Source: an uncultured Gemmatimonadales bacterium
Lineage (GTDB): Bacteria > Gemmatimonadota > Gemmatimonadetes > Longimicrobiales > RSA9
Length of the DNA stretch: 64,000 nt
NCBI GenBank assembly: GCA_963798085.1
Contig: CAWCRS010000005.1
Span: 448,001-512,000, forward strand
Direction of reading: 5' to 3'
Shown: positions 1 to 64,000 of the stretch, one piece after another
Layout: every line of letters starts with the position of its first letter
How positions within the stretch are numbered: the stretch's first letter is position 1
Position numbers and translations under genes: made by a program
The notes under the pieces: model-generated
The model's input: the letters and a program-made list of their open reading frames with translations, nothing else
The model's database searches: none
Told to the model about the DNA's origin: nothing

Positions 1-2
1 GC

Positions 3-200
3 GCCGGCGGCACGGGCACGCTGCTGATCGAGGATGATGGCGTCGGATTCGGGGGCGCGTGTCTCGATAACACGGGATTAGGACTGCGCATCATGAACTA
101 CCGTGCCAGCATGGTGGGCGGCGCGCTGGAAGTGCGGCCGGGCGAGGCAGGAGGCGTCACGGTGGCCTGCCGCTTTCCCGCGGACGGAGGCGTGCCGTGA
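3..200 (+). CDS. Sensor histidine kinase, C-terminal HATPase fragment (NarL/HisKA_3 type), truncated by window edge
   Basis: Manual translation gives LLIEDDGVGF...TGLGLRIMNYRASMVGGALEV...GVTVACRFP; the TGA overlaps the GTG of the next gene (GTGA). Confidence 0.85.
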   Translation, partial: AGGTGTLLIEDDGVGFGGACLDNTGLGLRIMNYRASMVGGALEVRPGEAGGVTVACRFPADGGVP

Positions 201-886
201 CGGCGGATTCCGTGCGCGGCTACCAGGGGCGGGGCAAACACCGTGTTTTTGTCGTGGACGATCACCCCATCGTGCGGCAGGGGCTGGCGCTGCTCATCAA
301 CCAGCAGCCGGACCTGATGGTGTGCGGCGAGGCGGAGGACGCGAACCAGGTGCTGCAGGCAATCGACGCGGCGCAGCCGGACGTTCTCGTGCTGGACATC
401 ACGCTGCGCGGCCCGGACGGCATCGACGTTCTGAAGATGGTGCGCTCCGCCCAGCCGGAATTGCCGGTGCTGATCCTGTCCATGCACGACGAATCGCTCT
501 ACGCGGAGCGGGCACTGCGGGCGGGCGCCAACGGCTACATCATGAAGCAGGAAGCAACGGAGAACGTGCTGGTGGCCCTGCGGCGCATTCTGCGGGGCGA
601 AGTACACGTGAGCCCGCGCGTCGCCCACCGCATCGTGCAGCAGCTCGTGCCCGGCTCTCCGCGGGCCAGGCCGGCGTCGATCGCGAGCCTGAGCGATCGC
701 GAGCTCGAGGTGTTCCGCCTGATCGGAGCCGGTTACGGCACGCGCCGCATCGCGCAGGAACTGCACCTCAGTGTGAAGACCGTGGAATCGTACCAGGCGC
801 ACATCAAGGAGAAGCTCTCGCTGGACGGAGCGCGCGCCCTCATGCGCCGCGCCATCGAATGGACTCTGCAGGAAGAACGTGGCTGA
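197..886 (+). CDS. NarL/FixJ-family response regulator (REC + LuxR HTH)
   Basis: VVDDHPIVRQGL, phospho-acceptor in VLDITL, GYIMK, C-terminal LSDRELEVFRLIG...IAQELHLSVKTVESY. Confidence 0.95.
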   Translation: MTADSVRGYQGRGKHRVFVVDDHPIVRQGLALLINQQPDLMVCGEAEDANQVLQAIDAAQPDVLVLDITLRGPDGIDVLKMVRSAQPELPVLILSMHDESLYAERALRAGANGYIMKQEATENVLVALRRILRGEVHVSPRVAHRIVQQLVPGSPRARPASIASLSDRELEVFRLIGAGYGTRRIAQELHLSVKTVESYQAHIKEKLSLDGARALMRRAIEWTLQEERG

Positions 887-1250
887 TTGCACCGCCGAGC
901 TGAGAGAGTGCCGCGGCTCGGCTGCAGGGCGCAACAACAGGTGATTCCCCGATCTGATCCAGGCGGCGTGGCGTGCTTCTGCAGGCAGCCGCCTGTTGTC
1001 TTTCTTCTTTCGTGCTGCGCGGTTTCGTCCCTTTTTTCAATCGCCTGAAGCCGAACGTGCTGCGGCCTGCCCGTCGCCCGCACCGACGCTCGCTATAACA
1101 GCCAGTTAGACGCACCGCCGGCCCCTGGCGTGGTGCCGGGCGGCCGGCGCGGTGCGGACAGTGTGACGACTGGCAGGGCAGGCGCGGCCAGCGTGGCGCG
1201 CAGCCCGGCAGCGGCGCTGGCATTCCTGCGCGGCGGGCGCGAAAGCCGGG

Positions 1251-1267
1251 GTAGGGGAATCCCCCAG
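1251..1267. promoter_or_regulatory. Imperfect palindrome GTAGGGGAATCCCCCAG upstream of the hydrogenase operon; candidate regulator operator
   Basis: Inverted repeat about 150 bp before the small-subunit start; similar words at 938-952 and 18188-18203. Confidence 0.35.
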
Positions 1268-1417
1268 ACCGCAGGTGCGGGGGTGGGGGCGGGCCTGATT
1301 GTGGCCGCGGCGGCGGAAGTCAATCTATGAGGAGTCGGCAGGCGACACATTCGGCCCAGTGCCGCATTCCTGAAGTCGGGATCTGACCACGCGCAGCTCG
1401 GGAAGGAGGGATGTGCC

Positions 1418-2479
<1,062 letters not shown>

Positions 2480-2532
2480 CTCTTCGTTTACCTGCCGGCA
2501 GGGACGCGGACCGGCAAAAGGAGCTACGTCCA

Positions 2533-4323
2533 ATGAGCACGATGACCGCCCGGGATGCGACGACACGCGGCAGCTCGCGCAAGCTGGTCGAGATGAACTG
2601 GGATCCAATCACGCGCATTGTGGGCAGCCTGGGCATCTTCACCAAGATCGATTTCGAGAACCGGGAAGTGGCGGAGTGCCACAGCACCTCGTCGATCTTC
2701 CGCGGCTACAGCATTTTCATGAAGGGCAAGGATCCGCGCGACGCGCACTTCATCACGAGTCGCATCTGCGGCATCTGCGGCGACAATCACGCGACCTGCG
2801 CCATGTACGCACAGAACATGGCGTTCGGCGTGAAGCCGCCGCCGCTGGGCGAGTGGATCGTCAATCTGGGTGAGGCGGCCGAGTACATGTTCGACCACAA
2901 CATCTTCCAGGACAACCTGGTGGGGGTCGACTTCTGCGAACAGATGGTGAAGGCCACCAACCCGGGCGTGTGGGAAAAGGCGCAGAAGACGGAAGCGCCC
3001 AACGCGGCGCTGCACGGGCACCGCACCATCGCCGACATCATGACGGCGCTGAATCCGTTCACGGGCACGTTCTACCGCGAGACGCTGCACGTGAGCCGCT
3101 ACACGCGCGAGATGTTCTGTCTCATGGAAGGCCGGCACGTGCATCCCTCGACGCTCTATCCCGGCGGCGTCGGCACGGTGCCCACGGTGCAGCTCTTCAC
3201 CGACTACCTCGTCCGGCTGGCGCGCTACGCCGAATTCATGAAGAAGTGCGTGCCGCTGCACGATGACCTGTTCAACTTCTTCTACGATGCGCTGCCCGGT
3301 TACGAGAAGGTGGGATTGCGGCGCACGCTGCTGGGATGCTGGGGCTCGTTCAACGATCCCGACGCCTGCGACTACACCTACAGGAACATGTCGAGCTGGG
3401 GCGACAGGATGTACGTGACGCCGGGTGTGGTGGTGGACGGCAAGCTGGTGACGCACGACCTGGTGGACATCAACCTGGGCATCCGCATTCTGCTGGGGCA
3501 CTCATTCTACGATGACTGGGACCGGTCGGAGCGGTTCGTGGCGACCGATCCGCTGGGCAACGCGGTGGACCAGCGGCATCCCTGGAATCAGACGACGCTC
3601 CCGAAGCCCCAGAAGCGCGACTTCGACGGCGCCTACAGCTGGACCATGTCGCCGCGCTGGTTCGACGGCAAGGACCACCTGGCGCTGGACACGGGCGGCG
3701 GTCCCATTGCCCGCCTCTGGGCGACGGCACTGGCAGGCATCGTGGACAACGGCTACGTAAAGTCCACGGGCAGCAGCGTGAAGATGTATCTGCCGAAGAC
3801 GGCCACACTGCCGGACGCGGAATTCGAGTGGAAGATCCCGCAGTGGAGCAACGCCATCGAGCGCGATCGTGCGCGCACCTATTTCCAGGTCTATGCCGCC
3901 GCGTGCGCCTACTATTTCGTGGAGAAGGCGCTGGCCGAACTGCACGCGGGCCGCACGCGCACATGGAGCGAGTTCGAAGTGCCGCAGGAAGCGGTTGCCT
4001 GCGGTTTCCACGAAGCGGTGCGTGGCGTGCTCTCGCATCACGTGGTGATTCGTGATGGCAAGATCGCGAACTACCATCCGTATCCGCCCACGCCGTGGAA
4101 CGGCAGCGTGCGCGATGTCTACGGCACACCGGGTCCGTACGAGGATGCGGTGCAGAACACGCCCATCTTCGAGGAGAACGGACCGGACACGTTCAAGGGC
4201 ATCGACATCATGCGCGCGGTGCGCAGCTTCGATCCCTGCCTGCCCTGCGGCGTGCACATGTACCTGGGCAACGGCAAGGTGCTGCAGACGCACCACTCCT
4301 CGATGTTCGGCCTGCATTCCTGA
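2533..4323 (+). CDS. hhyL: Group 1h [NiFe]-hydrogenase large subunit
   Basis: L1 motif TSRICGICGDNHATC and L2 motif SFDPCLPCGVH characteristic of group 1h; short C-terminal extension; AGGAG RBS before ATG 2533. Confidence 0.95.
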   Translation: MSTMTARDATTRGSSRKLVEMNWDPITRIVGSLGIFTKIDFENREVAECHSTSSIFRGYSIFMKGKDPRDAHFITSRICGICGDNHATCAMYAQNMAFGVKPPPLGEWIVNLGEAAEYMFDHNIFQDNLVGVDFCEQMVKATNPGVWEKAQKTEAPNAALHGHRTIADIMTALNPFTGTFYRETLHVSRYTREMFCLMEGRHVHPSTLYPGGVGTVPTVQLFTDYLVRLARYAEFMKKCVPLHDDLFNFFYDALPGYEKVGLRRTLLGCWGSFNDPDACDYTYRNMSSWGDRMYVTPGVVVDGKLVTHDLVDINLGIRILLGHSFYDDWDRSERFVATDPLGNAVDQRHPWNQTTLPKPQKRDFDGAYSWTMSPRWFDGKDHLALDTGGGPIARLWATALAGIVDNGYVKSTGSSVKMYLPKTATLPDAEFEWKIPQWSNAIERDRARTYFQVYAAACAYYFVEKALAELHAGRTRTWSEFEVPQEAVACGFHEAVRGVLSHHVVIRDGKIANYHPYPPTPWNGSVRDVYGTPGPYEDAVQNTPIFEENGPDTFKGIDIMRAVRSFDPCLPCGVHMYLGNGKVLQTHHSSMFGLHS

Positions 4324-4970
4324 TGGCCGCCACGAGCGAGTTCGAGCAGCACATCCAGCGCATCGATCAACTGGTCGGTGCGCTGGAAGCAGCGCCCGAT
4401 TCGGCGGTACGCACGTCGGCGCGCGAACTGGTGCAGCGCATCATGGAGCTGCACGGCGCCGGACTGGAGCGACTGCTCACAGTGGTGCACGAAGCGGGGG
4501 CCGCAGGCGGCTCCATGATCGAGAATCTCGCGCGTGATCCGCTGGTCAGCAGCCTGCTGCTGCTCTACGGCCTGCACCCTGTGGATCTGCCCACGCGGGT
4601 GCAGCAGGCGCTGGAGACGTCGCGGCCGTACCTGCGCTCGCACGGCGGCAACGTCGAGCTGGTGTCGGTCGATGCGGCGGGCACGGTGCGACTGCGCATG
4701 GAAGGCAGCTGTCACGGCTGCCCATCCTCCGCGCTCACGCTGAAACTGGCCATCGAGCAGGCCATCCGGGAAGCGGCGCCGGATGTGCTGGCGATCGAGG
4801 TGGAAGGCGAAACTTCACAACCGCCGCAGCCTGCGCCGCTGCCTGAACATCTCGTACCGCTGGGGTACAGCGGGCGCAACGGTACGGTGAACACAGGCGC
4901 CGGACAACGCTCCGGCAACGGGACGGGAGACGTCGCCTGCACTACGGCGGACGCCGTGTCACCAGCTTGA
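4323..4970 (+). CDS. NifU/Nfu-like Fe-S protein of the hhy cluster (HhyE-like)
   Basis: LLLYGLHP, RPYLRSHGGNVEL, GSCHGCPSS (CxxC); coupled to the hhyL stop (TGATG). Confidence 0.85.
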   Translation: MAATSEFEQHIQRIDQLVGALEAAPDSAVRTSARELVQRIMELHGAGLERLLTVVHEAGAAGGSMIENLARDPLVSSLLLLYGLHPVDLPTRVQQALETSRPYLRSHGGNVELVSVDAAGTVRLRMEGSCHGCPSSALTLKLAIEQAIREAAPDVLAIEVEGETSQPPQPAPLPEHLVPLGYSGRNGTVNTGAGQRSGNGTGDVACTTADAVSPA

Positions 4971-5629
4971 CCGTGGCGCGCGCACCACTCCAGACGGGCG
5001 ATGCGGCGTTCGCCAATCTGCGCCGTTTCGTGCAACGGCGTGCGCCCGAAGAGCGTTGCGACATGTGCGCGCGCAGCATCGCCGCGGAGCACGATCACCT
5101 GATCGAGCTGAAGACGCGGCAGCTGTCCTGCGCGTGTCCGGCCTGCGCGGTGCTGTTCAGCGGCCAGACGGGGATGCGGCACAAGCGCGTGCCGCGGCGG
5201 GTGCGTCTGCTCGAGGATTTCCGGATGAGCGACGCGCAGTGGGACGGCCTGCGCATCCCCATCAACCTCGCCTTCTTCTTTCACAGCAGCACGGAAGGCC
5301 GCACGCTGGTCTTCTATCCCAGCCCGGCCGGTCCCACGGAGTCGCTGCTGCCGCTGGACACGTGGCAGGACGTGGTGCGTGATAACGACGTGTTACAGGA
5401 TGCGCAGACCGACGTCGAGGCGCTGCTCGTGAACCGTTCGGCACACGCGCGCGGCGCGGGTCCGGCCGAGTACTATCTGCTGGGCATCGACGAGTGCTAC
5501 CGCCTGGTGGGTCTGATCCGCGCGCGCTGGAAGGGTCTGCACGGAGGCAGCGAGGTGTGGCAGTCGATCGGCGACTTCTTCGACGAGCTGCGGCGTCGTG
5601 CGCGGGCCGGCGGGGGACATCGTGCCTGA
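4967..5629 (+). CDS. Hydrogenase-associated accessory protein (DUF5947/HhaA-like)
   Basis: ERCDMC...H...CACPAC, IPINLAFFF, FYPSPAGPTES, IDECYRLVGLIR..W.GLHGG; position in operon. Confidence 0.75.
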   Translation: MTVARAPLQTGDAAFANLRRFVQRRAPEERCDMCARSIAAEHDHLIELKTRQLSCACPACAVLFSGQTGMRHKRVPRRVRLLEDFRMSDAQWDGLRIPINLAFFFHSSTEGRTLVFYPSPAGPTESLLPLDTWQDVVRDNDVLQDAQTDVEALLVNRSAHARGAGPAEYYLLGIDECYRLVGLIRARWKGLHGGSEVWQSIGDFFDELRRRARAGGGHRA

Positions 5630-6272
5630 CCTGAGCTTCGAAATCGAGGGCGTGGAAGCCGTGCGCTTCGCGGTCACGCCGCAGCTCACATTCCAGATGG
5701 GCGTCAGCAACAGCGTGCCGGACGAAGCGGTGGCGACCGTCGTGCTGCGCTGCCAGATCCAGATCGAGGTGGCACGTCGGCGCTACGGCAGCGCGGAGGA
5801 GGAGCGGTTGCGCGACCTGTTCGGCGAGCCTGCTCGCTGGAGCCAGACGCTGCGCACCATGCTGTGGACACACGTCAATGTGGTGGTGAGTCCCTTCACC
5901 GCGCACACCACCGTGGCAGTGCCCGTGCCGTGCACTTACGACTTCAATGTCGCTGCCACCAAGTACTTCTATGGCCTGACGGAGGGCGAGATCCCGCTCT
6001 CGTTCCTGTTCAGCGGCACGGTGTTCTACGAAGTCGGAGAGGGCGGTCTCATGGCGGCGCCGATCTCGTGGGACAAGGAAGCGCGCTTCCGGCTGCCCGT
6101 GCAGACGTGGCAGGAGCTGATGGACGCCTATTACCCTAACACGGCGTGGCTGCAGCTGCGGCGCGATGTGTTCGACCGGCTGTACCAGTACAAGGTGAAA
6201 CGGGGCATTCCGACGTGGGAGCAGGCGCTGGAGAACATCCTGCCCCCGGCGGAAGATGCGGTGCAGCAATGA
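5622..6272 (+). CDS. Hydrogenase-associated accessory protein (DUF6084/HhaB-like)
   Basis: LRCQIQIE, DLFGEP.RW..TLR..LW, PCTYDFNVAATKYF, FLFSGTVFY; overlaps the upstream stop. Confidence 0.75.
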   Translation: MPDLSFEIEGVEAVRFAVTPQLTFQMGVSNSVPDEAVATVVLRCQIQIEVARRRYGSAEEERLRDLFGEPARWSQTLRTMLWTHVNVVVSPFTAHTTVAVPVPCTYDFNVAATKYFYGLTEGEIPLSFLFSGTVFYEVGEGGLMAAPISWDKEARFRLPVQTWQELMDAYYPNTAWLQLRRDVFDRLYQYKVKRGIPTWEQALENILPPAEDAVQQ

Positions 6273-7315
6273 GAGAGAGCGAGGTCGAGCGGGTGGCGGC
6301 GGCGCTGCTGTACGAGGGCTACATGCTGTATCCGTACCGGCCCTCAGCCGTGAAGAACCGGCAGCGTTTCAATTTCGGCGTGCTCTATCCCGAAGCATGG
6401 TGTCAGGGACGGCCGGGCTCGGACTCGTGGTACCTGCAGGCAGAGTTCCTGGTGACGGGCGCGGCCACTGCGCAGCTCGATGTGCGACTGCGCTTCCTGC
6501 AGCTCGTCGACCGCCAGGTGGCCGAGGTACTCGAGCCGGTCGCGGAGCTGGCGCCTGCGACAACGTACCAGCCGGTCCCGGCGCTGGCGGTGGAGGGGCG
6601 CACCTACTCGAGCTGGCAGGAAGCCACCGAGCGCGAGGTGGTGGTGTCCTGCCCGGTGATGGCACTCAGCGCGCCCGGCTTCGAGCATTCGTTCCAGGAG
6701 CCGGCCGGCGAGCAGATCGAGCCGCTGCGCACGGCTTCGGGACTCGTGGCCGGGGTGTGCCTCCGCCGGCGCGCGGCTCTGCACGGCGCGCTGCAGGCGT
6801 CTGGGATGATATGCGGTGACGACGTCGCGCGCGTCACGGTGCGCGTCGTGAACCAGGCGCTAACCGACGGTTCGAACGAGCGCGGTGCGGCCCTGATGCA
6901 GTCGCTGGTCTCGGCACACCTGATCGCGCGGGTGCGGGATGGCGCGTTCTGCTCACTGCTGGACCCGCCGCCCGAGTTGCGCGCGGCCGCGAGCGCCTGC
7001 CGCCAACACAGTGTGTGGCCGGTACTGGCGGGCGAAGAGGGAACGCACGACACGCTGCTCTGCTCACCCATCGTCGTCTACGATTATCCGCGTCTTGCGC
7101 CGGAGAGCCGGGGCGACTTCTTCGACGGCACGGAGATCGACGAGATGCTGTCGCTGCGCGTGCTGACGCTGACGGACGCGGAGAAGCTGGAGATGGCGCA
7201 GGCCGATGAGCTGACGCGTCGTCTGCTGGAGCGCACGGAGGCGATGGGCGAAGCCGAGCTGATGAGCCTGCATGGCACCCTGCGCGACATGCGCCGACCT
7301 GGAGCTGCGCGATGA
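6269..7315 (+). CDS. Hydrogenase-associated accessory protein (HhaC-like)
   Basis: LYEGYMLYPYRPSAVKNRQRF and SPIVVYDYP..APES.GDFFDGTEIDEML.LR..TLTD.EK, recalled from hhy clusters; ATGA coupling. Confidence 0.7.
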   Translation: MRESEVERVAAALLYEGYMLYPYRPSAVKNRQRFNFGVLYPEAWCQGRPGSDSWYLQAEFLVTGAATAQLDVRLRFLQLVDRQVAEVLEPVAELAPATTYQPVPALAVEGRTYSSWQEATEREVVVSCPVMALSAPGFEHSFQEPAGEQIEPLRTASGLVAGVCLRRRAALHGALQASGMICGDDVARVTVRVVNQALTDGSNERGAALMQSLVSAHLIARVRDGAFCSLLDPPPELRAAASACRQHSVWPVLAGEEGTHDTLLCSPIVVYDYPRLAPESRGDFFDGTEIDEMLSLRVLTLTDAEKLEMAQADELTRRLLERTEAMGEAELMSLHGTLRDMRRPGAAR

Positions 7316-8154
7316 GCGCGTCGCGTCACGACCCGCTGGAGCCGCACGCACTGGAGTTCCTGCGCGTCACGGAGGCAGTGCTGCGCGCGGGTGACCCGGT
7401 GCGCATCCTGCCGCGCGCGGGTGGCGACGTGTTCGATCTCGCGCTGGCGGGCAAGGCAGGCATCATCGAATCCATCGAAACGGATTTCGAAGGCCGGCTG
7501 CACTGTGCCGTGGTGCTGGACGATGACCCCGGCAGCGACCTGGGCATGGCGCGCATGCCTGCGCACCGGTTCTTCTTCGCGCCCGATGAGCTGGAGCGTC
7601 TGGCGCAACGCGCGCCGCGCAGCGTGCCGGCGGCGAGCGGTACGCTGCTGATCGCCGGCATCGGCAACATCTTCCTGGGCGATGATGCGTTCGGCGTGGC
7701 CGTAGTGCGCCGTCTGTTCAGCCGACCGTTGCCGGAGAACGTGACGTTAGTCGACTACGGGATTCGCGGCTTCGATCTGGCGTGCGCGCTGGTACGCGGC
7801 TACGACCGCACGATCCTGGTCGATGCGTGTCCACGCGGTGAAGCGCCGGGAACGCTGTACGTGATGGAGCCCGACCTGACGGCACTGGATGCGGCTGCCG
7901 ACGCCGCGGCCGTCGTGGACGGACACAGCATGAATCCGCTGAACGTGCTGCGTCTGGCGCGCACCCTGGGCGGACCGCTGAACCCGGTACTGCTGGTGGG
8001 TTGCGAGCCCGAGTCGCTGGGACCGGAGGAAGGCCTGATCGGCCTGAGCAAACCGGTGGAGGCGGCGGTGGAGCAGGCCGTGCCCCTGATCGAGTCATTG
8101 ATTGCCGAGTTCCTGGAGCAGCAGACCGCGGTCAGCGATCGAACCACATCCTGA
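7312..8154 (+). CDS. Hydrogenase maturation protease with an extra N-terminal domain
   Basis: C-terminal IAGIGNIFLGDDAFGV, DYGIRG, ILVDA, GHSMNP, VGCEP (HupD/HybD family); about 100-aa N-terminal extension. Confidence 0.85.
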   Translation: MSASRHDPLEPHALEFLRVTEAVLRAGDPVRILPRAGGDVFDLALAGKAGIIESIETDFEGRLHCAVVLDDDPGSDLGMARMPAHRFFFAPDELERLAQRAPRSVPAASGTLLIAGIGNIFLGDDAFGVAVVRRLFSRPLPENVTLVDYGIRGFDLACALVRGYDRTILVDACPRGEAPGTLYVMEPDLTALDAAADAAAVVDGHSMNPLNVLRLARTLGGPLNPVLLVGCEPESLGPEEGLIGLSKPVEAAVEQAVPLIESLIAEFLEQQTAVSDRTTS

Positions 8155-8169
8155 GAGAGGTGAAATCAC

Positions 8170-8382
8170 ATGAGGGATCGGATCGAGGTATCGGAGAACA
8201 CGGGTGCGGCGGACCGGGACACGCTGCTCCTGTTCGGCGGTCTGGCGCTCATCGTCATGGGTGCGGGCATGATCCTGTCCAACGCAACGGTGCGGCGTCA
8301 GCTGGGCCAGTTCGGAGCCGGCAATCTGCTGCAGGCGGGCCTGCCTGATTTCCAGCGGTACCTGAAGCTGAGGTCAATGTGA
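8170..8382 (+). CDS. Small single-TM membrane protein ending PDFQRYLKLRSM
   Basis: GAGGTG RBS, one hydrophobic helix, stop overlaps the next start. Confidence 0.7.
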   Translation: MRDRIEVSENTGAADRDTLLLFGGLALIVMGAGMILSNATVRRQLGQFGAGNLLQAGLPDFQRYLKLRSM

Positions 8383-8972
8383 TCCTGCAGTCCGCGCGAG
8401 CCCTGTTCGACAGAGAGACCCACGTGACACAGTACGTCATCGATGCGGGAGTCAGCCGGTTCACCGTGCGCGCCTTTGCCGCGGGCATGCTGTCGGCACT
8501 GGGCCACAATCCGACGTTCGCGGTGCGCGATCTGAAGGGCGAACTGGAGTTCGACGAACAGAATCCTGCCGCTTCGTCGATGCGGCTGGTGGTGCGCGCC
8601 TCGTCGCTGGAGCTGCAGGACAACATGAGCGAGAAGGACCGGCGCGAGATTCTGCGGACGTTGAACGAGGACGTACTGGAAACGGCGCGTTATCCCGACA
8701 TCGTGTACGAGTGCCGCAGCGTGACGGTGCAGCGGAGCGATGGGCCGCTGGACCTTCTGCTGGACGGTGAGCTGAGCCTGCACGGGGTCACGCGACGGCA
8801 GGCGATTCCCGTGCGCATTTCGGTGATGGGCAGCCTGCTGCGCGCGTTCGGCGAGTTCACGCTGCGGCAGACCGACTATGGCATCAGGCTGGTGGCGGTC
8901 GCGGGCCGGATGCTGCAGGTGAAGGATGAGCTGAAGTTCTCGTTCGAGCTGGTAGCGCGCGCAGCGGCCTGA
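8379..8972 (+). CDS. YceI-family (polyisoprenoid-binding beta-barrel) protein, no signal peptide
   Basis: YVIDAGVSRFTV, LETARYPDIVY, GELSLHGVTR, LRQTDYGI, VKDELKF. Confidence 0.85.
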   Translation: MILQSARALFDRETHVTQYVIDAGVSRFTVRAFAAGMLSALGHNPTFAVRDLKGELEFDEQNPAASSMRLVVRASSLELQDNMSEKDRREILRTLNEDVLETARYPDIVYECRSVTVQRSDGPLDLLLDGELSLHGVTRRQAIPVRISVMGSLLRAFGEFTLRQTDYGIRLVAVAGRMLQVKDELKFSFELVARAAA

Positions 8973-9019
8973 CGTCAGCGGCACTGCGCGCACCGGTTCA
9001 CTGCAGGAGCATCCCAACC

Positions 9020-9343
9020 ATGTGCCTCGCCATACCCGGCAAGATCGTGGAGCTGGCCGCGGGTGACGTTCCGCTCGCGCTGGTCGAGGTGGCGGGTGTG
9101 CGCCGCCGCGTCGACCTCGCTCTGCTGGCGGACGATCCGCCCGTGCTGGGCGACTGGGTGCTGATCCACGTCGGATTCGCCATGAGCAGGATCAGCGAGG
9201 CGGCGGCGCAGGAACAGATGCGGATGCTGGCGCTGCTGGGCGAGGACGAGGCTGCCATGCAGGAGGTGCGCGGCTACGGCCTGCACAATGGCGATGCGGG
9301 CGATACGCGCGGCACGGAGACATCCAATGAAATTCGTCGATGA
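9020..9343 (+). CDS. hypC: Hydrogenase chaperone HypC
   Basis: MCLAIPG N-terminus, GDWVLIHVGFA. Confidence 0.95.
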   Translation: MCLAIPGKIVELAAGDVPLALVEVAGVRRRVDLALLADDPPVLGDWVLIHVGFAMSRISEAAAQEQMRMLALLGEDEAAMQEVRGYGLHNGDAGDTRGTETSNEIRR

Positions 9344-10456
9344 GTTCCGCGACCCCGGGATCATTGCCAGGACGCGGGAAGAGATTCGTCGTCTGGCGGA
9401 TCCGGGCCGGCACTACCGCCTCATGGAGGTGTGCGGCGGGCACACGCACGCCATCTACCGTTTCGGGCTGAAGGACCTGCTGCCGGCGAACATCGAGTTG
9501 ATCCACGGCCCGGGGTGTCCGGTGTGCGTCCTGCCCATGGGCCGCATCGACGATGGGCTGGCGCTGGCCGACGAGCCGCATTTCGTGTTCACGGCGTTCG
9601 GCGACATGATGCGCGTGCCGGGCACGCAGGGCAGCCCGCTGGCGCACAAGGCCATGGGCAAGGATGTGCGCATCGTGTATTCGCCGGCGGACGCGCTCAA
9701 GCTGGCGCAGCGCAATCCCGACCGGCACGTGATGTTCTTCGCCATCGGCTTCGAGACCACGGCGCCGTCCACCGCCCTCACGCTGATGCGCGCGAAGCAG
9801 CTGGGCGTGCACAACTTCTCGGTGTTCTGCAACCACGTGACGATCATCCCGGCCATCCGTGCGATCCTGGATTCGCCGGACATGCGGCTGGACGCCTTCA
9901 TCGGGCCGGGTCACGTTTCGACGGTGATCGGCTGCCGCCCGTACGAGTGGATCGCGCAGGACGCAGGGCAAGCCCATCGTCGTCTCGGGCTTCGAGCCAC
10001 TGGACATGCTGCAGTCGATGGTCATGCTGCTGCGCCAGCTGCGTGACGGTGAAGCGAAGGTGGAGAACCAGTACGACCGCGTGGTGCCGTGGGAAGGGAA
10101 CCGCGCGGCGCTGCAGGCGATGGCGGAAGTCTTCGAGCTGCGCCCGTACTTCGAATGGCGGGGTCTCGGCTTCATCTCGCAATCGGCTCTGCGCATCAGC
10201 GAGCGCTACGCGGAGTACGACGCCGAGCGGCTCTTCGACGTGCCGGGCGTACGGGTGACCGACCCCAAGGCGGCGCAGTGCGGCGAGGTGCTCAAGGGCG
10301 TGCTGAAGCCGGTGCAATGCAAGCTGTTCGGCCGCGAGTGCACGCCGGAGCACCCGGTCGGCGCACTGATGGTTTCCTCGGAAGGCTCATGCGCAGCCTA
10401 CTACAACTACGAACACCGGAAGACGGAATCGAGCGCGGCACTGGTCACCGGCGTGA
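9327..10456 (+). CDS. hypD: Hydrogenase formation protein HypD (apparent frameshift near 9965; 3' end uncertain)
   Basis: MEVCGGHTH, HGPGCPVC, GFETT, GPGHVS in one frame; CGEVLKG, CTPEHPVGALMVSSEGSCAAYY in the next. Confidence 0.9.
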
Positions 10457-11518
10457 ATGGGGACGCGGTCACAGCCGCGATTCCGCCGCTCCGCTTTCGT
10501 GATCCCGGCATCGAGATGGCGCACGGCGCGGGCGGCAAGGCCAGCCGGCGGCTGGTCGAGGGTCTGTTTGCGCCGCTGCTGCTGTCGGGCAGCGGCGCAG
10601 CGCTCGGCGATGCCGCGCGACGTGACGGTGGACGGCACCCGGATGGCGTTGACCACCGACAGCTTCGTGGTGACGCCGCTGCGTTTCCCCGGCGGCTCGA
10701 TCGGCGAGCTGGCCGTCAACGGCACCGTGAACGATCTCGCGGTGTCGGGCGCACGCGCGATCGCGCTGGTCACGACCTTCGTGCTCGAGGCGGGACTGCC
10801 CACGAGGAGCTGGAGGCAGAGGTGCGCGCGATGGCGGCCGCGGCCCGCGCGCGCGGGCGTCGCGATCGTGGGCGGCGACACAAGGTGGTGGAGCACGGCA
10901 AGGCCGACCGGATGTACATCACCACCACCGGCATTGGGCGGCACCATCCCGGGCGTCAGCGCTGGACGCGCGCTCGGTGCGCGCCGGGCGACAAGGTGCT
11001 GCTCTCCGGGCCCGATCGGCGATCACGGGATCACCATTCTGCTGGCGCGCGGGGAACTGGACCTGGAGGCGGACCTGCGCTCGGACACGCGCTCGGTTTT
11101 GCCGCTGGTGGAGGCGCTGGCGGCGGCGGCCGGCGCCGGGCACTTCGCTGGATGCGGGATCCCACCCGCGGCGGCGTGGCGACGTCGCTCAACGAACTGG
11201 CGCGCGACTGCGGCCTGGCGGTGGCATCTCGTCGAGGAGCAGATCCCGATGCGCGACGAGGTGCGCGGCGCCTGCGAGCTGCTCGGGCTGGACCCGCTGC
11301 ACATCGCCAACGAAGGCCAGTTCCTGGCGGTGGTGGCGGCCGGATGCGCGGATGCGGCGCTGGCGGCGCTGCAGCGCGACGCCGGGCGGCGAGGAGGCGC
11401 GCATCATCGGCGAGGTGCGGGACGCAGCCCGCCGCCACGGTGCTGGTGCGACACGCGCTACGGCGGAAGCCGCATCGTGGACATGCTGGTGGGCGATCCG
11501 CTGCCGCGCATCTGTTAG
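10453..11518 (+). CDS. hypE: Hydrogenase maturation protein HypE (several apparent frameshifts)
   Basis: MAHGAGG, TTDSFVV.PL.FPGGSIGELAVNGTVNDLA, MRDPTRGG, ANEG, C-terminal LPRIC across frames. Confidence 0.9.
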
Positions 11519-11526
11519 CGGACAGC

Positions 11527-12736
11527 ATGGGATGGCGAGCCGAGCGATCCACGCTCTGCGACGCGCCGCTCGAGGAAAGGCCTGCTCGAACGCAACGAGC
11601 TCTTCGAGCGACTTCTTCGCCCGGGAAGCGCCGCGCCTGGCCGAGGCCTGCCGCGAGATGTCGTAGCGCTTCCTGCGCGGCGGGCCGGCTGCTGGCGTTC
11701 GGACGGGGGCCGTACGCCACCGACGCGCAGCACGTGTCGGTCGAGTTCGTGCATCCCGGTCATCGTGGGCAAGCGGGCGCTGCCCGCGCTCGATCTCTCG
11801 CTGCTGTTCGGGCCGTGGCTGGAGGCGATCGCTGCAGCCCGAAGACATCGTGATGGGCTTCGGGCCGCCCGACGGCGATCCCGAAGTGCCGGCGGCGCTG
11901 CGACTGGCCGCGGGCCGGGGCGCGATGACATTCGCGCTGCCGGGCAGCGACGGCTCCTATGCCGTGGCGCCGGCGACGCGCCGATCCCTTCATGCACCAG
12001 GAACTGGTCGGAGATTCTCTATCACACGCTCTGGGAACGGTGCACGTCTTCTTCGAGCACCGCGAGCTGGGACACGCATGTCGGGCAGGCCGGCTTTCTG
12101 TATCCGTTCCTCGGGCAGGCGACGCCAGGACGAGCCGGACGCTCCTGCCGAGGTCGCGGCTCCATCCGCATGAAGGTGGCGGACGATGCGCAGCTGCGGC
12201 GCCGGGTGGCGCGGGAGCAGGCCGAGCCGATCAGCCGATGCCACGCGTGGCCATCAGCGAGCGGCTGGCGCGGGGCGGCAAGCTCATCATGCTCGGCAAC
12301 GGCGGCTCGGCGACCGACGCCAACGACTTGGCGCTCGATTGCGTGGCGCCGCCGCCCGGGTACGCGGCCGCTGCCGGCCATCTCGCTGGCGCTCGAGCCC
12401 GCCAACATCACGGCGATCGCGAATGATGTCGGCATCGACGTCGTTTTCCTGCGCCAGCTGATCGCCCATGGCGCAGCCCGGACGATGTGGTGATCGCGAT
12501 CTCCACCAGCGGCGGCTCGCGCAATATCATCGTGGCGCTGGAGGAGGCGCGTCGGCGGGGTTTGCTGACGCGTGGCACTGCTGGGCTACGACGGTGGCGA
12601 GATCCGGCGCCGCGGGCTGGCCGATTTTTCGCTCGTCGTGCAGTCCGACTACATCCCGCGCATCCAGGAAGTGCAGGCGAGCATCTACCACATCATGCGC
12701 GAAGGACTGGAGCAGGCGAGGCATGGCGCGCATTGA
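11527..12736 (+). CDS. SIS-domain (GmhA/phosphoheptose isomerase-like) protein, multiply frameshifted
   Basis: TDAQHVSVEFVHP, GKRALPA, GNGGSATDAND, ITAIAND, ISTSGGSRN, IPRIQEVQ distributed over frames. Confidence 0.75.
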
Positions 12737-13019
12737 GCTGTACGGCACGGCGGGCTGTCAGGCCACGCAGGACATGCGCGAGTGGCTGGACTGGCGCGGC
12801 GTCGAGTTTGCCGAATTCGATGTCGAGGCGGACCCGCAGGCGAGGGAGCGGCTGCGCGCGCTGGCGGGCGATCCGCGCACGGTGCCCGTACTCATTGAGG
12901 ACGGACGCGTGGCGCAGGTAGGCTGGCAGGGTCGCGGTTGCGTCATTGGCGACCACACGCCCGGGAACATGCAGGCGGGGATGAGCCCGCCGCCCTTGTC
13001 GAGTCGGATGGGCGGCTGA
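12723..13019 (+). CDS. Glutaredoxin-like protein
   Basis: IELYGTAGCQAT, EFDVEAD, RTVPVL (cis-Pro motif), GWQGRGC. Confidence 0.75.
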   Translation: MARIELYGTAGCQATQDMREWLDWRGVEFAEFDVEADPQARERLRALAGDPRTVPVLIEDGRVAQVGWQGRGCVIGDHTPGNMQAGMSPPPLSSRMGG

Positions 13020-13021
13020 CC

Positions 13022-13366
13022 ATGCACGAGTTGTCGATTGCCCTGAGCCTGGTGGATGCAGCGCGCGAGGAGGGCGAGCGACTGGGCACGCCGGTGCTGG
13101 CCGTACACGTGCGCGTGGGTCGCCTCTCGGGCGTGGTGAGCGAGGCGCTGCTCTCCTGCTACGAGATCGCGTGCCACGAGACACCGCTGCAGGGCTCGCG
13201 ACTGGTGATCGAGGAAGTGCCCGTGGTGGTCTTCTGCGATGACTGCCGCGCGCAGCGGGACCTGCCCCTGGGCTCGTGGTTCACGTGTCCGGAGTGCGGC
13301 GCGCCGACGCCCGATGTGCGGCAGGGTCGCGAGCTGGAGCTGGTGGCGCTGGAGGTGGCGGCGTGA
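13022..13366 (+). CDS. hypA: Nickel metallochaperone HypA
   Basis: MHELSIA, CDDC...CPECG, GRELEL. Confidence 0.95.
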   Translation: MHELSIALSLVDAAREEGERLGTPVLAVHVRVGRLSGVVSEALLSCYEIACHETPLQGSRLVIEEVPVVVFCDDCRAQRDLPLGSWFTCPECGAPTPDVRQGRELELVALEVAA

Positions 13367-14070
13367 GCACGGAACCGCGTCTGGTCGAGGTGCGCAGGAA
13401 CGTGCTCAAGGAGAACGATCGTGCAGCCCGCCAGTTGCGCGAGCAGTTCCGCGCCGCGGGCGTCTGCACGGTGAGCCTGGTCTCGGGTCCGGGCTCGGGC
13501 AAGACGATGTTCCTGGAGCGCACGCTGACGCTGCTGCAGCCCGGATACCGTGTGGCCGCGCTCGTGGGTGACCTGGCAACCGAAAACGATGCGCAGCGAC
13601 TCGCGCGCAGCAAGGCACCGGTGCGCCAGATCGTGACCGGCACAGTCTGTCACCTGGAAGCCGCGATGGTGCAGCGGGCGGCAGAAGGCTGGGACTTCGG
13701 ACAGCTCGACTTCCTCTTCATCGAGAACGTGGGCAACCTGGTGTGTCCCGCATCGTTCGATCTCGGCGAAGAACTGCGGCTCGTCCTGATGTCCGTGACG
13801 GAAGGCGAAGACAAGCCCCTCAAGTACCCTACCATCTTCAACACCGCGGACGTCGCGATCATCACGAAGCTGGACCTGGCCGCCGCGGTGGAGTTCGACC
13901 AAGACACCGCCACGCGCAACATCCTCGCCGTGCGTCCGGGTATGCCGATTCTGTGCGTGTCGGCGCGCACCGGTGAGGGCATGAGCACGTGGCTCGAGCT
14001 GCTGGCCTCGCGCCGGCGGCAGCTGCACGCTTCGGGGAGCGACCACGCCGCACTGTCGGGAGCGCTGTAA
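13363..14070 (+). CDS. hypB: Nickel-insertion GTPase HypB
   Basis: GPGSGKT, CHLEA, ENVGNLVCPA, EGEDKPLKYP, TKLD. Confidence 0.95.
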   Translation: MSTEPRLVEVRRNVLKENDRAARQLREQFRAAGVCTVSLVSGPGSGKTMFLERTLTLLQPGYRVAALVGDLATENDAQRLARSKAPVRQIVTGTVCHLEAAMVQRAAEGWDFGQLDFLFIENVGNLVCPASFDLGEELRLVLMSVTEGEDKPLKYPTIFNTADVAIITKLDLAAAVEFDQDTATRNILAVRPGMPILCVSARTGEGMSTWLELLASRRRQLHASGSDHAALSGAL

Positions 14071-14251
14071 GACACACGCCCACCTTCCCTGTGCCGCGCA
14101 CACACGCCGCACGAGCCCCGGCATTGCACCACCCGTCGTCGCCTGCAAGGTGCACAGATGGAGGCGCGCCGGGCTTCCCTAACAACGAGTCAGGGGCGCG
14201 CGCGGCCGGGCGCGGAGCCTGGCTGCGACCGCGGTGGCCGATGGGTGCGGA

Positions 14252-14464
14252 TCAGGCGCGGCGCGAGCGCGGGAGCAGAGCCATGAAGTGACGCGTGCAG
14301 CTGCGGCAGTAGCGCCAGCGCAGGCGGCGGAAGATTGTCGATGCCAGGAAGACGTGGGAGGACCGGCGGAACGGTTCCATGGTGTCCGATGACGAGCAGA
14401 AGGGGCAGACGGGAAGATGCCGCCTGCGTGCTTCGCTGTTTGAATCGACACTGGCAGCGGTCAT
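14252..14464 (-). CDS. Small hypothetical zinc-ribbon protein
   Basis: CPFC...RYCRSC paired Cys motifs; start codon uncertain. Confidence 0.4.
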   Translation of the reverse strand: MTAASVDSNSEARRRHLPVCPFCSSSDTMEPFRRSSHVFLASTIFRRLRWRYCRSCTRHFMALLPRSRRA

Positions 14465-14988
14465 CGTTCCCGGCACGATGAGAGGCAGGCCGGCACTGGC
14501 ACCGCCCCGGCCCTGATCCGGGATCGATTCCGCCTGCGTCGGCTCGATGACAGCCTCGGGCAAAGGTGCGGCCAGTTCGGCCGCCTCCGCGCGCTCCATC
14601 CTCGGATCCACGATCTGCCTGTCCAGAAGCGATTTACACCCGGTGAACCGGAAGAGATGACGAGCTTGTCATGCATCCACCTGTGGCGCGAACTCCCGGT
14701 CCGACGACCGCCCGCTACAGCCCGGTACACGCTCAGGGTCTCGTGCCGCAGCTCTGGCGAACCCGCGCCCGGCCAGAAGGTCGGCAGCAGCCCGTGCGCG
14801 GTGCGTCTCCATGATAGGCCCTGGCCCGTATGCGCCGCCAGTTGCACAGCGGGGGCGGAGCGGAATTTCGCTTCGAGACGCTGGTCACAATGAAGCATGG
14901 CATTCGTCTCTCGCCAGCCGGAGCGTGGCGGCGTAGGTTGGGAGCTTCCCCTTCACCTCAATCCGTCGTCGGACGGGGAGTCGATCAC

Positions 14989-17900
14989 ATGCTCGCAGCC
15001 CGTCGATTCATGCTGGCAGGAGCGCTGGGCGGAATGCTCGCCAGCGCCGGCGTGCAGGCGCAGGCGACGCCCGCCACGCAGCAGGGCAACAAGCGGATCA
15101 CGCCTGAGGACATGCGCGCGTGGAATACGATCCGGCAGAGCGCGCTGTCGGGTGATGGCAAGTGGTTCGCGTACGTGGTAGCGCCGGCCGAGGGCGATGC
15201 CACCGTAGTGCTGCGCGGCACGGCGCAGAACGCGACGGAGACCCGCATTCCCGTGGGCGAGGGCGGCGGTCAGATCGCGATTTCGGGCGATTCGAAATGG
15301 CTGGGCTTCATTGTGGCGCCGCCGCGTCCGCCAGCGGGCGCGAATCGCGGCGGCCGGGGCGGCCGCGGTGGTCGGGGCGGCGGTGGCGGCGGGCAAGGCG
15401 CGGATTCGGCGGCCAGTCGCGCCGCCAACAAGTTCGTGCTGATGAATCTGGCGACGGGCGAGAGGAAGGAATTCGATCGCATCCGCCGCTTCAGCTTCAG
15501 CGGCGACGCCCCGGTGTGGGTGGCGCTGGGCGGCTATCCGGTGGAAGGGGGCGCGCCGTCGGCGGGGGCAGCGCCCGCGGGGCGCGGCGGTCGCGGCGGC
15601 TTCCCGGGCGGGGCGGACTCCGGTTCGGAATCGGGCGGCGGCGGCGATCTGCTGCTGTACAACCTGGCGGGCGGCCAGCTGTTCAACATGGGCGTGGTGG
15701 GCGAGTACGCGTTCGACGACGCGGGCACGTGGCTGGCCTACACGATGGACGCGCCGGACCAGGTGGGCAACGGCGTGCAGCTGCGCAGTCTGAACACAAA
15801 CATCGTGTTATCACTGGAGAGCGACCGCCTGCTCTACCGGCACCTGGCCTGGCAGGACAGCACGGAAGTGCTGACCGTGATGCGCGGGAAGATCGATGAC
15901 GCGTCGCACGACACGGTGTTCTCGATCGAGGCGTTCAGTGGCATCAGTGACAGCGGCGCGAAGAACAAGCTGCTGTTCGATCCCGCAGGGCGGAACGACT
16001 TCCCGACAGGGATGAAGCTGGCATCGGAGCGCTCGCCGCACTTCGCGGATGATCTGTCGGCGGTGTTCTTCGGCATTCGCGAGGCGGCGAAGCCGGTGCC
16101 GCGCAACGGGCTGGCGGCGAACGGCCGGGGCTCGGCGATCCAGCCGGGAGCGCCCGGACCGGGCGGCACCATCAATCAGGGCCGCGGCGGCAGTGGCAGC
16201 AACGCGGATGAGGATCCCACGCTCATTCTCTGGCACGCGAAGGACCCGCGGCTGCAGTCGCAGCAGATCGTGCAGGAAGCGGCGGACCGCGCCTTCAACT
16301 ACCTGGCCGAATATCGCTTCAGCGACAACCGCTTCGTGCGCCTGGCGGATGACTCGCTGCGCAACGTGACCGTGACGTCGGGCGAGAAGTACGCATACGG
16401 CATCGACACGCGGGCCTACGACCAGGTGGCGAGCTACTCCGGGCGCAACTACCAGGACTTCTATCGCGTCGACCTGCGCACGGGCGCGCGCAAACTGGTC
16501 ATGAAGAAGAAGCCCGCGGTGGGTGGCATGACGCAGTCGCCGGACGGGCGCAAACTGCTCTACTGGGGCGACGACGGCAACTACTGGGTGCTGGACCTGG
16601 CGAATGGCGAGTCAGCCAACATCACGAAGGGTCTGGCGGCCAGTTTCGTGAACACGGAAGACGACCACAACAACCTGTATCCGCCGGCGATCCCGGCGCG
16701 CGGCTGGACCAAGGATGGCTCCGCCGTGCTGCTCTATGACAACTGGGACGTGTGGAAGGTACCGGTGAAGCCGGGCAGCGCCGTGGCCGTGAACCTCACC
16801 GGCGACGGCAGGAAGAACCAGATCCGCTATCAGCGCATTTACGAATTCGCTCGCAATGGCGGCGCGGCAGGCGGCGGTCGCGGTGGTCGCGGCGGCGGCG
16901 CGGGCCGCGGCGGCGGGCCAGGCGGCGGCAGGGCATCGACGTGTCGCAGCCGCTCTATTTCGGCACGTACGGCGAGTGGACCAAGAAGGAGGGGCTTGCG
17001 CGGGTGGATCCGGGCCAGGCGGGCGCGAAGAGCCTGTTCTTCGACGATGCGCGCTACAACATCGTCAAGGCCGACGATGCCGACGCCTACCTCTACACCA
17101 AGCAGACGTTTACGGAATACCCGGACTGGTGGGTCTTCAACAATGGCTTCAAGGGCGGCTACAAGATCACGGATGTGAATCCGCAGATGAAGGATTTCGC
17201 GTGGTCGAGCGGCACCCGGCTGATCGACTACACGAGCGACAAGGGCGACAAGCTGCAGGGAGCGCTGTACCTGCCGGCGAACTATCAGCCGGGCAAGAAG
17301 TATCCGCTGCTCGTGACGATCTACGAGAAGCGCTCACAGCAGAAGAACAGCTTCGTTTCACCCAGCGAGACGCGGGCGCCGGATCCCACGCTGTACACGA
17401 ACCGCGGCTATGCGGTGCTCGACCCGGACATCGTCTATCGCGTGAACGATCCGGGCATGTCGGCGGTGTGGTGCGTGGTGCCCGCGGTGAAGGCGGCGAT
17501 CGCGACGGGTATCGTGGATCCGGCGAAGGTCGGGTCTCTGGGGTCACTCGTGGGGGGGCTACCAGACCGCGTTCCTGGTGACGCAGACCAACATCTTCTC
17601 GGCTGCGATCGCGGGGGCACCGCTCACGGACATGGTGAGCATGTACAGCTCGATCTACTGGAACACGGGGGGCGCGAACCAGGCGATCTTCGAGTCGAGC
17701 CAGGGCCGCTTCAAGGGCAACTTCCTGGATAACTACGACGCGTACATCCGCAACTCGCCGGTATTCCACGCGAACAACGTGAAGACGCCGCTGATCATCC
17801 TGCACAACGACAAGGATGGCGCGGTCGATTTCAATCAGGGCATCACGTACTTCAACACGCTGCGCCAGCTGGGCAAGGACGTGATCCTGCTGGAGTACGT

Positions 17901-18099
17901 CGGCGAGAATCACGGGCTGGCGCGACCGGTGAACCAGAAGGACTACGCGATCCGCATGGGCGAGTGGTTCGACTACCATCTGAAGGGCGAGCCGGCCACG
18001 GACTGGATCAAGAACGGCGTGCCCCGCATCAAGATGGAGGAGCACCTGCAGATGCGTAAGGACACGGTGCCGCGCGCCATCTCGAACAACAACAACTGA
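14989..18099 (+). CDS. Exported S9 (prolyl oligopeptidase family) peptidase with beta-propeller; apparent frameshifts near 16930 and 17535
   Basis: Signal peptide, GHSWGGYQT nucleophile at about 17540, DGAVD Asp, ENHGL His. Confidence 0.85.
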
Positions 18100-18123
18100 G
18101 CGCGTGCACGGAGCTGTGCGCGC

Positions 18124-18156
18124 GAACGGCCGCCGGATTCATTCCGGCGGCCGTTC
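18124..18156 (+). terminator. GC-rich hairpin after the S9 peptidase
   Basis: GAACGGCCGCCGGA-ttcat-TCCGGCGGCCGTTC, perfect 14-bp stem; no U-tract. Confidence 0.55.
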
Positions 18157-18239
18157 CTGCATCCGCGCTGCCGGCTCCGCGGCGGGCGTAGTGAAAACCC
18201 TGCTTGCGAAATGACGGACCAGCGGCAATCGTGACGGCC

Positions 18240-19046
18240 ATGACAAGCTGGGTGGCGGTGCTCGCGCTGGGGTTCTTCCTGGGGATGCGTCATGCGACGG
18301 ATCCCGATCACGTCCTCGCCGTGACGACGATCGTGTCGCGGTACCGGTCCGTCCGCGATGCGGCGCTGGTCGGGTTTTTCTGGGGCATTGGCCACACCCT
18401 GACCATTCTGGCCGTGGGCACCGGCATTGTGCTGTTCGGCTGGGTGATCCCGCCGCGGCTCGGCCTGTCGATGGAGTTCTCGGTGGGCCTCATGCTGATC
18501 CTGCTGGGCGGCTTCACGCTGGCGAGCGTGCTGCGGCGTGTCGATGAGACGGTGGCGCCGGCGAGGCGGGCGGAGCACACGCATTCGCACGCACACAGTC
18601 ACGGTGACTACATCCACACGCACCCGCACGGACACGGCCCGGACGTGCACCCGCACGCTGCCGAGCGAACGCCGCTCGCGTGGATCGATCGCAGATTCGG
18701 GCGGCTGGGCATCTACCAGATGGTGCGCCCGCTGATCGTGGGCATCGTGCACGGCCTGGCAGGCTCCGCGGCCGTCGCGTTGCTGGTGCTGACCACCATC
18801 CGCAGTCCGGAATGGGCTGTTATCTACCTGCTGATCTTCGGTGTGGGCACGGTCGTGGGGATGATGCTGATCACGGCCGCCATCGCGACGCCGTTCGCGT
18901 ACACACACGCCCGCTTCAGTCGTCTCAGCCGCAATCTGCGCCTTGCTTCCGGCATGCTGAGTCTGGGTTTCGGCCTGCTGATCGCGTACAAGCTGGGCGT
19001 CAGCAACGGCCTGTTCACGGGCCATCCCGTCTGGACACCGCGTTAG
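18240..19046 (+). CDS. High-affinity nickel permease (NiCoT/UreH-like)
   Basis: GMRHATDPDH, GIGHT, His-rich loop, GIVHGLAGSAA, multiple TM helices. Confidence 0.85.
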   Translation: MTSWVAVLALGFFLGMRHATDPDHVLAVTTIVSRYRSVRDAALVGFFWGIGHTLTILAVGTGIVLFGWVIPPRLGLSMEFSVGLMLILLGGFTLASVLRRVDETVAPARRAEHTHSHAHSHGDYIHTHPHGHGPDVHPHAAERTPLAWIDRRFGRLGIYQMVRPLIVGIVHGLAGSAAVALLVLTTIRSPEWAVIYLLIFGVGTVVGMMLITAAIATPFAYTHARFSRLSRNLRLASGMLSLGFGLLIAYKLGVSNGLFTGHPVWTPR

Positions 19047-19113
19047 GACACCGCTGCCGGCACAACGGATTCGGTCCGGCAGGGCGACGACGCATCGTCG
19101 CCTGAACTCCGTT

Positions 19114-20077
19114 TCAGCTGAAGCCGGCGCGGTACTCGGCGAGCGTGACGCCGGGAATGGAGAGCGATGCGATGTGGCCGAACAGGCGCTCGAGGTGCGC
19201 GTAGAGCACGTCGATGTCTGCGGCCGTGCGGAACGTGGGACTGCCCGCGGGCATGAGCTCGGACGAGTGCAGCATGAACTCGATCACCGGCAGCTGGCGC
19301 TGCGTGGCCCAGTCCACGATGCCCAGGAGTGTCTCGATGTTCACGCCGTTGGGGCGCAGCCACAGGTTGGGGGGGCCCATGGTGCGGCGCAGCACACGCC
19401 CCGCGAAGTTGTCCTCGACCACACGGTGCAGCCGCTTGATCATCGCCGAGTGATTCGGGCGGATGGTCATGGGCACTTCCAGCAGCGGCGATGCGCCACT
19501 GCTGGCGATGTCCTGCGGGTCGAGGAAGTAGGGCCGGTCGGGAAAGCCTGTGTAGTCAGGGCCGCCGCGGCCGTGGGCAGCGCCGGGATACTTCTTCCAC
19601 GACACGCCGGGCGTCACCGAGCAGTCCACGAGGTACCCCGCATTGACGAGCACGCGAGCCACGCGCTCGTCGAAGCCCCAGCGACCCGCGCGGTGCGAGA
19701 GCGGCTGCGCCTCGAAGACATCAGCGAGCATGCGTGTCAGGTAGTCCACTTTCGCGCACAGCAACTCATCGGACAGCTCGTACATGTAGAGCTGGTCGCC
19801 ATGGCCATTGCCGTCGACGGGCGGCGAGTCCCACGCGTGCACATGCAGTCCGATCTCGCCAACCGCGCGGCGCAGCACGTCGCGGCCGAAATCCTGGAAG
19901 CGCGGGTCGGCAGCCATCTCCGTAATTCACGAGCCATGTGGGCTTGAAGCCGTAGCGGTCGCAGAGTGACTGGAAGCGCGGCAGGTAGCGCGTGTTCTCG
20001 GTGGTGACTCGCGCGGGCCGGCTCCACAGGTCGTCGCCCTCCGTATCGATCGTGATGATGAAGACAGGCGCGGACAT
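19114..20077 (-). CDS. Polysaccharide deacetylase (WalW-like), apparent frameshift near 19920
   Basis: ITIDTEGD, IGLHVHAWDSPP, SHRAGRWG, DCSVTP, FMLHSSELMP. Confidence 0.8.
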
Positions 20078-21831
20078 CAGGCCTCGTTCAGCGCGGCGAT
20101 CATGCCGGCAACGCTCGCCGCAATGCGTGCGTAGCACTGCTGGAACGCGGCAGTCGGCTGACCCCACGGATCCGCGATCTCGTATCCGGATCCGTCCTCC
20201 GCGAACGAGCCCAGGAAGAAGAGCTTCCTGCGGGCGTGCGGCCAGGTGTCGCTGAGCTCGCGATAGTCGCGGAAATCCATGCACAGGATGGCAGTGGCGC
20301 GATCGATGAGCGTGCGGTCGAGCGTACGTGACCGGTGCGCGTCGAGGTCGAGCTGGTGTTCCCGCGCCGCGCTGCGCGCTTCACCAGGCGATTCACGCCC
20401 CGCCACAGGGTAGGTGCCCGCGGAGATCCACTCGATTCCCTTCCCCCGACGTTCCGGCGAAGCGCGTCGCGCACTCGCCTCGGCAAACGGGCTGCGGCAG
20501 ATGTTGCCACGACAAATGAAAAGCACCGTCCCGCCATTGCGCAACACGCGACGCAGCCGGGCCCGCTGCCGGCGACGCCAGCCCGGCGAGGATCCCAGGC
20601 GGCCGAACAGGGCCCGCCGGGCGCGCATGTTCAGGCGGCGAGGAAACGCATTCGCGGCCCGCCCGATCTCGACGAGGCCGGGCACCGGATCATCCAATGT
20701 GATCGTGTCCCAGTGCTCGCGTCCCAGCACAGTGTTAGACAGACCCTGGGCCGCCATTTTGACGGGCACCACGAGGGCGCGTGCCGTCGAGCCCGCGCAA
20801 GCCATGCGTTCGCGCAGCCAGCCCACATCCTTGCCGGGATTGCGGCAGTAGACGCCCAGGCGGTACGGCGCAGGCGTGGGGCGCCGGCCGTTGACCAGCA
20901 GATCGAACAGGTGGAAGGGGAAATCCAGGCCCGCCGCGACGGCCAGCGGCAGCGATCCCCAGAAGCGCCCGTTGATCTCCATGAGCGCGAACCGGCCGGT
21001 CGCGGGGTCGCGCTTGTACTCGACCATGGCAACACCCGTCCAGCGCAACGCCTCGAGCAGTTTGCGCGAGGCTTCCAGCATGGCCGGGTCGAGCGCGACG
21101 CTCCTGCGGTAGCTGCTGCCGCCGCCGCTGAGCGGCTCGTGCACGCGCTCGTGCTGAAAGGCATCCACGATCTCGCCGCGATCGGCAAGGAACTCCTGCC
21201 CGGCGCCCTCACCCGGGAAATAGCTCTGGATCAGCACCGGGCCAATGCCGAGGAGACCCCCAACCATGCGGGTCAGTTCGCCGGCATCGTTCGCGGAACG
21301 GACCTGGAGGTCGAGTCGTCGCCCATCCTGCCACACCTTGGATGAGACCGGCTTGACGATGAGCGGGAAGCGCCACCGGTCATCGGCGAGAACCGCATTG
21401 AGGTCGTCCAGCGAAGCGACTGCCACTGAATCCGGCGAGGGCACCCCCAGCGTGTCCGCCAGCGCGAATGTCAGGTCCTTGCGATAGCTGTGCGTGAAGC
21501 CGTACTCGTCCGGAATGGCGAGACGGGCGAGCGGCGCGAAGTCGGCGCGGTGCTGCGCCAGCGGCACGAGGCTCTGGTCCGAGCAGGGCAGCACGAGGTC
21601 CATGGGCTCGCGTTCGAGCACTGAACGCACTTCCGCCAGCCACTGACCGGTCTGCAGTCCTGTCGAGGGCAGGAATACGGTGCGCGCGACGTAGCGCGAA
21701 CGGGGCACCACCGAGTCGCTTTCCTCGGTACCGAGCCATACCTCGATGCCCTTCCGTCCGAGCGACCGCACCACCGTGAGACAGCTCCGGTTGTCCTCGC
21801 CAAGGACGAGCGCGCGTGGCCGATCAGGCAT
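20077..21831 (-). CDS. ATP-grasp (carboxylate-amine ligase-like) protein fused to an LMW protein-tyrosine phosphatase domain
   Basis: PLIVKP, AMVEYK, LMEINGRFWGSL; C-terminal FICRGNICRSP and IADPWG. Confidence 0.85.
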   Translation of the reverse strand: MPDRPRALVLGEDNRSCLTVVRSLGRKGIEVWLGTEESDSVVPRSRYVARTVFLPSTGLQTGQWLAEVRSVLEREPMDLVLPCSDQSLVPLAQHRADFAPLARLAIPDEYGFTHSYRKDLTFALADTLGVPSPDSVAVASLDDLNAVLADDRWRFPLIVKPVSSKVWQDGRRLDLQVRSANDAGELTRMVGGLLGIGPVLIQSYFPGEGAGQEFLADRGEIVDAFQHERVHEPLSGGGSSYRRSVALDPAMLEASRKLLEALRWTGVAMVEYKRDPATGRFALMEINGRFWGSLPLAVAAGLDFPFHLFDLLVNGRRPTPAPYRLGVYCRNPGKDVGWLRERMACAGSTARALVVPVKMAAQGLSNTVLGREHWDTITLDDPVPGLVEIGRAANAFPRRLNMRARRALFGRLGSSPGWRRRQRARLRRVLRNGGTVLFICRGNICRSPFAEASARRASPERRGKGIEWISAGTYPVAGRESPGEARSAAREHQLDLDAHRSRTLDRTLIDRATAILCMDFRDYRELSDTWPHARRKLFFLGSFAEDGSGYEIADPWGQPTAAFQQCYARIAASVAGMIAALNEA

Positions 21832-22200
21832 GCACCACAAACTGTCGATTCAGGCGACGACGGGTCTTCGAGTGCCGGCGCCTGCGGCGGGTGTTTCGGT
21901 CTGATCGTGCTCCGGGACCAGCCTGGATCATCGTACTCCCGTGTTTCGAACGGATCCCATGTGTGCCGGCTCTTTGGGCCGTGGGTAAGGCAGGAGCCGT
22001 GCCGACCAGCGTATGCCTTTGTACCGGGCACGGCGAACGTGCTTTGCGCCTGTTTCCTGCTTCCCGTTGATGCGCGCCGGCCACAAGGGTTGACCGGAAG
22101 CGCGCCGGCCGCGGGAGCTGCTCGCGATTCCGCGGCCGGGCTCTACTACCCGCGTTCCAGTCGAATCATCCGTGGCGCGCGCTCTTCACGCGACGAGGTG

Positions 22201-23649
22201 TCATTTTGCGGTGGTGAAGGAGAGGATACCACCGTGGGGATCGGTGCCCTCTGTGTTGGCGGATGCCCTGATCTCGAAGTAGTACGTGGTGCCAGGAAGC
22301 AGGCCTGCGATTGGAATAGCCCACTCGCTTGCACCGAACGCCGGGTCGCCCAAGCCATTGACGAATATCTCACGAGTGTTCGGCCCATACACGTCGGGTT
22401 CGGTGCCAAGAAAGAACATGACGAGATGCATATCGCCTGTGGTTGATCCTCTGAGCGTGGCAGTAGTGTTTCCTATGTTCGTTGCTGGCCGTGTATGAGC
22501 GTCGGGGAATCCGGAGTGGATGCTTAGATATTCGATCGGCAAGCTGACTTGTGCTACGCCGGGTGTGGTTGAGCCAACGTCAACATGAGCAAACCACCGA
22601 CCCGGGAAGCAACCCGCGGCGGTCGCGTTGCGCCATTCCAGAATGAGCTTTGTTGGAGTCGTGCTGTCAACGACTGTAGCCGCGAAGCCCAGCCAGCCTT
22701 CGTTGAAACATGGGTCGATGAAAACGACCTCAGCAGTCAGGCCGCCGATCGGTCGTCCAGAACTCGTAACCAGGATCGTATCTGCATCCGGCAGGAACCT
22801 CCGCGATGCCGAATCGAACCACCAATAGTTGTCCCAATGCTCTCGATAAAGGGACGCCGGTGTCAGAATCAGATGCGGCGGTATTGCCGCAAACTCTGCG
22901 GTCACGGCCGCCTCCGCAGTGAGCGCCAGCGGGCAGGAGCCCGGTCCCTGACACGCGCCGGTCCAGCCGGTGAACGTCGAACCGTCGGCGGGTTTCGCGG
23001 TGAGTGTAACGAGCGTGCCGTCGTCGAAGTTCCTGTGGCAGTCGCCGGTTGCCACCCCGGCGGTAAGTGTGCAGGCAATGCCTGCGGGACTCGAGGCGAC
23101 ACTGCCCGAGCCGGTGCCGGCGCCCGTCACGGTCAGCGTGTGGTGCGGCCGGCCGCGGATGTCGAACTCGGCGGTGACGACAACCGGCGAGGTGATGGGG
23201 AACTGACACGGTGTCATGCCGGTGCACGGGCCGCTCCAGCCACCGAAGATGGAACCGGACAGCGCATCGGACTTGAGCACGACGACGGTCCCGCTGTCCA
23301 CATCCACGAAGCAGCTGTCGGGTGCATTGCCCTTCGTGATGCTGCAGTTGAAGCCGAGCGGTCTGGAGCTGACCACGCCCGAGCCGCTGCCGTCGCCCCT
23401 CACGCGCAAGCGGAAACGCGTGGCGTGCCCATCCTTTCCGGCGGCGACGTCCATGACGAGTCCGGTCCGGTCCGAACCGGTTGCGCCGGGCTCGCACGCG
23501 GCGGCGAGCAGGAGAAGCGAAAGAACAGAGCGACAGGCTGCTCCGCGTCGAGCAACGGTTTTCGTCCGCATTGAATGGCTCCCGGGAAGAGGCACGGCGG
23601 TGGATGCCGGCATCGCGATGCTGCGCCGGCACGCGGAGCAAGTATGCAT
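22201..23649 (-). CDS. Putative lipoprotein with two divergent InlB-B-type repeats and a C-terminal Ig/FN3-like region (paralogue 1)
   Basis: LLLLAAAC lipobox; repeats G.GSG.V.S.P.G..C...V.L.A....GS.F.GW.G.C; ends GLLPGTTYYF...SFTT; start uncertain. Confidence 0.7.
   Translation of the reverse strand: MHTCSACRRSIAMPASTAVPLPGSHSMRTKTVARRGAACRSVLSLLLLAAACEPGATGSDRTGLVMDVAAGKDGHATRFRLRVRGDGSGSGVVSSRPLGFNCSITKGNAPDSCFVDVDSGTVVVLKSDALSGSIFGGWSGPCTGMTPCQFPITSPVVVTAEFDIRGRPHHTLTVTGAGTGSGSVASSPAGIACTLTAGVATGDCHRNFDDGTLVTLTAKPADGSTFTGWTGACQGPGSCPLALTAEAAVTAEFAAIPPHLILTPASLYREHWDNYWWFDSASRRFLPDADTILVTSSGRPIGGLTAEVVFIDPCFNEGWLGFAATVVDSTTPTKLILEWRNATAAGCFPGRWFAHVDVGSTTPGVAQVSLPIEYLSIHSGFPDAHTRPATNIGNTTATLRGSTTGDMHLVMFFLGTEPDVYGPNTREIFVNGLGDPAFGASEWAIPIAGLLPGTTYYFEIRASANTEGTDPHGGILSFTTAK
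22913..23631. repeat. Direct repeat copy 1 (about 720 bp), near-identical to 24655-25373
   Basis: Constant offset of 1742 bp; about a dozen substitutions by eye. Confidence 0.9.
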
Positions 23650-23936
23650 GATACCACTGACAGTGACGTGCTGAAGGTGCCCGTCGCGGTGTGTCCGCTG
23701 CTCGAGCGAGGCGCCGCCTGATTGCCCGAGGCTCCATTTCTCGGGCTGCTCGACACGTCAACCCGGAACTTCCTAACTATGCATTGCGGCCCGGTCGCAG
23801 CACCGACCCGCGGCCCGCTTGCGCTCACCACATTGCGTTGAACGCACACACGCCGGCCGCAGGACCTCACGATCCCGCGGCCGGCCTCCATCTACGGCCG
23901 TGGTGCTACGGATTCACCGCTGAGCTCCAGTGTGGG

Positions 23937-25394
23937 TTATCTGGGCGTCGTGAATGAGAGAACGCCGCCGAGAATCGCAGGCGACACGAACTCGAAGTTG
24001 ATGTACGCAAGAATCTGAAAGTAATAGCGTGTGTCCGGCGCGAGACCGTTGATTGGAATCGACCATTCGCTGTTCCCGAATGCCGGGGCAAATGGATCGG
24101 CAACGTTGATGTAACGACCAACGCCCCATGCGACGTCTGTCGAGTCGGTACCGATGATGAACCACACAGTGTGCATCTGGCCGCCGGTGGATCCGCGCAA
24201 CGTGGCGGATGTTGTGCCGATGCTGGTAGCGGGCCGCGTATTCGCTTCTGGAGCCTGTGAGCGGATCACAGCAAGCGTGATGGGGAGACTGACCGGCAGT
24301 ACGCCGGGTTCTGTCGATTCTACGTCGAAGCGGCCGGGCCATGTTGAGGCCGGGCAGCCATCATCAGCGGTTCCCCAATTCATGATGATCCGGGCTGGAG
24401 TAACGGTGTCGGCGAGAAAACCGCTCACACCGAGCCAGCCCTCGAAAAAGCAGGAATCCAGCACGAGGAACTGGCCAGATAATCCGCGAATCGGTCGGCC
24501 TGAGCTGGTGACCAGGATAGTGTCAGAATTCGGCAGGAAGGTTCGTGTGGCAGAATCGAACCACCATTCATGATCCCAGTTCTCTCGACGCAGCGATGTT
24601 CGACTGATGATCAGCCTCGGCGGAATCTCCGCGAACTCTGCGGTGATGGCTGCGTCCGCAGTGAGCGCCAGCGGGCAGGAGCCCGGTCCCTGACACGCGC
24701 CGGTCCAGCCGGTGAACGTCGAACCGTCGGCGGGTTTGGCGGTGAGTGTAACGAGCGTGCCGTCGTCGAAGTTCCTGTGGCAGTCACCGGTTGCCGCCCC
24801 GGCGGCAAGTGTGCAGGCAATGCCTGCGGGACTCGAGGCGACACTGCCCGAGCCGGTGCCGGCGCCCGTCACGGTCAGCGTGTGGTGCGGCCGGCCGCGG
24901 ATGTCGAACTCGGCGGTGACGACAACCGGCGAGGTGATGGGGAACTGACACGGCGTCATGCCGGTGCACGGGCCGCTCCAGGCACCGAAGATGGAACCGG
25001 ACAGCGCATCGGACTTGAGCACGACGACGGTCCCGCTGTCCACATCCACGAAGCAGCTGTCGGGTGCATTGCCCTTCGTGATGCTGCAGTTGAAGCCGAG
25101 CGGTCTGGAGCTGGCCACGCCCGAGCCGCTGCCGTCGCCTTTCACACGCAAGCGGAAACGCGTGGCGTGCCCATCCTTTCCGGCGGCGACGTCCATGACC
25201 AGTCCGGTCCGGTCCGAACCGGTTGCGCCGGGCTCGCACGCGGCGGCGAGCAGGAGAAGCGAAAGAACAGAGCGACAGGCTGCTCCGCGTCGAGCAACGG
25301 TTTTCGTCCGCATTGAATGGCTCCCGGGAAGAGGCACGGCGGTGGATGCCGGCATCGCGATGCTGCGCCGGCAGGGCATCAGTATGCGTGTCAC
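23937..25394 (-). CDS. Putative lipoprotein, paralogue 2 of 22201-23649
   Basis: Same lipobox and repeats; divergent C-terminal half ending GLAPDTRYYF...SFTT. Confidence 0.7.
   Translation of the reverse strand: MTRILMPCRRSIAMPASTAVPLPGSHSMRTKTVARRGAACRSVLSLLLLAAACEPGATGSDRTGLVMDVAAGKDGHATRFRLRVKGDGSGSGVASSRPLGFNCSITKGNAPDSCFVDVDSGTVVVLKSDALSGSIFGAWSGPCTGMTPCQFPITSPVVVTAEFDIRGRPHHTLTVTGAGTGSGSVASSPAGIACTLAAGAATGDCHRNFDDGTLVTLTAKPADGSTFTGWTGACQGPGSCPLALTADAAITAEFAEIPPRLIISRTSLRRENWDHEWWFDSATRTFLPNSDTILVTSSGRPIRGLSGQFLVLDSCFFEGWLGVSGFLADTVTPARIIMNWGTADDGCPASTWPGRFDVESTEPGVLPVSLPITLAVIRSQAPEANTRPATSIGTTSATLRGSTGGQMHTVWFIIGTDSTDVAWGVGRYINVADPFAPAFGNSEWSIPINGLAPDTRYYFQILAYINFEFVSPAILGGVLSFTTPR
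24655..25373. repeat. Direct repeat copy 2
   Basis: Matches 22913-23631. Confidence 0.9.
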
Positions 25395-25479
25395 CAGTGA
25401 CAGTCACGGCTGGCGCAATTCGCGGTTCGGCGCGGTCCCGGCCTCGCCCGGCGGCTGCGAAACGGATTAGATTCGGAGC

Positions 25480-26640
25480 ATGTCGAAGCTCGACTCGAAC
25501 AGGCGCTCCGGTCTGCCGGACAGCGCGTTCGCCTACATCGACTCCCGCGGCAAACGCCGCCTGCCGATCAACGACGAGGCGCACGTGCGCAATGCGCTCT
25601 CGCGATTCAACCAGGTCCGGTTCGAGAGCGAGAAGGCGCGCGAGAAGGCACGCAAGCGGCTGCTCAATGCGGCCAAGAAGTTCGGCATCATGCCGGTCGG
25701 CTTCATCACGGGACAGCTCGAAACCGAGCGCAAGCACGCGACGGCGGGACGGCTGGTGATCGAACTGGGCCGGTACGGCGCGCCGGGCGAGCTGGAACAG
25801 CGGCTGCGCAGTGTGCTGCGTGACCCGACACTGTCGGTGCTGCACTGGTCGGATGCGGCGGGCGCGTACCTGAACAGTTCGGGCAGGCCGGTGTCGCTGC
25901 CCGCGGAGAGTGACGCCACGGCCGTGACGTACCTCGAGCGTGCCGGACACCCGGCGACGGCGCTGGTACACGATCCGGCCCTCCTCAACGATGCGGATAT
26001 TGCGCAGACCGTGCTCGCCGCGGTGCGTTTCGTGGTGGGAAACGATCTCGCCTACCGGCGCGAGAACGCCGAGGCCACGGATGCGGCCGCCCTGCCTACC
26101 GGCTTCCTGACGATGATGATGACGGACATCGAATCGTCGACTTCACTGCTGCACCGGCTGGGCAACCGCTATCGCGACCTGCTGAACGACGTGCGCCAGA
26201 TCCTGCGCGCTGCGGCGAGCAGCGCAGGCGGGCGCGAGGTGGATGTGCGGGCGGACGAGTTCTTTGCGGTGTTCGATCAGGCGGCGCAGGCCGTGAGCGC
26301 AGCGGTGGCGGTGCAGCGCATTGTGCTCGAGCGCACCTGGCCGGAGCAGCTCGCGGTGCGCGTGCGCGTGGGCATCCACAGCGGCGTGCCCACACTCACG
26401 GACGTGGGCTACATTGGCATGGCGGTACACACCGCGGCGCGTGTCTGCTCGGCGGCGCGCGGCGGCCAGATCGTGCTGTCCGGTGATGCCGTGGCGGCGC
26501 TGGGCGAGTCTCTGCCCGCGGGTGTGCGCGCGAGCAGTCTGGGCCCGCACCGTCTGGCGGGACTGCCCGAGATTACCGCTCTCTACCAGATCGAGGCCGA
26601 CGGGCTGCGACTGCCCGACGCGGAGACACCCGCCGGCTGA
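25480..26640 (+). CDS. Class III adenylate/guanylate cyclase with an N-terminal DUF6582-like domain
   Basis: TDIESST, ADEFFAVF, VRVGIHSG, VHTAARV; N-terminus LPDSAFAY...LPINDEAHVRNALSRFNQ. Confidence 0.8.
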   Translation: MSKLDSNRRSGLPDSAFAYIDSRGKRRLPINDEAHVRNALSRFNQVRFESEKAREKARKRLLNAAKKFGIMPVGFITGQLETERKHATAGRLVIELGRYGAPGELEQRLRSVLRDPTLSVLHWSDAAGAYLNSSGRPVSLPAESDATAVTYLERAGHPATALVHDPALLNDADIAQTVLAAVRFVVGNDLAYRRENAEATDAAALPTGFLTMMMTDIESSTSLLHRLGNRYRDLLNDVRQILRAAASSAGGREVDVRADEFFAVFDQAAQAVSAAVAVQRIVLERTWPEQLAVRVRVGIHSGVPTLTDVGYIGMAVHTAARVCSAARGGQIVLSGDAVAALGESLPAGVRASSLGPHRLAGLPEITALYQIEADGLRLPDAETPAG

Positions 26641-26764
26641 CTAACAGCGAATTGCGAGCGCGCGCGCAGGCTCGCCCATGGCTTCCGGACACGAACGGGC
26701 GAGGGCCCGCGGCCTGCTGCCCGCGGAGCCCTCTCCTCTTGCCTGCCGCCGGCGCGCTGCCGAG

Positions 26765-26900
26765 TCAGCGCCGGAAATACCCATTGGTCAGGGTCTTCAG
26801 GAAGGCGACGACGGCGGCTTCCTGGTCGGCGTGAGACCCAGGTCGCCCAGCTCATCGACGTTCACGTTCGCCCGCACCTCGGGCGACGTTCCCAGCATGT
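26765..26900 (-). pseudogene. Remnant resembling the C-terminus of a di-heme cytochrome c peroxidase
   Basis: PEVRANVNVDELGDLGLT/DQEAAVVAFLKTLTNGYF* across a frameshift; no recognisable upstream body. Confidence 0.5.
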
Positions 26901-27279
26901 AACACCCTGTTTGGACGAAGCCACCGCGGCGCATCGCGCACGGCAGGGTTCGGCATGTTCCGGTCAGGGCAAGCGGCCCATTGCAGGGAGAGCACCAGGG
27001 TCTTGCCGTACGGTGACAACTCCGGGATCGGGCGGGGCGGCGATCGGCGAAGTCGCTGACGGCCCGCGTTGTGCGCGAAGCGCACCAGTGGGCGCCGTCC
27101 CGCTGGCACGGCACAGCCGCAGCGGATGAAGGTCAGCGCTCCGTCAGGAGAGGGCGCATGGAATGGGAGAGACCTGTGCGGGCAGGCGCGCTGCCGGTGG
27201 TGACCTGCCTCGGCCTGCTCCATGTCGAGATGAGCCGGTTCCGCGGGGTCACACACACAGGCGCGGATGGGATTCCCCG

Positions 27280-27343
27280 GCCATCGATGCGTACGTCGGC
27301 GCGCGCATGCGGTCCTCGCGCATTCCCGGGGCTGGCCCTGGCG
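27280..27343 (+). pseudogene. Short remnant resembling the N-terminus of a beta-lactamase-family serine hydrolase
   Basis: AIDAYVGARMRSSRIPG(L)ALA, then homology stops. Confidence 0.4.
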
Positions 27344-27472
27344 GGCGCTTTACGTTCTCCATGTCGAAATCGAGGCCATTGCTTCGTCGGGATGGTGAGG
27401 ACGCGCGCGGATCGTTCCGGCGCTCGTCGCTTGAGAACTGTTCGTTCACTCGAAATACAGGAGACCCGACCG

Positions 27473-27832
27473 ATGAAATTCCTGATGCTGATCAAGCACG
27501 CCGAGAGCTACCGATCCGAGCCGATTCCCCAGGGGCTGAACCATGCGATGGGTGTCTTCGTCGAGCAGTCGTTCAAGAGCGGTGTGCTCAAGGACACGGC
27601 GGGTCTCAAGCCAACGAGCGAAGGCTTTCGCGTCGGCTCCTCGGGTGGCAGGCTGACCGTGACGGACGGCCCGTTCGCCGAATCGAAGGAACTGGTGGGC
27701 GGATACGCGCTGGTGGAGGTTCCCACCCGGGAGGATGCGCTGCGGGTCGCGCGCGACTTCATGGAATTGCACCGCGTGCACTGGCCCGCGTTCGAAGGCA
27801 TCTGCGAGGTCAGGCCGGTCGAGGACATGTAG
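27473..27832 (+). CDS. YciI/DGPF-family protein
   Basis: MKFLMLI, VTDGPFAESKELVGGY, CEVRPV; AGGAG RBS. Confidence 0.9.
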   Translation: MKFLMLIKHAESYRSEPIPQGLNHAMGVFVEQSFKSGVLKDTAGLKPTSEGFRVGSSGGRLTVTDGPFAESKELVGGYALVEVPTREDALRVARDFMELHRVHWPAFEGICEVRPVEDM

Positions 27833-27844
27833 GAACGGAGGCGA

Positions 27845-27880
27845 CGAGGCTCCACCGCAGTGATCCGCGGTGGAGCCTCG
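27845..27880. terminator. Hairpin between the convergent yciI-like gene and tRNA-Gly
   Basis: CGAGGCTCCACCGC...GCGGTGGAGCCTCG, 14-bp stem. Confidence 0.7.
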
Positions 27881-27890
27881 GGTCATGAAG

Positions 27891-27964
27891 AGCGGGCGAT
27901 GGGATTCGAACCCACGACCCTCAGCTTGGAAGGCTGATGCTCTAGCCAACTGAGCTACGCCCGC
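27891..27964 (-). tRNA. tRNA-Gly (anticodon TCC), CCA not encoded
   Basis: GCGGGCGTAGCTCAGTTGGCTAGAGCATCAGCCTTCCAAGCTGAGGGTCGTGGGTTCGAATCCCATCGCCCGCT folds as a cloverleaf with GTTCGAATCC T-loop. Confidence 0.95.
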
Positions 27965-28251
27965 GCTGACGAGCCATCAGGATAACGGTAGCGCATCACC
28001 GCGATCAAGCCGCTGGGGCCTCTCCCGTCCGACAGATTGCGCCGCACCACTGCTTCCGAGCCCTGCAATCCGGGCCGGCTGCGGGATGGCGACATACCAC
28101 CAGATTCCTGCCCCGCCCTGCGGTCGACTCCGGCACGTGCACGAGCGATAACGCTCGTTACACCATCCTCACACTTGAGCCATGGCGCTGGCACCGCGGA
28201 GTTCTAGTTTCGCGCTGCAGCGCGAAAGACCAGACAGCAAGGAGCCGGCGA

Positions 28252-31191
28252 GTGAGCGCATCAGGAATCTCCGGGGGCAGGGCTGGGCCTGGGGCTGGTT
28301 CAACGGATTCTTCGACGGCGCGGGGCGCGGGCGAGCGGCGGCGAGGCAATTGCCCCGTTCCATGGCGCCGCGGAACCGGTTGCGCGGAGGCTGTCGTTTT
28401 GAGAGCAGCCACGTTCGGCCCGAGATGGAGGAGCGGCCTGGTATTGACGGGTTTGCTGATCGGGCTGGCCGCGTGCAGCCAGCCGGTGTGGATCGCTACG
28501 GCACCGGCTGACACCGCCTACACGACCGTCGACGACGGCGGCAGGACCGTGTTGCCCAACGGCCGCGTGCTGACGCCGCGTGGGCGACAGATCGAGGTAG
28601 CGCCGCACCCGTACGGCCTGGTGCTCAGCCGGGACGGGCAGGTCGCGGTGACGGCCAACTCGGGCGTCCGGCCCTTCTCGATCTCGATTCTGCGGGGAAT
28701 CGCGACCGAGCACCCCGAGGTCCAGCAGGTTCCACCCGACGCGGCGGGCGACAAGGGGGTTCTCGAATCGGTCTTCATGGGACTGGCGCTCTCGCCTGAC
28801 GGCCGGCTCGTCTACGTCGGCGGCGGACAGGAAGGCGCGATCGTGGTGTTCGATGCGGCGAGCGGCAAGCGTGTCGGAGAGATCGACTGCAACGTGACGG
28901 CGAGCGGCCGGCAGTACGAGGACAGCTACATTGGGGACCTCGTGCTGACCCGCGACGGGAGCACGCTCTACGCCGTCGACCAGACCAACTTCCGCATGAT
29001 CATCGCCTCGACCACCCGCCGTACGGTGGAATCGAGCATACCCGTGGGGCGCTACCCGTTCGGGATCACGCTCACGCCGGACGAGCAGCGCGTGTACGTC
29101 GCGAACGCGGGCCAGTACCAGTACTCGGCGGTCGAGCCGCTCACGGACAGCGCCAGGGCAGCGCGGGGTCTGGCCTTCCCTGCCTTCTCGAACGGCACAC
29201 GCGAAGCGGCGGAGGGCGTGGCAAAGGATGGGTACCAAATTCCCGGCCTGGGTGAGGCGAACGCGCCGGAAGCGTTCTCGGTCTGGGGCGTGGACGTGCA
29301 CGATCCGGCCAGCGCTCACGTGGTGTCGCGCATCAAGACGGGAATCCTGGTGGGTCAGCCCATCGAGGGTGTGCCGGCGGTCGGTGGATCGAGCCCCAAC
29401 TCGGTGGTCTCGACTGCGGACCGCGTATTCGTGAGCAACGGCAACAACGACCGCATCTCCGTGATCGACATCACAGGCGATTCGGTGGTTGCCGACATCG
29501 TGCTTCACGTGGACGACCGCCTTGGCCATCTGCGCGGCGTGATCCCCTTCGGGCTGGCGCTGTCCCCGGACGGAACGCGTTTGTATGTGGCCGAAGCGGG
29601 CATCAATGCGGTCGGTGTGATCAATGTGGCCACGCGGCGCGTGCTGGGCCACATCCCGGTGGGCTGGTTTCCCAGCAAGCTGGCGGTGACGCCGGATGGA
29701 CGATCACTGGTCGTCGCCAACGCCAAGGGCAGGGGCAGCGGACCGAACGGCGGAGCGCAGTTCGCCAGCAGCCCTGCGGGCAGCTACATCGGCAATCTCA
29801 TGCGGGGCACGGTTTCCGTGCTCACGATCCCGCCGGACAGCGCGCTCGACAGCGAGACCGCGCAGGTGATGCGGAACAATTTTCGTTTCCGCCAATCGGA
29901 CGACCCAGCGTTCCGGCGCTCGCCGGACAACAGCCCGATTCCGCTGTATCCCGGCGAGTTTTCGTCGACGATCCAGCACCTGGTGTTCATTACGAAGGAG
30001 AACCGGACGTTCGACGAGGTGCTGGGCCAGGCGGCCGGCGCACGCGGAGATCCGTCGCTGGCCCGGTTCGGGCGAGGCGTAACCGTGCGCAACAGGAAAG
30101 GAACCGCCAGCGCTTCGGGAATCACGGTAATGCCCAACCACCTGGCGCTGGCCGCGCGCTTCGCCATCGCGGACAACTTCTACTGCGATTCCGACGTTTC
30201 CGCGGATGGCCACCGCTGGCTGGCCGGCACGTTTCCCAACGAATGGGTGGAAGCGAACACGCCCGCGGCGTACGGCGGCGGCAGGAAGCTGCACTGGCCC
30301 AGCACGGCTCCCGGCATGCCGGCGCTGGTGGGATCATCCGCCGCGATCTACCCCGAGGACTACAACGAAGCGGGCTCGATCTGGGACCAGTTCGACCGTC
30401 ACAGCGTTACCTACTTCAACTTCGGGTTAGGATTCGAGTTCGCGGGCGGAGTCGAGGATGAGAGCTTCCGCCATACCGGCATCCGCATCCCGTTCAACTA
30501 CCCGATGCCCGGTTCGCTGCTCGACCACACATCCCGTCAGTTCGCGACCTTCAACATGGGTGTGCCGGACCAGTACCGCGCGGACATGTTCATCCACGAG
30601 TTCACCGAGCGATGGCTGGGCGAGGGCAAGACCATGCCCGCAGTGATCACGATGATGTTGCCCAACGACCACGGCGCGGACGAACGGCCGGCGGCAGGAT
30701 ACCCGTTCCTCGAGAGCTACATGGCCGATAACGATCTGGCGCTCGGTCGCGTGGTCGAATTCCTGTCGCACACACCGTACTGGCAGCATATGGCGATCGT
30801 CGTCACGGAAGACGATCCGCAGGGTGGCGTGGACCACGTGGACGCGCATCGCAGCATCCTCATGGTGATCTCGCCCTTTGCCCGGACCGGATACGTGGGG
30901 CGGGTTCACTACAGCTTCGGCAGCATCATGAAGACGTTCTGGAACGTGCTCGGTGTGCCCTACCTCAACCAGTACGACTTCGGCGCCAGCGACCTGGCCG
31001 ATCTCTTCACGACGACACCGGATGCGACGGCATACACCGCGTTAGCGGCGGACTCGCGCATCTTCGATCCGCGCCTGGCGCTGGAGCCCTCCGACCCGAA
31101 CTTCGACTGGAAGGCGGTCGCGAATTCACCGCGCCTGGATGACGTCGAAGACATGCAACGGATGGCAGCGGAGAAGGACAAACGGCGCTGA
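28252..31191 (+). CDS. YncE/YVTN beta-propeller plus phosphoesterase (alkaline-phosphatase-like) protein, probable lipoprotein; true start likely near 28425-28445
   Basis: GLAAC lipobox, IPVG.YP repeats, KENRTFDEVLG, DNFYCDSDVSADGH, LPNDH, EDDPQGGVDHVDAHRS. Confidence 0.85.
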   Translation: MSASGISGGRAGPGAGSTDSSTARGAGERRRGNCPVPWRRGTGCAEAVVLRAATFGPRWRSGLVLTGLLIGLAACSQPVWIATAPADTAYTTVDDGGRTVLPNGRVLTPRGRQIEVAPHPYGLVLSRDGQVAVTANSGVRPFSISILRGIATEHPEVQQVPPDAAGDKGVLESVFMGLALSPDGRLVYVGGGQEGAIVVFDAASGKRVGEIDCNVTASGRQYEDSYIGDLVLTRDGSTLYAVDQTNFRMIIASTTRRTVESSIPVGRYPFGITLTPDEQRVYVANAGQYQYSAVEPLTDSARAARGLAFPAFSNGTREAAEGVAKDGYQIPGLGEANAPEAFSVWGVDVHDPASAHVVSRIKTGILVGQPIEGVPAVGGSSPNSVVSTADRVFVSNGNNDRISVIDITGDSVVADIVLHVDDRLGHLRGVIPFGLALSPDGTRLYVAEAGINAVGVINVATRRVLGHIPVGWFPSKLAVTPDGRSLVVANAKGRGSGPNGGAQFASSPAGSYIGNLMRGTVSVLTIPPDSALDSETAQVMRNNFRFRQSDDPAFRRSPDNSPIPLYPGEFSSTIQHLVFITKENRTFDEVLGQAAGARGDPSLARFGRGVTVRNRKGTASASGITVMPNHLALAARFAIADNFYCDSDVSADGHRWLAGTFPNEWVEANTPAAYGGGRKLHWPSTAPGMPALVGSSAAIYPEDYNEAGSIWDQFDRHSVTYFNFGLGFEFAGGVEDESFRHTGIRIPFNYPMPGSLLDHTSRQFATFNMGVPDQYRADMFIHEFTERWLGEGKTMPAVITMMLPNDHGADERPAAGYPFLESYMADNDLALGRVVEFLSHTPYWQHMAIVVTEDDPQGGVDHVDAHRSILMVISPFARTGYVGRVHYSFGSIMKTFWNVLGVPYLNQYDFGASDLADLFTTTPDATAYTALAADSRIFDPRLALEPSDPNFDWKAVANSPRLDDVEDMQRMAAEKDKRR

Positions 31192-31415
31192 CGAAGGTGT
31201 CCGCCGGCCCACGCGATGCCAAAGCCCGGTGATCGGGTGACGAAGGCCCGGGCCCCGGCCAGCACGGCACGCTGACCGGATCGCCGGCCAGCGCCCACAG
31301 CGCCGGCCCCGTTTCCCAACCAGAGCGGTGCGCGGTTCCGTCGAAGGAGTGGTGGGTGCTGTTGCCATGATTAATCACACGATGTATAAGAAATCGTGTG
31401 CGCTCGAGGAATGCG

Positions 31416-31555
31416 ATGAAGGGACCGCCCACAACGTGGGAGAATTCGAGACGCTGGTCCTGCTGGCGCTCCTGCGCCTGGACAATGACGCCTACGGTAT
31501 GGAGGTACGCGAGGAAATCGAGAAGCGCACCGGGCGCGCGGTCTCCCTCCCCCTG
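31416..31555 (+). pseudogene. Truncated PadR-family regulator
   Basis: GEFETLVLLALLRL..DAYGMEVREEIEKRTGRAVSL, then homology lost before the recognition helix; ATG at 31416 is out of frame. Confidence 0.65.
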
Positions 31556-31781
31556 CCGCGCACTTCGGCACCCGGCGCCGGCGCGCCGCAACACCATGTT
31601 CGCTGTTTCAGCGTGACTCCGTGATGCGACGGATGCCGGTTGTCCGGGAATTGCCGACCCGGAATGGCGGAGTCACCGCTCATGAGGACTGCGCCGGATG
31701 CCCATACTTATGCGCACGGCGCGGTTGTTTACGCGCCGTGCGCAGCAATGATGTCCCCCGCAGACGCGGATCCTGGAATCG

Positions 31782-33203
31782 ATGTCGACAGAGAAACGGC
31801 CACACGTCGTCATCATCGGCGGCGGTTTTGGCGGGCTGGCGTGTGCGCGTGCCCTGGCGCGGGCGCCCGTCCGCATCACGCTGTTCGACAAGCGCAACTT
31901 CCACCTGTTCCAGCCGCTGCTCTACGAGGTCGCGACGGCCACGCTGTCGCCGGCGGACATCACCACATCGTTGCGGCACGCCTTGCGCAAACAGCGCAAC
32001 GTCGAAGTGCACCTGGGCGAGGTGACGTCCATCAATGGGGCCGCGCAGGAAATCGATGTGCACGGCGAGCGCGTCGCGTACGACTACCTCGTTCTGGCAA
32101 CCGGGCTGCGCACGTCGTACTTCGGCCACGACGAGTGGGAAGCGCTGGCGCCCGGTCTCAAGACGGTGGAGGACGCGATCGAGATTCGTGCGCGCTTCCT
32201 CAATGCGTTCGAGCACGCGGAATGGGAGAAGGACGAGGAGACGCGCGCGCGGCTGCTGACATTCGTCGTCGTGGGTGGCGGCTCGACGGGGATGGAGCTG
32301 GCCGGCTCGATGGCGGGCATGGTGCGTGAGACGCTGCGCGGCGATTTCCGCAACATCGACACGAGCAAGGCGAAGATCGTGCTGGTGGAAGCGGCAGCGC
32401 AGGTGCTGCCGGGCTTCCCGCCGGATCTGGCGGCGAAGGCGAAACGGCAGATCGAGCGGCTCGGCGTCGAGGTGCGCCTCGGACAGCGCGTGACGGATGT
32501 CGACGCGCGCGGCATTCTGCTGGGTGACGAACGGATCGAAGCGGCGAACGTGTTCTGGGCGGCGGGCGTGACGGCGAATCCGCTGGGGCGCTCGCTGGGC
32601 GCGTCGCTGGATGCGTCGGGACGGGTGCATGTGCAGCGCGACTGCTCGGTGCCGGGACAGCCCGCTGTCTTCGTCATTGGCGACGTGGCGCATTTCGAGG
32701 AGAGCGGCCGCAACATCACGGGCGTCGCGCCGGCCGCGATCCAAATGGCGCATTTCGTGGCCCGGCAGATCGGCCGCGACATGCGGGGTCAAGCGCGCGG
32801 CGAGTTCCGTTATTTCGACAAGGGCACGGCCGCGACGATCGGTCGCGCCGCGGCCGTCGCACGCAGCGGTCGCCTGCGCATCAGTGGCTTCCCGGCGTGG
32901 CTGATCTGGGTGCTGCTGCACATCGTCTATCTCACCACGTTCCGCAACCGCCTTGCCGTGACGGCGCAATGGCTGGTGGCGTGGTTCGCGGGCAAGAAAG
33001 GCGTGCGGCTGATCACGGAGCACTGGCAGCCGGCGCACGGGAGCGAGGGGGGCGTTACGTGCGACGAAGCGACGGCGCAGCGGCCGGACCCGCAGCGGGA
33101 GCAGCGTCGCCTGTACGGACGGCACCGGACCGCGCTGCAACCGCGCGGTTCGGACGGGGACGGGGGCGCCACGCACAACGGTACGCACGCCGGGCGAGGG
33201 TAG
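31782..33203 (+). CDS. ndh: Type II NADH:quinone oxidoreductase family flavoprotein
   Basis: VIIGGGFGG, FQPLLYEVAT, VVGGGSTGMELAG, WAAGV, IGD, A.AAIQ, YFDKG. Confidence 0.85.
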   Translation: MSTEKRPHVVIIGGGFGGLACARALARAPVRITLFDKRNFHLFQPLLYEVATATLSPADITTSLRHALRKQRNVEVHLGEVTSINGAAQEIDVHGERVAYDYLVLATGLRTSYFGHDEWEALAPGLKTVEDAIEIRARFLNAFEHAEWEKDEETRARLLTFVVVGGGSTGMELAGSMAGMVRETLRGDFRNIDTSKAKIVLVEAAAQVLPGFPPDLAAKAKRQIERLGVEVRLGQRVTDVDARGILLGDERIEAANVFWAAGVTANPLGRSLGASLDASGRVHVQRDCSVPGQPAVFVIGDVAHFEESGRNITGVAPAAIQMAHFVARQIGRDMRGQARGEFRYFDKGTAATIGRAAAVARSGRLRISGFPAWLIWVLLHIVYLTTFRNRLAVTAQWLVAWFAGKKGVRLITEHWQPAHGSEGGVTCDEATAQRPDPQREQRRLYGRHRTALQPRGSDGDGGATHNGTHAGRG

Positions 33204-33341
33204 CGGTTTCGGTCGCGACCGCCTACCGTTCGATCGCTCCGGTCGGACAACTCCAGCACAGCCCGGCAACCCGCGGCGGTCTCGACAGAGCGCGGCTACG
33301 CGGGCGAGTTGCCCCTCCTTCCCCGAACCGCGGAGGGCATC

Positions 33342-33908
33342 ATGATTCCGGCGCAGATCGCAGTTTCGGTCCGGCACCACTCGTGGCTGTTCCTCCTGCG
33401 CGGCGTCGCCGCCATCGCCTTTGCTGTGCTGACCCTGCTCTGGCCGGGCGCGACACTGGTCGTGCTCATGGCATTCATCGCCGCGTACGCGCTGGTTGAT
33501 GGTGTGGTAACACTGCTGTTTGCGTCACGGCTGCGGCACACGTTCCCGCGCTGGTGGGTGCTGCTGCTGCAGGGCGCGATCAGCACGGCCTTCGGCGTGC
33601 TCGCTTTCATCCACCCGACGCTGTCGCTGCTCTACCTCGTGCTGTGCGTTTCGCTCTGGATGCTGCTGGCCAGCGTGGGGCAGTTCATGCTGGCGTCGGC
33701 GCAGAAGGCGATGGGCGCGCGCCACGGGCTGAGCATTGTCGGCGGCGTGCTGAGCCTGGCGCTGGCGATTGCGGCCGTCGTGTTCCCGGGCCTCACCGTA
33801 GCGACGGTGCTCGTGCTGGTCGCGTGGTTCGCGCTCATGATGGGCATCGTGCAGCTCATGGTGGCGTGGCGGGCGCACAACTTCGCGGGCGCACTCTCCG
33901 CTGCGTGA
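33342..33908 (+). CDS. HdeD/DUF308 membrane protein
   Basis: W.FLLRGVAAI.F..L...WPG, YALVDG, several TM helices. Confidence 0.8.
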   Translation: MIPAQIAVSVRHHSWLFLLRGVAAIAFAVLTLLWPGATLVVLMAFIAAYALVDGVVTLLFASRLRHTFPRWWVLLLQGAISTAFGVLAFIHPTLSLLYLVLCVSLWMLLASVGQFMLASAQKAMGARHGLSIVGGVLSLALAIAAVVFPGLTVATVLVLVAWFALMMGIVQLMVAWRAHNFAGALSAA

Positions 33909-33941
33909 CGCGCTGAGCTGAACGAGGGCGGCGCGCAGAGC

Positions 33942-35391
33942 TTGTCGACCACGAGCATCGTCCCGCTGGCCATTGTCATTGTCCACGGCGTGCTCGCGGT
34001 GGGCGTGTCCGGTCACATCGTGCTGACGAAGGAGGACGCGCGCGGCGCCATCAGCTGGGTGGGTCTGGTCTGGCTGACACCCGTGCTCGGCTCCGTGCTG
34101 TACGTCTCCTTCGGCATCAACCGGATCCGGCGGCGAGCCGGCCGCATGCGGCGTGACAATTCCCCGCCCGCGCTGCTCTCGCCGCCGCCTGCGGACGCGG
34201 CGGCGGCAGCCGCGTGGCTGCTGCCCGCGGTGTATCCGGCGCCGCTCCAGTCACTGGCCGCACTGGCAGGCGCGGTGTCGCGTCTGCCGCTGACGGCGGA
34301 GAACGCGCTCGAGCCGCTGCAGAACGGTGATGCCGCGTATCCGGCCATGCTCGCAGCCATTGATGGTGCGGCGCACAGTGTCGCCCTGATGACGTACATC
34401 TTCGACCGCGGCCAGGTGGCGGACTGGTTCACGGTGGCGCTGGAGCGGGCCGTCAAACGCGGCGTCAGGGTGCGCGTGCTGATCGACGGTGTGGGCTCGC
34501 GCTACAGCCGGCCACCCATGTGGAAGACGCTGCGCGCTCACGATATCGAGGTGGCGCTCTTCCTGCCCAGCCACATGCCCGTGCTGCAGCCGTACGTGAA
34601 TCTGCGCAATCACCGCAAGCTCATGGTGGTGGACGGGCGCACGGCCTTCTGCGGCGGTCTCAATGTGCGCGACGAATGCATGCTCGCGCTGCGCACGCGC
34701 GAGCCCACGCAGGACCTGCACTTCCGCATCACGGGGCCCGTGGTGCGCCAGCTGATGGCCACGTTCGCGTTCGACTGGAACTTCACGACGAGCGAGACAC
34801 TGGCGGGCGATATCTGGTTTCCCACCCTCTCCGCGGCGGGCGATGCGTGCGCCCGTGGTATTGCGGACGGACCGGACGAGGACTACGAAGCACTGCTGCT
34901 CGTGCTGCTGGGCGGGCTGGCAGCCGCGACGAAATCCGTGCGCGTGATGACACCGTATTTCCTGCCCGATCCGCCGCTGATCGACGCGCTGCGCGTGGCG
35001 GCGCTGCGCGGCGTGCGCGTGGAGATCGTGCTGCCATCGAAGGGCAACCTGCGCGCGGTGCAGTGGGCAGCGATGGGCCAGCTGGGCCAGGTGCTGCGCG
35101 GCGGCTGCACGGTGTACCTCACACCACCACCGTTCGACCACACGAAGCTCATGGTGGTGGATGGCCGTCTGGTCGCTGATCGGCTCCGCCAACTGGGACC
35201 CGCGCAGCCTGCGCCTCAACTTCGAGTACTGCGTCGAGAGCTACGGCGAGGCACTGGCCGCGCGCCTCGATGGGCTGATCAATGCGAAGATCGCGAACGC
35301 CCAGAAGCTCACGCTGGCGGAACTGGACGCCCGCAGCCTGGCGGTGAAGCTGCGCGACGGCGTGGCCAGGCTGGCGCAACCGTACCTGTGA
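33942..35391 (+). CDS. cls: Cardiolipin synthase (PLD family), apparent frameshift near 35165
   Basis: N-terminal TM pair, RNHRKLMVVDG and HTKLMVVDG HKD motifs, GSANWDPRSLRLNFE in the shifted frame. Confidence 0.85.
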
Positions 35392-35537
35392 TGCGGCGGC
35401 AGAAGCGCAGCGTACGCCAGATCGGCTGCCGGAGCGAACAGGACGTTGACCCGTATCGTCGCCTGCAGCAGTTTCAACGGATGACAGGCGACAATGGGTG
35501 TGTCACGTTGCACGCGCCACGAACCCGCGATTCCGTG

Positions 35538-36290
35538 ATGGTGGATGGCGCTGCGGCGGTGGGCCGGCGCGCATTCCTGCGACGGCTGGGCGCGGCGGCC
35601 GGCGGTCTGGCGGCGCTCGCACCGCTGCGCGCGCTGGCGGCACCGTTGTCCCGGGCCGGCAGTGGACCGGGCGCGTACGAGTTCGCGTTCGCGCGGCTGC
35701 GCTACGATTCCGGTGACTGGGATTACAATCCCAAGGTGTGCGCCAACGTGCTGGATGCGGTGCTGCAGTACACGCAGATCCCGGTGCACCAGCAGGAGGT
35801 GGTGATCACGGCGGATTCCGCCGAGCTGCAGGCATTTCCCTTTCTGTTCATGACCGGGCACAAGCTGGTGCGCTTCAGCGAGCGCGAGCGCGCGGGCCTG
35901 GTGCGCTTCGTCGACAACGGCGGCCTGCTGTTCTCCGACGATTGCAATCACGACGTGAACGGACTCTACGCGAAGTCGTTCGAGGCGGAGATGCGGCGCG
36001 CGTTCCCGGGCGACGATGGGATGCCGAAGATTCCCAATCAGCACGCGCTCTACCACGCGTTCTTCCGTTTTCCCGAGGGGCCGCCGCAGACCAGCCAGGA
36101 ACTGAATGGCTGGGGCGACGACATCATTCACGATTATCTGCGCGGCGTCGAGCGGCGCGGCCGCCTCGGGGTCATCTACTCGAACAAGGACTACGGCTGC
36201 GAGTGGGACTACGACTGGCGCAACAAGCGATTCCGCTCGCGGGACAACACGCGGTTCGCGGTGAACCTCGTCGTCTACGCGATGACGTAG
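35538..36290 (+). CDS. DUF4159-domain protein with Tat-like leader
   Basis: GRRAFL leader, FARLRYDSGDWD, FLFMTGH, DDCNHD, KDYGCEW. Confidence 0.75.
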   Translation: MVDGAAAVGRRAFLRRLGAAAGGLAALAPLRALAAPLSRAGSGPGAYEFAFARLRYDSGDWDYNPKVCANVLDAVLQYTQIPVHQQEVVITADSAELQAFPFLFMTGHKLVRFSERERAGLVRFVDNGGLLFSDDCNHDVNGLYAKSFEAEMRRAFPGDDGMPKIPNQHALYHAFFRFPEGPPQTSQELNGWGDDIIHDYLRGVERRGRLGVIYSNKDYGCEWDYDWRNKRFRSRDNTRFAVNLVVYAMT

Positions 36291-36293
36291 CGC

Positions 36294-36710
36294 AGCGGGC
36301 CGCCCGGTGGCCCCCGCGCGGATTCGACGCATTTCGCACACGGAGCCTTCCCCGCCTGCGGCATGCAGCGCGATCCCGACAAAAGCCCTTCGGCCGAATC
36401 CCATGGGGACGGCACGCCAGCCAAACCGACTGGTTCCATCCGGCATGCGGACAATGCAGCGTGAAATTCGCGCGCGCACACCTCCTCCGGAGAGGCCGAT
36501 GCCCGGCGTTTCGGCCGGGATCCGCCTGATCGCGCCGGCTTCATCCGGCCGCCCGGCGTGGCGCACGTTCGATCGCGCGGTCCTGATCCGCGCCGCACGG
36601 CTGGAGGCGCGATCGCTCGCCCGTTCTGCACTGAACGTCGGGCGGGTGGTGTCGGCGCAAATCCGCTCGGCACTCCTGCACCCCGCGGGGCTGTCAGGCA
36701 CGTGCCCGCT
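36294..36710. repeat. Degenerate nested fold-back intergenic element
   Basis: Ordered complementary blocks AGCGGGC, GCCCCGCG, GCGGATT, CCCGCC, TGCAG, GCGATC, CCAGCC pair from outside in. Confidence 0.4.
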
Positions 36711-36842
36711 CGTCTGGCCGACCTCTCCGGCAGCGCGTATGCTACACGGCGTTGGCCGCAGCCTCCCGTGCGCCCGTAACGGCTGCCTGGTCCATCGGTG
36801 GCAACACCCGCCGAGTGCAATCTGCTCAAGGAGTCACGTGTG

Positions 36843-39800
36843 ATGAACGCTGCACGCATGCGCCGCCCACGCTCGCTGCCCGCGGCCCTGGGGTTCGCCG
36901 TCCTGCTGTTCTCAGCGGCCGCACTGCCGGCGCAGCAGATGGTCACGGAGACGCGCGACCCGAAGCAGACAGCAGGACGACGATTTCGCGAAGGCGTACA
37001 CGGAATGGACGGGCGGGTCCGAGTACGGCAGCCCGCTCGTCGACCACCTGCCGACGCGTGGCGGGCATTCCCACGCCGAAGGACGTGCTGGGCTACTACA
37101 TCGGCGCGCCGCGCAAGCTGACATACTACGCGGACATCCTGAAGTACTACCGCGCGCTCGCCGCCGCGACGCCGCGCGTGAAGGTGGAGACGATCGGACA
37201 AGTCGGACGAAGGCCGCGAGCTGGTGGTGGTGTGGGTGTCGTCGGACGAGAACATTCAGGAACCTGTCGCAGAACCGCGCGAACCTGGCGAAGCTCGCGG
37301 ATCCGCGCGGCCTTTCGCGATGCGCAGATCAAGCAGCTGATCGCAGACGACGAAGCCGCACTACCATCTGATGGGCGGTCTGCACAGCGGCGAGACGGGC
37401 CCATCGGAAATGCTCATGGAGCTGGTCTACCGCCTGGCGACGAGACATCGCCGCTCATCACGCAGATCCGCAACAACGTGATCGTGTCGATGACGCCGGC
37501 GGCGGAGCCGGATGGCCGTGATCGCAACGTCGACTGGTTCTATCACGGTCTCGACTTCGAGGCGGAGCAGCGTGCGGCGGGCGCCGGTGCGGCGGACAGC
37601 GCGGCGAGCGATGTCGGCGGCGGCGGCGGCGGGCGAGGCGGACCGGGCGGGCGAGGCGGCGGTGTGGGCGGCCTGCCGTACTGGGGCAAGTACGTGTATC
37701 ACGACAACAACCGCGACATCAATCTCTCGCAGATCTCGATGCGCGCGATCACCGACTGGTACTTCACCGCGCACCCGCCGATCATGCACGACCTGCACGA
37801 GGCGCAGGCGCTGATGTACACGTACAGCGGCGGGCCGCCGCAGAATCCGAATCTCGATCCCGCTGCTCTTCGCCGAGCTTCCGTTCTTCTCGAACTGGGA
37901 GCTGGCGCAGATGACGAAGTGGGGCATGCCGGGCGTCTACACGCACGCGTTCATGGACGGCTGGTCACCCGGTTACCTCGGCTCCGTCGCGTACAACCAC
38001 AACGGCATGATGCGGATGTACGAGACGCAATCGGGCCGGGACCCGAATCCGGACTCGGTGGCGACGGCGGGACGCGGGCGCGGCGCGGGAGCGGCAGGAC
38101 TCGAGCTCGAGCGCGCGCGGTCGTGGCGCGGGCGCGGCTGACTCGGCGCTGCAGGCCGTGGTGGACGTGGCGGCAACGGCCGCGGACGCGGGCGAGGCGC
38201 AGGCGCCGGGAACGGCCGGGGCGCGGCGGCGGACAGCTCGCGCTAGCACGGGTGGTGGCGCGCGCGGGTCGCGGCGCGGGGACGGGACGTGGCGGGCCGC
38301 CCGACGGCTTCGGTCGTGGACGCGGCGGCGTTCCCGACGGGCCGTGGCGGCGGGCAGCCGCGCGAATGGTACCGCGGCATCCCCATTCCGCCCAACGCGG
38401 TGAACGAACTTCACCCGTCGCGACAACACGAACTACATGGAGACGGGCGTTCTGTCGGCGCTGCAGCTCACGTCGATGTTCCCGAACCTCGTGCTGCGAG
38501 AACTTCTACGTGAAGACGCGCAACTCGATCGAGGATGGGAAGACGAAGGCGCCGTACGGCTACGTGATTCCCGGTGCAGCGGGACATGACGCGCGCCGGT
38601 GGTGCTCGTCAACATCCTGCGGGCGCAGGGCATCGAGGTGGGGCAGCTCTCGTCGAATACGACGGTGGGCAGCGATACGCTGAAAGCGGGCTCCTACGTG
38701 ATCAAGCTGGACCAGCCGTACGGGCGGCTCGCGAAGAACCTGCTCGAGAAGCAGGACTATCCCGATCCCGCGCTGAGCACGTACGACGACAGCGGCTGGA
38801 CGATGGGCTTCGCCTTCAACGTCGACGTCAAGCAGATCGATGACAAGGCGATCCTCGACGTCCGCGTGACGCCGGTCAAGCAGGCGGAGTGGCACGGCAC
38901 GGGTGAGCGGCAACGGCAACGCCGGCATCGCGGTCGCGCACTACGGCTCGAACAACATGATCACGTTCCGCTACCGCCTGAAGAACGTGGCGATGAAGAT
39001 CGCGGAAGAGCCGTTCACGGCGGAGGGCGTCGACGTTCCCGGCGGGTTCGTTCATCGTGACCGGCTCGGCGGCGGATCTGCAGGCCGCGCGCGCGGCGGC
39101 GGAGACGCTCGGGCTGACGGCTGCAGCGCTCTCATCGTTGCCCACGGTGCCGACGCACGACGGCGATGTACCGCGCGTGGCCATCTACTCGCAGTGGAGC
39201 GGCACGCAGGAGCTGGGCTGGTACCGCCATGCCTTCGACCAGTTCGGCATCCCCTTCGACCTGATCTTCAAGGACCGCGTCGAGAAGGGCAACCTGAAGG
39301 CGGACTACGACGTGATCGTGATGGCGGCGCAGAACATTCAACCGGACGGGCGTGCTGGCGAAGCCCGCCGCGCATCCTCAGCCCTACCAGCAGAGCGACA
39401 AGTACAAGTTCCTGGGCATGTACGGCTCGACGCCCGACATGAGCGGCGGCTTCGGCGAGGCGGGCGTGGAAGCGTTCGGGAAGTTCCTCGGACCAGGGCG
39501 GCACGCTGATCGCCACCCTGCAGGCGGTGCGGTTCCCGATCGAGTTCGGCTTCGCGCACACCATCGACACGGAAGCGCCCACGGGCGTGAACGCGCAGAA
39601 GCCGCTGATCCAGGCGGAGATCAAGCGCACGGATCACCCGGTGTTCTACGGCTACGCAGGACAGGATCTTTCCCGATCAAGTTCGGGCAGGGCTCACAGG
39701 TCTTCCGTGTGGGCGTGGCCGATCAGGGCAACGTGCTCGCGGAGTACGTGGGCGGCGACGCGTCGGTGCTGAGCGGGCTCGATGGTGGGCGCGGACAATC

Positions 39801-40015
39801 TGCGCGGCAAGGCGTTCGCGGTGGATGTGCCCAGCGCGTACAACGGGCATGGGCGCGTGATGATGTTCGCGAACAACCCGATCTACCGCTGGCAGAACCA
39901 CGGCGAGTTCAACATGGTTTTCAACTCGATTCTGAACTGGAACGACGTGCCGGCGGCGCCGCCGCTGACGCCGGCGGCGACGGCGGGGCAGGCGGGGGGG
40001 CGGGGCGGGCGGTAG
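36843..40015 (+). CDS. Exported M14 zinc carboxypeptidase with C-terminal GATase-like domain, many apparent frameshifts
   Basis: Signal peptide, GLHSGE (HxxE), HDNNRD, HDLHE, YDDSGWT, PIYRWQNHGEF. Confidence 0.8.
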
Positions 40016-40018
40016 CAC

Positions 40019-40234
40019 CGGACCGTCTTGGCGTTCTTGGGTTTGGCACATTGCGCCATGACCCTGGACGTCGATGTCGGCCCGGCCAGAAACGCCCGGG
40101 TCCCGGCTCGCCATTGGAACCAGCTGACGTGGCGTTAGAATGGTCCGGGCGCACAATGCAGGGCCGTAGTGTGCCCCGGAGCGGTCCGGGGCATGGATGA
40201 ATCGGCCATAACCCAAGAACGCCAAGACGGTCCG
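40019..40234. repeat. 216-bp fold-back element with perfect 25-bp terminal inverted repeats
   Basis: CGGACCGTCTTGGCGTTCTTGGGTT (40019-40043) and its exact reverse complement (40210-40234); inner paired blocks. Confidence 0.85.
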
Positions 40235-40247
40235 ACGCCCAGACGGC

Positions 40248-41789
40248 CTACTTCACACCGCTGAGCAGACGATCCGTCAGCCGGTCCGACAGCGACTTCG
40301 CGTCCAGCGACGCATTGTTGGTCAGGACGATGATGGTCGCGTGGCGGGACGGAATGCGCACGAACGCGTTGCGCCTGCCCTCCGCGGTGCCGTAGGCACT
40401 CACGCGCTCCACGCCGCTGTAGCTATCTGCAGTCCAGCCACGTGCGCCGTCGAACTCGCCGTTAGTGCCGGCGCCGCCACCGCGGGCGAACGTGCGCGGG
40501 CTCTCCAGCCCGAGCGCCAGGCGATACAGCTCGTCCACGTCGGACATCACCTGCCCATCCTCCGTCGCGTTCGTCTTGTGCATGCCGATGGGGGTGGAGA
40601 CACGGCGGGTCACACAGCTCTGCAGCGGCGTGAGCGGCGGGCCGCCGCGTCCGCCCCGGCCTGCGCCGCGGCCCGTGCTGTCTCCCGGCGGGTTGCCCCG
40701 CGCGGGCGCTTCCGGCAGCTGCTCGCAGATGGACGAAAAGACGTCGCCTATCCTGCCCAGCGGAAACTGCGGCACGGTGGTGGTGGGCATGTACTTCGGC
40801 TGATCGGGAATCCCGTACGACCGGTCGATGAAGACCTTGCCGCCCTGTGCCACGAGCACGGTGGCGCCGCCGGCCGAGGCGTCGTTGTACTTGCGGAACA
40901 GCGAATCCACGAACGCCGGCTTGACGGGTGACTCATCCACGGCCCGGTGCATGACGTGACGCGTGGCCAGGTTGTAGCGGTCGCCGGGGTGCAGCGTCAG
41001 GAATGGCTTGTTAGCATCCGGCTGGTCATGGCCGCCGTACACGAACGCCTTGTTACGGCCGATGATGGTGGCGGTGTCGCCCTGCACCACCCAGGCGGTG
41101 CCTTCGTCCTCGGACATGCCCAGCAGCTGCGGGTATTTCGGCATGATGGAATCGGCGAGGTCGGGCAGGCGCTCACGCGCGACGACATGCTGGTCAATGC
41201 CCACGCCGCGCAGGTACGCGAAGCCCTTCTCGTAGCCCGGGTAGTCCATGATGAAGTTGTTGTTGGAGGGCGCGCCCCGCACCAGGAAATCGCCCAGGAT
41301 GGTGGCGCCCGCGGAGGAACCGGCGATCACGCCGCCACGTGCCAGCACATTGTTGAAGGCCTGTTCCGTCTTCGTGCCCGCGTAGGCATCGACAAGATGG
41401 TACTGCCGGCCACCCTCGAACCACACACCGCGCGCGCGCTTCAATACGGCAACGAACGCATTGCTGTCCGCGACCTTGCGATCAATCGTGTGCAGCACGA
41501 CCACATTGTGTGCACCGGCCTGTTTCCAGCCGCGCGAGCTGCCTGTCTCCTCGCCGTACACGGAGTCGCCGCCCGCCGTGGGCACATCGACGATGAGTGC
41601 GTCCGGACCGCCCGCCGCCTCAATGAACTTCGCGTAGATCTCCGGGCCCATCGAGCCGCCACCCACAACGATCACCGTGCCGTGCGCGGGCCCCACCCTG
41701 ATCGCGGAAGCCTGGCGTCCGCTGTTCTGCGCGCAGACACAAACGGGAAGTGCGAGAATCGCGGCGAGTGAGCGGAATGCGAGTGTCAT
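40248..41789 (-). CDS. Exported cyanophycinase (S51) fused to a reduced beta-lactamase-like domain
   Basis: VIVVGGG, PTAG, GGRQ, GSSAGA nucleophile, IDQH...RER; C-terminal remnant of a serine-hydrolase fold. Confidence 0.8.
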   Translation of the reverse strand: MTLAFRSLAAILALPVCVCAQNSGRQASAIRVGPAHGTVIVVGGGSMGPEIYAKFIEAAGGPDALIVDVPTAGGDSVYGEETGSSRGWKQAGAHNVVVLHTIDRKVADSNAFVAVLKRARGVWFEGGRQYHLVDAYAGTKTEQAFNNVLARGGVIAGSSAGATILGDFLVRGAPSNNNFIMDYPGYEKGFAYLRGVGIDQHVVARERLPDLADSIMPKYPQLLGMSEDEGTAWVVQGDTATIIGRNKAFVYGGHDQPDANKPFLTLHPGDRYNLATRHVMHRAVDESPVKPAFVDSLFRKYNDASAGGATVLVAQGGKVFIDRSYGIPDQPKYMPTTTVPQFPLGRIGDVFSSICEQLPEAPARGNPPGDSTGRGAGRGGRGGPPLTPLQSCVTRRVSTPIGMHKTNATEDGQVMSDVDELYRLALGLESPRTFARGGGAGTNGEFDGARGWTADSYSGVERVSAYGTAEGRRNAFVRIPSRHATIIVLTNNASLDAKSLSDRLTDRLLSGVK

Positions 41790-41827
41790 GGCTTCCTCGG
41801 CGGTTGTCGTGGGGCTGGGCGCTGCGC

Positions 41828-43882
41828 TCAGTGAAAGCCGGCCGCGCTCCAGAGTTCGGCGCTGCGGTAGAGCGACCCGCTCTTCATGACGAATTGCACG
41901 CTGCCGATGTTGGCGATGTCGCTGAGCGGATTGCCATCGAGCACGATGAGGTCGGCGCGTTTGCCGGGCTCGAGCGTGCCCACTTCGCGGTCGAGACGCA
42001 TGGCGCGCGCCGGAACCGCACTGGCCGCGCGCAGCGCATCGAGCGGCGTCATGCCGGCCGCGGCGTACAGTTGCACTTCACGATACACGCTGTAGCCGGG
42101 AATGCCTTCATTGGTGCCGGCCACAACGGGAACACCTGCCTGATAGAGCGCGCGAATGATGTGCAGTGTGCGCGCCATGCGCGCGTGCGCGGTCGCGGTG
42201 TCGATGGTGGCGGAGCCCATGGCGCCAATGCGCTGCGCCAGCACAGGCGGCAGGTGCACGAAGCCGGGTTGCAGATGGACGACCGGCTCCGCCGCCGAAT
42301 GACTGCCCAGCTCCCCCCACGAAGCGGTCGGATCGACCACCGTGCCATGCGCCTTCAACTCGGCGATGATGTGTCGCACGCTGTCGGAATCGGCTTCGCC
42401 GCGGATGGGCAGGTGCGCGATGTGGTCCATGCCCGAATCGACCGCCGCCAGCAATGTGAGCGAGGTCGGGATGTGGCCGGTCACCGTCATGTTCAGGCGA
42501 TGCGCTTCGCGGATGATCGCGCCCACGACATCCGGCTTCAGCACGGAGTAGAGCTTCATCTGCTGGAAGCCGAGGTCGTGGTAGCGGCGGACGGCGGCCC
42601 GCCCTTCATCGGGCGTCGTCGCGTTCACGGCGCCGAACGCGTTCGGGCCGCCGCCATTGATCAGGCCCGCGAGGAGGATGTGCGGGCCGAGTCCCTTCCC
42701 TGCGTTCACCGCAGCGCGCAACGGGACAATGAAGTCGATCTCGTTGCCCATGTCGCGTACCGTCGTGACGCCCGCGGCGAGGTAGACGGGCATCCACTCG
42801 ATCTGCATGAGATGCGAATGCATGTCCCAGAGTCCGGGCGCGATGGTCTTGCCGGTCGCGTCGAAGCGCTGCGCCCCGCGCGGGATGGTCACCTCCGACG
42901 CCGGTCCTGCGGCGACAATGCGACCGCCGGCGACAACCACCGTGGCATTCTGGATGGCGCCGCGCGCAGTGCCGTCAATGAGTGTGCCGCCGGTGAGTGC
43001 GACAGTGCCCGAGGCAACGGGCCTGATGCCGCCCGTGATGCTGGCGAGATCGGCAAGCCTGTCCTTCACGGACAGCGCGAACAGCTGCGGATAGAGCGGC
43101 TCCAGCTCGATGCGCACCGCTTCGAGCGAGAGGCCGCCGCCGCCCGCAGTCGAGAAGAAGGCGAGTCGTCCTGCGGCATCGAGCCACACGGACTCGCGCC
43201 CCCAGACCACGCCATTGACCATGTAGCGCTCGAGCACAAACCGTTTGCCCGCTAACGCCAGTGTATCACGGCCCCGCCAGGTGATGTTCACCTCATTGGT
43301 GGGTCCGCCGGGCACCACCGCGAGCGATGCGGGCCGGCCGTGCGCCAGCCAGTAGCGCACCAGCAGCAGGTGCTGGCTCGTGGGTGATGTGCCGGCCAGG
43401 GCAAACGCGGTGTTGGGAAGGGCGACGTGGTTCGTCTGGCCGCGCGTCGTGACGGTTGCGTCACGGCCATCGATGTCGACCTGCGTCGTCACGGTCGCGG
43501 TGGTATCGCCGAGGCGCCGCAGCTGCATGTGCGCGGGTGTGAAGTCCCCTGCCAGCTGTGCATCCCCGGCGAGGTGCGTACGCCGCCCGCGATCGTGGTA
43601 GTCGAAGTCCGCGGACCAGTGCAGCCCACCGGCGTCGGAGCGCAGCGTATACTGCTCGCGCCCGATGCGGTAGCCCACGTAATAGAGGCTCAGCGAGTCG
43701 CTGATCGCGACGGAGTCGGCGGTCGGCAACGCGGGAACCGGTGCGGCCGCAACCATGGGCGGGCGCGACGCTTGCCTGCCCGATGGGGGCGTCGCGGAGC
43801 CGGCGTCAACGCCAGGCCGGGCTGCCGCTGCCAGCAGCAGCGAGGCGGCGGTGACGCACAGCGACAACAGGCGGTGGCGCAT
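41828..43882 (-). CDS. Exported amidohydrolase-family protein
   Basis: Signal peptide, PGLWDMHSH, GVTTVRDMG, MKLY, TGHI, IAH, GKRADL. Confidence 0.85.
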   Translation of the reverse strand: MRHRLLSLCVTAASLLLAAAARPGVDAGSATPPSGRQASRPPMVAAAPVPALPTADSVAISDSLSLYYVGYRIGREQYTLRSDAGGLHWSADFDYHDRGRRTHLAGDAQLAGDFTPAHMQLRRLGDTTATVTTQVDIDGRDATVTTRGQTNHVALPNTAFALAGTSPTSQHLLLVRYWLAHGRPASLAVVPGGPTNEVNITWRGRDTLALAGKRFVLERYMVNGVVWGRESVWLDAAGRLAFFSTAGGGGLSLEAVRIELEPLYPQLFALSVKDRLADLASITGGIRPVASGTVALTGGTLIDGTARGAIQNATVVVAGGRIVAAGPASEVTIPRGAQRFDATGKTIAPGLWDMHSHLMQIEWMPVYLAAGVTTVRDMGNEIDFIVPLRAAVNAGKGLGPHILLAGLINGGGPNAFGAVNATTPDEGRAAVRRYHDLGFQQMKLYSVLKPDVVGAIIREAHRLNMTVTGHIPTSLTLLAAVDSGMDHIAHLPIRGEADSDSVRHIIAELKAHGTVVDPTASWGELGSHSAAEPVVHLQPGFVHLPPVLAQRIGAMGSATIDTATAHARMARTLHIIRALYQAGVPVVAGTNEGIPGYSVYREVQLYAAAGMTPLDALRAASAVPARAMRLDREVGTLEPGKRADLIVLDGNPLSDIANIGSVQFVMKSGSLYRSAELWSAAGFH

Positions 43883-43911
43883 TGTCGACTCCCGCTGCGG
43901 GCGGCCGTGAC

Positions 43912-45585
43912 TCAATCGAAAGCGGCGCCCACCATGATGTTGCGGATGAGCAGCCAGGGCGAGCCGTGGGAAATGCTGTTGGTCTGCGTCGGCTGTCCCT
44001 TGGCGTCACCACCCGTGCCGTGCATCTGCCATTCGTCCGGGCCGGTCATGCCGTCCAGGTTGCCCCAGAAATCGGTGGTGATGGCGTTGTACGTCACGTC
44101 GGTCACCATGCGCGCGACCTTGCCGTTCTTTATCTCCCAGAACACGTGGCCGCCAAACTGGCCGTTATAGCGCTGCTGGTCGATCGAGTAGCTGCCGCGA
44201 CCATCGATCATGACGCCGTTCTTGACGTCGGCAATGAGCTGCTCGCGTGTGGGCGAGCCGGCCGGCCCCGGATCCACGTGCACGTTGGGCATGCGCAGGA
44301 ACGGGTAGTCGCGCCAGGAGTTGGCGTAGGTGCAGCCGCGGCTGAAGTCCTCGTTGAGGTAATGCGCTGTTTCCCGGTTGGTCTGCAGTCCGACGAGGAT
44401 GCCTTCGCGCACGAGCGGCCAGGTCATGGTCTTCACGCCATCATCGTCGTATCCCACCGAGCCAAGGCCGCGGTCCGTCTTGCTGGCGGTCACGTTGAAG
44501 TGCTTCGAGCCGTACTTGAGCTTGCCCAGGTCGGATAGCTTGACGAAGCTGGTGCCCGCGTAGTTCGCCTCGTAGCCGACGATGCGATCCAGTTCGGTGG
44601 CGTGGGCCACGATCTCGTGGATGGTCAGCATGGCGTGCGCCGGGCGAGAGGATCAGGTCGCGCAGCCCGCTCGAGCCGAGCGGCTTCGCCGTGCACATGT
44701 CGACGGCATCCTGCGCCACCTGCTCCGCCATGGCGTCGAGATCGGACTCCTCGGCGATTTCCCAGCCACCGGTGCCGGGCGCGCCCGGATAGTTCCGCGT
44801 GCGTGTGACATCGCCGACCTTCGCCGTCACGCTCATGTTGGGCGACGTGGTGAACAGCTCCTGTTCGATGTAGGAGCCCTCGCTGGAAGCGAAATAACGC
44901 CACTCGTAGCCGTGCGTGGCGGAGACGTTCACGCCGGTCACGCCCTTGACCGCCTTCGCCTTGTCCACAATGGCCTGCGCCCACGCCTGCTTGTCGGTCT
45001 GCGACACCGACGTGGGGTGCTTCTTCATGGGTGTGACCCAGTTCTCGACGTACGCCTGAACGGGCGTGAGCTTGAGATCGGCGCGCTTGGCAATGGCGCT
45101 GGCACGCGCGACCTCGACGGCCACGCGCGTGATGCGGCGCAGCTCATCTTCGGTGACGATCGGGACTGCTGGCGAAGCCCCAGACGCCGCTGTGAATCAC
45201 GCGCACGCCGAAGCCGGCCGCCTGTCGCTCTTCCTCGGTGGGAATGCCTTCACGGGCACCGCGGCCGCCCCGGCCGCCAAAGCCACCACCACCCCCACCA
45301 CCACGCCCGCCCCGACCGCGACCACCGCCACCCTCACCGGCAACACTGAAGTTCGCGGAGCCGCCGGGCACCGTCGGCATTGAGCGTGAAGCGCACATCG
45401 GCGTAGGTACTGCCGCCGAGCTTCGCCTCGCCCAGCACGATGTCGGCCAGTCCCTTGAATTTCGACTCGAGCACGGCGCCCTTTGGCGAGAGCGCGATCA
45501 GCTCGGCCACGAGGTCGTGCGAGTAGAGCGCCAGCGCGGTGGACACGCTGACGCCCCGGATGAAATCGCGGCGTGTTGGACTCAT
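43912..45585 (-). CDS. TldD-like metalloprotease with Tat leader, apparent frameshifts near 45340, 45165 and 44640
   Basis: MSPTRRDFI, GFGVRVIHSGVWGFASS, HEIVAH.TELDR (HExxxH), YDDDG, RMPN, SHGSP. Confidence 0.85.
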
Positions 45586-45613
45586 GTTGATTTCCTGTTA
45601 GCGCGCGGCCCGC

Positions 45614-47057
45614 TCATGGCGGCAGAGCCGGCGAGACCGAAGTCATGTAGAACTCTTCAATGCGCACGGGCGGCACCAGCGCGGTGCCCAGGCCGTCGTA
45701 GGCTTCGCCGGTGTGAATGGGCACGGGCTTGCCGACCAGCGTCAGGTTGTTGTAGCCCACGAGCGGAGACATATTCCAGCGGAAATTCTGCACGGGCCCG
45801 ACGATCTCGCCGTTCTCGATGAGGAACAGGCCATCGCGGGTCATGCCCGTGCTGAGCAGCGGCTGCTCTTCCGACGGCACGCCGCGGATGTACCAGAAGA
45901 AGGTGACCAGCAGGCCTCGCCGCGTCTGCCGCACCATTTCCGCGATCGACAGGTTCGAGCCTTCCTGCACCAGACTCATTTGCGGCGTCGCGCCCTGATC
46001 CGGCCCGAGGCTGCGCAGGATGCCGTTCTCCACCCACGTCACTGGCCTGGCCGGCCGGTTGTCCGGCAGAATGGGCGTCTGGCGCAGGATCGGGATTACC
46101 AATGTCGCTCTTCAGCGTGAACAGATCGCTGAACAGCTTGTCGCCCGGCTTCTTCCCCTCCATGAAGCGGCCGCCCGCGCCGCCGAACACGCCCGGCGTC
46201 GCGCCACCGCCACCACCTCCACCGCCACCACCGCGTCCGCCGCCACCGGCACCGCCACGGCCGGCGATATCCGGCGGCGGGCCGTCGCCCGCAGCGCCGA
46301 AGCGGCCGCCGCCGCCGTTGGCGCCGAAGATGCCGGTCATGAGCGAGAGGAAGCGCGCGTTGGCGCGCGGCTCGAGGATGACGGTGTAGCGACCGGGCTC
46401 GATCGCGCGCGGCGAGCGGCTCCGCAATGCCTTGTTCGCGGCGACCTGCGTGAGCGCCTTCGCATCGATCATGCCGATGTCCTTGATGCCGGTGATCCCG
46501 GCCCAGCCGGAGCCACTGCCATCGGGCATGCGGCAGGTCAGCACGAAGCCGGCTTCCGCCACGCGATAGTAGGCGAAGAGTCCCTTCGAGTTCGCGGTGC
46601 ACTGCGTCTGATCGATCTTCGGGATGTAGCCGGCGCCGAGTACGCCCATGCTCTCGGCGAGATCGATGCTGTCCTTGACCATGCGTCCGCGTTCGGCCGG
46701 CCCGAAATTCACGAGGCCGGGCAGCGCGGCATCGACCGGAATGTATTCCTGCGGGCCCAGCAGCTCGGGCAGCTGATCGTTGTCCCTCGCCTGCTGCGCG
46801 TTCGCCGTCGCTTCATCCACCATCGCCTTCATGCCGGCATCACTGAAATCGCGCGTGTTCGCCGTGCCCTGCTTCTGTCCAACGCGCACGGTCACGGTCA
46901 ACTGCCGGTCGTATTGCACGAGGTTGGTGGTGATCGACGAGTTGGCCCAGCGCGTGCCCGACCGCTCGCCGCCCGTCAGCTCGACCTCGACGGCGTCCGC
47001 GGTGGCCATGTTCATGACCTTGTCGACGATCGCTTTGGCTTCTTCGCGTGTGTACAT
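45614..47057 (-). CDS. TldE/PmbA-like protein, apparent frameshift near 46095
   Basis: TRWANS.ITTN, IEPGRYTVILEP, WYIR, TGMTRDGLFLIENG, NFRWN.SP; no HExxH. Confidence 0.8.
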
Positions 47058-47201
47058 GGGGGCGAAGCGTATGGGGAGGACTCAGGGGTGTCAACAGGGG
47101 GTGCGCGGGCGCGCGGCGTCAATGTGCTGGCCGGGGTTCGGGGGTGAGGATTCGGCGGAAGACCTGCATGCAGAGGGGCGGAGCAACGGCGTAACGGATC
47201 A

Positions 47202-47956
47202 ACGGATTATTCTCACACTGAGGAACGGGGGAAGCTGAGGGGCGCTGCCGTTTCAAGGGTGGAGAGGCTGTATTGGAAGGTTGATGGTCGGGGAATTTGC
47301 GGAAGGATGGCGACGTTCGCGCCGCAGGCCGACGGCTGGTACCTGACGATGGGGGATAACGGACAACGAAATCGGTGCTGCAACTTCACAAGAACGCAGC
47401 GGGCGGTGAATCGATCTTTGCAACGTGCTGGAAGTTGTAGACGCGGCGGATGCCATCGCGCAGGTGCAGCGCGCCGAAATTGATGAGGAGCCCGACGGGG
47501 CAGTTCAGGAGGCGGAGGTAGGTCAGCAGTTGACGGCCGTGGACGGGCGCGAGTTCCGAGACTGCCTTTACCTCGACGATCACTCTGCCATCCACAACGA
47601 GGTCGGTCCTGAAGGCATTCTCGAAATGCAGTCCCTCGAACTCAAAAGTTATCGCCTTGTTGCGCTCGACGCGCAGTGCTCGCCGTTCGAGATCGCGCGC
47701 CAGAATCATCTCGTAAACCGATTCCATCACCCCGGGCCCCAGCGCCGAGTGGATCCGCAACGCCGCACCCATCACCTGACCTGTGATGTCGTTCAACTCC
47801 AGCACGCCGCAGCCCCTGAACCTGTCGTGCACAATCCGGTCATACTGAGAAATCGTCCCCGCGAAGCCTCGACGCACGCCTGCTCGAAACCACCACACCC
47901 ACCCTCCGTCCCCCGTGTCCTCCGTCCCTCCGTCAACCTCAGCGTGAAAAATCCGT
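47202..47956. mobile_element. Candidate GxxExxY cassette bounded by imperfect inverted repeats
   Basis: ACGGATTATTCTCACACTGAGG (47202-47223) versus CCTCAGCGTGAAAAATCCGT (47937-47956); lower-GC interior; lies between two co-oriented gene blocks. Confidence 0.45.
47386..47805 (-). CDS. GxxExxY protein (PD-(D/E)XK nuclease-like)
   Basis: IH..LGPGVMESVYE, RTDLVVDGRVIVEVK, QLLTYL, GLLINFG; GTG start after AGGGG. Confidence 0.9.
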   Translation of the reverse strand: MLELNDITGQVMGAALRIHSALGPGVMESVYEMILARDLERRALRVERNKAITFEFEGLHFENAFRTDLVVDGRVIVEVKAVSELAPVHGRQLLTYLRLLNCPVGLLINFGALHLRDGIRRVYNFQHVAKIDSPPAAFL

Positions 47957-47961
47957 ACGCT

Positions 47962-48044
47962 GCGTCCTCCATTGCCCGCCGCGTCCTCCAATCAAATGTG
48001 CGGGCCGGGGCGTCCTCCATTGCCCGCCGCGTCCTCCAATCAAA
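47962..48044. repeat. Two identical 35-bp direct repeats, 48-bp period
   Basis: GCGTCCTCCATTGCCCGCCGCGTCCTCCAATCAAA at 47962 and 48010. Confidence 0.9.
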
Positions 48045-48091
48045 ACAGCCGGCCGGGGCACCCCGATAGCTGAGCACGCCGACCTTGCCGT

Positions 48092-49864
48092 CTACCTCTC
48101 CCCGCGCGTCCTCCGTGCCCACCACTCCAGCCCGAGGAGCAGCACGAACGGGAGCAGCCACCAGGTGGATCGCATGGGATGCCACGTCACGCGCCGTGTG
48201 GTCGGCCGGATGCGCTGCGCCAGCAGTGGACGCAGTGATGCGAGTTGTGCTTCGTCCAGCGCGCGGCCTCCGTGCGCTCGCGCCCAGACGCGCACGAGGT
48301 CGCGCGCCGGCGGCGTCACGCGCGCAACATCGGAGGCGACGATGATGGGCACGGTTTCGGTGGTGCCGTTGCCGATGACGCGGACTTCGTATGTGCCGGG
48401 AGTCGCGGGTGCGCGCAGACTGCCCCGGAACTGTCCTGTCGCCGGCTCGGGCCAGAGGCGGATCGGGTGCGACGAGGCTGGACCGTCGATGGCGGCACCG
48501 ACGCTGGCGCGCAGGGCGTGATCACCGAGTGAGGCGAGTGCCGCATCGCGCACGGTTACCAGTACGTCGGTGGTCTCACCGGGCGCGAGCAGTGGCTGCG
48601 CGACGCGCGCATCGACAAGTGGCGGCGCGTCGTCGGCGGCGTCGGCGATGACTGTCTGCCAGAAAAGATCGAACGCAGCAACGGCGGGATCGCGGAACTC
48701 CCAGGCGTCGAGCGCGCCGCTGATGACGAGCCGTCCGGGACCGACCGGCGAGCGCCAGACCACGGGTCGCCGCTGCGTCGTGTCACCGGCCTGCGGCAGG
48801 CTTTCCGCCAGCACATCCGCACCCTCGGGCAGCAGTGCGGGCCACATCACCTCCGTAGCGCGCAGCCCGCCTTCGCCAGGTGCGACCCGCTGGATCGCGA
48901 TCCCGCTGCCGGCGCTCGCCGCCGCCCAGCGCGTGACCCCGGCCAGGCGTTGCCACGGCCCGGCCGCACGATGGTCGACCAGCAGCAGCACACCACCACC
49001 CCGGCTGCGCAGGAATGCATCGAGTCCGCCGACATCGGTCGGGCCCAGTGCTTCCGGCGCACCCACGACAATGGCGTCGAACAGAGCGAGTGCGAGCGGA
49101 TCACCCAGCGAAGCTGGCGGCCGGCCGGCGTCGGTGCTGACATTGTGCGACGTAACCACGCGGCTGCTCACCACGAAGCGCGCGTCCCGCTCGATCGCGC
49201 GGCGCACGAACGTCGCCATCCATGAGGGCCGCGCATCGAAGAACAGCACGGCCCACCGCTTTTCGCGCACATCGACCAGCACATCAGCCGCCGCGCCCGC
49301 CGCTTCGCCTGCGAACTCCGCGGTTACGCGGAGCATCACCGCACCGGTCGCAGTGGGCACGAACGTCAGCGGTAGATCCAGGAGTGTGTCATTGCTGGCG
49401 ACGACGCTCGTCCCGTGATCGACCAACAGCCCGCCGCTACGCAGCGTCACCTCTACTGTGCGTCCGGCGCCACCCCGGATCCTGGCACGCACCGTGACCG
49501 GGACTCGCGCATTCAGCGGCGCGCGCGCCGGCGCCTGCACCGCCTCGAGCGCAATGGTCGATGCCGGCAGTTCCGGCAGCACCGCAAAGACCGGGGCCGC
49601 CAGATCCTCCGCCGCCGCAGGAAGCCGGTCGCCCACGAGGACGCTAGCGGCCGCGCCGCTGTACGCGCCGCGCACAATCGTGTAATCACTGCTCAGCTCA
49701 CGCGCCACGCGGGCCGCCACTGCGGCGTCACTGGAGGAATCCGATTCCACGAGCGCAATCTCGGGTTGCACCCGCCTCGCCGTCGTCAGGGGCGGATCGA
49801 GCGCGGCCACCAGCGCGACGCCCACTGCGAGGACACGGACGAGCCCCACGAGGCGCCGGGTCAC
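48092..49864 (-). CDS. Membrane-anchored protein with Ig-like and GATase-like regions (MoxR/Bat operon member)
   Basis: N-terminal TM, C-terminal LLLGLEWWARR typical of such operons. Confidence 0.65.
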   Translation of the reverse strand: MTRRLVGLVRVLAVGVALVAALDPPLTTARRVQPEIALVESDSSSDAAVAARVARELSSDYTIVRGAYSGAAASVLVGDRLPAAAEDLAAPVFAVLPELPASTIALEAVQAPARAPLNARVPVTVRARIRGGAGRTVEVTLRSGGLLVDHGTSVVASNDTLLDLPLTFVPTATGAVMLRVTAEFAGEAAGAAADVLVDVREKRWAVLFFDARPSWMATFVRRAIERDARFVVSSRVVTSHNVSTDAGRPPASLGDPLALALFDAIVVGAPEALGPTDVGGLDAFLRSRGGGVLLLVDHRAAGPWQRLAGVTRWAAASAGSGIAIQRVAPGEGGLRATEVMWPALLPEGADVLAESLPQAGDTTQRRPVVWRSPVGPGRLVISGALDAWEFRDPAVAAFDLFWQTVIADAADDAPPLVDARVAQPLLAPGETTDVLVTVRDAALASLGDHALRASVGAAIDGPASSHPIRLWPEPATGQFRGSLRAPATPGTYEVRVIGNGTTETVPIIVASDVARVTPPARDLVRVWARAHGGRALDEAQLASLRPLLAQRIRPTTRRVTWHPMRSTWWLLPFVLLLGLEWWARRTRGER

Positions 49865-49933
49865 GCGCGGTAGTTCCCGGGCGGGAGGACGCGGAGGGGC
49901 GTCATCCGGCTCATGTCTGCGGGCGTACAGAAA

Positions 49934-50309
49934 CGGATCATCATCACACAGGGGACACAGGGGGCTCGGAGGGGCGCCATCCGGTGCGCGCGCGTGGGCC
50001 TGAGTACGAGTCCAGGAGGGTCACGTGGTTCAACCTGCATCGTTCCAGGGTTCAGAGGCATTGGGGATGCACAACCTGATAATCGCTTGTTATGGTTTCG
50101 CTCTGGGTCACGGGCTGTTGCATTCAGGTCCTCGCGAGCCCTGGCTCCCCGGCACGCTGTGCGCTGGGCCATGTTCCTCCGGCGCCCACGCATTGCCGTC
50201 CTCTGGCGCCAACGTGTGCTGCTGACTTGCGTACTCAGCAGCCCAGCCTGCACCCGTGCGTGGGTTCGCGCCCCTCCGAACCCCTTTGTCCCCTGTGTGA
50301 TGATGTCCG
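49934..50309. repeat. 376-bp fold-back element with about 40-bp imperfect terminal inverted repeats
   Basis: CATCATCACACAGGGGACACAGGGGGCTCGGAGGGGCGC versus GCGCCCCTCCGAACCCCTTTGTCCCCTGTGTGATGATG; inner CTGAGTACG/CGTACTCAG and CCAGGG/CCCTGG pairs. Confidence 0.8.
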
Positions 50310-50348
50310 CTCTCTGCGCTCTCCCCGGTACTGCCGCATGACACGACT

Positions 50349-52456
50349 TCACCGGGAACGCGGACCGGAGCCGCCACTCTGTGTCCTCAACTCACCCTCG
50401 AGTCGACGCATCTCGAGCAGGGCGTGTATGCCGGGAGCGGGCGGCAGTCCTTGGCGCATGGCGGCGGCGAGGCTGGTGGCGGCGCTGTCGAGAAGTGCGC
50501 GCGCTTCCGTGTTTCTTGCGGCACTGATGGCGGACGCGGCGCTGCCGAGGCCTGCGGCCACGTGTTGCAGCGTCGAATCGGACGGATCGACCTGGAGCAC
50601 GGTTTCCGCGAGCTGCGCGGCGCGCGCGGCGGCGGTGCTGCCGAACTCCGCGTCACCCGCGAGTGTGGCAATGCCGGCGAGCGCGCGGCGCAGTGCGGTC
50701 ACGCGCGCGTCGCCGGCGGGTTGAATGCCGGGGCGGACGTCGCGTGTGGCGGTCGCGAGTGAGCCGGTCAGCCGCCGGGAAAGATCGAGACGCTCGCGTT
50801 CGGTGAGTGCGCGCAGAATGTAGCGCGTGTGCGAGAAGGCGCCCTGCAGATACGTCAGCGCATCGCGCTCATCTTCAGGGCCTGCTCCAGCTCGGTGGCC
50901 GTGAGGGATGTGCTCGCGCGACTCATGGCGCGGATGGCCCGGATCATCTCGACACGTCCGCGGTTGGCGAGCCGGCCGGCGGCGAGGTCCTGTTCGCCGG
51001 CGGCTTCCGCCTGCTCGTTCAGGTCGGCCATGTTCGCGGCAGCCTCGACTTCCTCCGCGACTTCGCCGCCCATCATGAAAACGAACTCCGCGCGCACCGC
51101 ACGCTGCTCGGCGGCGATCGTCAGTGCTTCGACGTTGAGCGAATCGGCCGCAAGCAATGCTGCGTGCGCGCGCAGCCGCTCGGTCTTGAGGATGACCATC
51201 TGCTGGCTGAGCGCGTAACGATCGAGGTTTTCATCGAGCGAAAAACCGGGCGCGGCAATGGCGCCGGGCGAAGTGATCTCGACAATGTACGAATCGGATT
51301 CAGCGGGCGAAGCGCCGGGCCGGTTGTCCTCCGCAATGGCGCGATACACGAGCAGGTCGCCCGGCTCGAGTTTCAGCGTATCGAGGCGCCATGTCGCGTT
51401 CGCCTTCCAGTTGCGTGCGTCCGTGCGTGACACCGTGACCGGCACCTCGCCTTCCGTGAAGGTGAAGCGCTCGTCGGCGCCCGACACCCGCGTGTAGCGC
51501 AGCCGTAGCGTGGCCAGGCCAATGTCGTCGTCTGCGTCCATGGCCAGCCGGAGTGTGCGCCGGCCGTCGGGGAAAAACAGATCGCGGCCAGGCGTATCGA
51601 CGCGCACGCGTGGCGCATCGTCGGGTGTCACTGTGATGCCGATCAGCCGGCGCACGCCCACGCGCCCTTCGGTTGTGGCCGGCTCAATGGCGAGGTAGCC
51701 GTCGGCATCGGCAATGACGACGCCAGCGAATACGCGACCTGCGTCCGCAGTGAGGGCGTGGCGGCCCGTAATGGTCTCGACCGTGACGCTGCCGGCCCGG
51801 GCTTGTACCGACAGCGAAACGCGGCTGCCGGCCAGCGCTTCAATGCGCGCGGGATCGTGCAGTGTCAGAGCGGGCCGCGCGGTGTACGCGGGCGGCGTCA
51901 CCGTAATGTCGATCGCGCTGATGACCGCGCTGTTCGCATCAGCCGCGCGTCTGTCCACCGTGCGCGCCGGCAGTGCGGCCAGGAGGAACGCGGCGCTCGT
52001 GACAACCGCGGTGCTGGCGGCCAGCCGGAGCACGGCGGGACGGGCGGGAAACAGTGAACGCGGATCCAGCTGCGCCGTGAGGCGGGCCGCTTCCCGGCAC
52101 ACGAGAGCGCCGATCCAGGGTCGCACACGGTCCGGCTGCTCGATCAGCTCCGTCGCCGTAATCAGCAGGTTGCGGCAGCCGGGCGCGCGCCGTTCCACGA
52201 GCAGGGGCACACGCGGCGCGCGGCGGATCGAAGCGACAATGCCGGTCACAGCACCGGCGACCAGAAGCGCCAGCGCACTGAGAGCCGCGGTCAGGCTGGT
52301 GGCTTCGCGCCAGCCGCCCAGTCCTGCGACCAGCCCGGCCAGCAGCGCGATCAGCAGGCCGACGGCCGCGCCCTCGGTCGCGCTGATCCACGCGAGCCGG
52401 CGCGACGCGCGGGCGAGGAACGCGCGCACGGCGGGTGCGTCAGGCCACGCGCTCAT
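50349..52456 (-). CDS. DUF4175-like membrane protein, apparent frameshifts near 50860 and 50720
   Basis: TM segments, TPPAYT, DDAP.V, DDDIG, LEPGD..VY.A.A.D, YALSQQMVI..TE.L. Confidence 0.6.
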
Positions 52457-53834
52457 CGCCGACTGCTGTAACATTGTGTTGGGGCGCGCGCCGCAGCCAC
52501 GTCTCGAAGCCGAGCAGCGCGAGTGCGAGCAGCCAGAGCCAGCGTCCGTCCGACTCCCCTTCTCCACCGCGCGCCCCGCGGGCGGCGGCGGAAGCCTCGC
52601 GCTGCAGCGGTAGCAGCGCCGTATCGGAGAGTGTGCCCGGCTCCAGCTCACGCACGGGCGGCGCGGTGGAGAGCGCCCTCGGCACGGCCGCGATCAGTGC
52701 GGCGGGCAGCACACTGCCCGCGTCCGCGGACGCGAACAGCAGCAGCCCCTCGTGACCCTGCACTTCGCCGCGCGCGGCCCACACGACCGGTAGTGCGGCC
52801 GCCGTCCGCGCGACGACCGTGAAGGCCGAATCAGCGCCGGCAGCGGCGCCGGCACTGGAAAGAGAATCGTCGCCTGTACCGCGTTCCGTTGTGAGCGAAG
52901 CGGCTGCGGCGGCGAGCAGCGAACTGGCGCGCAGCCGGGTGACCACCTCGGCCATCCACGGCTGATCCAGCGGCAACGCGTTGCGCAGCAGCTCTGCGCG
53001 GCGCTCGTATCCGGGATAGACAATGGCGACGGGCTGATCAGCGGTTTCAGCGGACACGGCCAGCGTGCGCGCCGCCCGGCCGGCGGCGTCGGCGCGGGCG
53101 CGCTCGGCGGTTCCGGCCTGTATAACAGGCTGTTTGAGCGGAGTCGCGGCTGCATGGGCACTCCATTCGACGTCGGTGCGTCCGGCGGCCAGTACAATGC
53201 GTGCGGTGGTCTCGACACTGTCGACGCGGGCGTGCGCCGCAATCGGCGCACTGTCCGGGCGCACCGCAATGCGCTCGAGTCGCACGCCCACGTCGGCGGG
53301 AACGTCGGCCAGGTCGGCGCGCTCGAGTGTGCCGAGCTGGAAGTCGGACACGACGATGAGAGAGCGCGCGCCGGGTTGTGTCTGCAGCCACGCGAGTGCG
53401 CCCTTCAGCGTGCGCGCAGGCGAGGCGGATTCGAGGATCACGGCCGTACCGGCGTCGCCCGCGAGCTGTCTCGCTCTGCTCCGGGCCGCGTCGAGCGCGC
53501 GCCCGCCGGCCGGTGCGGGCCTGCGCATGCTGACACTCGTGTCGACGACAATGGCCAGCGCCGCCGCACTGCCGGAGCCCTGGCGCCGTCGCGCGGTGAG
53601 CAGCAGCGGCTGCGCCAGTGCGGTGACGGCGAACGCGAGGATCGCGATCCGCACGGCGAGCAGCCAGGGATCGCTGAGGCGAGTGCGCCGTGAGGGCAGC
53701 AGTCGCGCGGCCTCGAGGAAGCGCAGCGTCGGGAATTGCAGGACGCGCGCGTTGCGCCGGCCCAGCAGGTGAATGAAGACCGGCACGGCGAGAGACAGGA
53801 GTCCGAGCCAGGCCCAGGGGTTCTGCCAGATCAT
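52440..53834 (-). CDS. BatA-domain/vWA-like membrane protein
   Basis: MIWQNPWAW...PVFIHL...FPTLRFL, LAQP, VDTSVSM, VSDFQ. Confidence 0.8.
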   Translation of the reverse strand: MIWQNPWAWLGLLSLAVPVFIHLLGRRNARVLQFPTLRFLEAARLLPSRRTRLSDPWLLAVRIAILAFAVTALAQPLLLTARRRQGSGSAAALAIVVDTSVSMRRPAPAGGRALDAARSRARQLAGDAGTAVILESASPARTLKGALAWLQTQPGARSLIVVSDFQLGTLERADLADVPADVGVRLERIAVRPDSAPIAAHARVDSVETTARIVLAAGRTDVEWSAHAAATPLKQPVIQAGTAERARADAAGRAARTLAVSAETADQPVAIVYPGYERRAELLRNALPLDQPWMAEVVTRLRASSLLAAAAASLTTERGTGDDSLSSAGAAAGADSAFTVVARTAAALPVVWAARGEVQGHEGLLLFASADAGSVLPAALIAAVPRALSTAPPVRELEPGTLSDTALLPLQREASAAARGARGGEGESDGRWLWLLALALLGFETWLRRAPQHNVTAVGDERVA

Positions 53835-54741
53835 GGCGCTGCGCCCGCGAAACCGGCGGATTGTCGCGCATCACGACGCAGGAGCCAGCCGCGCAGCGCG
53901 CGCTCCGGCGGCGCATCAGTGGAGAGCAGCGCGTAGTCAATGCCGTCACGCTGTGCCAGCGTGCGGCAGCGCGCGAGGAATTCGCTGACCGCCGTGCGGT
54001 ACCGCTGCCGGATGGCGCCGGCGTCGACGAGTCGCCGGTCGCCTGACTCGAGGTCCTGGAACGCGATATCGCCGCGGTACGGAAACGTCGTCTCCTCGGG
54101 CGACACCACCTGCAGCATGGCGACGTCGTGGCCCAGGCGGCTCACTCGCCGCAGCTCCCGCCGTGTCGCTTCCTCCGCATCGTAGAAATCCGGAGATGAC
54201 GAGGACGACGCCGCGTCGCTTGAGCAGTTCCGCGCCGCGCGCGATCACGCGTTCCGGCTGCCATGCGCCGTGCGGCGTGATGCGGTCGAGTCCGCGTGAT
54301 GAGCGAGCGCAGGTGCGGCCGGCCGCCACGCGCGGGCAGGTACACGAATCCGCCCTGGTCCATGGTCATGAGACCGACCGCATCGCCCTGCGACGAGATG
54401 AGCCACGCCAGTGCGGCCGCGACAATGGCCGCGTAACGGAACTTGCCCGGGCCTTGTTCCGGAAACGCCATGGATGCGCTCGTGTCCAGCACGATCATCA
54501 CAGACATGCTGGTGGTCTCGCGGAACTGCTTGGAATAGAGTCGATCCGTGCGCGCGAGGATCTTCCAGTCGAGATGCTTCAGGTCATCGCCGGCGCGGTA
54601 GGGTCGGTGCTGCTGGAACTCCGCGCTGAAGCCATGGAACGGACTGCGGTGGCCGCCAGCGCGCATGCCCTCGACCACGAGTCGCGCCGCCAGCTCGAGA
54701 TCGTGGATGGCCGCCACAACGGCCGGCGACAGCGCGGACAT
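53831..54741 (-). CDS. DUF58 protein, apparent frameshifts near 54290 and 54190
   Basis: G.HRS.FHG.SAEFQQHRPY.AGDD..HLDWK..ARTD, LDTSASM. Confidence 0.85.
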
Positions 54742-54745
54742 CAGC

Positions 54746-55772
54746 TCAGGGTCTCACGGCTTCGAGCAACCGGCGGATGATCTGGTCCGGATCGATGCCG
54801 TCCGCCTCCGCCTGGAAGTTCACGAGCACGCGGTGACGCAGCACGGGTAACGCCACATTACGGACATCGTCAGGCGAGGGCACAGTGCGACCATCGAACA
54901 GCGCTGCGGCCTTGGCGCCCAGCAGCAGCGCCTGCCCGGCACGCGGGCCGGCGCCCCAGCGCACGAAATCCCGCACCTGCTGCGGCGCGCCCGGATCGGC
55001 CGGGCGCGTCGCGCGAATGAGGCGCAATGCGTAGTCGACGACGTTGCTCGCCGCGGGAAGATCGCGCACCAGCATCCTTGCCGCCTCCAGCTCCCCGCCG
55101 GTCGCCACTTTTGCAACCGCGGGCTCGTCGCCTGTCGTGGTCTCGGCGAGGATACGACGCTCATCGGCCAGTTCAGGGTAGTCTGATCACGACATTGAAC
55201 ATGAAGCGATCGAGCTGCGCCTCGGGCAGCGGGTGTGTGCCCTCCTGCTCGATGGGATTCTCCGTCGCCAGCACGAAGAGCGGCCGCTCCAGTGCGTAGC
55301 GCACACCGCCTACGGTCACCTGATACTCCTGCATCGCTTCCAGCAGGGCAGATTGCGTGCGCGGCGGCGTGCGGTTGATCTCATCCGCGAGGATCACATT
55401 GGCGAAGACCGGCCCGGGAATGAAGCGGATCTCACGCTTGCGTGTGACCGCATCCTCCTCGATGACATCGCTGCCCAGAATGTCCGATGGCATGAGGTCC
55501 GGCGTGAACTGAATGCGATTGAACTTCAGGCTCACCGCGTCCGCCAGCGTCTTGATCAGGAGCGTCTTCGCCAGGCCGGGCACACCGCGCAGCAGGCAAT
55601 GGCCGCCGGCGAACAGGCAGATCAGCACCTCGCGGCGGACCTGCTCCTGGCCGATGATGACACTGCCGATTTCCTGATCGAGGCGGGCGGCAAGCGCGGC
55701 TGCTTCTTCGAACGAGAGGGCAGGCGCGTCGGCGGGGGTGGCCGGAAGCGGTTCGGTGATCACGTCGCCCAT
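54746..55772 (-). CDS. MoxR-family AAA+ ATPase, apparent frameshift near 55178
   Basis: [57 protein letters not shown]. Confidence 0.92.
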
Positions 55773-55955
55773 GATACTCGCCGGTCCGCGCTCCTGCCAG
55801 CGACGGCGCCCGGGTGCCCGCGTACCAGTGCCGGCCGGGCGAGGGCGCGCGCCCTCGGGTGCGCCTGCACCGCGATGCCTTGCCCGGACGACCCCGATCG
55901 CCCCTACTATGTCCGACATTCGCCCATCGATTTCCTCCGACACAGGGATGCCGCC

Positions 55956-58097
55956 ATGAGAGCGAGTCGCCTCGCGGTCAGTGCGCTCATCAGCTCGGGC
56001 CTGATCCGGCCAGCCGCAGCGCGCGCACAGGAACGGGAAGATCGCACACTGCTCACGCAGGAGCAGATGACCGCGATCATCAATGAGGTGTCGGGCGAAC
56101 GCGCAATGCACCACGTGCTCGAGCTGGTTCCTTACCAGCGCGTTCGTCTGCCGGAGGAGTACAACGGTCCCTACCGCGAGAGCCGCGTAATGGCGGATTT
56201 CGCGAAAGAGTACGGCTTCAGCAATGTCAGCATCGAGGTATTCCAGCAGGGCGGCACGGCATGGCAGCCGACGCGCGGCGAGCTGTGGATGACGACGCCG
56301 ACGAGCGTCAAACTCTTCGACATTCACGACATCGCGCTCGCGCTCGCGTCGCTCAACGCGAACGGAGACTTCACGGCTGAGCTGGTCAATGTGGGAGCGG
56401 GCCGGCCGCAGGACTTCGAGGGCAGGGATGTCAAGGGCAAGTTCGTGCTCTCCTCCGGCTCGACCAGCGCGACCTATGCGCAGGCCGTGCAGCGCGGCGC
56501 GATCGGCGTGCTCGGCATCAGTGCCATCGGCTACCAGCGCGCCATCGATTATCCCAATCAGATCGTGTCCAGCACCGTGAATGCGCAGCCGGGCACAGTG
56601 GCGTGGTCCGTGACGCCGGAGGTGCAGCACAACCTGGAGGCGCTGCTGCTGCGCGGCGAGACCATCACGATCCGTTCGATCACCGAGAGCGTGCAGGTGC
56701 CCAGCAAGTCCGAGTACGTGCACGCGGAGATTCCGGGCGATGGCAGCACCACACAGGAAGTGGCCATCAGCGGCCACCTGTACGAAGGCGTTATCAAGCA
56801 GGGCGCGAACAATGACAATTCCGGCTGCGCGCTTACGCTGGAGATCGGCCGTGCCTATCTCAAGCTCATCAAGGAAGGCAAGCTGCCTCGCCCGAAGCGC
56901 ACGATCAACTTCCAGTGGGTGCCGGAAATCTCGGGCACGAATGCCTACCTCAACGCGCACCCGGACAAGGCGAAGGCCATCATCGGCACGCTCAACTTCG
57001 ACATGGAGGCGATCCGCGTCGGTGACAGCCGCAGCTACTGGGTATTGCAGCGCACGCCCGACACGTTCCCATCGTACCTGAACGACATCGCGCAGAGCAT
57101 GATGGAGTACATCGCGGACGTCTCACGCGAGCGCGTACGCTTCCGCCGCTCCCTCTCCGGCTACGCGCCCTCCGAGCCGGTCGAGTCGCCGCGCGGCAGC
57201 AAGGATGCCTTCTACATCAAGATCGACAAGCACTACGGCTCGAGCGACCATGTGACCTACATGCAGCACGGGATTCCGGCGGTCATGTTCATCACCTGGC
57301 CGGACATGTGGTACCACTCGTCCGAGGACACGCCCGACAAGCAGGACCCCACGCAGTACAAGCGCGCCGCGGCCGTGGGCCTGGGCGGGCTGGCCGTGCT
57401 TTCCACGGGCACGGACGAAATGGCGGCCAGGGTCGTGGATGACAACCTCGGGCGAGGCCTTTCGCGCATGGGCGAGTCGCACACCAAGGGTCTGGGCTAT
57501 CTGGCCGACGCCAGCAATGCCACGCTAACCCAGGCTTACAAGGAAGCGCGCAACGCCGTCCAGCACCAGGCCGACATCGAGAAGGGCGTGATCCGCTCCG
57601 CCAGCGTGCTCTGGTCCAACGTCGACGACGGCCGGAAGAAGACCGCGGTCTTCGAGCCGCTCATCGACCAGCGCGCCGCTTCGCTGCTGAATGAAGTCAA
57701 GGCCGCGTACCAGCTGCAGGCCATGCAGCGCGGCGTGCAGGCGACTGAACCGGTCGTGACACCGGAGGAACGCGAGGCCTCGAACCTCGTGGTAGAGCAG
57801 GTCGAGAACGCCGGCGGTGGCCGTGGTGGCGCCGGTGGCCGCGGGGGTCGTGGCGGCGGCGGTGGCGCGGGCGGCGGCCGTGCGGGCGGCGGCTTCGGCC
57901 GCGGTGCGGCCGGACCCAGCCTGCCTGACGAGTTCAATGCCGAATTTACGATCCTGCTGGGCAAGAAGCTGACTGTGCTGCAGATCCGCGACTTCCTGTC
58001 CGGCGAGTTCACGCCGCTGCCGCTGGCCGACGTGATGGCCGTGCTCCGCGCCCGCGAGGCGGCCGGCGCCATTCGTCTGGTCCCGCGTGGCCGCTAA
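55956..58097 (+). CDS. Exported M28 peptidase with PA domain
   Basis: Signal peptide, [34 protein letters not shown]. Confidence 0.85.
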
Positions 58098-58116
58098 CAG
58101 CTCATGCCGCGCACGT

Positions 58117-60358
58117 TCACTGCGGTGGATCCTTCTGTGCGCTGCAGGCGGTGGAGCGGCGGGGCGTGCAGTGGAGGGTGGCGGGGAGGATGGTGCCGGC
58201 GATGAGGGCGGGGATGGCGGTGGCGTTGTCGGTGAGGGTGACGTCCTGCTGCAGCGTGGATGCGAAGAGGGTCAGCTCTTCGCTTGTGCGGCCGATGCGG
58301 GTGCTGCCCTGCACGGTGGTGGCGATCAGCTCGACAGAAGCGGCGCCGCTCGACGTGAGGCTGCCGGTGATGCGGCTGTTCGTGGCGAACAGTGAGGCTC
58401 CCGGCGCGATGGTCACGGCACCGGTGATCGTCGCCTGATCGAGGCAGGTAGTGCCGCCGGGCACTGCTAACTCACCATTGTGCGTGCCCGTGATGCGCGT
58501 GCCGCATTCGGGTGCGGGCATCAACGCCACCTGGAAATGCCTTGTCCCGCCGATGTTGCCGGCCGCGTCGCGGGCGCGGTACTCGATGGTGTGGATGCCC
58601 CAGCCGGGTGCGCGCGGCTCCCACGGCTGCGGCGACAGGCCCTCGCGGCTCAGACTGCCATAGACCAGCGCCTTGATGGTTGTGCCGCGCGGCGTAAAGA
58701 GGAACGGCGTGCCCGCGGGGGCATCCGGCCAGCCGAAGTACTGGTACCAGCCGTCGCCATCGACGCGGAACTCCGGCACGATGTAACCGGACTCATTGTC
58801 CGTGGCCTCCAGCTTCATGGTGAACTGGTCGCGAATGAAGTACAGATGGCCGCTGTCCGGTCTCATTACCGCTGCGACCGGTGCATCCAGCTGGTACGTC
58901 ACAGCTGGACCGGTATTGTCCACGGTCCAACACAGTGTTTGTGAACCGCTCGCCGGACTCGCCGCGTCGCTGACGGTCGCACGGAGCTGGTGCGTGCCGG
59001 GCGCCAGGTGCTGACTCGCGAGATCGAACGTGCGGCGATTCCGGGGATTGGCGATCGTGCGGCCGTCCAGCTGCCAGCGCACTTGCAGAACGTGATCGGC
59101 CGGGTGCGTCGTCTCCACGTACACGACCTCGGTGCCGGCTGCCGGTCGCGCCGTGTCGGTCGCTGCGGTGAACGCGGGCTGCACGGGGGCTCCGGCGCGC
59201 AGCCCGCCTGTAGTCCACGAACGTGTGGCCGTGAGCGAGCTGTCGCGGATCGCGGGGTCGCGTACAAAATCGGTGGGATCGGTCACCGTTACGCTGATGC
59301 GGTGCGTACCCGCGGTGAGCCCGAGCGTGCGCAATTCGAGATTGCGGCTGCCCGTGGCGGCGGGCAGCAGCCGGCCATCGAGCTGCCACGCCACATCCAG
59401 GTCGTGGTAGTTCGGATGCGCTGTCTCGATCCAGACGACCGCGTTCGGCGCGACGGGCGAGTCGACAGGCGTGGACGCCGCGATCAGCTCGACCTGGCCG
59501 GAGATGCGCTGCGTCATGCGCTCAAGACTGACCTGGTCGAAGTAGTAGCCCAGCGAGATCATCATCGAGTGCCGGCTGGGCCGCCAGAATGCCGGACGTG
59601 CGCGACTGTCCCCCCTCATAGAGGCCGATGGTCCCCCCGGCCTCGCTCGGCTCGCCCAGCCAGCGCCACCACTTCGCGTGCTGCTCACGCATCTGCACTT
59701 CGCTCAGCGTGGTGTGGTGGATGGACGCGGGCTCCGGCCCGGCGTACGCGGGCCCCGCCACACCGCGCGCGCTGTACGTGTACTCGTCCTGCAGCCGGCC
59801 CAGTGAATGACCCAGCTCGTGCGGCGTGATGTACGGGCCCAGTGCGTTCCCGCCCAATGTGGTCGCCACCGCACCGCCCAGCCCACCGTACGTGTCCGTG
59901 TTGGCGATCACCAGGATCTGGTCGTAATCCGGTGTTGCCATGCGCGCGTAGCGGCGGGCCGCTTCCTGGTCCACGGCGATGCCGCGCGCGTTGGCGTCAT
60001 CGCAGCCGCCCATGAAGCGCATGGAGAGCGGTGTCGTGCGTTGCACGCGGTCTGCGGGGTCACACGTGATGCCCGACTCGGGCGATACGATCTCCACGGC
60101 GTACACGTCAATGTAGTTGCGATAGCTGCGGAACGGTTCCAGGCTCCAGAGGATATTGAGGTGGCGATCCACGTGTTCGCGGAAGCGTGGCATTTCGGCG
60201 GCCGTGTAGCCATCGCCCAGGATCACGAGCGAGAAGCGCTGCGCGGCATCGCCGGTCACCTGGATGGGCACGACACGCGCGCTTCCGGCCTCCTGCCCCG
60301 CCACCGCCTGCGCGGCCAGCGCCAGCCCCATTGCCAGCAGTGTTATGCTTCCTTTCAC
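58117..60358 (-). CDS. Exported M64-family metallopeptidase with Ig-like and beta-helix-like C-terminal domains, apparent frameshift near 59590
   Basis: ILGDGYT, EPFRSYR, HELGHSLGRLQDEY, WRPS.HSMM. Confidence 0.8.
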
Positions 60359-60574
60359 CTGCCCTCCGCTGCCTTGTGCGCGCATGCAGGCGCCGCTGCA
60401 ACGTACCCTCGGGGCGTCGCTCGGGCGAGCGCACGCCGGTCGCATGGCGGGCTGTTGCCGGCGAACGCGCATGCGTTCTACTGTGGCACGTGATGCCGCG
60501 GTCGCGTAGCAGGCGAGGACAGACAGAAGACGCCGACAGAGCATCGTCGCATATTGCGTTTTACGGAGGACCCG

Positions 60575-61486
60575 ATGTCGATACGGCCGGTCAAGCGGAT
60601 CGTGCAGTCCATGCCCACAGTCGAGGGTGCAGGCGTGCGCCTGCGGCGCGCGTTCGGCTTCGGCAACACGGAGGAAACCGACCCGTTCCTCCTGTTCGAC
60701 GACTTCCGCAACGACAATCCCGGCGACTACCTGGCCGGGTTCCCATGGCACCCGCACCGCGGCATCGAGACCATCACGTACGTGCTGGCGGGCAATGTCG
60801 ACCACGGCGACAGCCTGGGCAATCAGGGCACGCTGGGCGCCGGCGATGTGCAGTGGATGACGGCCGGCAGCGGCATCATCCACCAGGAGATGCCGAAGGG
60901 CGATGTACAGGGCCGCATGCACGGCTTCCAGCTGTGGGCGAACCTGCCATCAGCGCTCAAGATGAGCCGGCCACGCTATCAGGATGTCAGTGCCCCGGAC
61001 ATCCCCGAAGTCACCGATGACGATGGCACGCACGTGCGCATCGTGTGCGGCGATTTCTGGGGAAAGAAAGGGCCCGTGGATGGCATCGCAGCGGATCCGC
61101 GCTACCTCGACGTCTGGGTGCCACCGGGCCAGCGCAAGGTGCTGCCCGTCGAGACCACGCGGCACGCGTTCGCCTACATCTTCGAGGGCAGCGCAAGCTT
61201 CCGTGATGCCTCGCAGCCCGGCTCCGTGCGCACGGACAGCGTGGGCGAGAGCCATGTGTCGCCCGCCGTGGCGCGCGAGACCGGCAATCGCTCACTCGTC
61301 CTGTTCGATCGAGGCGACGACGTGACCGTGACCGCCGGCGAGCACGGCGTGCGCTTCCTGCTCGTCTCCGGCAAGCCCATCGAGGAGCCGGTCGCGTGGT
61401 ACGGGCCCATCGTAATGAATACGGAAGAGGAATTGCGTCAGGCCTGGACCGATCTGCGCAACGGCACCTTCATCAAGGAGCGCTGA
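60575..61486 (+). CDS. Pirin family protein
   Basis: DPFLLFD, GFPWHPHRGIETITY, QWMTAGSGIIHQE, QLWANLP, YGPIVMN. Confidence 0.95.
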   Translation: MSIRPVKRIVQSMPTVEGAGVRLRRAFGFGNTEETDPFLLFDDFRNDNPGDYLAGFPWHPHRGIETITYVLAGNVDHGDSLGNQGTLGAGDVQWMTAGSGIIHQEMPKGDVQGRMHGFQLWANLPSALKMSRPRYQDVSAPDIPEVTDDDGTHVRIVCGDFWGKKGPVDGIAADPRYLDVWVPPGQRKVLPVETTRHAFAYIFEGSASFRDASQPGSVRTDSVGESHVSPAVARETGNRSLVLFDRGDDVTVTAGEHGVRFLLVSGKPIEEPVAWYGPIVMNTEEELRQAWTDLRNGTFIKER

Positions 61487-62817
61487 CAGGTCCAACGCAG
61501 GACAACGCCCCGCTGCTGGCCTGCGCGCCGGCGGGCGCATGGATGTCGTAGCGGATGACCGAGGGCGTGTTCTCCTTGTCCAGCTCGAGGCCATACAGGC
61601 TGCAGCCACGGAAGATTTCAAGTTGCAGCCGTGGCGGCAGGAGCAGTCGGCCGCGCGGCTTCCAGTCGGGCCCGAGCAACAGCCATTCGATCAGCATGGC
61701 CGGATCCCAGTTCGCGTACGGACGTTGCGACACGTCGGGTCGACGAATCAGCAATTCGCCAGGACCCGAAGCGATCATGGCATTGATCACAGGCCGATAC
61801 TTCGCACGCTGCAACCGTTTCCAGGCAACCTGCGGCGGCGGCCTTCCCCGCACGACTGTCTGCAAGGACTGCTGATAACCGCGCTTGTAGTCTTCAGCAT
61901 CAATATCCGAATTCTGAATCCTTGGTGGCCTGCCGATAATGCGGTGTTCGCGAACACCCGAGAGTGAACGGATCTCAATGTCGACGCTGTCCGTCACGGA
62001 ACTGTAGATGCGCGTGTGGCTCACCGCAGTCACCGGATAGGCGCCGAACAACACGCCTCCGAAACCCCGCGTTGGTGCCCCAGCTGAAGAACGTGAGACC
62101 CGCCCCGAAGACAGCTTCGCCCACGTCGCCGGTCGCCGGATTCAGTATCTGCACGAAGTAGCCGACCTGATCCTCACCCGCATCGGACTCACCCGGCATG
62201 CGCTCCTCCAGCGCCAGACCCGCGGCTGTTCGCTCCATATGCACGGCACCGCGCCCGCCCGGGAAACGCGCAAGGGTGCCGGTTGCCCGTGGTGGAGCGT
62301 TCAGATGCAGCTGAATCCGTTGCAGGAACGTGCCATCAAGGTCGAATAGCTGTTGGGTGTTATCGAGGATGAACAGCGTATCGCCGCTGATCGTGATTTG
62401 CCTGGGACTGCGCAGTTCGCCCGGTCCGTCGCCGCGATGGCCGATGCGCCGCAATAACTGGCCTTGCGCATCGAATACGCGGACCTCGGCGTCACGCGAC
62501 TCCAGGACATCGACGTTTGCCGCACTGTCAACCGCGATACCACCGAGGCTCACGGAGTAGAAACTGTACGCCTCGCGTGGATCATCACCGCCCAGGACCA
62601 GCGCACGGGTGGCTTCCAGCAGCGGCGCTGACGCCAGCGCCTCGGCGGTAATGACGGTGGTGCTGTCGTTCGATGCGAAGGTGGCTTCCTGCGGTGCAGC
62701 CGCGTGGCAGGCGTCGGTCAGAATGCCGGCGAGTGCTGCGGCAATACACCAAGCGGCCCACCGCGCTTGGTGACGAACCATGCGCGGCGATTCGTGCCGG
62801 CGAGTGCGGGGGCTCAC
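61473..62817 (-). CDS. Exported 6-bladed beta-propeller (NHL-like) protein, apparent frameshift near 62050
   Basis: Signal-like N-terminus, IAVD.., VRVFDAQG..LRRIG..GDGPGEL..P. Confidence 0.6.
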
Positions 62818-62852
62818 GTCGCCTTCCGTTGCCTGCTGTCAGTGGACGCGAC

Positions 62853-64000
62853 TTATTGGTGCGTCGCGGTCTTGCCGCCACCCCAGCGGCCGTACCAGCT
62901 CTCCATGTACAGCTGCGTGCGCATGAAATTCGACGGCTTCGAGCTGGTGCCGTGGAACTCGCCCTCGAACTGCAGCAGCTCGACGGGTACGTGGCGCATC
63001 TTCAGCGCGGCGTAGTACTCCTCGGTCTGCGGCATGGGCGTGCGCATGTCGAGCTGGCCGGTCATGAGCAGTGTGGGCGTCTTCACATTGCCCACGTACA
63101 TGAGCGACGAGTGATCCAGCCAGGGCTTCGGATCCACCCAGAACGGTTTGTCGAAGAAGTTGAACGTGAACAGCGTTACGTCGGTGTGCCCGGCAAAGCT
63201 GAGCCAGTCGATCACAGGGCAGCGCACGGCGGCGGCGGCAAAACGGTCGGTGTGACCGATGACCCAGCTGGAGAGCACGCCACCACCACTGCAGCCACCC
63301 ACGTACATGCGGCTCGGGTCGATGTAGCCGCGGTTGACAATGGTGTCGACACCCGCCATGAGATCCTGGTAGTCCACGCCGGGATAGTCACGCTCGATGG
63401 CATTGCCGAAAGCCGTGCCGTAGCCCGTGCTGCCGCGCGGGTTCACGAAGAGCACGACGTAGCCGTTGGCCGCGAAGTCCTGGTACATGTAGCTGAACGC
63501 GACATTGTACATGCCGTGCGGGCCGCCGTGAATCTCCATGATGAGCGGGTACTTGCGGGAGGCGTTGAAGTCCGGCGGCTTCACCACCCAGCCCTGCACG
63601 CGCGTGCCACCCGTCGACGTGTACCAGAACTCTTCCTGCTCGCCCAGATGGATGGGCGCCAGAACATCCGCGTTCACATCCGTGAGACGGCGGATGTCGG
63701 CCGGCCTGGCCAGCGTCAGGCGCACCACATCACCGGGCTCCTTCGGTCCGGCCAGCGTACCCACCGCGACGCCCGTCTTCGAGATGGTGCTGATCGCCAG
63801 CATCTGGTTGCCACTCGTGATCTGTCGGTGCCCCCCGCCCATGGGCGTGAAATGCAGGTTGGCGGTGCCCTTGTCCTCCACGCCGTAGTAGACGCCGCTG
63901 CCGTCCTGCGCCCAGATGATGTTGCCGACATCGCGATCCAGGTCGCCGGAAGCGAGATGCGGATTGGCGCCATCGATGCCCATGTAGTACAGGTCGTCGG
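62853..64000 (-). CDS. S9C acylaminoacyl peptidase, 5' end outside window
   Basis: IHGGPH, NPRGSTGYG, GCSGGG, D.RTP, EFHG. Confidence 0.9.
   Translation of the reverse strand, partial: DDLYYMGIDGANPHLASGDLDRDVGNIIWAQDGSGVYYGVEDKGTANLHFTPMGGGHRQITSGNQMLAISTISKTGVAVGTLAGPKEPGDVVRLTLARPADIRRLTDVNADVLAPIHLGEQEEFWYTSTGGTRVQGWVVKPPDFNASRKYPLIMEIHGGPHGMYNVAFSYMYQDFAANGYVVLFVNPRGSTGYGTAFGNAIERDYPGVDYQDLMAGVDTIVNRGYIDPSRMYVGGCSGGGVLSSWVIGHTDRFAAAAVRCPVIDWLSFAGHTDVTLFTFNFFDKPFWVDPKPWLDHSSLMYVGNVKTPTLLMTGQLDMRTPMPQTEEYYAALKMRHVPVELLQFEGEFHGTSSKPSNFMRTQLYMESWYGRWGGGKTATHQ

Follow-up and report, generated by a model that had tools for sequence, protein, structure and literature searches.

A long-form DUF6893-type microprotein and a signal-less YceI barrel in a group 1h [NiFe] hydrogenase operon: candidate components of a membrane-tethered quinone carrier

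The window, the 64,000-nt stretch of DNA analysed here (genome G000, contig C5, positions 448001-512000), carries a hydrogenase operon on its + strand. A NarL-type response regulator gene (197..886), common in YceI-carrying loci, lies upstream of hhyS (1418..2479), the small subunit gene, whose top PDB match is HofK of 5aa5 (E 1.4e-195), and of hhyL (2533..4323), the large subunit gene, for which HofG of 5aa5 is the only PDB match at E<=1e-60. These are followed by hhyE (NifU-like), DUF5947, DUF6084 and hhaC-like conserved genes (4320..7315, starts approximate), a hydrogenase maturation protease gene (7312..8154; PF01750, TIGR00072), a 70-aa ORF (8170..8382) and a YceI ORF (8379..8972). Directly after the latter comes hypC (9020..9343), at the head of a run of profile-matched genes on the same strand (hypC, hypD, hypE, SIS-domain, glutaredoxin-like and hypB; 9020..14070). 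The HofG/HofK-like subunits, the NifU-like/DUF5947/DUF6084/hhaC-like/protease gene order and the lack of a cytochrome b gene place the operon, as judged from sequence, in group 1h. The window HhyL shares 80% identity with its C. necator pHG1 counterpart, the gene order equals that on pHG1, and the genes from hhyE to the hhaC-like gene have the same order in the C. necator pHG1, Methylocystis and Kitasatospora records. The N-terminal domain of the protease matches the end of the hhaC-like gene of other loci (a split tblastn match, L008-L009). In a genome profile search no PF01292 cytochrome b was found in the hydrogenase cluster, in agreement with an earlier reading made from the sequence alone; of the two PF01292 copies in the genome, one is next to a second hydrogenase on C7 and the other is on C4. 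The genome encodes enzymes of the futalosine pathway of menaquinone synthesis, in the form of two PF02621 (MqnA/MqnD family) genes.

Between 9327 and 12724 the hypD, hypE and SIS-domain region is split by several frameshifts relative to the intact locus of G196, and these are probably assembly indels. In one contig of sequencing run X1 the base at 9965, close to where hypD is broken, is missing, which is too thin as evidence, and the X1 contigs cover a small share of the window. The hypF zinc-finger had no match in the window cluster (12953-13015); its sole match in the genome is at C7:967655-967903, with the second, cytochrome-b-containing hydrogenase. A scan for promoters and terminators was uninformative: it gave no promoter, and its 7 terminator-like sites compare with 5.3 expected. 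Just upstream of the window and of the response regulator gene lies a second hhyS (C5:445655-446638; L021:9656-10642), which is 70% identical to the first and whose C-terminal tail is missing. A second hhyS is also found in L005, L012, L023, L026, L041, L054, L076, L090, L123, L128 and L129, all of which carry YceI; it was rejected as a new observation, as an Acidobacteria case is already described in passages of PMC8027828.

Both small ORFs are real genes with coding-type codon bias, GC3 being 0.83 and 0.85 in the two as compared with 0.88 in hhyL, and GC2 0.42-0.44. The 70-aa ORF starts with ATG 15 nt past the protease stop and overlaps the YceI ORF, which runs for 197 aa from a GTG at 8379, by 4 nt (GTGA). 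The sequence-only reading had described a 70-aa protein with one transmembrane segment and a signal-less YceI protein between the protease and hypC genes, and this arrangement was borne out in the ORFs, their GC3 and the single hydrophobic helix of the first product. Its further statement that the stop and start codons overlap holds for the open frame, but the start itself is not settled: a GTG at 8424, giving 182 aa, is equally possible, and the first 13 residues of the 197-aa form are modelled as disordered by AlphaFold2. An open overlapping GTG start occurs in 14 of 65 comparable loci, and the overlap was rejected as a conserved trait.

The YceI ORF product scores 64.9 bits against PF04264 (cut-off 23.7) over model positions 1-150, and its AlphaFold2 model (pLDDT 89) is predicted to adopt an extended, antiparallel, eight-stranded YceI barrel. 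The top Foldseek matches are all YceI entries, with E-values of 4e-12 to 5e-11, TM scores of 0.68-0.71 over the query and 13-20% identity to the solved members. The same predicted barrel is seen in BcnA of B. cenocepacia (5ixh), PA0423 of P. aeruginosa (7bwl), TT1927b of T. thermophilus (1wub) and E. coli YceI (1y0g), with BcnA and PA0423 as the closest folds. Alternating hydrophobic strand positions are conserved in the clade to which the window protein belongs, a pattern at most suggestive of an open hydrophobic tunnel. By hydropathy and inspection, no signal peptide was recognized in the window protein or in its clade; the best 12-mer hydropathy within residues 1-45 is 1.5 and lies on a beta-strand. 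At position 45, 97% of 93 clade rows have Pro and 95% of 21 secreted relatives have His, His43 is common to both groups, and the median net charge is -2 in the clade versus +2 in the secreted relatives. The window barrel differs from the secreted BcnA-type YceI proteins in having no signal peptide, in residing in a hydrogenase operon and in the Pro typical of its clade at position 45. The YceI proteins found in this operon position are only 43-58% identical.

Tandem pairs of clade YceI genes occur in L038, L040, L050, L051, L056, L088, L092 and L123, the first copies forming their own branch of the tree, and P0123 is a fused double-barrel YceI protein of 400 aa; together these are hints of a heterodimer. 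A search of proteins of 388-2000 aa (8000 candidates scored) returned the double-barrel protein and one fusion of no relevance. The best 150 matches of the long-form peptide profile include 13 long proteins, in which what look like fusions of the peptide to YceI or to the protease were read as frameshift artefacts. No clean peptide-barrel fusion was found in these two sets.

The 70-aa microprotein has a short, polar N-terminus, a single glycine-rich hydrophobic helix (residues 18-36, mean hydropathy 2.31), an amphipathic insert at 38-58 (stretches 38-48 and 52-58) and a C-terminal family motif that closes with an invariant Met. Residues G24, G31, P59, D60, Y64 and M70 are invariant over 60 aligned long-form rows, and 59 aligned relatives occupy the same gene position. 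Its PF21833 (DUF6893) score is 24.1 bits, slightly below the cut-off of 24.6, and 19.6 bits in a second search; P0122, which is 62% identical to it, carries PF21833, and its nearest Atlas clusters are DUF6893 (score 0.96-0.97, recognition 2187 against a mark of 2300). The window peptide shares with DUF6893 the hydrophobic helix and the conserved C-terminal motif, but is about twice as long as the 32-position model. No solved structure resembling it was found (best E 0.89). By motif and profile search, DUF6893-type ORFs come in two size classes: short forms of about 32-45 aa, which do not have the amphipathic insert, and a long form in which the insert adds about 20 residues.

A DUF6893-type ORF was found in 25 of 29 group 1h loci (28 picked by hhyL and L109 by YceI, with profiles built partly from the same sequences), mostly directly 3' of the protease gene. 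By motif and profile search of these 29 loci it was not detected in L020, L120, L138 or L109, of which L020 and L120 encode divergent enzymes (66-67%). Seven of the eight plasmid loci examined, out of 13 matched records, have a short form: those of C. necator, Methylocystis, Kitasatospora, Embleya, a Mycobacterium and two Streptomyces. In all five of the annotated plasmid records examined, the short ORF is missing from the gene table yet present in the DNA. In the Mycobacterium plasmid 1h cluster (L136:16970-27776) the short DUF6893 ORF precedes the protease gene, and a nuo (complex I) operon comes directly after the cluster. The long form is tied to YceI, occurring in nine of the 11 loci with YceI and in none of the 18 without it. 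In a larger set, biased towards YceI, the distance from the end of the long form to a YceI gene is at most 350 bp in 65 of 68 cases; two of the other three lie at 429 and 444 bp, and the third (L086) is a misclassified two-helix ORF. Five loci (L005, L011, L125, L126 and L128) retain a short copy in addition to the long form, which suggests that the long form has a job of its own. The pairing has exceptions, YceI following a short peptide in L124 and having no detected peptide before it in L109. A long-form profile search returned 202 representatives at E<=0.001.

The claim that this YceI clade co-occurs with hhy loci was borne out. Among 2223 candidates, 1740 relatives were recognized, P0105 of the cultured Tunturibacter empetritectus being one carrier, and in a quick unrooted tree of 117 of 121 domain cores (four of less than 150 aa were dropped, and signal labels were assigned by hydropathy and eye) all 96 signal-less rows fall on one branch (SH-aLRT 86), apart from 21 signal-bearing rows. 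Hydrogenase genes lie beside 92 of the 96 signal-less rows; the signal-bearing rows, in a scan of 56 proteins selected from 142, have mixed neighbours and no hydrogenase gene. Among metagenome loci (the best 80 of 455 confirmed matches), 71 include a hydrogenase gene and 51 include one specific to hhy; hhyL is present in 19 and in each of these matches the window hhyL at 79-91%. The remaining nine comprise one short contig with the peptide, three signal-bearing relatives and five loci without a hydrogenase gene, two of the latter on contigs of less than 2.4 kb. The simplest history, inferred from these sequences, would be that a secreted barrel lost its signal peptide and entered the hydrogenase operon. 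Clade YceI genes are also found away from hydrogenase genes in L071:9280-10570, L091:2483-3581 and L078:4376-5803; L071 and L078 have long flanks with no hydrogenase gene nearby. In L071 and L091 the YceI gene follows a YtxH-like gene, possibly encoding another small membrane partner of YceI. L110:421-1497 has a secreted-type YceI relative and a MauE membrane domain in a single open frame, possibly a fused gene and possibly a pair of genes that overlap.

In the window's own phylum, ten of 350 other genomes have hhyL at >=67% identity, and two of these ten carry a clade YceI: G117 and G196, in which hhyL is 86-88% identical and YceI lies inside the operon. No other YceI profile match in the phylum has an E-value better than 1.6e-35, and the three of them that were inspected all bear a signal. 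In a sample of 300 Acidobacteriota genomes, which leaves out G351, found through YceI, 12 have hhyL at >=80% and nine of these have a clade YceI: in the operon in eight, and in G448 on a second contig with the nifU-to-protease genes; it is absent in three. An Acidobacteriota genome with a 67% HhyL enzyme has no clade YceI. One of the 287 hhyL-less Acidobacteriota genomes (G540) has a clade YceI next to hypC and hypD, close to the start of a contig, and G467 gave a broken match. Clade YceI was found in none of the eight plasmid 1h loci. In the HhyL tree, all 25 YceI-positive loci fall within one 29-row subclade (SH-aLRT 97), together with three YceI-negative loci, taken as losses, and one undetermined locus; 14 of the 25 were found through YceI, and the loci are related, such that the counts are not independent events. 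By these sequence comparisons, the YceI cassette is confined to one HhyL subclade, which is inferred to reach a second phylum, and the two genes differ in range, the microprotein family being near-universal and the barrel lineage-specific, a difference that the sequence-only reading had missed.

The sequence-only reading had proposed that the two proteins form a quinone relay for the 1h enzyme. The tie of the clade to hhy loci stands in its favour; as the general electron exit of 1h enzymes, YceI was rejected on its absence from all eight plasmid loci and from eight of the ten own-phylum genomes and on its three losses in its own subclade. Because YceI is absent from most sampled 1h lineages, it is not the general 1h route to quinone but an add-on. 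YceI and DUF6893 are known families. Literature searches, with subscription papers and supplements outside their scope, returned no paper linking YceI to a group 1h hydrogenase and none using the term DUF6893, and the word YceI is not in the main texts of PMC8027828 and PMC5900883; the link of YceI to 1h operons was thus not seen in the literature covered. Three points were tested directly in this analysis: that the peptide comes as a short form of near-universal range and a long form bound to YceI, that the clade has a secreted sister group from which a His-to-Pro switch sets it apart, and that the cassette stays within one HhyL subclade.

As far as is known, atmospheric H2 is taken up in soils mainly by group 1h enzymes. 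They are described, in passages of PMC6883350, PMC7174314 and 10.1101/769216, as membrane-bound and quinone-coupled with neither a transmembrane helix nor cytochrome b, the partner not being known. The M. smegmatis hhy operon is reported there to be without cytochrome b and HhyE to be essential (PMC6883350), Hhy to be tightly membrane-bound and HQNO-sensitive (10.1101/769216), and the Methylacidiphilum 1h enzyme to be membrane-associated, with no transmembrane helix and no known partner (PMC7174314). The cassette supplies two small, named candidates for this missing partner, the short DUF6893 peptide being the more general one. According to parts of PMC9113575, the ligand in most solved YceI structures is octaprenyl-phosphate, octaprenylphenol or ubiquinone-8, some YceI proteins are tethered to a membrane cytochrome, and the family binds many hydrophobic ligands. 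Premises of the sequence-only reading on YceI ligands, on Huc and on the open electron exit of 1h enzymes agree with the papers cited here.

We tentatively prefer the reading that the cassette is a membrane-tethered menaquinone carrier encoded by two genes and working, by analogy, like a split CoxG; this is possible, if somewhat short of probable. The long DUF6893 peptide would insert in the inner membrane and keep YceI, a cytoplasmic barrel, close to the membrane surface; there the barrel would load menaquinone and trade it with soluble HhySL, an add-on that may improve coupling in one branch of 1h enzymes. The short peptide could do a general anchoring job and, because it is present in most 1h loci, DUF6893 is a better candidate than YceI for the missing anchor of 1h enzymes. 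That DUF6893 is the general 1h membrane anchor, and that its long form recruits YceI to give a third, independently evolved quinone-extraction route after HucM and CoxG, is unlikely. The carrier reading draws support from the tie of the signal-less clade to hhy loci, the restriction of the long peptide to YceI loci among the 29, the short copy retained next to the long form in five loci, the quinone-type ligand precedent of the fold, the reported membrane association of 1h enzymes that have no transmembrane helix, the precedents of CoxG and HucM, the cluster without cytochrome b and the menaquinone genes. It is opposed by the usual lack of YceI in 1h operons and its three losses within its own HhyL subclade, the position of the cassette among maturation genes and not beside hhySL, YceI with a short peptide (L124) or none detected (L109), the lack of a clean peptide-barrel fusion, the loci L071 and L078 without a hydrogenase gene, and the diversity of YceI ligands (as described in PMC9113575). 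Against both the carrier and the anchor, C. necator pHG1 has a short DUF6893 ORF, yet its 1h enzyme is described in part of PMC7174314 as cytoplasmic.

CoxG is reported in 10.1101/2024.01.09.574806 to carry menaquinone from the membrane to a soluble enzyme and to meet both through a lysine patch. The likeness to the cassette is one of function: in both, a soluble lipid-binding-type domain is combined with a single membrane helix and encoded together with a trace-gas enzyme that is soluble. CoxG, however, is a widespread, experimentally shown SRPBCC protein in which a single polypeptide bears a lysine-rich docking face, whereas the window cassette has the YceI fold, two separate genes, a net acidic barrel, which also counts against the carrier reading, and a range of one subclade, and is known here from sequence and model. 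HucM, which brings menaquinone to soluble Huc (PMC10017518), is an accessory subunit linking a cytochrome-b-less hydrogenase to membrane menaquinone, as is proposed for the cassette, but it is a 188-aa tetrameric coiled-coil tube, and neither window protein is similar to it in size or fold.

The location of the cassette admits a role in maturation or assembly, in which the DUF6893 peptide would bring the protease, Hha or Hyp proteins together on the membrane and YceI would bind a lipid or small cofactor with no carriage of electrons. In nearly all cases the peptide gene comes directly after that of the maturation protease, YceI precedes hypC or hypA/hypB, and the invariant C-terminal motif with its final Met resembles a docking end for some partner that all 1h loci have in common. 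Because structural and maturation genes are mixed in 1h operons, however, gene position says little, and we know of no [NiFe] maturation step that needs a polyisoprenoid-type barrel. The C. necator case, with the peptide present and the enzyme cytoplasmic as described in PMC7174314, fits this role better than it fits anchoring; on balance the maturation role is considered rather unlikely. The resemblance to BcnA and PA0423 points to another function, that of a protective redox buffer in which the barrel would bind a quinol or lipid antioxidant and shield the enzyme or membrane from oxygen, not serving as electron exit, comparable to what has been proposed for BcnA with its membrane cytochrome. 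YceI lipocalins are tied to lipid-peroxide defence in parts of PMC9113575, a glutaredoxin-like gene lies in the same cluster, and an optional, repeatedly lost gene would suit a protective role. The BcnA system, though, is periplasmic and comes with a cytochrome b561, for which no PF01292 match was found in the scanned ORFs of the window cluster, and such a role would leave unexplained why YceI is so strictly paired with the long peptide, making this function doubtful.

The confinement to one HhyL subclade means that shared descent explains much of the co-occurrence, and the response regulator and the second hhyS travel in the same subclade. YceI could thus be a co-regulated passenger with a starvation or membrane function, or a binder of a ligand sensed with the upstream response regulator, riding in the operon of one lineage; the occurrence of L071, L078 and L091 away from hydrogenase genes, two of them beside a YtxH-like gene, is in keeping with this. 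The barrel has nevertheless been kept at one position across 43-58% identical proteins in two phyla, has lost its signal peptide and fixed a clade-specific His-to-Pro change, and exists in tandem copies and as a fused double barrel, and a passenger or regulatory role is distinctly improbable. Elsewhere on the contig of the window, a 22-tRNA gene array was observed on the + strand (C5:189593-193300).
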